Below the pieces are notes generated by a model. It searched no databases. It had not been told where the DNA came from and saw only the letters and a list, made by a program, of their open reading frames with translations. Below are positions 1 to 64,000 of a DNA stretch of 64,000 nucleotides, piece by piece. Source of the stretch: Octopus vulgaris. Taxonomy: Eukaryota. The stretch spans positions 5,208,001-5,272,000 of the forward strand of contig OX597817.1 of assembly GCA_951406725.2 (NCBI GenBank), read 5' to 3'. How positions within the stretch are numbered: the first letter of the stretch is position 1; each line of letters starts with the position of its first letter. The translations under genes and the position numbers were made by a program.

Positions 1-1555
1 TATAATATTTTTATTTTTCCTACGGGTGTTACTACTTCGTTTCTTTCTCATGTTATGTGTTTTGTCATTTCAGAAATAGCATCATTCTTTCGTTTATTAT
101 CATCATATTTTAACAAGCATCACGCAAGAATAATAACAAAGATTGTTAGGCCAAAGCTTAGACTATATTTACTGAAAGATGCCCATATTTATTTATATAA
201 TCCTAAATTAAGAAACTAAAGGGAAAAATTATGAATAACTAAAAGAAATAGGAAGAAAGGAACGAAAGAAAGGAATGAAAGAAGAATGAATGGTAATGTT
301 AATATTAAACGATGGGTACTTTTTTGTAATTTATTTTACATTATTATGGATGCTTCAGTTTACATCATATGAATAATTATACACTAGGTTTTTCAAAGTA
401 CTATATGAACTCTGATGATTTGATTTTGCTACAAAGTTATATGCTTGTATTTATTACCTCTGAAGACTTTTGGAGATCTCGTCTCACTTTGGGGAATTCG
501 TGTATAATGTGAACATCAGCCTCGATAATTCATGTTGGAGGACACAAACATGCCGTTGGAGTTATTACTATAGTTGTTTAACTTCACCTTAGCTCAGAAT
601 CAATAGACATATGATCAATATCCCTCTTAAACATAATGTATCTAAGACCAAATTATCAAATGTGTCAATTGGTTGTTGTTATTTTTGGCAATACTTCATA
701 TTTTAGACGTCTGTTTTGTTTGTGTTGATATTTTGAAGCATACTATCCTTGATTGAGCAGATCTTTAATCAAAGGAGCTCGACTTACGACCATCTAATTT
801 CATACAGATATAGTGTTTCTAGGACTACACGCTATAATGGAAAATAGGTGTGTTTTAACGAAATTGTAGCTGTTATTTCTACCACGATGTATTTAATCGA
901 TCAAATGGAAGCAGTCAATGGCTCGACAGTGAACTGATGAAGCCTGATGAAAAGACAGAAGTTTAGGAACAACCTTTGAATTGTTTCGATATAACAGAAG
1001 AAAAACTAAATTGTAAACGTGTATTGCACTGTGGTATCTATTTCTCTAACTCCTATTTTAAAAGTAATTTCATAGCTCTATGGAGTTCGCTTGGCTAGAG
1101 CAGCATATTGTAAATTAGTTTGTTTACAATATTCTGGCTACAGCAGCATATTGTAAACTAATTGGATACAAGCTATCATACTTAAAATATTGAGCTGAAA
1201 ATAATGCTTCATCAATTGGAATTATATCCTTAATGAAAAAATGAAATCTCTTTTGCGTTAATGAAAATTCTTGAAAGGGAAGAGAAAGACTCTGAAATTG
1301 AAAACTATAAGGATTAAACGGAAATATAAACTGGAGGATGAACAAATTAATTGAAGACCCAAAATTATTTTGAATCAAATAAACATATTATTCGGTAAAA
1401 CACGTCTTTATCTCAAGCACTCTGTGTTTAAAAAATAGTTTTCATTTCATTAAAATTTCATATTATTTCTACATAACATATATTGTAAAGAATAAAAATG
1501 TATTTCATAATTAAATTGCTGTATGTATGACTTAAATCAATTGTATTATTCAAGG

Positions 1556-1764
1556 TTAACGGTGTGTATCAATGTTTCCATATCGTTTCATATCGTTTAC
1601 TAGTTCAACCATTATTGGTTTGTGTTCTGTCATGTTTAGCATGGTCGCGCTGTTGTGACCTGTCGAATCTTTGATGCCAAGATTTTCTCTGCCTGCTTCC
1701 TTGCTCTGAAGGTGCACTAAAGGGTGGTTTTGGATAAGTTTATGCATTATTGTTTTAATGAATT
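1556..1764 (-). CDS. Candidate terminal coding exon of an unidentified host gene
   Basis: Strong acceptor cattttatcttctttcatagatctttacag| then an open phase-1 frame FIKTIMHKLIQNHPLVHL...NIDTHR* in non-repetitive sequence. No family recognised. Confidence 0.4.
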
Positions 1765-2183
1765 CTGTAAAGATCTATGAAAGAAGATAAAATGAAGTCA
1801 TCATTACTAGAAAGAATTTTTTAAATGTATTTTTGCTCGAAAATGGGAAGCATTGCATGCCTTTGAGGAAAACAAAATTTCAAAAATGAAAAGACATTAC
1901 TATTAAAACATAAACGTTGTCTTCCATCTAAGACAGATTTTATTTGATAATTTTTAATATCTGAGATAAAACTATCATATTCAGATTTTCTTGGATACTG
2001 CTTCACGTTCATAATTTCTCAGTTAATCTTTAACTCTATACTATTTAATTCTGTGAATTTCTTTTTTTTTAGTCGTATAAAATAAATGATATTGGATGAT
2101 ACAAGCAGCAACTGAGACAAAAGAAATTGTAGCATACGGATGAGACATGAACTACACATAAATCGCTTCCTTGAAGCTCCATG

Positions 2184-2240
<57 letters not shown>

Positions 2241-2242
<2 letters not shown>

Positions 2243-5200
2243 AATTGAGATAGGGGTTGTAAATGCAACCCTCCATGGGATAACATATATCCAATCTACC
2301 GCTAGTTAAGTACCCAACAAAGTTAATACATAAATGTTAATAATTGCGATGCAATTAATTCACTTATTCCATTTGAAACGAATATGATTATTCATTCGAA
2401 CAGCGGACGAAATGCAAACAACCTTGGATGCAAGCTGTGCTATAGAACCTTTGCAACTGAGAGAGGCTTGAAGATACATCAGGGAAAGACTTGTGAGAAG
2501 AGGACAGAGCAGTGTGGATCGTCAGATCGTAAAACACGTGGCAAATCATCCCCGGACTCAAACCACAGCGGATCGATAAATGCTACAGCACAGAACTCTT
2601 CACGTGAAGAAACTACAAGTCATGAAACTGGTGCATCGGATAATACTCAGAGGAAACCGAGGGTTTTGTGGCCTGCTGCTAATGAGAAAGTGAAATATAA
2701 AGAGTTTGAAAACAAGGTTTGTCGGACTCTTTATAAAATGACAGGCTCTACAGTGGAAAAACTGGGAAAATTATCAAGCTCAATATACGATGTAGCAAGA
2801 GATTTATTTGGAATAAAAGAGAATATCCGACTAGAGAAAGGAAAGTGTGGACCAAGCAGGAGGATCAGAAAAATGCAGCAGTTGAGGAAGGAAAAGTCCG
2901 ACTTAAGAAAGAGATGGAGATGTGCTGCACTAGATGAGAAACCTGGCCTTGCGTTGCTGTATAACGATTTGAAGAGGAAATGTCGTTATGTGCAACGACA
3001 TATTCGCCGATATGAGCGTCGAAAAGAAAGTAAAAGGACTCGAGGGCAGTTTCTGAAGGACCCGTACGGGTTTACTAAGAAGCTGTTCACTGAGCCGAAG
3101 AGTGGTACTTTATCGTGCACTAAAGAAGAATTGGATGCTCATATCAAGGAAACCTACAGCGATCCGCACCGTAATCAGCCGCTGCCATCTCTACATGGGC
3201 TAAATCATCTCTCAGGACCTGATATCGAATTCCAGATTGGGGACATCAGGGAGAGAGAGGTGAATGACTTCGTAAGAAAAGCTAGAGCGAAGAGTGCCCC
3301 AGGAGGTGATGGCGTCTCATATAAAGTCTACAAATACTGCAATCGTCTGCGAAAGAAGCTCTTCGTCCTAATCCGACAACTGTGGCGCGAGGAGACTATA
3401 GTAGAGGATTGGTGTAAGGCAGAAGGTATATACCTGCCGAAAGAGGCCAATGCAAAGACCATAAAACAGTTTAGGCCGATATCCTTATTGAATGTGGAAG
3501 GCAAGATCTTTATGGGAATTCTGTCGAGGAGAACAGTGACATATTTACAGAGTAACGGATATGTTGATGAATCTGTTCAAAAGGCCGGAATCCCCGGGAT
3601 CCCTGGATGCGTTGAACACTGTTTTTCGATTTGGAAAGCGATTCAGGATGCCAAACAGAACAAGAAAAGTCTGAACGTGGTATGGCTCGACCTAGCTAAC
3701 GCGTATGGTTCAGTGCCACACAAATTACTAATAACAGCCATGGACCACTTCCACATTCCTGACAAAGTGATCAAAATAATGAGGATGTACTATGAAAGTT
3801 TCGAAATGAGGTTTACAACTGGAAGTTTTACAACAAATTGGCACCGATTGGAGGTTGGCATTGCTGCTGGCTGTACAATATCTGTCACGTGGTTTATCTT
3901 AGTCATGGAGTTGATTTTGAAAGGTGTAGATTTTTCGGAACAAATCGCCCATGTACAATCGCCTAAGAAAGCCTTCATGGATGACGTGACACTTCTAGCT
4001 ACAGATAAACAAATCATGCAGAATGCCCTTTTGAGATTAGACGAACGTGTAAGGTGGTCAAGGATGCGATTTAGAGCAAAAAAGTCGCGTAGTCTGACAT
4101 TTGTTAAGGGAGTGCAGAAAGAATTTAAATTTCGAATATCGGAAGAAAGCATTCCAACAGTCAAGGAAGAGCCCGCCAAGAGCTTGGGACGAGTATACGC
4201 TGGAACATTGTCAGATAGAAGTCGTGGGATTGAAATTATGAAACAGGCCGAGGCTGGGTTATCAGCGATTGATGTTTCGAAGTTACCAGGTAAATATAAA
4301 ATTTGGTGCTTGCAGTTCGGCCTGTACCCGCGACTTGCGTGGCCACTTTTAATATACGAAGTAGCATTGTCACGAGTTGAAAAGATCGAACAAAAATGTA
4401 ATGTGTTCATTAGAAAGTGGCTAGGTCTACCTCGTATGTTGAACAGCTCAGCTCTTTATCGTAAAAGAGGTTCGTTGCAGTTACCAATAGCATCAATAGT
4501 CGAAATATATAAGTTGGGGAAGATACGGACGGTCATGATGCTGAGAGAATCGAAGGATATGGAAATCAGGCGTAACCCACCAGAGGTGAAAACAGCCAGG
4601 AAGTGGAAAGCAGAAGCAGAAACTGACAACATCTTGTCTTCTCTTACACACAGAGATATGGTGGGAGCAACGCAGAACCATCGGAAAGGATTTGGTTTTG
4701 GCGCGGATCAGTTCAGACCGTTTGCAAGCATGATGCCGTGTGAACGCAGATCTGTTGTTAGCAACAGCGTCAAAACAAGAGAAGCAGAAAGAAGAGAACT
4801 TCATTTGATCCGATGTGTTCATCAAGGTCAGATGACGAGATGGGAAGAACATGTTGTTGAGAGGAAGATAAGTTGGGATGAGATGTGGAAGTGGACAACA
4901 TCTCGGCTGAGTTTCCTGATTCGTTCATCTTATGATGTTTTGCCATCACCTACGAATCTAGTAAGATGGAACGTCTTAGAGAATGACGTCTGCAAATGTG
5001 GAAAAGTCGGTACACTAAAACATATTCTTTCCAACTGTTCGTTAGCATTGAACAGGTACACATGGAGGCACAACTTGGTCCTTAAGGTTATCTTCAATGC
5101 TATAAAGAATCAAATTCATCTCAACAACACTGAGGAAAAATCGTTAAAAGTACCATCAAGAGAGTTCATTACCTTCGTGCGACCAGGTCAGCAGATCCGT

Positions 5201-5848
5201 TTCAAGAAGAAGACCAAGAAGCTTCCTGAGAAAAATGAAAAGTGGAACGACTATTGGGAGGTAACTGCAGATTTACCTGGGTGCCAGGTTTTCTTTCCCA
5301 TCCCAGTTTCGAAAAAACCAGATATTTTGATGTGGTGTGAAAGAAAGAAAGTTTTAAATATAGTCGAGCTAACGGTTCCTCACGAAGATAATATGGACGC
5401 CGCTCGAGCTCGAAAATTAAACCGTTATGAAAACCTCCTCGAGGAATATGAAGACGCAGGCTGGAAAGCGGAACATTTTCCTATCGAAGTCGGATGTAGA
5501 GGGTTTGTAGGACACAGCGTGAGACGACTGTTGTTATCGTTAGGCCTAACTCATCGTAAAGTCAATACCACCATGACTGATATCCAATCTACAGTGGAGA
5601 AGGCTAGCCACTGGATTTGGTTAAAAAGAGACGATGAGCGATGGCTAGAAGTATATTGAGTTCATCATAACCAGCTGATCTAGCAAGCGGGGCCTCATAT
5701 CAGTGAGGGGGGCCGGTGCGCATTGATGCCGTCGAGAGGTAGGCCCCGAAACGGCGCGCATTCTCTCCTGATGACCCCATACACTTGCTAGCTTCCGATA
5801 TACGGAGCTTTTAACTGGTAGCACTTGCATGTGCAAGTTGTTTGCAAG
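2241..5848 (+). mobile_element. Apparently full-length HERO-type retrotransposon with short structured UTRs
   Basis: Non-repetitive sequence starts right after (TA)n at 2240. ORF 2384-5659, GC-rich structured 3' UTR, then ATATATAT resumes at 5849. Ends are inferred. Confidence 0.8.
2384..5659 (+). CDS. Single ORF of a HERO-clade (R2-group) non-LTR retrotransposon: zinc finger + reverse transcriptase + CCHC knuckle + restriction-like endonuclease
   Basis: Uninterrupted 1091 aa. N-terminal CKLC..F..ERGLKIHQGKTC finger; RT motifs FRPISLLN, QKAG, WLDLANAYGSV, GIAAGC, AFMDD; CKC..TLKHILSNC knuckle; RYTWRHN; KPD..ELTVP REL core; C-terminal EKASHWIWLKR. AFMDD and ELTVP are typical of HERO. Confidence 0.93.
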   Translation: MIIHSNSGRNANNLGCKLCYRTFATERGLKIHQGKTCEKRTEQCGSSDRKTRGKSSPDSNHSGSINATAQNSSREETTSHETGASDNTQRKPRVLWPAANEKVKYKEFENKVCRTLYKMTGSTVEKLGKLSSSIYDVARDLFGIKENIRLEKGKCGPSRRIRKMQQLRKEKSDLRKRWRCAALDEKPGLALLYNDLKRKCRYVQRHIRRYERRKESKRTRGQFLKDPYGFTKKLFTEPKSGTLSCTKEELDAHIKETYSDPHRNQPLPSLHGLNHLSGPDIEFQIGDIREREVNDFVRKARAKSAPGGDGVSYKVYKYCNRLRKKLFVLIRQLWREETIVEDWCKAEGIYLPKEANAKTIKQFRPISLLNVEGKIFMGILSRRTVTYLQSNGYVDESVQKAGIPGIPGCVEHCFSIWKAIQDAKQNKKSLNVVWLDLANAYGSVPHKLLITAMDHFHIPDKVIKIMRMYYESFEMRFTTGSFTTNWHRLEVGIAAGCTISVTWFILVMELILKGVDFSEQIAHVQSPKKAFMDDVTLLATDKQIMQNALLRLDERVRWSRMRFRAKKSRSLTFVKGVQKEFKFRISEESIPTVKEEPAKSLGRVYAGTLSDRSRGIEIMKQAEAGLSAIDVSKLPGKYKIWCLQFGLYPRLAWPLLIYEVALSRVEKIEQKCNVFIRKWLGLPRMLNSSALYRKRGSLQLPIASIVEIYKLGKIRTVMMLRESKDMEIRRNPPEVKTARKWKAEAETDNILSSLTHRDMVGATQNHRKGFGFGADQFRPFASMMPCERRSVVSNSVKTREAERRELHLIRCVHQGQMTRWEEHVVERKISWDEMWKWTTSRLSFLIRSSYDVLPSPTNLVRWNVLENDVCKCGKVGTLKHILSNCSLALNRYTWRHNLVLKVIFNAIKNQIHLNNTEEKSLKVPSREFITFVRPGQQIRFKKKTKKLPEKNEKWNDYWEVTADLPGCQVFFPIPVSKKPDILMWCERKKVLNIVELTVPHEDNMDAARARKLNRYENLLEEYEDAGWKAEHFPIEVGCRGFVGHSVRRLLLSLGLTHRKVNTTMTDIQSTVEKASHWIWLKRDDERWLEVY

Positions 5849-6883
5849 ATATATATTTACATGCACACACTTTATCAGTCACTTAGCGTTGGTAATTTAG
5901 TTTAATCAACTTCTAATTTCTCGAATAGAATACTGCCTTGTTTTCGAAGCCATACATTGTAAGCTGTGTGAATTTTAGGGCTGGGTCTTATCGCTGTTTG
6001 TCATATCATATGCTGGACGACTAATGCATTACGCGATGGCAAAAATTCAGTTACGTTAAAAACTAATCGTACGAGGAATATGTTCACGCCCAATGTAGTA
6101 ACGTATCTTGTTCAGAAACAATCCAGCGAAGCCATTACATAGTTATTCGGTTTTCGAAGGTTCCTCAATCAAATCACCCTTAAATTACTCAGTACCGCTT
6201 TAAAAGGAGAAGAGCACTATGCATAACCCAGTCCTATATATACCACTAGAAAGAAAGACTCAGTGGCCACAAATGGAATATATTTGATCAGAAGTTTCTT
6301 CTTTTAGAGATTAATAACAACAATGAAAATGTATTTATAAATTGCAATAATAGTAAGATGTTTCTTTCTCAATATTGGTACTTTTCTGTCCCTTAATTTG
6401 CTGTTAAGTGACCAGTTTCTTTCTCTCAAGGAATCGAGCTTACGTAAAGCGTAAAATCTACAAGTTCATACTCTGTTTAAAATAATAAAACCATATATTT
6501 TGCTAAATTCTCACTTAATCCTAGATTTTAACTTGAATAACCGTTGTAAAAATAAATTTGACCACAAGGTGACCTTGTACATATTTTTTCTGGTCAGAAA
6601 CAGAATTAAACAGATAAATTCGGAAGAGCGCTCATTCAGATAAATGAGAAGATAATTCGTTTCATTGCTCAATTAAAACAGTATCACTATTCAAGTAATT
6701 TGGTTAAATGAATCAGACTTCAGTAAAACCAGAATAGTGGTCAGTAAATGGATATTTAATCGTATAACCGCTACTCCTCCAAATTTTTATAGAAAAATCA
6801 ATTTGATAGGAAAATGATGAATGTAAAGTTGAATGTATAGCAATTTTTCTGTAGTTTTAGTATTCCAGTTTTGTTGCTATTTT

Positions 6884-7008
6884 TTATTGTCTATGACTAG
6901 TCTCAGCTGTTCTGTGGTTGTTGCGTAATTTCGAGAGCGATGGCAACCATGAAACACTGGTAAGATCGACACTTTTCTTGTACAGTTCGAAAGTTTGTAC
7001 TTTGACGT
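6884..7008 (-). CDS. Weak candidate terminal exon
   Basis: Acceptor tatttattctgcag| then phase-1 frame VKVQTFELYKK...SHRQ*. Short, could be chance. Confidence 0.22.
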
Positions 7009-9364
7009 CTGCAGAATAAATATACCCTATATGGTCTTTCAGGGACAAGCTACAAATAGCTGCCAAATCTCCAGCAGATCACATCTTATCATCTCAAAAA
7101 ATAAAGACATTGGGAAGATCCAACGGCTAACGTCGTCCTATATATATTATGTCTGTAAATAGTAGAATGCTTTTAGTAATAAGTTTCCTCAATCAGATCC
7201 GAAATAACGGCAAACAACCTCAATGCTGCAAGGGAGACAGAGAATTCTTGAGAGCTAAATATCTGTATAGGAATGGTTAGGAAAAGTGTTTAATGTAGGT
7301 TTTGAGATAGTAGAATACTATTGCGATGAGGAGTGGATGCGGAACGAATGTATCTAATTGTATTGTGTGTTGTTGAAATGCTATACATTACTTTCGAGAA
7401 GAAGCAGAAGTAATCTTAATTTCAGAGAGAAAGGGAGGTGATGATACATTTGAGAGCTCGTAATTAAAGCGTGTTGGTGTCAATCACCAAATTTCCTTTC
7501 TTATTAAAGACGAGCGGGACTAGTATGTATTCTCATAACATTAGCATCATGTCTGAGAGTTTAGAATGACATAACTTATGAATGCTTTCATGGACAGGAT
7601 CATAGACGTGAGGTGTTCAATTCTATTCTTATTCTTTCATACTTTCGAGTAGACAAAAGGTTGTCTTTTCATTGAAATTTGGCAGGTCAGAAATTGAAAT
7701 TGTGTAAAAATCCGACAAATACCCATTCATATTTGACCGTGGCAAACGCTCGTCCAACGCCGGAGATTGATCCTTGAATGAATATTTCAAAGTCTACTCA
7801 ACTGCAGCATTCGGTCAACGTTTCCGGTCTGACGTTAATTTACCCATTTTTCTTTTTTTTACTATCGGTGGCACAGGTCTTGAAATAAGTCAGTAGCACT
7901 GCCTTTTCGCTTCTGACAAAGGGGCAAAATTGACAATGGGTTCGGTTTTGTCCCGAGGAACCAATGAACGAGAATCTTCAGGATATGATGAGCGTTTATT
8001 CCTTTTAATTTTTAGAAGAAAAAATAGTTATTGCCTATTTCTCTGGGATGAATTAATTAACAAATACTGAATCACCAAAACAAAACGAAATTTTTTCAGC
8101 ATGTTTAAATTCTGACTAATGAGCTAACAGTCCATTTCATATTTTTGTGCAATTGTCGTACTAAAGATAATAGGAAATATCTGAATTAGAAACAAGACTT
8201 AATATTGCTGTTGTTGTATACACTCCAAATAAGCATTTGTCTATCAAAGCTATCATAAAAGATTTTTCATCATCCAAATGTTGACAATCCTGTTCTATTC
8301 ACTGCTTTTGTTGTCGTTTTTTTTTCAAGTATAATGTATCTAGAACTATCAAATTCAATGTTCTTTTACAGAGTTTCTTGGATTACAATAGTCAATACAT
8401 CGTTTTATGAAAGACGCACGCATTCAGTCTGATGGAAATTAGTATTATTCTTTATATGCTAATATCTATGATCTTTAGTAATACATTTGATTATAAACAC
8501 GGCTGATGATAAAAGAAAATGGCAAACATATTGAAAGCTTATCATTTACTCGTACTTTCCCCGATAAAGAGTACATACGATGAGTTTGAGGATGATGTTA
8601 ATAAAGAAGCGGATAGGTAGAAAGAAAAGGATGAGAAGGAAAAGGGAAGAGAAACAAGAGTAAAGGAGGCGGAGAATAGGGTGGTTAGAGCTGTTAATGT
8701 AAAGCGAATATTTTTGCTTCATATGCGTCGCAATTTTGCATTGGCGTATGTTTAGTTTTACCAAAGCATTGGCAAATAAATATTAAACGTTTTATCAATT
8801 TCTTTCTCGTATAAATGCTTTTGCAAAAAAGTAATTTCTGGAAAAGATTTTTAAATGTTCTTTGCTCAAAATGTCTAGAAAATTTCGATTTAAACATTGT
8901 AAAGTCTATTATATTCTTAGAGAAACTAGTAATGATCAACAGTAAATAAATTTCGTAATATCAGATACATTTGTAATTAGTGAACCGAAAGGAGTTTTGT
9001 AGTTTCAACTACGGCTCTTCCTCGGGACAGAGTCCTGCTTAGAATCTTAAAATCTTACAGTTATATTCAAAGTAACGAAATATTCTTATTTTGCAATTCG
9101 TATTTTAAGGAATACAGAATCAGAAGAACATGATATATGTTTGTTTCAAAATATTTTTTTTTTCGAATTATGACAGTATTATTATATGAAAATACTAAAT
9201 ACTTATTTTATGTGTTGCCTGCACTTTAGGGATAAATAAGGGTGAGGAGCAGCAGTCTTTCTTATTTATAAATTTGTATGACGTAATGATAAATCAATAC
9301 CTCAAAACTCCTATAATTAATGGCGTATGGGGTTCCGTCCATCATCATGTCGACAAAAGTGCAC

Positions 9365-9694
9365 AGTGTCTTCTACTATAACCTCAGGCCGACCAAAGCC
9401 TTGTGAGTGAATTTGGTAGACGGAAACTGAAAGAAGCCCGTCATATATATGTATATATGTATGTGTGTGTGTATATGTTTGTGTGTCTTTGTTTGTTCCC
9501 CCCTCCCAACATCGCTTGACAACCGATGATGGTGTGTTTACGTCCCCGTAATCTAGCGGTTCGGCAAAAGAGACCGATAGAATAAGTACTAGGCTTACAA
9601 AGAATAAGTCCTGGGGTCGATTTGCTCGACTAAAGGCGGTGCTCCAGCACGGCCACATTCAAATGACTGAAACAAGTAAAAGAGTAAAAGAGAG
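9365..9694 (+). mobile_element. tRNA-derived SINE family B, 5'-truncated
   Basis: Near-identical to copies at 21108, 25751, 39455 and 44185 (ttgtgagtgaatttggtagacggaaactgaaagaagccc; internal TA/GT tract; tail ggcggtgctccagc..aagtaaaagag). Confidence 0.85.
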
Positions 9695-11457
9695 TGTTAC
9701 TGTCGAAGGTATCCTTAGATGTTTTCCGTAAAGTTTCCAGAAAATATTGAAATATTCAGGCTCCCTAATAATATCGTTGTCGGATACGACATCGCTAAAA
9801 CAGTTGCATATCATTACACACGCTGCGTGTTTGACAACTGCCATGAATATCTTGAAAGAATCTTCGTTTAATTTCTACTGCTTAAATCCTATTTTCTCGT
9901 TTCTCCATATTTCTTTCTATAGTTCCTCCAAAGTGAAACATTTTTGTAGTCTTCAATCATCTACTGGTGAATTTTTCGTCTCTCTAAAAATTTTATTGAA
10001 CTTTCTATCAGTAGTTTTTTCCATCAACGAAACCTAGCCCAAGACAATTGTAAACTGGAGATTCTGAAAAAAGATCTTTATTCCTATTTCATTTTTTTGT
10101 TTTCTGTGTATTGCCTTAATTGATTGAAGACATTTAGCAGCTCGTATATTTGATGAGTAAATGATCATTTATCACTAGTCGATTGGTAAGCAACATTTAT
10201 AGGCATTTTTCAATATTTACTACGAAAGGAAATACATATAGCTCTGCAGCTTCGTAATGATGCAGCATACAATTGTTTCTCAAGTTCATTATATGCATTC
10301 ATTAGAAAGATTTTATTCATTGAAATCAGTATCGGAACGCAAACTAAATATATTTTTTGTCTTATCATGACAGTCCATTTTCACGCGGTGAACTTGCAGA
10401 ATATTTACCTCTCCGGACAAAAGCTAAGGGGGCATTTACATTCTTAATTTAAATGTTTCCAAATTCAACTTAGCCATTTATCCTTTCAGAGTCAATAATA
10501 TAAGTACCAGTTGAGTATTACGGTTGATGTAGTCGACTTATCCCCTCCCTTGACATTGCTGGATTTTTGCCAAAACTTGAAACCATTATTACAGTTTATT
10601 CTCGTCTAATATTCGGCAGAATCACTAAAGTCGCAAACACAGCTTTGCAATATTATGGTATATACCTTTAAGTGACTTGAAATTTACTTTAAAATCAAGA
10701 TATACTGTCCATCAATTTTCTCGACATGACTTCCATATTATAAACGATTATCATAGGAGACGTTTAATGATATTTAAAATACCCTTTATCCGTTACCATA
10801 AAATTTTTAATAATATTTTAGTAATTTATATACTTAATGCAAATTTGGAACACTGAAAACTTTTAACATCCCTATTAAATAATTGTTTATTAAATCTAGA
10901 GAAGAGCAAATGTATAAATATCTGAATAGTTGCATATGATAGGTTATCTGATTAGTTTCGCTTTGTTTTGCATGTGGATGTGTGTGTGCCTGCGTGTGTG
11001 TGTACGCTTGTTTTAATGAATTTGTGTGTAACAATAACATTATCAATTAAACAATGAATGCTACTTAAATCTGCTTAAAATTTAACACTTAATCGTGAAT
11101 GTCTTCCAAAAATAATTGCAGATCGAATATATAAGTAATTAAGTTAATGTTAACATATTTAATGTGGTAAGTATCTATAATGAAATCAGAAATAATTCAG
11201 CGAGGAGGAAAAGACAGAATTAGCGCAATGATAAAAATATTAATCATTGAGTTAAAATGTTGCCATTTCTGAAATGCACAAGTATTTCTTATCAAATTTC
11301 TTATACTCATTAGATTTTATTGCGCTAACACTAACTTAACTGCTAGTGGTTGGGAAGCAAGCTTGTTACCACACAGCTAATCCTGCGCCTATGTATATAT
11401 GTATAAATAGATGTATAGATGTGTGTGAGTATGTGTGTATGAATATATGTATGTATA

Positions 11458-11491
<34 letters not shown>

Positions 11492-11545
11492 CATATATAC
11501 ATACATATATATATATGTATTGCATATACACACGCATACTCATGC

Positions 11546-11655
<110 letters not shown>

Positions 11656-11665
11656 ATATATTTAG

Positions 11666-14600
11666 TGAGAATTAACAAAAAAAGGTGAAAACGGGTGTGT
11701 AAACAACAAACAGATGTATTAGTTTAACACTCAGGAAGTGAGAAAGTCGTTTACGTTTCGAGTCTATGCTCTTTGACATTAAGGAACACAGAAATAAACA
11801 GGGAGAGAAAATAGAAAAAGGTTTATTGGCTAGCGATCTATCATGGCGAATCTGTCATGTATATATATATACATACATATATATAATGTTTTTTTTCAAT
11901 AGATATGATTCAAATTCCAGTGAGGATACCTTTCCAGAAAGAAAAAAAATACAAAACAACCAAAGAAAACTAAACAACAAACACGCCTACTCCACCCATA
12001 AGAACATGATAGGGAACAACCACATAAACAACTCCTTTCATATATGCACCATGAACAGTTACCATCAGCTACTCTCATGTACCAGATATAACAGCCATGC
12101 ACCCCAGAACTATTGGCAACCCAAAATACAAGACCCACCAGGAGCAGGTGCAAGACAGAGACCAAACTTTCCGGATTGGACCACAGTTCATTCAGCAACT
12201 TTCACCCTTCCCAGGGACTACTGAAAATACCAGGCACCACACACAATAGCGAACATGGATTCTACAGACACGCATCCATACATATCAATCTTAAGCCACA
12301 ACACCACCATCAACCCAACAGAATCCTCCAGGTTTATACAAACTACTCATACACACAATTAAACAACCAAAACTCTACAACCACGGACCAGAGAAATGGG
12401 GGTTTAGTTTGGATTACGACTAACTCCAAACATAGAACCACCAGACACCCAAACACACAAAACAATCCAAGACAACAACGTCCAATCCTTCCATAAACAA
12501 CAACTCATACCAAGATAACCAACATTTTTAGCCTCACACCAGAGGAAACAGGACACAGAGTAGAACCCGAGACAGAGGAAAAGCCGATGGTAATTATCCT
12601 TTCTCACAAACACCTATCAACGACAAAGATAAATATCCTCATCAAAGGACCTCAATTCACCCCTACACCTCGCAGATCCAATCAAAATGAAATTAATGGC
12701 AGTGTCTCGGAATTCTGTAGGAAATTACGTCTTACAGAAGCACCGGCTGACTTTGATGATCATGATGAATCATTGGTCAAAAACAAAAGTGAGAATTCTC
12801 CCCACGGAGTAAGAAATAAAAGCCTAGATAAATTCTGTAATCACATTGAAAATTTTCCCTACCACACTCTACACAAAAAAAACCCCACCTCAAATGTCAA
12901 CAAAATTCGATGGAATGAACTTAATGAATTGCGGAATGAAAAATGTAATAACAATCAAAGAAGCAGATAAAGAAAATGCAGTGGTAATCATCGACACATC
13001 CTACCACAAAAACCTGGTTGTGTCCATACTGAATAATAATCGGCACTATGAAAAAATCAATAACTACACCACCCAACAAAAAAATAAAGCAATGAAAAGC
13101 CTTTTCTCACATAATTCAAGCCCATGGAAAAGACCTTACCAGAAAGGAAACAGATTTCCTGACAAATTTCAAATTTAAATCCAGTCTCATTTATGGTCTT
13201 CCCAAAATTCACAAAAGCCCAAACATTAACGTGGCCATAAAAACTCACGACAAACATTCATACATACACCAATACTAGGAGACCTAAAATTACGACTCAT
13301 CATAGTTGGCCCATCCTGTGAAAACCATCGATTATGTTGCTTCATGGACATTCTCCTGAAACCATATTTAAAACACATCAAAAGTTACATGTCAGAGAAG
13401 ATTTGGACGTGTTAAACCACCTCCCAGAACAGGTCGAGGAAGAAACATTCATGGTTACATTCGATGTCATCAGCTTATATACCAACATACTACATAATTA
13501 TGGGATTGAAGCAATTATGTTCCGGCTGGAACAACATCCAGAAGAAATACCAGAACAAATCAACAAAGAATTCATCATTGAATCCATAAAATTTATCATC
13601 CAAAATAATCATTTCATGTTTAATACAACTTTCTACCGCCAATGATCTGGAGTTGCGATGGGTACGAAAGCAGCACCTACCATTGTCAACCTTACAATGG
13701 GGTTCTTAGAAAAAACAATGTATCAGGAGTCACTGCTAAAATTTGGAGACCCTCTCGCCTGATACATAAAGGGAAATTGGAAGAGATTTTTAGATGACTG
13801 GTTCCTACTATGGAATGAAGACATAAACAAACTCCTGGAAATCAAAATACTCCTAAACATCATCAACACAAACATACAACGTACAATAGAATACAACGAG
13901 GAGGAACTACCATTCTTAGACATACTGATTAAAAAACAAACAACAACAACAAAATAGAAAGAGACATCTTTTATAAAACGACAAATGCTAAGCAATACCT
14001 CCTATTTAGCTCTTGTCACCCGAGACATACGAAGACATCCCCTTAATCTTGCAAGAAGGATTTGCACCATCGCTTCGGAGAAATATACCAGGGATTTAAG
14101 ATTACAAGAACTCAAAAACACACTCCTGGACAGACACTATCCAATCCAACTTATAAACGAAGGGATGTTTGCAATCAGATGCTCGGGTTGCCAGAAAGAT
14201 TATATCTGAAGTACGGGAAACTCTATCCGTCGCCAATCTACGGTGCACTATCAACAAATAGCTTCAACACAATATCGCCAGATATATCTCAACTAACATA
14301 TTGACGTATGTACTAAACAATTGCAATCACAATTCTATATATTCCCTCTGTACAAATTTGCTAACTGGAACTCAACGCAAGTTCGTCTTAATAAAGAAGC
14401 CTCATTCATCCAGAAATATGAACCAGAACTGAACATTAATACATTTTAGTAACAACTCTAAAACAGAATAAAAATCAATTCTTCTCCCCACTTTTGAAAT
14501 ATTTGTAAATAGCCCCTAAAACTTGTGTATATACCTCACAAATCTATATACATTAAGAACATCAGTCCAAAGATCCTAACAATTCTTAGAAAGTAACTTG

Positions 14601-14870
14601 TAATTTTTCCGGTGAATTGAAGAGTTACATCCCAAATTACCTTCAGAAATATTGACGAGTTACATCCCTTTGACTGCAAAAATTATTGTCAACAACAAAA
14701 ATGGATGAAATCTAACACCTAGGAAGTTTGATATGCGTAAGACGCGAAACCGGTACTCCCAGTTTATTATTTAATGTTGTAATACAACTCTTTGTTTTAT
14801 TATGATGTTAATATTAGCAGAAATTTTACTATACAAACCTCCAGTGCGTTTTTACATATTTTCTTTCTTA
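11666..14870 (+). mobile_element. Decayed Penelope-like element (RT + GIY-YIG) with frameshifts and stops
   Basis: Fragments KGPQFTPTP, IKEADK..AVVI, YGLPKIHK, FDVISLYTNI, Q*SGVAMGTKAAP, WKRFLDD, LPFLDILI, LNLARRICTI, FAIRCSGCQKDYI (GIY-YIG). Hammerhead remnant at 14722-14760. Inverted pLTR-like piece at about 11666-11855. Confidence 0.88.
14722..14760 (+). ncRNA. Degenerate minimal hammerhead ribozyme in the Penelope pLTR
   Basis: ggaagt-ttgata-t-gcgt aag acgc-GAAAC CG GT-actccc: stems I and II and the palindromic ACCGGT stem III are present; the CUGAUGA box and the cleavage nucleotide are damaged. Confidence 0.6.
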
Positions 14871-15235
14871 AATATATATATACATATATATAGATAGACA
14901 TACCTTATATACTGTTATAATGTTGGTATATATAATCGTTTAACTTAATCTCATAATATATACGGATTAACAGATGTGAAGTACATTTAACGTTTCCACA
15001 GAAAATAGATTTAGTATACCAATGTACAATGTAACAATGGAGCAATGAAAACTTAAGTATAAGTATAGATCATTATTAATTTTACCGTTACCTCTTCAAT
15101 ATGCTTCTTTGACTAGTTTGGTAACACAAGACGGTACTCCAAATCAAATGATGATGAGGAGGAGGAGGAGGAGGAGGAGGAGGATGGTAGTGGTGGTGGT
15201 GGTGGAGGTGGTGATGATGATGATGATGATGATGA

Positions 15236-15546
15236 GTACCAGTGATTGTAGGATCTCTGGAAATGATAAAAAAGGTACTGAAACCTATTTGAATATGATA
15301 CCAGGCTTACCATCGCTACAGGAAGTGCAAAACATCGTGTTAACTGGAAGGGCTCATGACTGAGAAGAGCATAATCACTGTGAAAACAACATCCATTCAT
15401 GAATTTATTTATTTAGTAATTTTTTAAATACATATTTTACCTGTAAATTTGCGTGTGTAATCTGGGAATGCATACAATGAGCTTCTCTGCTCTAGGTGTA
15501 CAGAAAACACTCGGCGAGAAACGGAAGAAAATTTGAAAAAGAAAAA

Positions 15547-15547
<1 letters not shown>
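15236..15547 (+). mobile_element. R4/Dong-type non-LTR retrotransposon 3' fragment
   Basis: KKGTETYLNMIPGLPSLQEVQNIVLTGRAH..LRRA matches the REL C-terminal Q...L.GTAHILR motif; followed by UTR and (TAC)n(TAA)n. Confidence 0.7.
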
Positions 15548-15619
<72 letters not shown>

Positions 15620-15911
15620 TTCTACTATAGGCAAAAAGTCAGTTAGATGTTCTTCCCAAAGTTTCCAGAAAATATTAAAATATTTAGTCTCCCTAATAAT
15701 CATTTCTATATAGGAAAAAAGCAAGGCCACTTACTCGCTGCCTTTATTAACCTTGTGAGAATCTTGTATATCTTTGCTGATTTTATACTTCTATTTATTT
15801 TAAATATTGACATATGGCCAGAAATTTTGGTTAGAGTATCGTCGAATTTGACCCCTCGCAGATTAATATGTAAAACTGATTCGAATTCATCATGGAAGGT
15901 CGCCTTACTTT

Positions 15912-16036
15912 CGACCGGAGCCGTGTGGACCTTAGGTGTTTCGCTCATAAAAACACTCATCGCCCGGTCTGAGATTCGAATCCGCGATCCCTCGACCGCG
16001 AGTCTGCTACTCTAACCACTAGGCCATGTGCCTCCA
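15912..16036 (-). mobile_element. tRNA-headed SINE family C fragment
   Basis: Reverse complement gives atggcctagtggttag...ggattcgaatc (A and B boxes); similar to the copy at 42601. Confidence 0.7.
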
Positions 16037-16529
16037 CTGAGCTAGAGATAGATATTTAAAATTCATTGATCGACACTTATTCTGTCATTTTATTAGAGAC
16101 TACACTTACGAAGATTGTGAACCATCAGACATACCCATATATCATTATCATATGAATTTTGTGACATCATTCCGTCATTATGACTTTCAAAGCAAATAAC
16201 TCCTGAATAATAGCTCCACACAAGAATTCTATCCTCCGTGAGGCTTCACCTCCTCATCTGCTATTTATGCACTAAATAATAATTCATTCTCGATTATGAG
16301 ATTTAGTATTTTACTTAAAAAGTAAGTTTGGAGCTATTAGTATTTGGCGCTTTAATTTACCTCAGTAGTTCATTGGTTTCTTTAATTATCGATCCCATTC
16401 AGAGGGTACGAACGTCATAGTTGGCCTTGGTGAGCAGTGAACTTACAATGTAAATGTATACATATAAAAGCTACGAAATATTGTATCTGTCATTTTAATG
16501 TTTCTACGAATCCATCATTTTTATGATAT

Positions 16530-17740
16530 TGGTTTCTAATTTTGGTACAAGGTCAGCAGTTTCGGCGGAGGGGTACGTGTATTACATTGACCTCAGTATT
16601 CAACTGGTACCTTGTTTTAACAACTCCGAAAGGATGCATGGAAAAGTGAGACGAGGAAGAATTTGAACTCAGAATGCAAAGTCGGAAGAAATGCTCTTAA
16701 GCAACTTTTTCTAGCGTGGTTCCGATTCTTCCATCTTGCAGTCTTCCCCATTCTGTTACTATTCATTTCCAGCATAGAAACAAGGCCTGAAATTTGAGGA
16801 GAGGAATGAGTTCGTTTAATCGACATCAATACTTGAGTGGTACTTGTTTTAACAATGGTTTGGAAAGTTGCAACGCATCGGCGGGATTTGAACTCAGTTA
16901 GCAAATCAACGCAAGATATTTCTCCGATGCTCCAACGATTTCGCATAACCAGTGCTCTAAACAATTTCTTACATAGGCGGAAGGCCTCAAATTTGGAGGA
17001 AAGGGCGCAGCCAATTATACCCTTGTTCACTTCCCCCAGTACTCGGCACTTCATTTTGTCAGAGTCTACCTCGGTGGTATTTGAGCTTAGAATGTTATGT
17101 TATGCACTTAAATAGAACAAAATATTTTAGCCGCCACTTTGATGAATTTGTGAATTGATTACCTTAATAAAAGTGATTTCTGCATTAATACAAGACCACA
17201 AATCTAGATGAATTAGTTGACTAAATCATCCCAAATAATATTCACAATAATTGTAACAGTCTCCTTGTGTTCCTATCTACCAGCTTTCAAGAATAAAGAA
17301 CAAAAACTTGTTATTATTGATGTTTAGCTCCTGCTCAGGCGGCTTTACATATATAAACGTTCTATACAAAATCTTTTACATTTTACTCAGAAACAGTTTA
17401 TCCAGACAACGTATTATGTGACTTGAAGGATATTTAGCTGCTTGATATTTTCCAGTAGTTATAGACTGCATTAGAATTGCAAGCAATATATATACAAATG
17501 CCATGACGGTGTGACAAGGGCGACGAGTTGGTGGAGTTTTTAGAATATCAGAAAAGATGCTTTGTGATATTTCTTCCGGCTCTTTAAGTTCCGAGTACAA
17601 GAACTGCTGTGATCGACATCGACTTTCATCCTTTCGAGAACGATAAAATAAAGTGTCAGTCAAGTACTGTAGTCGGTGATATCGAATAACCTCCTCCTAC
17701 ATATCTGCTGGACTTGTGAATCTAAATCAAAAAACCATTA
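16530..17740. mobile_element. Cluster of old, diverged SINE family A copies
   Basis: Repeated degenerate caactggtac / gaatttgaactcag / tttcatcctttcgag motifs on both strands. Confidence 0.6.
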
Positions 17741-18163
17741 TAGCTCTATGATAAATAAAGAATTATTGGTATTGCCATCATTATTTAGCAAGTCTTTTAT
17801 TTTTGTTATTCTTATTCAATGTAAAACTCACAATGATTAGTAATTCTCTCTTGATGTCATCCATCGCCCTTGTGGCGTTAAGGAATCAATACCATTATTT
17901 TTAGTAAAGCTATTACTATAAACTCTGGTGTGAATGTTTTTGTAGTCTTAGAATAATTCTCGTTTTGTTTGCTTTTCTTTGCCTTTTGCTACGATTGTTG
18001 ACGATATCACTACGGCTACTAACACCATCATTGTTTCTCTTCATCTTGTTGAGGACACAACTGTTGTTGTTGCTACAACTATCATTATTGGTGTTGCTGC
18101 TGCTGTTATTGTTGTTGCCGTCATCGTTGTCGTCGTTGCTGTTCTTGTCGTCGTCGTTGTCGT

Positions 18164-18514
18164 GAACAAGCATAGACCAATGGGAGTTGAGGTGGAATTC
18201 GATGACCTACCACCTGTTGTGAATTATAAAGATTCGAAGCCATACATTAACTCGAAAGCGTGAGTAAGCGTTTTAGATAAGACTATACATGCGGCGCTAA
18301 AAGGAAAGGAAAAAGAAAAAAAAGAGGGAAAAATTATATAAAAAACTTTTATTGAAACAGTTAAATGGTACTACTTGAGAGTGGGTTTCATCCTCATTAA
18401 TTATTATCTATCCCTCATTTCATTCGTTTCATGTTTTTGTCCCCACTGTGGTGTTCTGTCTGTCCTTGTGTCTTCCCCTCTGTGTCATGGCCTGTGTGCC
18501 AAATAAAAGAGATA
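18164..18514 (+). mobile_element. 3' UTR fragment of a Tx1-like retrotransposon inside a (GTC)n-like tract
   Basis: 3' end ccttgtgtcttcccctctgtgtcatggcctgtgtgccaaataaaagagata aligns with the 3' end of the Tx1-like element at 50282-50340 (minus). Flanked by gtcgtcgtcgttgtcg and cgtcatcattgtcg. Confidence 0.55.
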
Positions 18515-18884
18515 CGTCATCATTGTCGCCGCTGTTGTTTTTGTTGTTACAGAAGCTATTATTGCTGTTCACACTGATACTGGAACTTTCTGTTATTATC
18601 ATGTTCCTAATTTAGATACTAGATCAGCAATTTTGCGACAAAGGTTTGATCGATTTCATCAACATAACTGCTTGACAGGTACCTTATTTTATCGGCTCCG
18701 AAATGGAAAAACAGCAAAGTGGGCCTCAGCGGCATTTGAACTTAGAACGCAAAACTCCAAGATAGATTAACTTTGCCTTTCATACCCTTCGGGGTCGATA
18801 AATTAAAATACTAATCAAGTACTGGTGTCTGTGGTGTCGACTAACCCTTTCTCTCATCAAAACTACTGGGCTTGTACCTCTTTT

Positions 18885-19116
18885 TATTTCTTTACTACCC
18901 ACAAGGGGCCAAACACAGAGGATACAAACAAGGACAGACAAACAGATTAAATCGATTACATCGACCCCAGTGCGTAACTGGTACTTAGTTTATCGAACAC
19001 GAAAGGATGAAAGGCAAAGTCGACCTCGGCGGAATTTGAACCCAGAACGTAACGGCAGACGAAATACGGCTACGCATTTCGCCCGGCGTGCTAACGTTTC
19101 TGCCAGCTCGCCGCCT
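18885..19116 (-). mobile_element. Young full-length SINE family A (tRNA head, Meta-like core, Tx1-like tail)
   Basis: ggcggcgagctggcaga...gttcaaattcc...gcctttcatcctttcg...tgtgggtagtaaagaaata; multiple copies in the window. Confidence 0.88.
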
Positions 19117-19149
19117 TCCTCTGTCAGAAATTAGTATAGTTGTTATTAA

Positions 19150-19470
19150 ATGTGTGTAGTTTAGAGGATAAAGATTTCGGTTAACGATCCGGAGGTCGTG
19201 AGTTCGATTCCCGGTGGCGCGTTGTGCCATAGAGCAAGACACTTTATTTCAAGCTCCTCCAGTCCACTCAGCTGGTAAAAATGAGTAGTACCTGTAATTC
19301 GATGGAACCAGCTGTGTCACAGTATGTGTGACGCTGACTCTCCCCAAGAACTACATTGAGTGTACGCGAGTCTGTGGAATGTTCAGCCACTTGCACGTTA
19401 ATTCTACGTGCAGGATAATCTATTGATCGGCTCAACTAGAACGCGCATCTTCGTAACCGACGGAGTGTTT
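19150..19470 (+). mobile_element. tRNA-derived SINE (family D head)
   Basis: B box gagttcgattccc, gagcaagacactttatttc; tail shared with the copy at 38557-38932. Confidence 0.75.
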
Positions 19471-19525
19471 TCATAATTGTTATTTAACACCAAGATGAAC
19501 TCTGATGAAGTACATCTATATTCAA

Positions 19526-19921
19526 CTAGCAGTATCGCCCGGCGTTGCTCGGTTTGTAAGGGAAATAACTATATAAGCATTTTTAGAGAGTTCTAGCCAA
19601 AAAATAGCAAAAGAATGCATTAAAAATGGGAAAAAAATGATGGTAAATTTTTTTTTAAATCGTTGACTCATCGTAGACATTTTTAGAGAGTTACTTCCCT
19701 TATATAATAGCGAAAAAATGCATTAAAATGGAAATAAATGATGGTAATTTTTTTTTTAATCGTAGACTCATCGTAGACGCGCGCTAATACCCAGAAAGGC
19801 TCGATATGAATCATGACTATAAGCTACCCGGTTTTGGTTAAACTGCACCGCAAAATGTGGAAGTAGTTAGGAATCTAAATCGTAGGAGACAGACACACAA
19901 CCTTACTTTTATATATAAAGA
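19526..19921 (-). mobile_element. Non-autonomous Helitron
   Basis: Minus strand reads A|TC tttatatataaaag ... ccgagcaacgccgg hairpin ... CTAG|T; no TSD; internal ~100 bp tandem duplication. Confidence 0.85.
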
Positions 19922-21107
19922 TTATGTTCCAGCCATAACCGTCAAGCAACCTTATGCCTTTTGCTCTAAACTATGCACTGCAGCCTCTAATTCTGAGAAC
20001 ACCGGATACGATTTGAAGGAGATTTAGCCGCTATTTTTAGCCATGCAAACGACCGCACAAGTACTGCTCTCGTAGCTCCTATTATAGATGTTATTTACTC
20101 CCCACGTCACAAGTAGACTGGAACATTAAATAATCAGTCATTCCACCTATGACCATTCTGCCTTAATAAGGGACATCTAGGTCTACAATGTCTAATGTGC
20201 TCGTCCATTTTAAACAAGGCAGAGTATGACATAAGGGATATTAATCTGTGAGTTCTGGAAGATCGTTATTATTTGCTTCCATTCTTAGTAGTGTTATTAT
20301 TTTTGTTGTCAGCCGTTTAACTTCTAAATAATGCAACAGTGAATGGCATCAAGTTTATAGATTCAGGAAAATATTCGCTGAAACGACGACGTCGCAGACA
20401 ACTCAGAAAGGTTATCATGACCAGGTAGCCTACCTTTCGTTTCAAAGTCTTGGTGTTGCCAGCACCTCTCTCTTGTAAAATTGTGGTGGTTTTTCTTGTT
20501 GATGTTGCTGCGGATGTTGTTGTTATTACAGTTATGATTGCTATTGCTTTTGCTGTTGTTGTAGTTGTTTTTTTTTTTCTGTTGCTATTGCTGAAGTTGT
20601 TGTTGCTGCTGCTGTTGTTATGGTCACAGCTGATGTTGTTATTGCTTTTGTTGCTGTAGTTGTGAGGGCAACAGTTATTGCTGCTGTTGTTTCCGAGGTT
20701 ATTTCTGAGGTTGTTATTACACTTGTAGTTTTCTTTTCTTTTTTTTTTTACTGTCATATGTTTTTGTTGCTGTTGTTGTCGTTGCTGCTTCTGCTGTTGT
20801 CATTGTCATTATTGCTATTGTTGTTCTTGTACTTCTTGCTGCTGTTCCTATAGCATTTGTTATTAATGATGTTGTTGTTCTTGTTGTTACTATTACCCCA
20901 GGGATTGTTTCGTTGTTATTTGTGGCAATGTGGGGGGTTATTGCTATAATATATATTGTTGCTGTTGCTACTATTACTACTAACCTTGCTACTCTTGTTT
21001 ATCTTGATCCTATCATTGTCAATCATGTTGTTGTTGTTGTTATTATTATTATTATTATTATTATTGTTATTATTATTACTATTATTATTATTATTATTAA
21101 TATACTA

Positions 21108-21324
21108 TTTTACTTGTTTCAATCAGTTGACTGCGGCCATGCTGGAGCACCGCCTTTTAGTCGAGCAAATCGACCCCAGGACTTGCTCTTTGTAAGCCTA
21201 GTACTTATTCTACCGGTCTTTTTTGCCGAACCGCTAAGTTACGGGTTCGTAAACACACCAGCATCGGTTGTCAAGCGATGTTGGGGGGACAAACACAGAG
21301 ACACAAACATATACACACACATAC

Positions 21325-21379
<55 letters not shown>

Positions 21380-21465
21380 TACGACGGGCTTCTTTCACTC
21401 ACAATACTTTGGTCGGCCCGAGGCTATAGTAGAAGACACTTGCCCAAGATACCACGTAGTAGAAC
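21108..21465 (-). mobile_element. SINE family B
   Basis: Reverse complement of the 9365 copy, with an internal deletion. Confidence 0.85.
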
Positions 21466-21471
21466 TCATCA

Positions 21472-21597
21472 TCATCTTATTGTCTTTGCACAAATTCTAA
21501 CGCTGGAGATGTACTACAGTGTCAGTTGCTCACTACCAGAGTATTCGAGCGGTTCCAAGTAGTACTGTTTTCAGCAAGTGCCCCACTGTTATTGTAG
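21472..21597 (-). mobile_element. R4/Dong-type 3' fragment (second family)
   Basis: Minus frame ITVGHLLKTVLLGTARIL; ends in aataagatgatgatg. Confidence 0.6.
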
Positions 21598-21844
21598 CCC
21601 CTATTTATTCCTATTATTATTATTATTATTATTATTGTTATTATTATTATTGCTATCATTATTACTATTATTATTACTATTATTAAGGTGATGAGCTGGC
21701 AGAGTCGTTAGCTTAATGACATTTCATCCGTCTTTACATTCTGAGTTCAAATTCCGCCGAGGTCGACTTTGCCACACATCATTTCGGGGTCGATGAAATA
21801 AGTAACCCCGCCCCACCCCAAATTTAAGGCCTTTTGCTTTATTA

Positions 21845-21894
<50 letters not shown>

Positions 21895-21934
21895 GTTATT
21901 ATTTTTATTATTATTGTTGTTGTTGTTGTTGTGA

Positions 21935-22260
21935 AGACGCATGGCGCAGTAGTTAGATCGTAGAGCTTACGTCGTGAGGTTATGAGTTCGATTCCCGGAC
22001 CGGGCTGCGTGTTGTGTTCTTGAGCAAGACACTTTATTTCATATTGCTCCAGTGAAAACAGCTATAGAAATGAGTTGCGACATCGCTGGTACCAACCCGT
22101 ATCGGCCTTTGACTTTCCCTTGGATAACATCAGTGGTGTAGAGAGGGGAGGCTGGTATACATGGGCCACTGCTAGCCTTCCACAAACAATCTTGCCCTGA
22201 CTTGTGCCTGGGAGGGTAACTTTCTAGGTGCAATCCCATGGTCATCCATGACCGAAGTGT
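21935..22260 (+). mobile_element. tRNA-derived SINE (family D head, different tail)
   Basis: A box tggcgcagtagttag, B box gagttcgattccc; related copy at about 28690-28895 (minus). Confidence 0.75.
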
Positions 22261-22272
22261 GCCTCCTCCTCC

Positions 22273-22362
<90 letters not shown>

Positions 22363-22384
22363 ATTATTATTATTATTATTATTC

Positions 22385-22592
22385 AGTAGTTTTATTTTTA
22401 TAGCGTGCTTTCACTTCACTACCGAGCGCAGCTCTGTGTGCCTTAGGTATGTGCTGTGATTTTTTGTGATGCTCTGATGGTTATTGTATGGAAAGTGTTC
22501 TGCATAGGATGTGTGCAGTGACTAGTAGTGCAATTTTCTGTATGTTGTATGTGTTTGTAAGTCCTGGTGTTTTTGTTATGTATTTGTCTGAA
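22385..22592 (-). mobile_element. R4/Dong-type 3' fragment inserted in (TAA)n
   Basis: Minus frame YSDKYITKTPGLTNTYNIQKIALLVTAHILCRTLSIQ* plus UTR; (TTA)n on both sides, the known Dong target. Confidence 0.78.
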
Positions 22593-22602
22593 TATTATTA
22601 TC

Positions 22603-22670
<68 letters not shown>

Positions 22671-22972
22671 TAAGGCAGTGAGCTAGCAGAATCGTTAGCA
22701 AAACGGAGAAAGTGTTTGGTGGCATTTTGTCCGTCTTTATATTCTGAGTTCAACTTTGCTTTTCGTCCTTTCGGAGTCTGTGAAATAGGGACCAGTTAAG
22801 CACTGCAGTGTCGATGCAATTGATTAGCTACTTCTCGTAAAATTTCAGGCCTTGCGCCTACAACCGAGATGATTGTTATCATTGTTGTTGTTGATGCTGA
22901 AGACGTCACTGTTATCGTTAGGGCTTTTTTTTTTACTTTTTCATGCTGTCGATGTTGTTACATTTGCTGCTG

Positions 22973-23108
<136 letters not shown>

Positions 23109-23344
23109 ACTTACTGCTGCAGCTACGACTACTGATACCCCTGTTATTATCATTGCTATTATAGTTGTTGTTGCCGTTCCCGTTGCTGTCATGTTTGTTA
23201 GTTACTGTCGTTGCCGCCTTACTGTTCTAGTAGTAGTAGTAGTAGTAGTAGTAGCAGCAGCAGCAGCAGCAGCAGGAGTAGAAGTAGTTGTTGTTGTTGT
23301 TGTCGTTGTTGTTACGGTTGTTCTTGTTATCGTTGTCGTTGTTA

Positions 23345-23550
23345 AGGCGGCGAGCTGGCAGAGACGTTAGCACGCCGGGCGAAATGCTTTGCGGTATTTC
23401 GTCCGCCGCTGCGTTCTGAGTTCAAATTCCGCCGAGGTCGACTTTGCCTTTCATCCTTTCGGGATCGATAATAAATTAAGTACCAGTTACGTATTGGGGG
23501 TCGATGTAATCGATTTAATTCCTTTGTCTGTCCTTGTTTGTCCCCTCTAT
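23345..23550 (+). mobile_element. Young SINE family A, 3'-truncated
   Basis: Matches the 18885-19116 copy. Confidence 0.88.
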
Positions 23551-24084
23551 CGTTGTCGTTGTTCTGACTTGTTGTTGTCAATGCTAAGCTTATTTTCATT
23601 GTTGCTGTTGCGGCTATGGTTACGTTTTAGTTGTTGCTATTTCTGTTATGACTACTGTTGCTGTTACTGTTGGTCTTATGCTTGTTGTTGCGACTGTTGT
23701 TCTTGCTGTTTTTTTTTATTATAGATGCTACTGTTACTAATACTGTTAATTTCATGATTATTCTTCTCGTTATTTTTATAGACGTTATTATTGTCATCAT
23801 TGCTTTACTGTTCATTATTGTTTTTTGCTGTTAAATCTGTTCGCATTATTTTCATTGTTGTTTTAGCTGCTGTTGTCACTTTTTGGATGCGGTTGTCGTT
23901 AGCGTCGTCGTTGATCTAATAGTCGCCGATGTTATTGCAGTTCTTACTCTCATGAGCGTCGCTGCCATTGTTATGGTCGTTGATGTTATAGCTGTTGATA
24001 TTATGGCTGTTGTTCCTGTTCTCATGTTTGCTGTTATTATTGCTGTTGTTGTTATACACGTTGTTCTTGATGACGTTGCTGAGG

Positions 24085-25035
24085 ATGGTAAACTGGCAGA
24101 ACCGTTAGCACGCCGGGCAAAATTCTTAGCGGTATTTCGTCTGCCGCTACGTTCTGAGTTCAAATTCCCCCGAGGTCGACTTTGCACTTCATCATTTCGG
24201 GGTCGATTAATTAAGTACCAGTTACGCACTGGAGTCGATATAATCGACTTAATCCGTTTGTCTGCCCTTGTTTGTCCTCTATGTGTTTAGCCCTGTGTGG
24301 GTAGTAAAAAAATAGTTATTGCGTCTGCCATTACGTTCTGAGTTGAAATTCCGCCGAGGTCGACTTTGCCTTTTATCCTTTCGGGGTCGACAAATTAAGT
24401 ACCAGTTACACACTGGGGTTGATGTAATCGACTTAGTACCTTTGTCTATCCTTCTTTGTCCCCTCTATGTTTAACCTCTTGTGGATAATAAAGAAACAGG
24501 TATTTTGCCAGCCGTTACGGTCTGAGTCCAAATTCCGCCGAGGTCGACTTTGCCGTTTATCTTTTCGGGTCGATTAAATAAGTACCAGTTACGCACTGGG
24601 GTCGATATAATCGACTTAATCCGTTTGTCCGTCCTTGTTTGTCCTCTCTGTGTTTAGCCCATTGTGGGTAGTAAAGAAATAAGTATTTCATATACCGCTA
24701 CGTTCTTAGTTCAAATGCCGCCGAGGTCGAGTTTGCCTTTCATCCTTTCGGGGTCGATAAATTAAGTATCAGTTACGCACTGGGGGTCGATGTAATGGAC
24801 TTAATCCCTTTGTTTGTCCTTCCTTGCCCCCTCTATGTTTAGCCCCTTGTAGGCAATAAAGAAATAAGAAACGTTAGCACACCGGACAAAATATTAAGCG
24901 GTATTTCGTCTGTCCACCACGTTCTATGTTCAAATTCCGCTGAGGTCGACTCTGCCGTTAATCCTTGCGCACTTGATAAAATAAGTACCAGTCTTTCCCT
25001 CAAAAACTGTTGGCCGTGAACTAAAATTTAAAATC
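24085..25035 (+). repeat. Head-to-tail array of five SINE family A units (about 184 bp period)
   Basis: Units start near 24085, 24315, 24499, 24682 and 24868; each has gttcaaattccgccgaggtcgac..aagtaccagttacgcactgg. Confidence 0.92.
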
Positions 25036-25750
25036 ATTGCTGATGACTTTGCTACAATAGCAGATAGTATTTTTGTTGTTTCATTCATGCGCGTCGATGT
25101 TGACGTTGGTGATGATAGTTATGATGATGATGGCTGTGCGAACTGGTTGTGTATTTCGATTTATGGTAGCTTTTTTAATGCATTGCGTTTATACTGAGGT
25201 CTGTGTTACGGATTTTGTTGTTGTTGCTGTTGTTATTGGTGGTGGTGGTGGTGGTGGTGGTTGTGGTGGTGGTGGTGGTGGTGGTGGTGGTGGTGGTGGT
25301 GATGGTGAAGTAAGGTTATGGTTGTTGCTTTTCTTTTTGTTGTTAGGCTCTTGTATTTGTTTTTCTATTATCTAGAGGAAGAAGCTGAATCGGTGCTGCT
25401 AATGTTAATTCCAAACAGCTAAAATTCTAAGGTTACAGGGGACATAAAGGATGGTTGACGAGAAAATAGGAGAGTAGACAGTCAAGGCTGTCTACACTGG
25501 GTGGATAAGAGACCAGCATGCTCTGAGGAGCAGAAGCCACAGTAATACTGTAAAAAAAAGTAAGGGCATATAGAGATTTATACAGGAATTTTATTGTGAA
25601 GGGCAAAGGTATTTTGACTATTGTGTTCGTGTTGGCATATATGAACCATTATAAATATATTATATGTACACATGTACTTATACAAATACATGTAATTACA
25701 TATACTAGCAACACACACACATGCACACACACTCATATATATATATATAT

Positions 25751-26155
25751 TACTCTTTTATTCTTTTACATGTTTCAGTCATATGACTGCGGCCATGCTG
25801 GAGCACCGCCTTTAGTCGAGCAAATCGACCCCGGGACTTATTCTTTGTAAGCCCAGTACTTACTCAATCGGTCCCTTTTGCCGAACCGCTATGTGACGGG
25901 GGCGTAAACATACCAGCATCAGTTGTCAAGCAATGCTAGGGGGACAAACACAGACACACATACATATACATATATATATATATACATATATACGACAGGC
26001 TTCTTTCAGTTTCCGTCTACCAAATCCACTCACAAGGCATTGGTCGGCCCGGGGCTATAGCAGAAGACACTTGCCCAAGATGCTACGCAGTGAGACTGAA
26101 CCCGGAACCATGTGGTTAGTTAGCAAGCTACTTAACACACAGCCACTCCTGCGCC
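25751..26155 (-). mobile_element. Full-length SINE family B
   Basis: Head ggcgcaggagtggctgtgtg..ccgggttcagtc; tail actgaaacatgtaaaag. Confidence 0.9.
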
Positions 26156-26169
26156 TATATATACATATT

Positions 26170-26346
<177 letters not shown>

Positions 26347-26638
26347 GTGTGTAAGTGTTAGTGTGTCTAAATAAGTAGCTATATATATATATATAATCAT
26401 ATCGAAGGGAAATGGAAATTAATAGAAATTTTCATTCCCAGTGGCCTAGCGTGTAAAAATTTAGTCCCTAGATTATGTATTACACATAAAATACAGTGTA
26501 CATTTAAACATATATGGAATCCACTCGCGGGTGAATTGTATATGAATGACAACATATGCAAATATATATCCGCCCACATAACTACCTATATATCTACCTA
26601 TCTACCTGCGTATACATAGATAATACAACCCCAACTTC

Positions 26639-26703
<65 letters not shown>

Positions 26704-28017
26704 AATATATATATATATATATATACATATAAATATATACATATATATATGTATATATATATATATAACTACATACACGCACGCACACACACACACATAT
26801 ATAATGCATATGCAAGCGTACATACATAAATGCATACATACGCCCACTGCACACACTTTATCATACACAGACACTACACACTCACTCACAAACACTACCA
26901 CTATCTAACTCAGAGCTTTCATCTACTAAATTCAGCTTTAAAATTCTAGTAAACCTGAGGCTATTACGTAATACACTTATTTGCGCTACAATGAAGCAAA
27001 ATGTATCTGAACTCGGCAATAATTGTTGGTGTTATTGCTGTTATTTTGATTATTGGTCTTAGGTACATTTGCTTTGTTGTATTGTTGCTGTTTTTGTTGT
27101 CTGCTTCCCATTTAAAGCCTGCCAAGCAGTCATATTACCAAATGCTTCTTCAGTTTTGACCATCTGGTAATTCTTTCATCTAGCCACAGTATAAAATTAC
27201 ACATTTGGTCAGTCCATTTTCAACATAGTTTACTGTGAATTGAAGGGATATCTGGCTACTAACTCTAGCAGATCGAGTCGTTATTGATGTTTATTTGCTG
27301 CCGTTACTATTGTAGTTTCTTCCAGTGTAGTTAACATCAGCAGTGACATCTGCTGATTTATCCAAAATCTTTTTAATAGCTGTTGCTGTTCATTCTGGTA
27401 TATAGTTATTTTAATTGTCATCGTTACGTTTCTCTTTACGTATTACATATGTTGTTGCCATCGGTGCTTTTGTTAGAACAAGAGAGGTGTCGTAGATGTT
27501 ATGCATCTTTTCTTTTTGTTATTTATTTTTTTCTGTGGTTTGACGTTGCTTCTTTTCCAGTCTCTCAAGGTAGGAGGAAGCTGGATGTGAATATACATGA
27601 ATTACTGACAATGTGTATCCTTGCGCACTGTTTTATTTATGTATATGCGCGTGTATTTCAACCTCCATATGTAAAATGTGTAAAAAAAATTTGAAAGAAT
27701 CTACCCTGACAAATCCATGAATGTCTATCTATGAATATGTATATATCTATATGTAAATCAATGTATGTGCAAGTATATTTTCATGTGTATGTGAGTTTAT
27801 CTTTATGAGATATTCTCTCCTTACTAATCCATGTTTCTACGTTTCTCTATGGATAGGTAATGCCATATATATTTACATGTATGTGAGTACATCTCTATAT
27901 TTCCAAGATATTCTACGTTAACATATGCATATCTTTGTATATTCATATACATGTAGGTACGAGTTTGTGTGTTTGTGTAGCCTTATATACATACATACAT
28001 ATACATATACATATATT

Positions 28018-28084
<67 letters not shown>

Positions 28085-28116
28085 AATTAATTATATAGAT
28101 GCTTGCACATAAACAA

Positions 28117-28180
<64 letters not shown>

Positions 28181-28905
28181 AATTAATTATATCGATGCCT
28201 GCACATAAACAAGAATATATATATATATATATACTTGTGTATGTGCAGGCATCGATATAATTAATTGCACATCATAATTCCTCGTAACCAGTTAGATACT
28301 AGAAACATTCTGCTGTTATAAATGTCCCCTGAGAGACGCTAGTACTCACTCAGATAACTGCAGGAATTCCTTTTAATTACACTCATATTCCCCACCACCA
28401 ACACTGTATTTATATGGTACTACAGACTTTATAGTTCCAACTGATTCGCTTTACTGTTTACATATGTAAATCACAACAGGCATGCACTGTATATAGATCT
28501 GCGAGTATCACTTTGTGTCTGTATTTACTTAGTCTTTTATTTGTTTTAGTTATTTTAACTGCAGCCATGCTAGAGCACCGCCTTGAAGGGCTTTTAGTCA
28601 AACAAACTTTTGAAGGACTTTTAGTCTAACAAAAACTATATATATATATATGAGGGTAAAGAGCAGAAGTCCCAGCAAATTTTTGTGGCAGACCACCAAT
28701 CGCCTTTGTATACCAATCTTCACTCTCGACGCCGCCGATGTTATCCAAGGGAAAGGCAAAGACCGGGTCAGCTTGGGACCACAACTTTGCCACTCATTTC
28801 TACAGCTGAGTGAACTAGAGCATTATGAAATAAAGTGTCAGTGAATTGAACACACAACCTCACTATTGTAAGCCTGATTCTCTAACCATGCGCCTTCAAT
28901 TACAA

Positions 28906-28984
<79 letters not shown>

Positions 28985-29268
28985 TATATATATATGTATG
29001 TGTGTAAATATATATATTGACCTTCGAAACGTGGAGTAGATGAAATTAAGGCGACTGAAGAAGGGGAATTTTCCTTGTTTTGTATGTCCTATACTCTATT
29101 TTTTAGTTATTTTTTTTTAAACGTCCACTTCCTTGGATTTGTGTTTATGTTTTCGTTTCTCATTGTGTTCGACGTTTTTTGGTGTCCTGTACCCATATAT
29201 GCATGTATATATACGTGTAGAGGTAGGTACGTACATATATGTATGTATATATGCATATTATTTATTTA

Positions 29269-29318
<50 letters not shown>

Positions 29319-29489
29319 GGGAGAGAGAGAGTGAGAGGACGATACATACATGCATACGTACATACTTATATCGTCATCACCATCATCATCAAAATCATCA
29401 TCATCATTATCATGAACATTTACATCATCATCGTCGACTTCGTCATTATTATTATTATTATTATCATAGGTTGTCCATCGATATTAAGG

Positions 29490-30340
29490 ATATCTCTCCA
29501 TATGTACTAGGCAAAAGTCGTAATATCAAACGTATATCGTTTTTTCTTTCGCGATAAATTGTCCAAGTCAGCACAGAATTTTCTCAGCATGATATTGTTT
29601 CTGATGTTCTTTAGTCATGTTGATTCTTCTAATCTCGCTCTTGCATGTCAGTGGTGTATATATGCATAAATGTTGCCCGTTTTGATATAAAGTCAGTATC
29701 TCTTATCCATGCAATGGGATCTATAGTACTATTGTTTAGTATAGTTTGCATTTTATATGCACGGTAATATACTCGTTTTTCCATAATTCCACTCTCGATT
29801 TTTTGGAATGTGAAGCTGATCTTGCTCAAAGTAGTTTCTTATAAGCCTACAATCATTACAGGTTCTGTTGCCTGGAAAGGTAAATCAACTTGTCTCTTCC
29901 AATTTCGCAGTCTTCAGAATGTTAACATCCAATACTAACTGTATGTCTGCGTTACCAAAATCATCACTAGATTATAAATACCCGATGGATCACAGAAAGC
30001 ATGAAACAGAATCGTCAAAAAACAGCATTTTCCTCACTAACATAAATGTAGTCATAGTTTTATATTTGGGATAACACGTTTCTAACAGGTTAGCCCCAAG
30101 TATTATTTGAAGTTGTTTGTATACATATTCAGTTGAACTACGTAATGGCTCCCCGAACCCAAACATGTAGGGGTTAGCGCGCAACGGTACTTGACTCTCG
30201 TCTGAGTTCAACATTTTAAGACATCGTGCCATTGTGCACTTTCCGACATTCAAAAATTATGAATAACTTTTCAGACGCGTTGGCGAAAGCAATAAAGACA
30301 GGGTACAACAAGTTGTACTCTTCGATACATTTCTCCTGAA
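29490..30340 (-). mobile_element. Highly decayed RTE-like LINE RT fragment
   Basis: Broken minus-strand motifs MLFFDD, L.VN..KT and SKIS in RT order; many stops. Confidence 0.4.
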
Positions 30341-31224
30341 AACTGGTAAAGAGTGAAAAGATATCAGTGATGTGTCTTCAGTTCGTTCAATCTAAGGGAG
30401 GATTACTGTGCCACTCTTTTCACTTTTATTTATTAAGCATCAATCTTGTGAGGAGCTTACGATTCGAAAACTGTTAGCAAGCTCAACGTGCAAACACACG
30501 CACACACACACATGTGTGCGCACATCATAATAAATGGTGTGCTGGTGTTTGTATTCAAGAAGTATGGTCTGGAGATTCTTTATGCTAAAATTCAATTAGG
30601 CGATTCGATAAGTGGATTCCAAGGAAATAAGTACTAGCTAGAAAGTAATACAAAATGGGTGGCTGTATTCCGAAGGTTAAAATAGTAAAATATAATACAA
30701 GCGATACGAGAGATCATTTATCTAACAGCTGTGTTTACAGGAAAAGAATTCCTTCTGTAATTTCCGGATTCTTTCTCTCGCCTCATTCCTTTCTTAAATA
30801 TAAGGAAAATACAAGCATCCTTCAATTTCTGTGGAATATCACAATATTGCTTATGATCCGAGCATCATACATCTCCACACACGAACACCCACACCCAAAC
30901 ACACACTCACACGCACACACAAACACACACAAACACACACACACACGTACGTGCATGTGTGAATAAATGTTTACTAGAACATATATCCATAAATACAGAC
31001 CAACAGCGGCCAAATAACTATACTAACGTCAATTGGTTGCTCAGGCTGGGGCGTCTTTACGCATTTTTGTTCTTCTTTCCATCTCCAGTTTATTCCGATC
31101 TTTCCCCCTGATTTTCTTCTGCACCAAGAAAAGTGATATCCGAAACCTCATATCTGTTAACTTCTCTGTTCTCAGGCATCAAGCAAATAATACGGAAGGG
31201 AGGGGGAAGTGAGAGAGAGAGAAA

Positions 31225-31268
<44 letters not shown>

Positions 31269-31914
31269 GGGATAGAGAGAAAGGGAGAGAGACGGAGGGA
31301 GAGACGGAGAGAGACGGAGGGAGAGGAAGAGAATGATTGAGAGGGATAGAAGGGAGAGAGAAAGAGCGAGATAGTCAACAGGTGAGATTCTGAGATGTTC
31401 AATACGGAATACAGGTATTTTGAAATTACACTCCTAAATCTTTATCTAGGACAAAGTCTTTGCAGTAAAGATTAACCATAACGGGAATATCGGTGAGGTG
31501 ATATGGAGATAAAGATGGAAATAAACAAATCGACGCAGTTGGCATTTAAATATAAAATATACATACATGTAAACATGTAAATAGATATGGGGCATATATA
31601 TAGAGAGAGAGAGAACCAAAGGCTAAAAATATTCAGAAGGTGAACATTCATGTATAAATTTATAGATATTTCTGTATTTACAGAACAGATATACGTGGAG
31701 TACAAATGATACAGAAAACTAAGGATAGAGTACATGGTATTTCAGGTTCGACATCTGTTTCTGGGGGCTCAGAATTACGTAATAGTTGTAATTTTTGCAG
31801 ATAGAGTGCACAAGAAATCACGAATATGAGACGAGTAGTGAATGCATATAAATTCTAAGTCAGGCCTCCGTCTTCAGGGTGAAGAAATGCTCTCCTCAAT
31901 ATCTTTAGGTTTTG

Positions 31915-31976
<62 letters not shown>

Positions 31977-32003
31977 TGTATATTTTATATATCAGACCAA
32001 ATC

Positions 32004-32340
32004 TTGGAGTAAAGCTTGTTTGCCAAGATAACAGGGCGGTCCTGGTTTAGAACGAATATTGCTGTAATTAAGCTCCAGGAGACACCGTCTCCAGCTGGCT
32101 ATACCACACGGTTTGTGTCCTTACATTTTTCGACCAGAGGAATCGGGCACCCAATTTCTGTGTATCGCGATACTGTTTTGAGCTGAGTGGGGATGCTAGA
32201 TTCCCTTGTTCGAAAAAATGTAAGGACACAGATCGTGTCGTATAGCCAGCTGGAGACGATGTCTCCTGGGCCTAATTTACAGTAACATTCGTCCTAAATC
32301 AGGACTGCCATGTTATGCTGGCAAACAACATTTACTCCAA
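32004..32340. mobile_element. Fold-back / MITE-like element with ~140 bp inverted arms
   Basis: ttggagtaaa..tgtttgcca..gtctccagctggctata..tgtgtccttacattttttcga is mirrored by tcgaaaaaatgtaaggacaca..tatagccagctggagac..tggcaaaca..tttactccaa. Confidence 0.85.
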
Positions 32341-32475
32341 AGTATTGTTGCTGAATATCTCTTGTTGTGAGATTTCAAAACAGTAATTTTGCAAACCAAA
32401 GCTTGTATATGTGTTTATTTGCATGATTACCACCTGCTGCTCCCCCCTCTCTCTCTCTCTTTCTTTCTGCATATA

Positions 32476-32577
<102 letters not shown>

Positions 32578-32654
32578 TATAAATATATGAATATATATAT
32601 ATGTATATATATAAATATGTATATATATATATGTATATATATGTATATATAGAT

Positions 32655-32721
<67 letters not shown>

Positions 32722-33087
32722 TACACACACAAAAGATTAAGGAGAAAACGGAGAGATAATTAATAAAATATTATTTATTAATTATATAATATGACAACAC
32801 CCCTGACAGATGTTTCGATTCAGTAATCTTTAGATAATTAATTTATAAAATTAAAATCATTTATAAGAGGAATTTCTTCGGCAGTAGTAACGATATACCG
32901 AATAGTAATGCAAACGGTTTGCAGCCGTCCTTTCAACATGTCTTTCCTAAATATTCTTTAAATATATAAATATATAAACCACGGTTTATATAGTTACCTT
33001 ATAGTTGAACTTTCTATGGATTGGTAACTAACCAGTATTTACATTGAATTTTATTATCCCTTAATGAGTTTTATAATCATTATTCGA

Positions 33088-33118
<31 letters not shown>

Positions 33119-33535
33119 ACTACACGTAGGAGTCATACGTGAGCTTGTATAATGCACGCTACAGTATCCGACAGTCGTTCTGGCTCAAATATTAAAGCTA
33201 TTCCGTAAGAAAATTAAACGAAACAAAAGAGCGAGAAAGCTAAATATGACAAAGCAGCGACAAAAAAGACAATCAAGATGGCTGTAAAAATAAATTCGAG
33301 GAAAAGGGAGATAATTCCATTTATAGGATCTAGATTGCCTCGTTTTATCTCGTTAAATAAAGTACTTTGTTAATATTAAGAGTTTACGACTGTAAACAAT
33401 TATACCTGGTGTGTTCTTTTGAATTAGGAGAAAGCCGGGGATATGTTAAACTGTGTCTAATTCGGTGAGTGATTCGTTTTCACAGCTAAACAGATCCTGT
33501 ACATTTTTGAGCCACATGTTGATGTGTGATATACT

Positions 33536-33767
33536 TATTTCTTTACCACTCACAAAGGGCTAAACACAGAGAGGACAAACAAGGACAGACAAACGGATTA
33601 AGTTAATTATATCGACCCCAGTGCGTAACTGGTACTTATTTAATCGACCCCGAAAGGATGAAAGGCAAAGTCGACCTCAGCGGAATTTGAACTCAGAACG
33701 TAGCGGCAGACGAAATACTGCTAAGCATTTCGCCCGGCGTCCTATCGATTCTGTTAGCTCGCCGCCC
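33536..33767 (-). mobile_element. Young SINE family A with a 16-bp target-site duplication
   Basis: TSD tgatgtgtgatatact at 33520-33535 and 33768-33783. Confidence 0.92.
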
Positions 33768-34249
33768 TGATGTGTGATATACTGCTGTTCTTCAGGCTCT
33801 AGATATGGTTCGCCAGCGTCTTAGTTTTCTCTATGTCCACGACTGGTGACTGGTGTATCTTATTTTGAAGCCACTTGCTTACGATCCAGTACATTGTTTT
33901 TTCCTTTCCTCTCACTCATTTGGCGGAACGGAGGTGATTACAGCTTCGTGTGATGATGCATTTATGTGGGCAAAGTATCTGACTTGCTATAGTTCCAGTC
34001 TATAGGGGACATCTTTAAACTGATGATTTACATATTAGGGACGCAGCTATTAGATGCTTTCTTGAAATGCCTACGATTTTGTTTTCATTACATTATATTA
34101 TCGCCCGCTTGATTGTGTACTTTTTGCTGATCCTATCAATAACGAAGCGAGCACTATATGAGAGTACGTGCTCGAGTATTGTGATGTATGAGTGCCTTTG
34201 TATATTAATATATCTTTATATTCCTAGGAGTATGAATAGCGAGAGAGAA

Positions 34250-34319
<70 letters not shown>

Positions 34320-35038
34320 AAGACAGAAAGAAAGGAAGGAAGAAAGAAAGGGAAAAATAATAGGTAAGAATCACTATAAAGTCTTGTGCAATTTTAAATT
34401 GGTATAATATTTGTTCTATATATGGAGGAATTAGTCGCAGAAAAAGAACAAGGGAAAGCGTTCGGTTTAAATTTAAAAGGATTAATCTTCAGATTAAGAA
34501 TTTTTAACATTTTTACTTTTGTTATGGGCAAAAAAATCATCGTGCGATATTGAAGCTCTGCAGATAAAATTAGCAACTGATTGTTAGTGGTTCCCTGAAT
34601 CACAATAATAAAATTAGATCACATATTGAGCAAAAAAGCGATGCTGTGTTTAATATATAGCAATATTTACATGTTCTTGTAATATAAAGTTTAAGCAATT
34701 TTTTTTTAAATTTATAAACGATTATAATTCAAGTTTCGATTTACAAATATGAAATAGATGCACGAACGATTTACATACTCTGTGTTGTTTAAATCACCAA
34801 TTATATATACATATATACGATATATGTGCGCTTTCATGCACCATGCATTATATATATATACATATAAATATATATATATACACATAAACACACACATACA
34901 TATACATACATATGCATGAATATATGAATGCTTATATATATATCTGTGTATATATATACACATATATATATATATATGGTTAATCCAAAAGAAAAAACAG
35001 AAAAAACAACACAAGGAGGTGGAACAATTAAAGTATTA

Positions 35039-35075
<37 letters not shown>

Positions 35076-35077
35076 GG

Positions 35078-35120
35078 AGCTTCTACAGGACTAGTACTGT
35101 TTCATTCATCTTCAGGAAGT
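35078..35120 (-). ncRNA. Type I hammerhead remnant (stem II deleted)
   Basis: Minus strand: cttc-CTGAAGA-tgaat-GAA ACAG tactagtc CTGT A-gaag. Confidence 0.6.
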
Positions 35121-35635
35121 ATTTAACAAGAATTGTATTAGCATTTATACATTTAGGCAGGTTTAAAGGAGTGGTATGGGGACTTTTTATATATATGTAT
35201 ATATATATTTGTATGTATGTATGTGTATATGTGTATATATAGGTACACATGTGTATGTGTATGTGTATGTATATATGTGTATGTATGTATGTGCACACAT
35301 GTATATATATGTATGCGTGTATATGTTTATATATATATATATATGTACATAGGTGTATGTGGGTGTATGTATATATAGGTGTAAATATGTGTATATAGGG
35401 AACTAGGTGTGTTGTGGTGTGTGCATGAGTGTATGTGCGTATGAATATATATTTTTATGTGTATATATGTATGTGTGGTCGTGGGTATATGCGTGCATGC
35501 ATGGGAGTGAGTGTATGCATATATACGTGTGTGTATGTGTAGACAGGTATAGGCATGTGCATGTGAATAAATTTGTATATGTGGGCGGGTGTATGTATGT
35601 GTGTTTGTAGATATGTATGTATGTGTGTATATGTG

Positions 35636-35682
<47 letters not shown>

Positions 35683-35997
35683 ATGTATATATATGTGTAT
35701 ATATATATGTGTGTGTAGATACGTATACATGTGTGTATAGGTATAAGTGAGAATCTCCTTATTTACCTATAACTCTATCCCCCCCTTTTTTATATATATA
35801 TTTTTATATATATATTTTTTATATATATTTTTTATTTTTTTATTTTTTTATTTATCTATTCTTTCATCTAACTTACCACTGACTCCTTGACCACTCCCCA
35901 AGTATGATATTTTGCGCTATATATACCCCCAAAAGTCCCCATACCACTCCTTTAAACCTGCCTAAATATATAAATGCTAATACAATTCTTGTTAAAT

Positions 35998-36041
35998 AGC
36001 TTCCTGAAGATTTCTCTTGAATGAAACAGTATATAGAAGCT
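35998..36041 (+). ncRNA. Type I hammerhead remnant (stem III deleted)
   Basis: agcttc-CTGAAGA-t ttc tctt gaa t-GAAAC agtatata-gaagct. Confidence 0.6.
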
Positions 36042-36124
36042 CCTTCTATATAATAAATTAATTTTACTCTGCTATGTATTGAGTACCTTACTTACTGTGG
36101 TTAACCCCGAATCAACCCGGGACC

Positions 36125-36180
<56 letters not shown>

Positions 36181-36195
36181 ATATATGTGTATATA

Positions 36196-36252
<57 letters not shown>

Positions 36253-37644
36253 ATATGTATACACACACATACGCAAACACACACACATCTATATATGATA
36301 CTATATTGTATTATATATTATGTTTACTAATACACTAACAGAAAACCGGATTTACACTCTGTTGGAATATTGCTATATATACCCCAGTATTGTTTTAATG
36401 AAATCACATTCAGTTTAATGCGAAACTAATTTGATTTCCTCTGAAAATTATTTTCCATGTAAGAAATGAATTGACTCTTGACGCCATGTCTGTTCTCTAA
36501 CGCTCTGCACTAAAAATACACCTCAACGTGTCTAATACATTCGAAAATTCATTTTTTTTAATAGCATATAAATTAATACATGCCTGTTAAGTAAGAACAC
36601 CGATTTAATAGAAAGGTAAATAGATGTAATTCTATTTGAAACTATTATTTAACATATGTTTTGTGTTTTATTCTCAATATTCTTGAAATAGTAGACATTG
36701 TATGCTTGAAAATGCTGTACGCTTGAAAAAGGCTGCAAGCGTTCGTCAGATTTGAATCGACCTACTAACTACTGAATTTTTCCTTTTTCCTCCAACTATT
36801 TAATTGAAAGGGACTTACTTTATTCCTTTTGTTTGTTTTTCTTCTTTTATTTTCCAGGAGTATGTAATTATTTATTGTCTAATATAGCATAGTGTGCAGT
36901 TCGAATCCAGCTACATTTTTATAGTCTGTATTGTATTTACAAAAATGACTTTTCTTCTTCAATCATCTGAATTAATTTTCAATGGAATGTAGCGCGAAAG
37001 GTCAAATTGAATTCTTTGTTCCTTTTGTATTTTCTCTCATTTGCAGGCCTCAATTTTTGATATCATTACAACTCATCAGTGCAGCTTATGGATTTACAGA
37101 TTTTTCTATGCGTTGTGCAGACGAAATATAAAGCTATAGAAATAGGCAGGTGCAGATGATGGTGAAAGACAGAAAAAAGAAAAGAAACTGAAATATTGAT
37201 AGAATATTGCGACTTTAATTAGATTTAAACTATCACGCTTAGCTTTACATTGAAAATTAATAGAGCTGAAGAAAATAGTTTTGTTAATATAGTACAAAAT
37301 ACTAAATTTTACCTAGATTCGAACATTCAATTTAAGCTTTAAGTTAAACAATACTTAATTAGTTCTACGCTGAAAAGGAGAAAAATAACTATTCTCTTGA
37401 ATAGTAGACAGAAAAATATGTCTTGTGAATGCTGCCATAGAATGTATTGACAAATGAAAAGCGAGATCTAATTCGGATGAGGATGTCAAGACGTGAAAAC
37501 GTTCGCTATCTAACTTAAGCGTGGTGTGAAGTTCGAATCCAGTTACGTTATAATATTTTTTTATTTTTGTATTTTGCATTCGCGAAGAGGGATATTGGTA
37601 ACTGTTAAGACCTGGATGCGCAATACACAGAAGATTGTTTGTTC

Positions 37645-37845
37645 CTTCTCGAGCTATGCCTGGCTCATAGGACCGGTTTCCCGGTTTCCTTGGTGTATAG
37701 ATTCCCCACCTGAACGGGACGCCGGTCCGTCGCAGGTGAGCTGCAAGATGCAGGAGGAAAGAGTAAGAGAAAGTTGTGGCGAAAGAGTCAGCAGAAGTTC
37801 GCCATTACCTTCTGCCGGAGCAACGTGGAGCTTAGGTGTTTCGCA
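37645..37845 (-). mobile_element. SINE family C body with an alternative tail, 5'-truncated
   Basis: gaaacacctaagctccacgttgctccggcag...ccacaactttctc shared with 38557 and 15912. Confidence 0.65.
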
Positions 37846-37977
37846 GTCAGGTATTGTTTACCAGTCAGGTATTGATGTTAGTTAACATTCTCTCTCTCTC
37901 TCCCCTATTTGTTCCGATCGGTCGGTCTGTCTGCCTTTCTGAAAGAAATCGGCGACGTTCAGACCTGCAGAGATATG

Positions 37978-38413
37978 GGATCTCTTCGGTTTGAACGGCA
38001 GTTTTTTTTTAATAATTTCCACGTAACTAAACACTTTTAAAATTCATATACTGGTAGAACAGGTTTATAAAACATCTTTTTCTCTTGGCTTTATTGAGAA
38101 AATTCTATAGTTTGTAAGATATTTGTTGTTGTTTTTTCTTCAATTTCTGCAATTTCAACCAATCAATGACGTCTATTTGAGGTGAAAAACATTCTGTGCC
38201 GTATGAATATGTCCCTCGTTTAAGAAACAGATTGGGTTTATTTACATTTTTGAAGAAAAAGAGATAACTTTCCTCCCTCCCTAACCCTAACCCTAAGTAA
38301 CCCTAACCCCAAAACAGATTGAAATGCAATAGATCGATACTAGGGTCATAATTATGGGTGACAATTTCATATGAAACCGCTAGAAAAAACTGCCGTTCAA
38401 ACCGAATAGATCC
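37978..38413. mobile_element. MITE with ~30 bp terminal inverted repeats and internal (CCCTAA) repeats
   Basis: ggatctcttcggtttgaacggcagtttttt ... aaaaaactgccgttcaaaccgaatagatcc. Confidence 0.85.
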
Positions 38414-38556
38414 TAGAAATGGACTATATGAGGTCTAAAATACCCCCAAACACTCTGATATGAGAACGGTTTCTCAATGGCACTTTAAGAGTTGAAGCGC
38501 AAGGCAAGGTATAGATCTATGCATTTTTCTGTCTTTATATATATATATATAAGTGA

Positions 38557-38932
38557 AGGCGCCATGACCAAGTGGTTAAGGAAGCGGATTCGTTGTTGTA
38601 GGATCGTGGTTTCGATTCCCAGACCGGGCGTTGTGAGTGTTTATTGATTGAAAACACCTAAAGATCCATGAGGCTCCAGCAGGAGGTGTTGGCGAACCCT
38701 GCTCTACTCCTCCACCACAACTTTCTCTCACTCATTCTTCCTTTTTCTGTTGTAACTGTATTTCAAAGGTCAGCCTTGTTACACTCTGTGTTGCGCTGAA
38801 TCTTCCCGAGAATTACGTTAAGGTTACACGTGCCTGTGAAGTGCTCAGCCACTTGCACGTTGATTTCAAGAACAGGCTGGCCCGTTGATCGGATCAACAG
38901 GAATCCGCGTCGTCGTAACCGACGGAGTGCCA
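38557..38932 (+). mobile_element. Full-length SINE family C
   Basis: tRNA-like head ggcgccatgaccaagtggttaag..ggtttcgattccc; tail gtcgtaaccgacggagtgcc. Confidence 0.85.
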
Positions 38933-38937
38933 TGATA

Positions 38938-39007
<70 letters not shown>

Positions 39008-39030
39008 CATACATACATACATACATAATC

Positions 39031-39137
39031 TGTCAAGAGTGGGATTCGAACCCACGTCCATATTAATGGACCAGAATACTCAATGTCCTGCTTATGGTGC
39101 CATTTATGCACCTTGAGTTTGAAGCCTTAGACCGCTC
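39031..39137 (-). pseudogene. Intron-containing tRNA-Leu(CAA) pseudogene lacking the 5' acceptor strand
   Basis: Minus strand: gagcggtctaaggc ttcaaa ct CAA g [35-nt intron 39077-39111] ttctggtccattaatatggac gtgggttcgaatcccac tcttgaca. D arm, long variable arm, T arm and 3' acceptor match eukaryotic Leu-CAA; first ~12 nt absent; anticodon stem mismatched. Confidence 0.85.
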
Positions 39138-39242
39138 ATTTCACGTATGCAAAAACAGGCACAACAACAATCCAACATACTTCCATCATCGGCTGCCTCA
39201 CGGTTATCATTACGCTTTCGACACCATATCTATCTATATCTA

Positions 39243-39328
<86 letters not shown>

Positions 39329-39454
39329 TAGAGAGATAGATAGAGATATAGATATATACATATGTATGTATGTATGTTTGTATGTATGTATGTATGTAAG
39401 TATGTATGTATGTGTGTGTATGTATGTATGCATGCATGTATGATTGTATGCATA

Positions 39455-39813
39455 GGCGCAGGCGTGACTGTGTGGTAAGAAGCTTGTTCTCCGACCGCAT
39501 GGTTCCGTGTTGCTTTCGACTGCGTGGCACCTTTTGGCAAGTGTATTTTACTATAGCCTCGGGTTGACCAAAGGCCTGTGAGTGGATTTGGTAGAGGGAA
39601 ACTGAAAGAAACCCGTCGTATATATATATATATATATATATACCACGGTATTTGTATCTGTGTTTCTCCACCACCATTGCTTGACAACCGAAGTTCGCGT
39701 GTTTACGTTCCCGTAACTTAGCGATTCGGCAAAAGAAACTTACAGGATTAAGTACTAGGCTTACAAAGGATAAATCCTGGGGTCGTTTGTTCCACTAAAC
39801 ACTGTACTCCAGC
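39455..39813 (+). mobile_element. SINE family B
   Basis: Head ggcgcaggcgtgactgtgtggtaag; body as in the 25751 copy. Confidence 0.85.
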
Positions 39814-40894
39814 GTTTATATGCTGATGTAAAAGCAGCTGCTAATAGATCTTATCCCACCATTTATATTATATTTTTGTGTTTTTGTCATCAGAATGATG
39901 TCAGACTGTTTGTACGCTTATCTTGTTTGCATTTATTTTATTGAACTCGAATCGGCTGATTGAGTTTTAACATAAACGAACTCCAGTCTATACATCTTGA
40001 AGACTGGCACCAACACACATTTATGATGTGTGTGTACATGTGGGTGACCGTACGCACGGTGAGCTACCAAACAGGCTTCGAGTAACAAATCCTATTTACA
40101 ATTCGTTGGTCAAGATACCGCACAAGATCGAACTTGGAGACATCTGGGTCCTAAATGAACTGATTTACCACACATGCATATACACACGTGCAGAGACACG
40201 TACACACACACGCGCGCGTTTGCGCACACACACATACGCACACATACAATAACACACACATAGTTCGAACATATGTGTGTGCGTGTAGAATAGAGCTTGT
40301 GTTAGTACCTGTGCGTGTCTACGTGTGAATATGTGTATAATGTAAGAATATGTTCGTTAAGAATGTGTGAGTGTGTGTGTGCGTGCTTGTGTGTATGCTT
40401 AAATGTGTGAAGATGTATGCGTGAACGGAAGATTTGCTAAAGAGTAGGAGGAGATGTGAGTGTGAGGGGAAGACAGGGGAGGAGAAATAGAGAAAGAGTA
40501 AAAGGAAAGAGAGAAACAAAGAAATAAAGATGTGTAAGCGAGGGGGAATCGTTGATAGTAGAAAAGAAAGAGTGACGTAGGGGTTGCCAAACGGAATATA
40601 GAAGGAGAGTGAGGGGGAGGAAGGTGATGAAGGAGAGATGAATCAACGAGGCGGATGAGGAGTGTCACCGCTTTATCCCTCCCCTAAACGCACTATCCTT
40701 GTCTACAGTTCTGGTAAGAGACGCAAAGTGCCAAATCGGAGGTGGAGAAGAAGAAAGAGTTAGAAAGATAAACAGCAAGGAATACAAGGTTTCAATGAGT
40801 GGAGAAAAGAAGAAAGGAAGACGTAGACAGAGTGTATATATATATATATATGTATACACGCACATATTCATACATACTTATATACACATATATT

Positions 40895-40941
<47 letters not shown>

Positions 40942-41033
40942 ATACATATGTGTGTATGAATGTATGTGGACATATATGAATATATTTATTTATATCTTAT
41001 ATATATATATGTATATGCATGTATGCATGTATG

Positions 41034-41106
<73 letters not shown>

Positions 41107-41223
41107 CTGTTTGTGCGTGTGTGTGTGTATACATGCATATATGCAAACACACAACACAACAGACATAAAGCTATGCGCGCGTGTGTTCCTGTATGTTTGT
41201 ATGTGTGTGTGTGCGTGTGTGTG

Positions 41224-41263
<40 letters not shown>

Positions 41264-42210
41264 CCTGTCTGTTTCGAGAGATAGAGAGACCGATAGACAG
41301 GTAGATAGAGCGACAGATACATAGATAGATAGATGCACGAAGCTAGGTTACAGTGAACTTGACTTTGTCGTCTGCTGATGCTGTGACAAAAATAGTTGTA
41401 GCGATGAAAGAGAGGAAGGGTGGGAGGATGAAAGGGAAAAGGAGAAGAGTAACAGCATGAAATTAAAGAGAAAGTAGGAGGAGAATGGAAGTGCATAGAT
41501 CGTTGCTGGAGTTATGGTAAGAGGACAGGTAAAAACGAAATAATGAGAGTGGGGTGTAGGAATTATGATATGCAGAAAAAGACAAATAAAAAGGCGAAAC
41601 AGAGAAGCAAGAAATGAAGAAACATAGAGAACGTGGGAGTGAGTATTTCGAAACGAGAGGGGAAGTGTGAGAGGAAGAGAAAAGAAGGCAAAAGGAGAAA
41701 CGAGAAAGGAGTTAATAGACGTAAATGATAATGATTGTGGGAGGATCCCCCTCTCTATTTTTTTCTATATGTGAGGTAAGAGGTAGCATTAAAAGTGGGA
41801 GAAATGCTTAAGAGTTGTTCTGTAGAGGTGGGAGGAAACTACCGAGGGTGACGGTAAGAGAAGAAATTGAATCATAGAAGATAGTAATATGATAATGTAA
41901 GTGATGGTGTGAACAATGTAGAAAGAGGGTGATTGTGATGAAAAATGTGTGAAACAGAGCAGAGACGGGAGGGGGGGGAAATGATATTAGAAAGTAAGAA
42001 AGTACAAGAGAAGAAGAGGGTTCCAGTCAATTTTTCTTTTGTTTTCCTTGCTTTTTTTTTCTGTAGACGTTTTAATTAAGCAGACGATAGGAACGAAATA
42101 GTGATTGAATTGGTCTGCGCGCGCATCCTCAAACTTTTACGACATCTAAAGTGTTTACGTACGCATGCGCTGTAATGTGTGTGTGTGAGCGTGTGCGTGT
42201 GAGCGTGTGC

Positions 42211-42246
<36 letters not shown>

Positions 42247-42273
42247 GTGTGTTTGTGTGTGTGTGTGTGTGTG

Positions 42274-42392
<119 letters not shown>

Positions 42393-42600
42393 GTTTTTGT
42401 ACACATTGATGACCGGCAGTTTTGAAACTTGATTTTGTAAACGTGCGTGATAGCATGCGTGCTGTGTGCGCATCAATGTGTATCTTGAAATATTCTGTCA
42501 TCTTTTTTGAAGTGTTTTTCTTATGTGTACGTTTTCAGTGTATATTTTTCGTATGTCCATAAATAAATACACACAAACATATGGAAACATATACATACGA

Positions 42601-42812
42601 GGCGCAATGGCCTAGTGGTTAGGGCAGCGGACTCGCGGTCGCAGGATCGCGGTTTCGATTCTCAGACCGGGCGTTGTGTGTGTTTATTGAGCGAAAACAC
42701 CTAAAAGCTCTACGAGGCTCCGGCAGGGGGTGGTGATCCCTGCTGTACTCTTTCACCACAATGGCGGTGCCCCAGCATGGCCACAGCTCAAGAGCTGAAA
42801 CTGGAAAAACAA
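42601..42812 (+). mobile_element. Chimeric SINE: family C head + family B tail
   Basis: ggcgcaatggcctagtggttag..tactctttcacca joined to ggcggtgccccagcatggccacag..ctgaaac; same arrangement at 58551-58764 (minus). Confidence 0.8.
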
Positions 42813-44184
42813 AAAAAAACAAAAACATACACACACACATACACACGAATGCGAGCAAGTGCATGTGTGTGCTGCGTATGTTAGTGTACATGTGTTACAA
42901 GTTGTGGCTTGCAAACAAAATAGATTGCATTAGCAATTCCGTTATTACTCCTATGTATAAACGAGTGTGTTTGTGTCCTTATAAACATTTTCACGATGTG
43001 TGACTGTGCTTGTATACATTTGTATACACATGTTTGTATTTGCTTATAATTACATGACAATACATAGGTCTCTGAAAGAGCCCTCTGCAGTAACGTTTGT
43101 GTAAGGATGATGTTTATTTGTGTTAATGACATCATTCGTATGTATCTTATGGGAGCGTATTGTGTACATATGTACGTTTCTGTTGGGAATATATAAGTGA
43201 AAAGGAGTTATGTTAGAATGTTTGATTTTCAAAATCTTTGGACACTCGATAGTGGGAATCGATAAAAAAAAAAAAACAGTGAAATAGCCGAGAGATTTGT
43301 AATTCGTCTCCTGATGCCGGAATTAGCGAAGTGCATATGACAACGACACTTAGTTCTTAAGATTCTAGTTTATATTGGTGAAATGAATAAAGCAGCGTGT
43401 GCAAAATTCACAGCTGCGAGCAGTGGTAACATCATGAAATTGAAGAGTGTTTCATTGGCTTCCATTATTCATTTCACACCTGACTTTGGGAAAATAGAGT
43501 GAGAGATACACTTACATAAAAAAATTTAGGTTACATTTGTCTCTCCTCATCTCATCTGCTAATTCCATGTGAACGAAGCTTAGCCACTGGAAAATTTGTC
43601 GTTATTTTCTGGCACCAGCTCAATCTCAAGCCGAGAAAATCTATGAGCAAAGGAAAATTATTTTGACAATTTAGTTTTTTACCCTAAGTAATGAGAATCC
43701 AGTAACACTTTATTAAATATGTTCTTTTTTGAGATAGCGGAGAGGAATTTGAATGAGAGATGTCTTAACCATTTCATGCGGGTCAAGTAACCTCATAATC
43801 AAACCAGTGATCATATTTGATTGCAAATTACAAATCCATGAAGAGTTTGGCTTAAGCACAACGACTCGGATTTTAGTGAGAAAGGTATGATCATTTATAA
43901 CGATCATGGCATTTCACCAGTACTTTATATAATCGACTCTTGAAGGTTGTAAGGAAAACAAAACAGTAGGACTTGAGCACAAAATGTAGCGCGACATAAC
44001 TATATATCAACCCCGCCATATTATCCTCTCTAAATTGTTCTAGGATATTGTTTTTTGAGAAACTAGAAAGTTGAAAATAGAGTAATTTCGGTTAATGAAT
44101 GAAGAGTATAATCAAATGAATTATAATAACCATAAAACCGTATCTTGTATTTCACAATTTCTATACCTGTCAAACGTCTTAGGA

Positions 44185-44336
44185 TGTATAGTAAGAAGTT
44201 GCTTTTCCAAACACATAGCTCCGGATTCAGTCTCACTGCGTGGCGCCTTGGGCAAGTGTCTTTTAATATGGCCTCGAGCCGACAAAAACCTTATGAATTG
44301 ATTTGGTAGACGGTAACTGAAAGAAGCCCGTCGTTT

Positions 44337-44412
<76 letters not shown>

Positions 44413-44519
44413 TGTGTGCTGTGTGTGTTTGTCCCCAACCATCACTTGACAACCGGTGCTGGTGTGCTTATGTCCCCGTAACTTAACCGTTCGGAAAAGT
44501 GGGCCGATCGAATAAGTAC
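44185..44519 (+). mobile_element. SINE family B, 3'-truncated
   Basis: Family B body with internal (GT)n. Confidence 0.82.
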
Positions 44520-44559
44520 GTAAAGTGTTTACGTACGCATGCGCTGTAATGTGTGTGTG

Positions 44560-44597
<38 letters not shown>

Positions 44598-45984
44598 TGT
44601 GTGTGCGAATTTATGACAATTAAAAGTTCAAAATATAAAGAGTTAAAATACCCTTCAACAGAGAATGGTTCTCGAATGATTCAATATGACTGAACAGATT
44701 GTAAAGGTAACTCATAGATTGAACATGAAATAGATTATAGAAGTAACACAGTTTGGATTAACTTTAAAATATGATTCACACATTATACCCCTTCGCTTAG
44801 CTGTAGGTAGATTTATCATTTAAATAAGATGGTTATCTAAAATACGGAAGTGAAAGTAGTCGTCAAATAAAATGGCGCACGACAGCAAACATTAAGCTAT
44901 AAAAAAAGGCACTACATTTTATGCAAAATTTGTAAGTTAATTTTAATTAAATTGCTGCTTAACATATTGAATATGACAGACGAAGCAAATCTGCTTATTT
45001 ACAAAATAAACAAAGTGCAAATTCTCGATCGTATTTTTCTGGGGCTAATATTGGATCCACAATGTATTTGAACATTGCTACCTCGGGAGAGGATCACGAA
45101 GTCTGACACACAAAATTTAAGTAGATATTATACAAACAGAAGAAAGTTATTTCCTTCTAAGTTGTTACCTTCTCTTTAAACTAGAATATATAATTTGATG
45201 ATTTGGGTGGGGATTAGGATATTTGTCACCCATAATTTAATTCTGCAATTTATGACCAGATAACGTAATTTTATAAAACGTAAATGAGGGTTATTTTCCA
45301 CTTAAGTTGTCTTTGTCTCCAATATGCTGGTTGAAGATTTAAGTGATATTAAGGGCTAGTATTAACCCTCAAATTTTACTCTTGTAGCGTGTGACTCGTA
45401 AATCTAATTCCTACAACAGCTAGAAGAGAGCTATCTCCAATTAAGCTGCCCATTCTTTCATAAACTTATAATTGATGTTCAGGGTTGTGTTCGGAAATTT
45501 GGCACTCGATTTGACACCTAAAATTTAAGTACGTTGTGCTTAAATATATTTCTTTCAGCACTGGAAATGAACGCAGTTCTGTTTACCATGTTGCTTCTCA
45601 TTAAAGGGAAAATCAACTTTATGATTTTAGAATTCACGATCTGTACGACATGAAATTGTTGAGGAAGTCCGACGCTTGAGTATGAAATTTCCACAGAGTT
45701 GCCTCCCTTAAGAAATATGTAAAATAGTTAATTCTGTAATGGAATCCCCACTCCTGCTCCTCTGCAGCAATGCTCTACTGCATTATGGAAAATAACCGTG
45801 ATACGAAACCAGAGCCATTTTTTTACACTTTCTCTTCTAAATAGTGGCACAAAACAAGAAGAGAAGTTAATTCGATTGCATCTATTCCGGTGCTCAATAG
45901 AGGTATTTAAGTTAATATATATGTATACATGCTTCGTGTGAGCTAAATTCAGATTGCCTGTCATTATAAAGATATTCAGAAATA

Positions 45985-46015
<31 letters not shown>

Positions 46016-46027
46016 CATACATGCAAA

Positions 46028-46069
<42 letters not shown>

Positions 46070-47216
46070 CTGAGTAGCATAGTTAGTATAGTACTCAGCA
46101 AATTTGAGTAATTTCCTCAATTTAGTTTGTACATTTTACTATACGATAAAAATTCGATATAGAAACATTAGTAAGAATCATATGAGACATAATTTTTAAT
46201 GGAAGAAAACACGTTTTTCATTTAAATGATAAAGAGAAAAAAGTGGGCAAGAATAAAATAAGTCAGATGAATAAATAAAATTAAATTTCTGAAACTGAAA
46301 TAGAGTTTAAAGGAAAACTGCAAGGAAGAACCTATTGATGGTAAATATATTTGATGAATATAAGTTGATACAGTGATATCTATAAACATATCATGTCTAT
46401 TTCATGAGTAAGTTAATTTAATGTTAGATATAGAAAGGTGGATCGAAACTGCCTTAAAAAGCGGATAGGTGTTGATGCACGTAGATGTGTTTCGTCTGTC
46501 AGTAGTGGTAAGATTTACTTACGCAATAAGTGTTTGTGGAAATGTCTACATTTTCCGAAAATCTCTGAACTAGCGTTTAAGCAGAAGATATAATTAAGTA
46601 CAATATCAAGCGTGAATATCTTTCGGCTGTGCTATTAAAGCAACAGTTATTTCTTTCCTTGTAATAACTCAGCCATTTCATAGTGTTGTAGTTAATAGTT
46701 TTCGTAGCTAACTGCAACTAAAATATCTTACCATATTAATCTTGTTCATGTTTTTATAAACGTAATAATCAATACAATATACTTGCTTCAGCTTCCCTTT
46801 GGTGTTGTCAATCTACATTTTTTGTACAATCTCGAAATCTGGCTTTGGTGAATTAACTCTGTTTTATAAATTACAACTTCTGAATTACTTGACTTTATCT
46901 ATGTCTATATACTAATATCATTAATGTAAAATAGGCTTCACTTTTGGAGGAATTTGTTATTTAGGCTGTCTAACTGAATCTTAATTGAAGAGAGTGCATA
47001 TTAGAAAAATAATTCTATATTTAGGTTAGCGGGAAAGTGATTTGCAATTAGATCTAGATAAGTTTTGGAGATATTAAATATAGAATTTGTTAAAAGTATT
47101 TAATCAACGCGAGAATGATTCACACCTCTTTTAAATTAAGCATTATGGAATTTGGTGGTATAAGTAATTTTAGTTTTCGAATCCAGAAATCTGTGTACGC
47201 GTGTGTGTATGTGTGC

Positions 47217-47270
<54 letters not shown>

Positions 47271-47493
47271 GTATGTAGGAGAAGCATATGCTGATGTAAG
47301 TTTGTGATAATAATAGTTATTGGAACTTTTATGCAAATTTGTGGTTGAGTTAAGCTAAGTCATATGACGTTCTATCAGATTGTGTCTGTAGCGATTATTA
47401 ATTTGAGATCGGATATACCCAAAGTACACATATAGCTTTTCTGTTAATATATCTAAATATTTTCCACTTGTTCATTTGGATATAGCTCAAGTG

Positions 47494-47554
<61 letters not shown>

Positions 47555-47702
47555 TGCAAAGAGTACTGAGTTAAATTTCATTATTAGTTCATCTAGAATA
47601 TATAATACTACATAATCACAATAATCACGTCTCCGAATGATTGTATACCACCATCCTTCAAGCCAAAATAATTTCAACTTGATGGGGTTTTTAAATTCAT
47701 TG

Positions 47703-47774
47703 TCAACAATCAGGGTTTTCCTGTTTATAACATTTACAACTTTGTTTTGTTGAATCGCTGTGAATTTTCAAAAT
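47703..47774 (-). CDS. Candidate terminal exon (phase 0) of an unidentified gene
   Basis: Acceptor catcttttcaactctactcttcag| ILKIHSDSTKQSCKCYKQENPDC*; phase-compatible with the donor at 51477. Confidence 0.42.
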   Translation of the reverse strand: MLKIHSDSTKQSCKCYKQENPDC

Positions 47775-48399
47775 CTGAAGAGTAGAGTTGAAAAGATGGA
47801 AGACTACAAGTTAAAAACGTAATATTCAATAAATAACATATTTATGTTTATTGTTAATGTTCTTGCGCCATGTAGTGAAAAATAAATTATTATTGCTGCA
47901 TTGTGAGATGCTGCTTATGCTCCCAAATTTTTTTGCTGACTAATCGAATCTAAGAAATCGAATGTGTTAGTTAGCACCCACACATTTAGTTGGCATTTTC
48001 CATTTTATGATTTTCTATTATATTTTATTTCACTTTATCTATTCACCACATTTATTTGTCATTTATATTGTGGTTTCCGATTTTAATTTTCTATCTCTAC
48101 CTTTTACATAGAAGTGGATATTGATTATTTATATATTAATATCTTTATATAAAATTCCTTCTTAATGCCAGCGGAAAAGGATTTTCAAATATTTATGTCA
48201 TAACATATAAGCATCATTTCATTACACAGGTTATGTATAGTAAATGTCTTATTAAGCACTACTTATGACATAAAATTCAGAGCTACTAATGTATAATCAA
48301 TAGTTTGTTCATGCATACAAATATACATACATACCTACACACGCATATTTCACATTTATATAATATTATATATGCATATAAAACACAGAAAACACAAGA

Positions 48400-50021
48400 T
48401 GATGGTCGTGAACCCCCTCCATTTGATAGATCGGTACCTCCAATGCTTCGATTGGTCATCACGCGGGATGAAGTCAAACGTGTTATTCAAGGCCTCGATG
48501 TCAACAAGGGTCACGGCCCTGACGGCATACACCCACGGGTTATCAAAGCGTTGGCTCCGGTCATCTGCGAACCCTTAACACGACTATTCAATATGTCATT
48601 GGCGACGGGTGTTATACCTGCAGACTGGAGAACAGCGATAATCTGCCCAATTTTCAAGAAAGGGAGCCGCGAAGACCCGCTTAACTACCGACCGGTTTCC
48701 CTTACATCAATAATCAGCAAGATGTTCGAAACCATCCTTAAGTAAAGTATGATGCTCCACCTCCTAAACACAGCCTCGATCACTGATTCCCAACACGGCT
48801 TCGTGCCGAAGAGATCATGCTTGACCAACTTACTAGTAATGGAAGAATTGGTGACGCGCATCCTCGATGATAGTGATGCTGTTGACATCGTTTTATTGGA
48901 CTTTGCCAAAGCTTTTGACTCGGTAAACCACCGCCTACTACTTGTCAAGCTTCAAGCATATAGTTTCCATCCGGATATTGTACGATAGGTTGGTGCCTTC
49001 CTCTCAGATCGCTCCTTCCAAGTTCAAGTTAATGGTTCGCGGTCCGACGTCTCCAGTGCGAGCAGTGGCGTGCCTCAAGGTTCAGTGCTTGGGCCCTTGT
49101 TGTTCTTAGTCTTCATAAATGACTTGCCCGACGACCTCACGCAGCATACCCTTCTATTTGCCGACGATATCAAACTGGTCGCTCCTCGCGGTAGTATAGA
49201 GGATCTTCGTCGATGCCTCCACCAAATTTGGAAGTGGTCTAACGATTGGGACCTGTGTCTGAACGTGTCAAAGAGCTGTCATCTGCCTGTCGGCTCTACT
49301 CCTGCAACTCAACTTGATTTCGAGCCGGGTTGTCTGCTGCTGGAGAGGACCGATCAGGTAAAGGACCTGGGTATCTTGGTGGATTCCTCCTTTTCGCCTT
49401 CGGCCCAGTGCGTCCATGCTGCCAACAAAGCGCGCGGAATTCTGTTTTTGATTCGACGGTCATTCGGAATGCTCACAGCAGCCATATTCCTACCACTCTA
49501 TGTCACGCTGGTGAGACACATATTGGAGTATGGGATTCAAGCCTCTTCTCCTTATCTCCTCAAAGACATACAGCATCTCGAAAGAGTCCAGAGGCTGGCT
49601 ACCCGCATGGTTCATGGTCTCAAACATTTGTCCTACGAAGAAAGGCTGAGGACGCTCGACCTTTATTCTCTTGAAAAACGCCGCCGCCGTGGTGATCTCA
49701 TTCTCGCCCACAACATCATAAGCGGGAAGTGTAACCTCTCGAAAGAGCTGTTCTTCACTCCTGCTCCGGAGCGTCGGCTGTGGGGTCATTCCGAAAAGCT
49801 CTACCTGCGACGATTTCATCTCAATCGAAGGAGAGGAGCTTTCTCCGTCCGGGTTGCGGATCCGTGGAACAAGCTGCCAGACGAGATGGTGAAGATGCCG
49901 ACGACCGCTTTGTTCAAAGCCTCCCTGGACCTCAAGTGGCCTGAACTCTTTACATGAACACCACCCTGTACTTAACTCCATGTCCCCCTACATGGCCTTG
50001 CTATTTGCTTTTGAGCCAAAT

Positions 50022-50053
<32 letters not shown>
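48400..50053 (+). mobile_element. 5'-truncated CR1-group LINE, RT region with two in-frame stops and a (TAAC)n tail
   Basis: GPDGIHP, NYRPVSLTS, QHGF, LDFAKAFDSV, GVPQGSVLGP, LFADD, KDLG, LERVQR, RR.RGDL, WNKLP; stops at 48743-48745 and 48986-48988; tail about 50022-50053. Confidence 0.93.
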
Positions 50054-50079
50054 ACATCACACACACCATATATATATAT

Positions 50080-51174
<1,095 letters not shown>

Positions 51175-51477
51175 ATAAACCCGATGAACGGATTTTATTG
51201 TATGTCTACAAATTTTACTTTAAAAGTTTGTCTGTGATGCTTATACATGCAGATAGGCATGTATACACAAGAAATATTCATAATAATATACAATATGTTA
51301 CATATAACCTCTCAAATCTTCAGGTTTCACTATAACTGAAAGAGGTAAATATATGCATATCCTGCTATGTTGAAAGTATCATAGCATATGGTGTGATGAC
51401 TATGGTATAACGTGAAGATTTGAGATATTCTTCATAACGTATTACAAGACATTATGAATATTTATATCTGTGCATAC

Positions 51478-51656
51478 CTCCTCCGTCAATGACGTTACGT
51501 CACGATAATATTTCTTAATGAAACATCTGTAGTCACACCATAAAACCCGTTCGTCTGCTTTACTATTATATTTCACCTTACCTAAAGTTCCGTGTACCGT
51601 TGAATTTTGCTGTATATTAGACACCAGTGAATCTCCTTTCATCGATGCATGCCCCG
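51478..51656 (-). CDS. Candidate internal coding exon (phase 1 to 0)
   Basis: Acceptor cttttcttttag|, donor GAG|gtatgc, 179-nt open frame GHASMKGD...VLWCDYRCFIKKYYRDVTSLTEE; alternative internal donor TAG|gtaagg after 51582. Confidence 0.5.
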
Positions 51657-52579
51657 CTAAAAGAAAAGTCTGTTTTATCTATTGATTTGTGTCATACTGT
51701 CTAGCCATCATAAGTGGCCTGATTCACTTTGATCTGCCTCGATCTATAGAATAATTCCCCATAAAATCTGTATATATAAATTTATAAAAGTTAGCATCAT
51801 GCATATTTCCTTAATCTCTTGTATCAGAAATTGAACATTTCTCTTTAATATTTCCCTCAAAAGTCATGAGGTTCGACCTCAAAATATTTCTTCTATTTAT
51901 ATGATTATCATATAAATATTTATAGATTTGAGGCTAAGTAGTTATCTGATGGTGATCCCATTAAAATTCAGAGAGTTTCGTACATTTGCCTAAAAAGTAA
52001 CTGTTTTTCGGCACATTTATCTGTGCCGCAGATTTTATATGCTATTATAAATTGAACAACCGATACTGCTCGTCACAGACGGATTCCGTTCTTTATACTC
52101 AGCCAAAAGGAGACATATTCTTGGAAGATTTGCTCTGCTGAAGATTTATATCTCACACATTATCATTTTCAATAAAATCTTCAACAGCATTTTCATTCTC
52201 AGTTCGTTTTGCATGTCTCTAACATCCTGTCCTTTTTTTTTGTCGCTGTTATGTGCTATCATCTATTAAAAGTTCGACTTATGTTTTTGCTGCATGACCA
52301 GTGTGATTCCACTGCTTCTCCCTTATTTTTCCTGCAGCATCCAGGGAGCGAATCCTTAGTTCCCAAATGGAATCTGATATGCGGGAAACTTTCCGTAAAG
52401 TTCTAATTTGATAGGCTATTGTTACTGGGAAAGAAAGCTCATTAAAGAATGATAATACATGTCTAAGTACATACGTCTATGTATATGTATATGCTTGTGC
52501 TTGTGTGTTAATGAGGTTACAATTACACACACATACACGTATGCACGCACTCACACACACACATACATACATACATACA

Positions 52580-52610
<31 letters not shown>

Positions 52611-53530
52611 TATAAAATGTTTGGAGGTGATGTACAGATAATATATATTAGAAAAAATAAGGTATTCAGATATCTGGATGGTTGTACATATACAAATATT
52701 TATTAACATGTCACATGTTTTTACAAATCTCATATAATCGCTTTCATCTACTCTAATTGATTCTTCAGATTTAAATTTTGTGAAGGGATTTGTCACTTTT
52801 TGCAGTATTAGTGAATGGGTTGGGGGAGGGGGAAAAGAGTAATGTGGAGTGTGTAGAGTAGGAAAAGAGGGAGAGGAATGGGGAGATAGTGGAGGGAGAA
52901 AGTGAGAGAGAGTGTGTGGATTTGTGTGTGTGTGCCTGTGTATCTGAAAGGAAGCGTTTTGAACAACAGACAAAGAGAAAAGGAAAAGAATATATATTTT
53001 AAGTAGGTGGCTAGAACAGATGCTTACTTTGGTTCAGCCAGCTCACTTGGGAGTCTGAAAGAAAAATGTTTTCTTGGTGAAAAAATGTGTTTTTTTTTAA
53101 TGTCAATGGAAAAGAGAATGGAAAAGAAAGAGAATGGAAAAGGAAGAAAGAAAGAAGAAAAAACGTGTTTATATCTATAGTGTTGGTCAGTTGTTTCAAT
53201 AGAAGATGACAAGTTGATTCTTGGTCTGTATAAATGACAAGACCAGGTGGTTACTCGAAGGCGGGGGCTGCTTTGATGAGGAATAATGATAGCTATTTTT
53301 CAAAAAATTGTCCGGACTTATTATCATCATCATCATCATCATCATTGTCCAATGCTTGATTCTCATGCTGGTATGGGTTGGAAAATATGGATGCAAATAT
53401 ATATATATGCGTACATATACATATGATTGCATTTATAGCACTAATAAAGTGAAGAGCACAAGTAAAAGGAGTAACATTAGTAAAAGGTAAATTATACCTA
53501 ACCACTTTAATATAATAACCACTTTAATAT

Positions 53531-53758
53531 GGCGGTGAGCTAGCGGAAACGTTAGCACGCCGGGCGAAATGCTAAGCAGTATTTCGTCAGCCGTTACGTT
53601 CTGAGTTCAAATTCCGCCAAGGTCGACTTTGCGTTTCATCCTTTTGGGGTCGATTAAATAAGTACCAGTTACACACTGGAGTCGATATAATCGACTTAAT
53701 CCGTTTGTCTGTCCTTCTTTGTCCTCTCTGTGTTTAGCCCCATGTGGGCAAAAAAAAA
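53531..53758 (+). mobile_element. Young SINE family A with an ~18-bp TSD
   Basis: ataataaccac(t/c)ttaata at 53512-53529 and 53767-53784. Confidence 0.9.
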
Positions 53759-53865
53759 TTTTTTAAATAATAACCACCTTAATACCTCGAGTCTCCTGCA
53801 CCTAACAATAACAACAAATAATATTCTACACTCACAAAAACCACAATGCTTTAAATGTAGCATGA

Positions 53866-54182
53866 GTATGTATGTATGTATGTATGTATGTATGTATGTA
53901 TGTATGTATGTATGTATGTATGTATGTATGTATGTATGTATGTATGTATGTATGTATGTATGTATGTATGTATGTATGTATGTATGTATGTATGTATGTA
54001 TGTATGTATGTATGTATGTATGTATGTATGTATGTATGTATGTATGTATGTATGTATGTATGTATGTATGTATGTATGTATGTATGTATGTATGTATGTA
54101 TGTATGTATGTATGTATGTATGTATGTATGTATGTATGTATGTATGTATGTATGCATGCATGCATGCATGCATGCATGTATG
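53866..54182. repeat. (ATGT)n microsatellite ending in (ATGC)n
   Basis: Direct reading. Confidence 0.98.
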
Positions 54183-54504
54183 TTTTAGTTTAAAATCGAC
54201 TGTTTGGGTAAGAAATTCGCTTCTACTTTTGAAAAGCATTTTCCGTCATATTACCAGGTGAATCCATACCTGTCGATGCAAAATGGGCTCACTTATATAC
54301 AAATACATATACACTTAAACACATATATCTACATAATAAATAAATGCCTGCACATATGCATTAATGTATGTATGTATGTATGTCACTGTATGAGTGACTA
54401 CCTAATGTCACTGTATGTCACTGTATGTCACCCTCTCAGTGACTACTGTATGTCACTGTAAGTGACTGTATGGGTGACTACTGTATGACTTAGTCACTCA
54501 TACA

Positions 54505-55360
54505 GTGGATGACTAGCAAATGCTTATGAATCGTATTTCTGCTTCTTGCAAGGCATTTGGACATAGCATTATCCTGGACAAGACTACTGTAATGTTCCAA
54601 CCTGCACCAGGAAATCCATGTGGAACTAGTTATCTTGGTTGAAGGGAAAATACAGTAAGTGGTAGATACGTTTGTCTTCCTGGGCAGAATACTCAGCTGT
54701 TCTTGCTCACCGGATGATAAAATATCTTTCAGGCTGCAGAGAGCAACTGATTCCTTCCGGTCTCTTGATCCTCGTTTCTTGTCTCAGCATGGCATCATAA
54801 GATGTGCCGTGCATGTGTATTGGCATCATTCCTTTACTCTTGTGAGACAGGGACCCTTTAGAGGCGTCATGTAAAGGTCCTTGGACGCTTCCATCAGAGA
54901 TGTCTGAGACGAATTCTGAATGTTAGCTGGACCTTGAAAACTCTAGACACACAGAACTTGAGGAAAGCTGTTATCTTGGGTATTGAGATGGTGGGGCACA
55001 AGGACCGGTTACGTTGAACTGGACACCTTATTAGAATGAAGGAAGCAGGATCCCTAAACAGATGCTATATGGGGAAATTGTTAGTGGAAAAACACCCCTG
55101 CAGAAACCAAGGCTGAGATTCAAGGATTGTTTCAAGTCTTAATTGAAGTCCTATGGTAAGTAGGAAACTGACTGGGAGAGCAACGCCTGTCATTTCCACA
55201 GATGGAGGAACCAGGTTAAGGAGGAGCTCGACACCTTTGAAACAGCACATATTCTTCATGAAGAATTTAAGCGTGCTGCTCGAAACGCACTGCTAGCATA
55301 GTGAATGGGGAAAACTTCGTTTGCAATGCCTGCAGTTGTGTATGCAAAATATAAGTTAGT
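54505..55360 (+). mobile_element. Decayed RTE (BovB-like) LINE 3' fragment
   Basis: SCKAFG..I...KT.VMFQPAPG, VVDTFVFLG, FHQRCLRRIL..SW, TGHLIRM, IPKQMLYGKL, C-terminal CNAC..C. Confidence 0.82.
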
Positions 55361-55739
55361 CCTAGAGTACAAAAGTGAACGAGTGGACGAGCATCATGTA
55401 TGAATGTATGCATGCATGTACGTATGTATGCATGTACGTATGTAGCTGTGCGTTTATGTTTTTGTATCATTCTAACAAAAAAAAAACTACAGAAAGAGTA
55501 CCATGTTTAATTATGTACTGGCGTAGCTCTTATCGATTAACTCCCTTCAACGCCGGGTCCTGGCCGCAGCTGAATCACTGAATAAAGTAACAGAATAAAA
55601 CACAATATGAATACACACACATACGTATATTTGTATGCATGTGTGTATGTCTGTGTGTGAGAGAGCGGGAGAGAGAGAGACAGAGTGAGACATAAAGACT
55701 TGTTCTTGCGTGTAACTTGCGATAACATGAACGGCATAC

Positions 55740-55881
55740 ATTCTAATCTACATAGTATTGCTTTAAGCTTCCAGTTTGGTGCCAAATGATACGTCATTGC
55801 TGATAAGTTGCTTAATATATACAAGCTAACAGATGATTCAGACTGGACTGCTGCTGCTGGAACCCCCGGCCAGGGCTTTTG
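55740..55881 (-). CDS. Weak candidate exon
   Basis: Acceptor tttgtag|. Phase-0 frame QKPWPGV..ILCRLE with donor T|gtatgc (phase 1, fits 51656), or phase-2 frame KSPGRGFQQQQ..IY* (fits the 61479 donor). Ambiguous. Confidence 0.28.
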
Positions 55882-56502
55882 CTACAAACATAACTTTAGT
55901 AGAAATATAAAGGAGCGATTCAACCGATTAATGATTTATTCATCATATTATAACAACTACTTTATATTTCAATATTATTTTTATCTCTGATTCATAATTC
56001 GCCACTGGAAATGTATCTGCTCTTATGAAACATCGTGTAGTTTTCAGAAAAATCACCGATTCACAAGATTATACATTTTCCATATCCATGCCGTATTTGC
56101 TTCAAGATTCGTTTGTCCATTTATTTATTTATGTTTCTGTAAGAATCGCACTGCACACACGTTCAACCTGAGCATAATTCTCATCAATCTAGCAACTCTT
56201 GGACGGCCAGGTTGCTTCGTGCTAAGCTTCACCTTTTAAACATGTAGAGAATTGATAAACTAAGCATATTCTATAAAACGTTATTTACAGTTAAAGAATG
56301 ATGTCCTTTTTTTCCCACGATACAGCCAGCATATTCGCCATTATTATTCAGTCATACCCTACATTTGACCAGTGTCTCCCGTGTGAAATTAGTTTAAAAA
56401 ACAAATGAGCAGGAGCATGTATTATATGTCTGTGAGAATGAGTGTGTGTGCGCGAGTGTGTGTGATTGGATGCATGCGCACGTGTGTGTTTGTGCATCTA
56501 TA

Positions 56503-57466
56503 CCGTAAATCCTCGAGTATAATCCGCATTTTCTTCCCAAAACTTTAAAGGTCAAAATCCCTAGTGCATACTATATACGAGGTTAAAATGAAAAATATTT
56601 TCTAAGCAATGCCCGAGTCTCTATTTGCTGGCCGGCAATGTTTATTCTGACGCATTTTGTGATGTCGGGCGCGAAAATACCTTAAGCTAAGCCTGAAAGC
56701 AATGATGTCACAAAAGGATAATCCATAACTTGCAGTAAGCAACATTTATTAAAATAAAAGTATTCAGAACACAGAATAACGTAAGAAAAACAATTTGCAA
56801 ACATATTTACATTCCCATATAACAGTTAAGAACATCACCATTATTGTACTACGCATGCGCAGAACTGTTTGTTCGACTAGGTGCTGCTGGCTTAATTACG
56901 CACGAATTGTGCATAATAGTTTAGTGCTAAATAGTTCATCCTGCTGTTATTATTGGTACTCAGGATGACGTTGTATAGAAAGATGAAATAAATGAAAGAG
57001 AATCTTCTGATGTTGACTATGAATCTGACGATGACGGAGATTTACACTGCAATGATGCTGACATGTTTACAGAGGAACAAACGGAACAGTTATTTGATGC
57101 TGAATGCGACGTTGAAGTTGAAGGATTTGAATAAATATTTTTGCTTTTGTAACTGATATTGATAAATATGTAAGGGCAATTTACTTAATATTTATTTTTC
57201 ACTGACGTTATTACTGTTATTTCTTTATTTTCTGCAAACAAAATGCACAAAAAAGCTACACGTTTGCATTATGTTATATATACAATAACAATAAAGGACG
57301 TTAACGTATAAATTTTTACAAACCAAAGGCGTTATATAGACCTCCTTGACTCAAGTTAGAGAAGGGGTGCGTATTATACACAAGGTTTAGGCTTTTCAGA
57401 GGTAGAGCCCCCTAAAAATCCCCTGCGTATTATATTCAAGGGTGGACTATACTCGAGGATTTACGG
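56503..57466 (+). mobile_element. Non-autonomous pogo/Tigger-type (Tc1/mariner superfamily) DNA transposon
   Basis: TA|ccgtaaatcctcgagtata ... tatactcgaggatttacgg|TA; internal acidic transposase C-terminal remnant ending QLFDAECDVEVEGFE* (about 56960-57134). Confidence 0.9.
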
Positions 57467-58094
57467 TAAATGTCGATGTACCAGGATAAGATCTAGGGAT
57501 CCAAGTGTAGGAAGTTTGCAGGCTACGTATGTTTCTTTGGTAACCGATATTTTTATGCAATAAATAATCAAAGAGAGATACGCAACTTAGCTAGTCATCA
57601 GGCCGAAAATGCCAAAATTAAATGAAGGTTACATTGTCGATTGGAATTACCAACTTAACTCACACTAGATGTAAGTTGAAATGAATCGAAAAAAAAAACA
57701 GAAGGAAAAATTGTTTGAAGAAATAAAACGGACATAAAGTAAGGACGGGAAGGATGAGGTGAAATCTGTCGGATTGGGATTCGCAAAGAGTTGATAAGAA
57801 TGGAGAAAAGGAGAGGAGGAAGAATGAGGGGGAGATAGGAGGGAATAGCCGCTGTCTTTAGGTGGAAAGAATAGCTGTCATGTATGATTAACTGAGATGG
57901 GTGAAAACAAAGACTAGTTGGCTGCTAGGTGTTGATATCTTAGCAGATAATTGACGGCGCTGGTACTACTGAACGTTACACTATATATACACACTCGCAC
58001 CCACGCATTCTCACTTCACACCCATAGTATGAACATACATATATACGCGTGCGGACGCGCCAAACATGCACGTGCATGCGTGTGTGTGTGTGTT

Positions 58095-58239
<145 letters not shown>

Positions 58240-58441
58240 TCCTTTGTTTCGTTAATTTGACTACACCCATGCTGGGGTACCACCAAGAAATTCTTTACTC
58301 GAACGGATCGATCCCATGACATTTTAAGCCTGGTACTTGTTAATGGCTTCTTGCCGAACAGAGACGTAAACACATCAACAGCGGTTGTCATGTCGTGGTG
58401 GCGCGACAAACACAGGATCAAAGACACAAACACACACACAT

Positions 58442-58492
<51 letters not shown>

Positions 58493-58550
58493 TGTATATA
58501 CATATATATGTGAGTATGTATGCATGCGTATGTGTATATTTTTTTTTTTT

Positions 58551-58764
58551 GTACTTGTTTCAGTCATTTGACTGCGGCCATCCTGGAGCACCGCCTTTAG
58601 AGTGGTGAAAGAGTACAGCAGGGATCACCACCTCCTGCCGGAGCCTCGTGGAGCTTTTAGGTGTTTTTTTCGCTCAATAAACACACACAACGCCCGGTCT
58701 GGGAATCGAAACCGCGATCCTCCGACCGCAAGTCCGCTGCCCTAACCACTAGGCCATTGCGCCT
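58551..58764 (-). mobile_element. Chimeric SINE: family C head + family B tail
   Basis: Reverse complement of the 42601-42812 arrangement. Confidence 0.82.
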
Positions 58765-59491
58765 CCATATATATATATGAGGATTTTGATACGAGAACAT
58801 TGAATGGACAGGCTTTATTACAAAGCACTACGACTGTTTCGGTCCATCATTATCAGCGAGTAATTGCAAAACTTTACATATATTATACATAATATTGATT
58901 TGAGTTAAATAGATCCACTTATAGTTGTACACATTAGTATTTCCAGGTAAGTAAGGTCCAGAGCACTGTTAGATTATTTTAAGTTTTTCCTTGTTTTACA
59001 TCAAATCCATTATGTCATTTTAGCTTTCCATTAACAAAAACACGAAAACACAACATGAGAAGAAATGTGAGAAAAAATATATATAAAATTTGATTGCTGT
59101 GAGAATACAAGATAAGGAATCCCGTTATTCATTCCATATTTAACTTAAGAATTATCTCAACTTTAGGGGAAATAAGCGAATGTTATAAAATAATAATATC
59201 ATAAAATGGTAAACTTGAACAATTATTTGCGTCTGTTACCGTTCCACTTCAAAGGAAAACAGACTTATGGTCATATTTTTAGGACAGCCGGAGACCAAAG
59301 CATATTGGCTGTATAGCATTACAGTCGTGGTATATATACATACATACATACATATATACATATATGTGTGTGTGTGCGCGCGCGTTTGTGTATATGTTTA
59401 TATATATATATATATATACATACGCATTTATATATATATTTGTATATGTATACATATGTGTGTATGTATATACATGCAAACACACACACAT

Positions 59492-59539
<48 letters not shown>

Positions 59540-59795
59540 GCATATATATATATGTATATATATATGCATACACACACACATACACACACATATACATACA
59601 CACATACATACATGCATATGTGTGTGTGTGTGCGTGACAATAATTCAAATGAACAGATAAAGACCTTTAATGTATAAAATATATACATGTACCAGTATAC
59701 ATATAAAAAGATTTTGTCCTCGGTAAAGATAACGTTGAGTAAGCTCAAATCATTTAGTGTTTTCTATACCAAGATTCCCTGGTTCTGTGTGTGTA

Positions 59796-60410
59796 AGTAT
59801 GTATGTATGTATGTATGTATGTATGTATGTATGTATGTATGTATGCATGCATGTGTATGTATGTATGTATGTATGTATGTATGTATGTATGTATGTATGT
59901 ATGTATGTATGTATGTATGTACGTACGTATGTATGTATGTATGTATGTATGTATGTATGTATGTACGTATGTATGTACGTATGTATGTATGTATGTAAGT
60001 ATGTATGTACGTACGTACGTATGTATGTATGTATGTATGTATGTATGTATGTATGTACGTATGTATGTATGTATGTATGTATGTATGTACGTATGTATGT
60101 ATGTATGTACGTATGTATGTACGTATGTATGTATGTATGTATGTATGTATGTATGTACGTATGTATGTATGTATGTATGTATGTACGTATGTATGTATGT
60201 ATGTACGTATGTATGTATGTATGTATGTATGTATGTATGTATGTATGTACGTATGTATGTATGTATGTATGTATGTATGTATGTATGTACGTACGTACGT
60301 ATGTATGTATGTATGTATGTATGTATGTATGTATGTATGTATGTATGTACGTATGTATGTATGTATGTATGTATGTATGTATGTATGCATGTATGTATTT
60401 ATGTATGTAT
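59796..60410. repeat. (ATGT)n microsatellite with interspersed ACGT variants
   Basis: Direct reading. Confidence 0.98.
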
Positions 60411-60580
60411 AACGTATCTAAGAAGAGATGACAAGATAATTGGAATGAACGAATAAACGAATTGATAGACGAAAAGAATGGGGGGAAAAAGACGAAACAT
60501 TCGAAAGAAATTCAGAGTAAAAGAAACAAATTTAGAAGCAAATACAGAAAGACGCGTGGAAAGAAAGACATTGTATAAGG

Positions 60581-60636
<56 letters not shown>

Positions 60637-61478
60637 CATAAAGGAAAGAGAGAGAGAGGCAACCTGACAGACAGACAAACAATTAGACAAACGGACAGAC
60701 AGAAATACAGACAGAAAGACAGCCATCTGAATTTCTTTAGGGGAATAAGAATGCTAAAGCGTGATGGTTCTTAATTCCATTGAAAGAAGTTGCAAGAAGC
60801 AAAAAATTAAAACCTAGTGTTATTTCAAGATATTTGATAAACCTACACACATTTCTTCCATGCTAGAAATTTTGAAAATACAATTCTTGCGTCTTCCACA
60901 CGACTTAGAAAGATGGTAGTCAGCAACAGATGCGCCTAGGGCACAAGATTTCTTTCATTTCTTTCATCTTTATATCGACAAATACGGTAAATTTTACCAG
61001 AGTGCTATCCTCAGTTGTCTCCCATTTTTGCCAAATAGTCATTGAAAATATCGTTTATTCTTCCCGTCATAATTATTTTTAATTATATTTGTAATGCCGC
61101 CTATATTAAGAATTTCAGTACTAATGTAATCATTAACTGTTTAATTATTATTGTTGTTCGAGCCCAAGGTCAGCCGTGATTGACAAGACTTGTCCGTTAA
61201 AAGTCATTGGTTCATATGGTATTGGAAGAAGTAATAATCGGAAAATAGCAGGGTCGTTAAAGATGGATTCAATGCATCACGCGTTTTGTTCAGTCTTTCA
61301 GTGTTGAGAGTTCAAATGCCATCCAAATCACCTTTGACTTTTATCCTTTCAATGTTAATGAACCAAAGGCAAATCCGGGCACGGAGGCGTTGCCGCACTT
61401 TGGAAACATCGAAACGGATATCTTAAGGTGTTTGTTCCGAGTCTTAGCACTCTGAGTATAAATCTCGCCATGGCTTAC

Positions 61479-61656
61479 ACAGGTGGTAGATTTGACACAT
61501 CACCAAGTTTAACGCCACCATTTAGCAGTTTCTGTGGGTTTAACGGAGCCCACTCTGCTGCAAGTCTTCGAGTCAGGACACTTGTTTCAAAACTGCCTCC
61601 TACCCAATAGTCTTGGGTGCCTTGTAAGGTGTCATGAGTTCTGCCTTCCCTCCTGA
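61479..61656 (-). CDS. Candidate internal coding exon (phase 1 to 2) of an unidentified gene
   Basis: Acceptor ttttttttgtcttttag|, donor TGT|gtaagc, only one open frame: RREGRTHDTLQGTQDYWVGGSFETSVLTRRLAAEWAPLNPQKLLNGGVKLGDVSNLPP; GC elevated over flanks. Confidence 0.58.
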
Positions 61657-63554
61657 CTAAAAGACAAAAAAAAAAGTTACTAACAGCAATAGCGGTAGGC
61701 GTATATGATGGACAGTTTGCTGCTATTTTCAGCATATTAAGCAGCATAAGTTCATGCGCGTTTGTCAGTTTGTGATGGCTAGTTTATATAGTTATTGGTT
61801 CAGTTTTCCTGTTCTATGTCCATTGTAATGAAATAGACGGGCGTGGAACGATTTATACACACGCTCCCTTGTGGATAAATAGTTCCGTGCTCTAACATGA
61901 AACAAACACACGCACCCACTCAGACACATACACATTAATTCTCGAATATTCATGCGAACGTAGTTACATACCTCCACAAATACCACAACCACCATCACTA
62001 GCATCAACACTACAAATGCCAACATTATTATTTACATAAAAGGAAGGACACATTGGAGTGTATAATCCTAGATACACTACATCTGAAATAAAAGATGTTT
62101 ACAGCTTGAACGAAATTTTCGAGTGCTGCAGGATCAAGTTTAATTTATTGCTAAATTATAACAAGAATAGAATTACAGTGAACTTTGTTATCTACACCAA
62201 CACCATTATACCTGCAAATAAACACAAACACTACTACCACCACACAACATTGCTACTACCACTGCCATCATAGTCACCACCAACGTCAATGTAAGTGCAT
62301 AGTATAGTTCTCAACACCAAGACTTATGCCATTAAGAAACACCAGCACGTCCACAACAGCACTAGCGTACTCTGAATATTTTAATGTTAAAATGCAGGAC
62401 AGTCTGAGAAAACAATATCTCTATTGTTACTCTCAGGCACACTCACACACATACATCTATATACATATGTAAAATGCACAGTCATACACAGACAAAAAGT
62501 AACGAATTCAAATTGAGATACACTCATAGACATGCTTTCATATGTAAATACACGTAATCATACTCCTCTATCTATGACTGTATATATGTATATATATTAT
62601 GTGTGTATTTGTGTTTGTAAAGCGTGTAAACATACATGCATAAGTATATACTAGGATATGCACTGGGAAGATTTCTCCCTGGATAACTGCAAAGCAAGTG
62701 AATCTTATTTGTGCATTTATCGCAGTAATTAATTTGTATTACTAAAGTTATAATTGATTTGCGCTGTCTTACTTGATCTTTGATGATTTGCATTACGAAT
62801 TTTTGCATATGTGTACACACACACACACACACACATACGATATATACAAAAAATATAAGTTATTCGGAGATAAAACTAAATTTACAAAGATTAAGAAACA
62901 AAAATCAATGATAAGTAAATCAATTATATGTTATAGTTAAACAAATTAATTACTACAATAATTGCACAAATAAGGTTTCCTTACTTTCAACGTATTGAAG
63001 AATTCATCCCAGTATATATATATATATATATACAAGATATGATAAAAACGCATAAGAAAACTAATCCTTTCTACACACACATAATATCTCAAATAAATAT
63101 ACTTATTCATTTAGTCGCCAAACAAATAGCATTATCAAAAAATATACACAAATGAAAGGCGCTATCTGGCCATCAGAAGATTTTTTATAGATTTATATTA
63201 AATTCCTCACAAATTAGATGACTAAGCATGGAAACCATTCTCATGTTGCAATACAAAGCTAAAATAAACACACAAGCTCAGACATTTAAAAATTAACTTG
63301 TGACTGCTGACGTGTAAAGCTAAGAGCTAAAGCATTTTTGTTAGAGGTAAAATCTACAAACGAAACACAGAAGTGAAATGTATCTCATATCCTCATGATG
63401 CAACTGTGGAAGTCTAGAAACGTTGTTTATGGATCTAGGAACATTATACTTCCAAGCAAAGGACAAAAAATTGATAGAGAAATAAGAAAATTCTTTAATT
63501 CAAACAAAATAAAACTGCAACGTATTCATGTTGAAAATATATACATACATACAG

Positions 63555-63878
63555 GGTTGATAAAATAAGTACCAGCTAAGCACTGAGGACGATGTAATCG
63601 TCTTACCCACAACCTCCCTCAACCTGCTGGCCTTGTGTCAAAATTAGAAACCAATATATAAATACATGAAGGTAGGGAACTTGCATAATCGTCAGCACGC
63701 CAGGCGAAATGCTTACCGGCATTTCGTCCGTCCTTACGTTGAGTTCAAATTCCGCCCAGGTCAACTGCTTTTCATCCTTTTGGGGTCGATAAAATATGTA
63801 TCAGTTGATCACTGGAATCGATTTAATCGATTTAGCACCTTCCTCGAAGTGGCTGGCCTGGTGTTAAAATTAGAAACC
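63555..63878 (+). mobile_element. Two older SINE family A copies with the ancestral-type tail
   Basis: gataaaataagtaccag..ggccttgtgtcaaaattagaaacc; gagttcaaattccgcc..catccttttggggtcgataaa. Confidence 0.75.
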
Positions 63879-64000
63879 TATATATATATACATACATGTA
63901 AAATCACACACATGTGCGTGCATGGGAAGTTACAGATAAGATAGGATTAGGATGATGGCAGGATACAAGGAAATCCATAGAAATTAATGCATGTAGTGAG

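Follow-up and report, generated by a model that had tools for sequence, protein, structure and literature searches.

Hammerhead ribozymes whose conserved blocks follow one another in the order S, G and C were published as type SGC (HRIMA-1) by Eckert et al. in 2023 (PMC10085705), and, according to passages of that paper, they cleave in vitro at 0.007–0.19 per min, and their stems I and II are connected by a 3-nt linker and, at the distal ends, by a helix. The same passages carry the assumption that block C is not splittable, with CUGANGA running straight into stem II. The term type-SGC was found in Eckert et al. alone in the literature searched (most subscription journals and Repbase Reports lay outside that search); within the same scope no paper linking HERO retrotransposons to hammerheads was found, and HERO is unmentioned in the accessible portion of a 2026 retrozyme preprint (10.64898/2026.07.22.740005).

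Among mobile elements, self-cleaving ribozymes are known from R2 and from Penelope-like elements. The 5' ribozyme of R2 belongs to the HDV-like class. R2 is a retrotransposon with a restriction-like endonuclease (RLE) and a self-cleaving ribozyme (excerpts of PMC13580325 and PMC7650587), as is predicted here for HERO; in R2 the ribozyme sits at the 5' end and cuts the element from rRNA, whereas in HERO a hammerhead core lies in the 3' UTR. Upstream sequence that R2 retains can help to prime second-strand synthesis (PMC13580325, in part), a benefit related to the one proposed here for HERO. For the Penelope-like elements it has been proposed that hammerheads process the RNA, that the products are ligated to circles and that reverse transcription runs beyond one unit (excerpts of PMC4209133), and internal initiation of reverse transcription has been shown for one of them (excerpts of PMC11167929); for the Penelope-like PAc, the latter excerpts report ribozyme mutants without effect on in vitro insertion and no reads ending at the cut site. 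Ligation is far faster in full-length than in minimal hammerheads (PMC6155905, in part). As to HERO itself, part of PMC4640811 describes the elements as mostly non-specific, with some families targeting microsatellites.

We describe here a HERO-like element of Octopus vulgaris in a window of 64 kb, by which we mean the whole stretch of DNA analysed. The explanation that we prefer combines a conserved hammerhead core, a four-way fold, self-cleavage and a role in making unit-length RNA, and to this combination as a whole we give a probability of roughly 48%.

The HERO-like element

The element is recognised by one long open frame with a reverse transcriptase (RT) domain:

2327..5659, forward strand: open frame of a HERO-like non-LTR retrotransposon (RVT_1, E 7.7e-19)

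Over its 1110 codons this frame holds, in order, an N-terminal C2H2-like motif, the RT, a CCHC knuckle and the RLE, and a single ORF with RT and a C-terminal CCHC plus PD-(D/E)xK endonuclease is the architecture of HERO. By eye, the RT is much closer to the HEROTn, HERO-1_BF and HERO-1_SP rows than to the Utopia, R5 and R4 rows of an alignment in the supplement of PMC7650587 (a source available in part), and the named homologues of the ORF come from fish, lancelet and molluscs. The copy is probably 5'-truncated, with its true 5' junction near 2372, and in contigs of public sequencing runs loose contig ends fall before 2372. Positions 2234–2370 hold a separate repeat of very high copy number that adjoins an (AT)n run, and the HERO copy appears to have inserted into or beside it; no clear target-site duplication was found around the copy, and no second HERO copy in the 64 kb. 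One relative (L070) ends at a microsatellite, in agreement with the published description of HERO. Elsewhere in the window, an open frame of 322 codons spans 48989–49957, and 59739–60511, probably simple-repeat sequence, is open in five frames.

The hammerhead core in the 3' UTR

The motif occupies 5680–5791, that is, 21–132 nt 3' of the ORF stop. An earlier note on this DNA had quoted the core blocks GCCGUC-GAGAG (5728–5738), GAAACGGC (5748–5755) and CUCUC-CUGAUGA (5763–5774), together with 8-mers at 5680–5687, 5688–5695 and 5784–5791, and all of them were found in place. The window has a single occurrence of the S-G-C pattern, defined as UH, GAAA and CUGANGA in this order with both stem I and stem III as perfect 5-bp helices; 100 base-shuffled windows had none. 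Its parts, as we read them, are the following:

5680..5692, forward strand: strand X (5680–5687 and 5689–5692), which closes the fold by pairing with X'
5693..5708, forward strand: hairpin H of 6 bp, the third arm of the four-way junction, flush with X on one side and with Y on the other
5709..5714, forward strand: strand Y, the 5' strand of stem II, with G5709 in place of G10.1
5715..5721, forward strand: strand Z, whose helix with 5756–5762 joins the distal ends of stems I and II
5728..5738, forward strand: block S, with the 5' strand of stem III, U16.1 (5732), C17 (5733) and a stem I strand
5739..5741, forward strand: 3-nt linker from stem I to stem II, as in type SGC (passages of PMC10085705)
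5742..5755, forward strand: block G, with the 3' strand of stem II, C11.1 (5747), G12-A13-A14-A15.1 (5748–5751) and the 3' strand of stem III
5756..5762, forward strand: strand Z', which pairs with Z
5763..5774, forward strand: block C minus its stem II strand, that is, a stem I strand and CUGAUGA (C3 at 5768 to A9 at 5774)
5775..5791, forward strand: strand X' (5775–5778 and 5784–5791), partner of X and not of the strand before GAAA
5792..5852, forward strand: 3' tail with small hairpins; the element's 3' end lies at about 5849–5852

The window helices are thus X (5680–5687 and 5689–5692 with 5784–5791 and 5775–5778), stem II (5709–5714/5742–5747), Z (5715–5721/5756–5762), stem III (5728–5732/5751–5755) and stem I (5734–5738/5763–5767), and the predicted cut falls between 5733 and 5734, after C5733. 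At the gathering score Rfam gave no match in the window and in 40 of the 85 related loci described below, and for 5600–5900 no ribozyme match up to E 10.

Conservation of the core

Relatives were fetched by protein only, with an alignment of the C-terminal protein region as the query and the RNA motif unused, which gave 85 loci: from metagenomes the best 80 of 486, and from genome bins five. The core is present in 46 of the 85, of which 43 were found by a geometric descriptor that left the two letters at the cut free and allowed one core mismatch, and three (L027, L048 and L081) by a looser parse anchored on GAAA and CUGANGA only. The earlier note's hammerhead core in non-circularly permuted order is upheld, and it is conserved in HERO 3' UTRs; the order itself is real, and its novelty falls away, since passages of PMC10085705 had already published it as type SGC. 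That fish HERO 3' UTRs show the same motif order is supported only indirectly, in that the motif-bearing loci L005, L006, L011, L014, L017, L027 and L038 group with fish proteins on a quick tree.

At the cut, the 43 descriptor hits read UC in 18 cases, UU in 13 and UA in 12, with no other spacer, and a core mismatch was used in five; as controls, 150,889 nt of ORF sense sequence and 218,062 nt of antisense gave 0 hits each. The looser parse, run over 86 UTRs (the 85 loci and the window), found stems I and III in 40, with a spacer of UC, UA or UU in 36, another in 4 and UG in none; L007 was mis-parsed there, and its spacer is UA. In the main clade the descriptor motif is present in 38 of the 50 loci with at least 300 nt of UTR and absent from 12, some of them visibly decayed, and in the deep clade, as defined on the quick tree, it is present in 1 of 22 loci and absent from 21. 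The descriptor's one extra match in the window, near 46236, is A/T-rich and has one mismatch.

Within the core, U16.1 is invariant, and the A15.1-U16.1 UA pair is found in 39 of 39 sequences (four registers set by hand). Position 7 is free (U in 27, C in 9, A in 7 and G in 3 of 46 sequences), and the motif-bearing elements compared have a median protein identity of 41%. In hammerheads, G is disfavoured at position 17. Here N17 is C, A or U and never G, with at least 17 changes on a 43-row tree that leaves out L015, L048, L070 and L085, giving P ~0.001 under equal rates. L005 and L006, which are related and both tandem, depart from the core by a U at position 3, with G8 retained. HERO-like loci also occur in bacterial and archaeal genome bins (L081–L085, three with the motif), and these are most likely eukaryotic DNA binned in. 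In viral contigs no HERO relatives were found, and the 11 pattern hits there look by eye like chance, in mostly coding-like sequence with no block S evident. For eight motif-less loci, Rfam at relaxed E-values gave no known ribozyme in place of the motif.

Covariation and the probable four-way fold

Covariation was scored on a MAFFT alignment of 32 sequences that was not fitted to the structure and left out the near-duplicates L015, L021, L040 and L056 and the poorly parsed L041, L048, L051 and L081. For the structure named above, 81.3% of cells are paired against 58.5% after shuffling, there are 144 double changes instead of 44, and covariation scores 0.602 where shuffles give 0.178 and slid controls 0.196 at most. 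Kinship, which the shuffles do not take into account, is partly dealt with by the slid control and by the large number of independent pair types. Stem I is 88.8% paired with covariation at 5 of 5 pairs, stem II 91.9% with double changes at 4 of 5, and stem III 86.5% with double changes at 5 of 6, so that the covariation of stems I and III for which the earlier note had suggested looking is present, and stem II has it as well. Helix Z is poorly registered by MAFFT (47.8% paired), and tested per sequence against shuffles it reaches p≤0.05 in 27 of 32 loci.

That the motif is a chance product of a G+C-rich UTR would be in keeping with the nested minimum-free-energy fold of 5660–5830, which is unremarkable (z −0.49) in a folding tool that draws no pseudoknots and is blind to this part of the structure; unconstrained folding does recover the nested part (X, H, Z and III) in the window, L012 and L023. 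Conservation, covariation and the empty controls speak against chance, the covariation and the 0 control hits refute it, and we regard its probability as practically nil.

The strand after CUGANGA does not form stem II with the strand before GAAA: this canonical pairing has 0 bp in 33 of 39 sequences and 2 bp at most, and the two strands pair no better within a locus than between loci (0.442 vs. 0.439). A canonical in-cis stem II of type SGC was rejected, with ≤2 bp in all 39, and the non-canonical stem II noticed earlier in the window is common to the relatives. Instead, X pairs with the strand after A9 and Y with the strand before G12, with hairpin H between X and Y. The first base of Y and the pyrimidine before GAAA make the 10.1-11.1 pair (GC in 35 and GU in 4 of 39), so that the R10.1-Y11.1 closing pair of stem II is there, with a purine that comes from the upstream strand. 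A flush X, H, Y parse was obtained in 30 of 40 sequences, 25 of them without an unpaired junction base, and any parse at all in 88 of 1200 shuffles; 10 of the 40 had no four-way parse, and those of L014, L015 and L019 were matched by their own shuffles.

From these alignments it is very probable that the core stacks on stem II in a four-way junction, with the strands exchanged at A9/G10.1; block C is split at this step because the upstream strand supplies G10.1 through the flush junction. We infer that the fold has the circular order of SGC, CSG and GCS, opened within block C.

A dimer or a conformational switch, with stem II formed between two molecules or through 5688–5695, was among the solutions that the earlier note put forward, and we judge it very improbable. 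The window sequence alone does permit an 8-bp helix of 5688–5695 with 5741–5748, and Penelope-like elements have dimeric hammerheads (excerpts of PMC4209133). This helix is not conserved, however: it has at least 8 bp in 2 of 25 sequences and ≤5 bp in the other 23. An identical second molecule cannot give a canonical stem II either, because X' and Y' are not complementary, and every helix can form within one strand, including stem II in cis (5709–5714/5742–5747). Two further readings of the earlier note change with the four-way fold: the CCCC after CUGAUGA, thought to face another CCCC, pairs with 5689–5692, and the hairpin 5680–5687/5784–5791, thought to compete for CUGAUGA, is the conserved outer closing helix X, which leaves CUGAUGA unpaired.

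Natural hammerheads tolerate an extra unpaired base at the A9/G10.1 step (excerpts of PMC4209133), and passages of PMC3088659 gave no precedent for whole helices inserted there; a helix junction at this place may slow or kill the core. On sequence grounds we nevertheless consider the 3' UTR core likely to be catalytically active. The contrary reading is a silent, hammerhead-derived structure that serves as a 3' UTR recognition element for the RT/RLE protein. Proteins of the R2 type bind their template at the corresponding place of the 3' UTR. With the motif at that same place, with inserted copies that are intact (see below) and with an A9/G10.1 break that has no precedent in the published passages, silence has arguments on its side, and yet a full catalytic set, a free N7 and the lack of G17 at a median identity of 41% are what catalysis predicts, and binding of a protein alone would not obviously exclude just G17. 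We therefore think a silent structure quite unlikely.

Copy ends, tandem copies and the proposed role

Genomic copies of the window family, seen in contigs of four public runs, diverge about 116 nt past the predicted cut: in X1 and X5 there are loose contig ends after 5849 or 5852, and X11 contig 15 matches until 5849. The copies diverge past the cut, at 5849–5852, and therefore the inserted template contains an intact ribozyme; the template is not simply the cleaved 5' product, because the copies keep the part 3' of the cut. In run X15 the depth over the last 400 nt (3'-only copies) exceeds that of the body about 40-fold, as summed contig depth, which is not copy number. In all four runs window positions 5450–5850 are far deeper than the element body, an excess to be expected from abundant 3'-only copies or from a ribozyme-carrying family of SINE type.

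A next HERO ORF N-terminus follows head-to-tail on the same strand in 13 of the 48 loci with at least 600 nt downstream. Six junctions have 24–26 nt from TGTAT to a CCAGTGAC-like motif, without poly(A) or microsatellite, and in this group the solo ends lie at TGTAT or immediately beyond it. Among the loci with long flanks, tandem arrangement is only weakly associated with the motif: it was found in 12 of 34 loci that have the motif vs. 1 of 14 that lack it (Fisher p 0.07, uncorrected for kinship), which leaves 22 motif loci as non-tandem. L066 has a tandem copy but no motif, and L031 and L039 have 5'-like sequence after a motif-less UTR. In the window's own family no tandem junction occurs among the matches listed. 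Such junctions could also arise by template jumping of the RT or by self-targeting.

The role that we propose is a unit-length processing like that of the Penelope-like elements, with re-joining of the ends or a spared 3' site, and we put its chances at close to even. The behaviour of the PAc mutants in vitro, and the lack of reads ending at the PAc cut site, speak against it. Tandem or read-through HERO transcripts would be cut to unit length by the 3' UTR hammerhead, and the two ends of each RNA, kept together by pairing, would be re-joined before reverse transcription. The cut halves would be held by stems II, III, Z and X, which amount to about 30 bp in the window; consequently, after cuts in two consecutive ribozymes, the ends of a unit RNA would assemble again into one complete ribozyme. 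The rebuilt ribozyme could then ligate the unit RNA to a circle, or else one site, the 3' one, would be left uncut, and reverse transcription, starting downstream of the ribozyme, would copy it intact and make or extend tandem arrays. The fuller version, in which an active hammerhead of a seventh topology, re-ligated circles and rolling-circle target-primed reverse transcription all operate in HERO, we consider unlikely; if true, it would mean that a clade of RLE retrotransposons moves by means of ribozyme-made circular RNA.

The same fold, equally active, might instead work as a self-limiting timer, cleavage severing the tail where reverse transcription starts unless forestalled by binding of the element's own protein to the 3' UTR; cis preference would thereby be enforced, copy number limited, and the tandems would be a by-product. 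We regard this as doubtful. It suits the position of the cut, 3' of the ORF and upstream of the end with which the element integrates, the slowness of the known SGC ribozymes (passages of PMC10085705) and the 22 non-tandem loci among the 34, and the repeated 5'-end CCAGTGAC motif could be an internal promoter, which would make 5' processing unnecessary. It leaves unexplained, on the other hand, the fixed-length, tail-less junctions common to divergent families, and the ~40-fold depth of 3'-only copies in X15 also counts against it, although 5' truncation explains this depth as well.

As regards cleavage, one contig (L029, 1258–1279) ends exactly after the predicted N17, with the 20-nt spacing from Y to U16 of its family. 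This end may belong to a cleaved RNA or to copies ending at the cut, and we take it as a weak hint only, because 14 contigs end ≤250 nt from the ORF and the 3' half of L029 is absent.

Relation to known hammerheads and significance

In its block order, its full set of core nucleotides, its linker of about 3 nt and its pseudoknotted core, the HERO motif is like type SGC (here and below, as far as passages of PMC10085705 describe these types), and it has the helix on the distal ends of stems I and II, which in HERO joins stem III directly, as in some SGC examples. It differs in that the strand after CUGANGA makes stem II in SGC and the separate helix X in HERO, where stem II takes its 5' strand from upstream of block S, by way of hairpin H and the four-way junction. 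As in type CSG, the 5' strand of stem II (Y in HERO) continues into block S and the circular block order is the same, but CSG has an intact block C at its 5' end, whereas in HERO CUGANGA is 3' and the RNA ends lie inside block C. Unlike in types I–III and in SGC, CSG and GCS, where A9 leads into the stem II strand with no more than 1–2 nt inserted, block C of HERO is interrupted after A9. In the sequence tests the HERO motif behaves throughout like a type-SGC hammerhead except for the uninterrupted block C, and the most fitting class for it is a new topological variant, with HERO as its new host.

Like the hammerheads of Penelope-like elements and non-LTR retrozymes, it lies in the repeat between head-to-tail copies (excerpts of PMC4209133 and PMC11167929), and with them it shares the proposed unit-length processing and circles and a start of reverse transcription away from the cut site. 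These hammerheads are, according to those excerpts, type I or minimal, often dimeric, and belong to GIY-YIG elements, in contrast with the monomeric, permuted motif of the RLE element HERO.

If this reading is true, HERO would break the rule that CUGANGA runs straight into stem II and add a further topology to the six permutations put forward in 2023, and searches built on an uninterrupted block C would miss the HERO motif. Non-circularly permuted hammerheads would also move from anonymous metatranscriptome contigs to a widespread clade of eukaryotic retrotransposons. A ribozyme in a LINE 3' UTR, upstream of the integration end, raises the question of how HERO makes its template and bears on the role of the Penelope-like hammerheads, and RNA engineering would gain a new scaffold in a hammerhead whose ends leave through a four-way junction.

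Other possible RNA elements near the predicted ribozyme

Motif-less 3' UTRs (L066, L031, L039, L026 and L035) gave no Rfam ribozyme match and may contain other structured RNA; L066 still abuts a next copy, as do L031 and L039 judging by the 5' motif, and the L026 UTR has a repeated complementary motif. In L007, L009, L028, L033, L042 and L046, tRNA-like stretches with A-box- and B-box-like words lie between the stop codon and the ribozyme; they may act as internal Pol III promoters of a short RNA that carries the ribozyme, and ARAGORN called no tRNA in 15 loci, these stretches included. A hairpin-like motif (C-run, AGAGTC, G-run, ATG) is found 320–960 nt past the ORF end in L005, L006, L012, L019, L023, L031, L037 and L039, conserved and near the ORF start of the next copy, and is possibly a translation element or a 5' RNA element. 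Finally, L012, L019, L022, L023, L028, L034, L037, L050 and L051 have TGAC..GGAAAGAC repeat units 61–94 nt after C3, and these short repeated units, which open HERO 5' regions behind the word CCAGT, are candidates for an internal Pol II promoter.

Follow-up and report, generated by a model that had tools for sequence, protein, structure and literature searches.

A nested array of short interspersed elements (SINEs) in Octopus vulgaris raises the question of which LINE enzyme copies the young members of this SINE family. The window, i.e. the whole stretch of DNA analysed, comprises 64 kb. A previous sequence-only reading had marked the span 24241-24868, which cuts across the array (24083-25036), and had proposed that the SINE moved onto Tx1 machinery by a tail swap. 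The tail of the young copies shows homology to the 3′ terminus of one Tx1-like LINE in the window. Enzymes of this kind are the likely, though not the certain, drivers of the SINE.

The SINE family and its insertions

The SINE family is about 232 bp long and covers about 5.9% of the window. It is short, interspersed, multi-copy and non-coding, with target site duplications (TSDs) of 16 and 18 bp. The 20 copies or fragments analysed comprise eight with a young tail (seven complete, one cut inside the tail) and twelve with an old tail (Table 1). Two motifs, near bases 11-21 and at base 75, were picked by eye and are taken to be A-box-like and B-box-like, respectively, on an assumed box consensus. 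ARAGORN reported no tRNA gene, and no tRNA was present among the 150 of 212 Rfam matches listed. Nearly all of the latter were miRNA models, besides one pestivirus UTR (E 0.42), and lay below the gathering thresholds. No likeness of the SINE core to the bivalve Meta, MD, EbuSINE2 and SepiaSINE sequences emerged when two supplements were searched by words and the sequences were compared by eye. The supplement sequences compared did not place the core in the Meta, Deu or Ceph superfamily, and a Meta-domain label for the core was dropped. The core had no match in viral contigs. Another repeat family (9365-9692, 21103-21340, 25753-26071, 39540-39813, 44255-44386) contains an internal TA/TG microsatellite and has a 24-bp stretch in common with the SINE core (20/24).

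The order of young and old copies assumed in the sequence-only reading is supported by divergence and nesting. The average divergence is 11.6% among young-tail bodies (8 copies) and 36.5% among old-tail bodies (the 7 of 12 copies with enough body). In addition, old-tail copies contain nested young copies. The young units show a mutual identity of 82-92% and divide into A and B types. AATAAA is kept in both B tails, as in both non-SINE ends described below; most A tails carry AGTAAA or a variant. For the copies at 10540 and 63600, a different tail after the core had been noted, and it is indeed present. The old tails form at least two types, represented by seven and four copies, respectively, and one copy is borderline. 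Old-tail copies are clustered at 16526-17135(-), 21687-21845 and 22674-22875, with three in one orientation. Two of the type 2 copies sit in (ATT)n. Dong/R4 is conceivable as partner of the (ATT)n-associated old tails.

Three of the eight young copies lie outside any SINE. The TSDs read previously from the sequence were recovered, with 16 of 16 identical positions for 33520-33535/33768-33783 and 17 of 18 for 53512-53529/53767-53784. TSDs of 16-18 bp are compatible with any APE-type LINE. As a sign of the partner, they fit an APE-type LINE, as had been argued, but do not single out Tx1. The RTE-driven SINE1-1_EBu, for instance, yields TSDs of about 17 bp (PMC7245038). A TSD was looked for at the young copy 18884-19115 and none was found. 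About 65 bp from this copy, another type of tRNA-like head begins, in which a B-box-like motif is present (19180-19300, plus strand). The appearance of the copy at 23328-23563, which is cut inside its tail, suggests internal priming on a short target match.

Table 1. Positions of SINE copies, array units, LINE parts and duplications in the window.
Feature	Position	Strand	Evidence
Full-length young SINE (33536-33767), 16-bp TSD, in unique DNA	33520-33783	-	
Full-length young SINE (53531-53760), 18-bp TSD with one mismatch, in unique DNA	53512-53784	+	
Full-length young SINE adjoining the tail of an opposite-strand old-tail copy (18764-18883)	18884-19115	-	
Young SINE (23346-23547) ending inside the tail, 16-bp flanking duplication, in GTT-rich DNA	23328-23563	+	
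Old-tail copy, type 1	10385-10590	+	
Other type 1 old tails	16528-16573(-), 17691-17737, 18602-18644(-), 63612-63655, 63836-63881		
Old-tail copy, type 2, in (ATT)n	22674-22875	+	
Other type 2 old tails	21808-21843, 16766-16808(-), 16965-17007(-)		
Candidate left TSD of the old-tail host, 12/13 identical to 25041-25053	24068-24080	+	
Array unit A1: diverged SINE head leading into young A-type body and tail, no visible seam	24083-24314	+	
Array unit B1: young B-type from head base 49, AATAAA retained in tail	24315-24498	+	
Array unit A2: young A-type from head base 49, tail 24621-24681	24500-24681	+	
Array unit B2: young B-type from head base 49, tail meets host head base 15 (A-box region)	24683-24866	+	
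Old-tail SINE, 3′ part: from head base 15, internal deletion, tail type 1	24867-25036	+	
Candidate right TSD of the old-tail host	25041-25053	+	
Further 3′ end with homology to the young tail, terminus of a ~350-bp element (about 18169-18514) located in GTC/GTT repeats	18457-18514	+	
5′-truncated Tx1-like LINE, poly(A)-less, in (TATC)n microsatellite	50280-50945	-	sequence, protein matches
LINE 3′ end homologous to young SINE tail	50285-50333	-	shuffles, profile
ORF2 remnant (C-terminus, two frames) preceding the 3′ UTR	about 50945-50740	-	protein matches

Probable repeated insertion in the nested array

The array consists, in this order, of a head, the units A1, B1, A2 and B2, and the remainder of an old-tail copy. 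The head of A1 is likely the 5′ part of the old host SINE, and the old-tail part at the other end is likely the host of the array. Since a 13-bp near-duplication flanks the whole block, a single old copy invaded by four young ones is suggested. Among local control windows, 2 of 79 and 0 of 79 reached a near-duplication of this length; the flanks are of low complexity. Three tail junctions in the array are located at head base 49, the fourth at base 15.

The junction recurs in public contigs, which were compared with one dispersed young copy. A young tail joined to base 49 is the loose-end consensus of 1,052 contigs in run X1 (agreement 0.62) and of 515 in run X11 (0.84), where contig numbers do not equal locus numbers. 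A go-back joint of 184 bp was present in three of four public runs (X23, X1 and X11). An old tail followed the SINE core in 943 and 139 public contigs. Raw reads on the SINE amounted to 15 and 217 of 12.9 million, far under the share of the family in the window, and no frequencies were derived from them. Run X24 yielded 49 reads on 33505-33800 in which 13 bases of the head site at base 49 lie between two tails. These reads may represent mini-arrays of tail-only copies spaced by the target, and may stem from a single locus. The targets at the junctions 33535, 23548, 24500 and 50280 start with similar words (GTATATC, TATCG, GTATTTC and TATCTATC), hinting at related endonuclease preferences at these few sites. 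The junctions of 53531-53760 and of base 15 depart from the shared word.

An array may also arise by local duplication or unequal crossover instead of repeated targeted insertion. The homology of the tails would then stand, and the argument from a shared target would fall. The A-B-A-B order resembles a duplicated dimer, and for the SINE arrays of bivalves an origin by unequal recombination has been put forward (PMC11481361). This origin is nevertheless unlikely. A1 and A2 differ by 10.6% and B1 and B2 by 15.8%, whereas A1 and A2 are only 8.3% and 8.8% different, respectively, from the dispersed copy 33536-33767. Because they are no closer to each other than to dispersed copies, the units are regarded as separate insertions, and a local duplication of recent date was rejected as sole origin of the array. 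The same junction base in hundreds of contigs also speaks against duplication, though contigs do not count loci.

Tail homology and the Tx1-like LINE

The sequence-only reading had aligned the young tail with two ends outside the SINE, at 18457-18514 and 50284-50333, and this alignment withstood shuffling and a profile scan. The end 50285-50333(-) is identical to the seven complete young tails in 35-37 of 50 columns (70-74%). For 18464-18512, the identity amounts to 32-34 of 49-51 columns (63-68%), and the two non-SINE ends (50285-50333(-) and 18457-18514) are mutually identical at 36/51. Composition-matched shuffling, which had been named as a check, gave significance for both. None of 2,000 dinucleotide shuffles of 50278-50345(-) reached any of the seven young tails (z 7.1-9.4), and 0-1 of 2,000 shuffles of 18450-18516 did so (z 4.8-7.3). 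A profile of the seven tails was scanned over the whole 64 kb, which corrects for matches picked from the entire window. Outside the SINE copies, it identified 50332-50285 with 27.7 bits (E 1e-7) and 18508-18457 with 17.4 bits (E 1.6e-4). The third-ranked non-SINE match scored 3.0 bits, and only two ends pass. Of 100 locally shuffled windows, the best reached 9.0 bits. The remaining LINE ends of the window, scanned in the same run, did not match the young tail. Young SINE and LINE share the 3′ end point, a few bases past AATAAA/AGTAAA. The common 3′ end sequence of a stringent SINE-LINE pair is present, significant over 50 columns. Published bivalve SINE-LINE tail matches extend over 35-61 bp with 72-95% identity (PMC11481361); the young tail stands at the low end of this range.

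None of the twelve old tails matched the 50278-50345(-) end, with z at most 0.8 in dinucleotide shuffles. Four of them are weakly similar to the 18450-18516 end (18-74 of 2,000 shuffles as good), so that a remote common origin of the old and the new tails is conceivable. Profiles of the old tails gave no useful E-value against either non-SINE end or any other LINE end in the window.

A hairpin of 3-5 bp is found ahead of AATAAA/AGTAAA in 25-nt windows, with -1.3 to -6.0 kcal/mol. It is broken or shifted in the dispersed copy 33536-33767 (y33) and in B1. The hairpin is part of the whole-tail minimum-energy fold in three of nine sequences, and no z-score falls below -1.9. In the SINE register, at least 59 of 500 shuffles reach the observed pairing on each measure. 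Double-sided hairpin changes occur between the two non-SINE ends. A shared stem-loop, the fold of which had been suggested as a check, is weak on these measures and in the SINE register not above shuffles.

Both ends had been called Tx1-like. The designation applies to 50285-50333(-), which belongs to a LINE, but 18457-18514 is without a protein match. The LINE is flanked by (TATC)n on both sides, lies in phase with it and is known from one copy. Both frames of its remnant match the protein P0002 (72% over 29 aa; 23/31). The P0002 cluster includes P0009, a protein of 1,111 aa with an endonuclease (PF03372), an RT (PF00078) and a zf-RVT domain (PF13966). An APE endonuclease, an RT and a C-terminal zinc knuckle are therefore ascribed to the LINE by proxy, via P0002 and P0009. 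Of the six protein matches of the remnant, three (P0001, P0003 and P0005) were discarded, being repeat proteins without relation to LINEs. P0004 and P0006 are degenerate relatives and carry no weight. A word-index protein search with the second LINE frame retrieved nothing. The top named matches of P0009 are a protein from Argonauta hians (68%) and the Xenopus Tx1 ORF2 (340 bits). Its score against human L1 is lower, with 175 bits, and the L1-like control P0064 reached 605 bits against human L1. A quick tree of 39 rows grouped the P0009 lineage with Tx1, apart from the L1-like rows (SH-aLRT 92, unstarred). In a careful tree of 18 of these rows, the lineage is an own 100/99 branch in a polytomy, located outside the L1-like clade, yet not joined to Xenopus Tx1. 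On these protein comparisons, naming the LINE a 'Tx1-like' member of the L1 superfamily is justified.

The element at 18169-18514 had no Pfam, tblastn or C-terminal profile match. It may be all 3′ UTR or derive from a distant family. A metagenome scan for full-length LINE DNA together with the 3′ UTR gave 94 pattern matches, of which none was confirmed. The LINE-tail pattern was detected at 33 loci, but neither the tail profile nor the window matched significantly at any of them; one tblastn match occurred, to P0065 only.

Further elements are present in the window. An open frame of 1,110 codons with an RT domain at 2327-5659 (plus strand) is probably a young intact non-LTR element. Its C-terminal motifs resemble a restriction-type endonuclease and are taken to be Hero/R2-like. 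A two-frame RT at 48290-49957 (plus strand) is presumably CR1-like, judged from its C-terminus, and ends in (TAAC)n directly ahead of the (TATC)n tract containing the Tx1-like end. The sequence 54517-55229 (plus strand) is a degraded LINE ORF2 piece with a tblastn match to P0077, probably from another clade.

The proposed partnership and known systems

The tail match together with the stacking at a fixed spot in its own copies makes it likely that Tx1-like enzymes copy the young SINE. On balance, the sequences favour a SINE of predicted Pol III type whose tail stems from a template switch and is recognised, in place of poly(A), by the Tx1-like ORF2 protein that copies the SINE. The SINE would have acquired 50-60 bases from a Tx1-like RNA. 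Donor and driver would be a sister family of the (TATC)n-targeting LINE in the window. The endonuclease of this sister family would favour the head of the SINE itself, at base 49 (GTATTTCG) and less often at base 15, and would also cut elsewhere, giving the 16-18-bp TSDs. Nicking of the SINE head by the sister family would explain the fixed base-49 junction. The new cDNA would anneal to the head target and join without a visible 5′ seam, because it is homologous to this target. Insertions joined by homology would result in head-less repeats of about 184 bp. Within the window, the only LINE confirmed as such is embedded in (TATC)n and not in a SINE. It is probably a cousin rather than the partner, because its tail is about 72% identical, compared with 82-92% among the young units. 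Hence, the tail swap onto Tx1 machinery proposed before is retained for the kinship of the tail with a Tx1-like LINE and for the direction of the swap, but not for the LINE of the window as partner. Neither a near-identical LINE donor nor a LINE 3′ UTR leading into the tail was present among the 20 loose ends listed (683 more exist). Fixed-site self-insertion, absent from the sequence-only reading, is the better argument for a target-specific partner than the TSDs. Tx1-group elements and SINEU passengers are known to be target-specific and to insert in tandem (PMC4494074).

A wider reading is put forward tentatively and with some doubt. Octopod Tx1-like LINEs may be stringent and poly(A)-less members of the L1 superfamily, and an abundant SINE may have taken their 3′ tail with its hairpin and may host their landing site in its head. 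The passenger would then build targets for its carrier and for itself, since its head (Pol III, predicted) supplies the landing site, and homology would make the join on the 5′ side.

The tail may instead be a relic of a Tx1-like LINE, and the SINE may be moved by another APE-type LINE (RTE, CR1) or by a relaxed recognition of A-rich ends. The identity of just 70-74% and the weak hairpin would agree with a relic. So would the copy 23346-23547, which is without the hairpin end, yet shows a 16-bp flanking duplication, in low-complexity DNA, and thereby argues against a strict dependence on the tail. RTE, CR1 and Dong-R4 have also been recently active in Octopus vulgaris; the same holds for L1-Tx1 with 13 families (PMC13282606, Table 1). 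A relic is rather improbable, however, given that insertion at a fixed site in the head is a habit of target-specific Tx1-group elements and that SINE and LINE have an identical 3′ end point. Slightly less probable still is the reverse direction, in which Tx1-like LINEs landed in SINE copies and obtained their 3′ end there through read-through or a template switch. In favour of it, the SINE copies, with about 5.9% of the window, are far more numerous than the LINE ends. Against it, divergence is greater between the two non-SINE ends (36/51) than among the young SINE units, indicating that the tail has existed longer outside the SINE. Furthermore, the young tail is absent from older SINE copies, and no SINE core is located upstream of either non-SINE end. 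Chance or convergence in a U/G-rich stretch preceding the polyadenylation signal, to which a short and pyrimidine-rich match might be ascribed, is highly improbable and was rejected on the 0 of 2,000 dinucleotide shuffles, the profile score of 27.7 bits, compared with no more than 9.0 in 100 shuffled windows, and the other LINE ends of the window, which do not match the young tail.

Copying by a Tx1-like enzyme through the tail, if true, would provide an animal SINE with a Tx1-like tail and support a tail-specific recognition that is ancestral in the L1 superfamily and relaxed in mammals. Two old tails and two young subtypes would offer a natural swap series for testing the ancestral tail recognition. 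In addition, a partner would be named for a part of the large, mostly unclassified SINE fraction of the octopus. SINEs represent 11.6% of O. vulgaris, and 893 of 900 recently active SINE families are unclassified (PMC13282606). The passages of this source on O. vulgaris describe L1-Tx1 as active and SINEs as mostly unclassified, and give no SINE-LINE pairing.

Tail swapping as such is ordinary and already known. The pairing of an animal SINE with a Tx1-like tail was not found described. No tRNA-type SINE with a Tx1 tail was found in the relevant parts of PMC3747384, PMC3472496, PMC4494074, PMC4824008, PMC5786205, PMC13282606 and PMC11481361, nor in passages of PMC4758252, PMC7245038, PMC5804259 and PMC4176376. 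The term 'Tx1' occurs 0 times in the text available from PMC11481361, and 'TX1' refers to mutant names in the passages of PMC4176376. The SINE may already be named, as Repbase, Dfam, SINEBase and most subscription papers lie outside this literature. A table of 58 SINE-LINE pairs contains three L1-tail SINEs only, with no Tx1 tail and no animal L1-clade pair (PMC3747384, Table 1).

Mollusc MetaSINEs (PMC4824008) and bivalve HCD SINEs (PMC11481361) likewise combine a constant head and body with swapped LINE-derived tails, and form arrays. The partners of the tail-swapping mollusc SINEs are CR1, CR1-Zenon, L2 and Nimb, and the core of the octopus SINE is unlike the Meta sequences compared. A 3′ end of about 50 nt in common with the LINE, together with a small hairpin, is also a feature of ZmSINE2/3 with LINE1-1_ZM and of SINEX-3_CR with L1-1_CR (PMC3472496, PMC3747384). 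These SINEs are tRNA-type, of plant and algal origin, and have L1-clade partners (Ohshima, 2012, PMC3472496; Ohshima, 2013, PMC3747384). The in-phase position of the 50280-50945 LINE in a microsatellite is shared with Kibi in (TC)n and Koshi in (TTC)n (PMC4494074). Unlike these, it has (TATC)n as target, is represented by one copy, and belongs to a lineage not placed beside Xenopus Tx1.

The crocodilian SINEU/Tx1-Mar system is similar in comprising a short element with inferred mobilisation by the Tx1 group, a target preference in common and tandem insertions at one site (Kojima, 2015, PMC4494074). SINEU is the one Tx1-driven SINE group found in the literature, and is without a shared tail (PMC4494074). 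It has snRNA heads, poly(A) and a Mariner transposon as target, and no LINE sharing the 3′ end of SINEU-1 was found according to the passages concerned (PMC4494074). In contrast, the octopus SINE has a head of predicted Pol III type, a tail shared with a LINE, no long poly(A), and its preferred site in itself.
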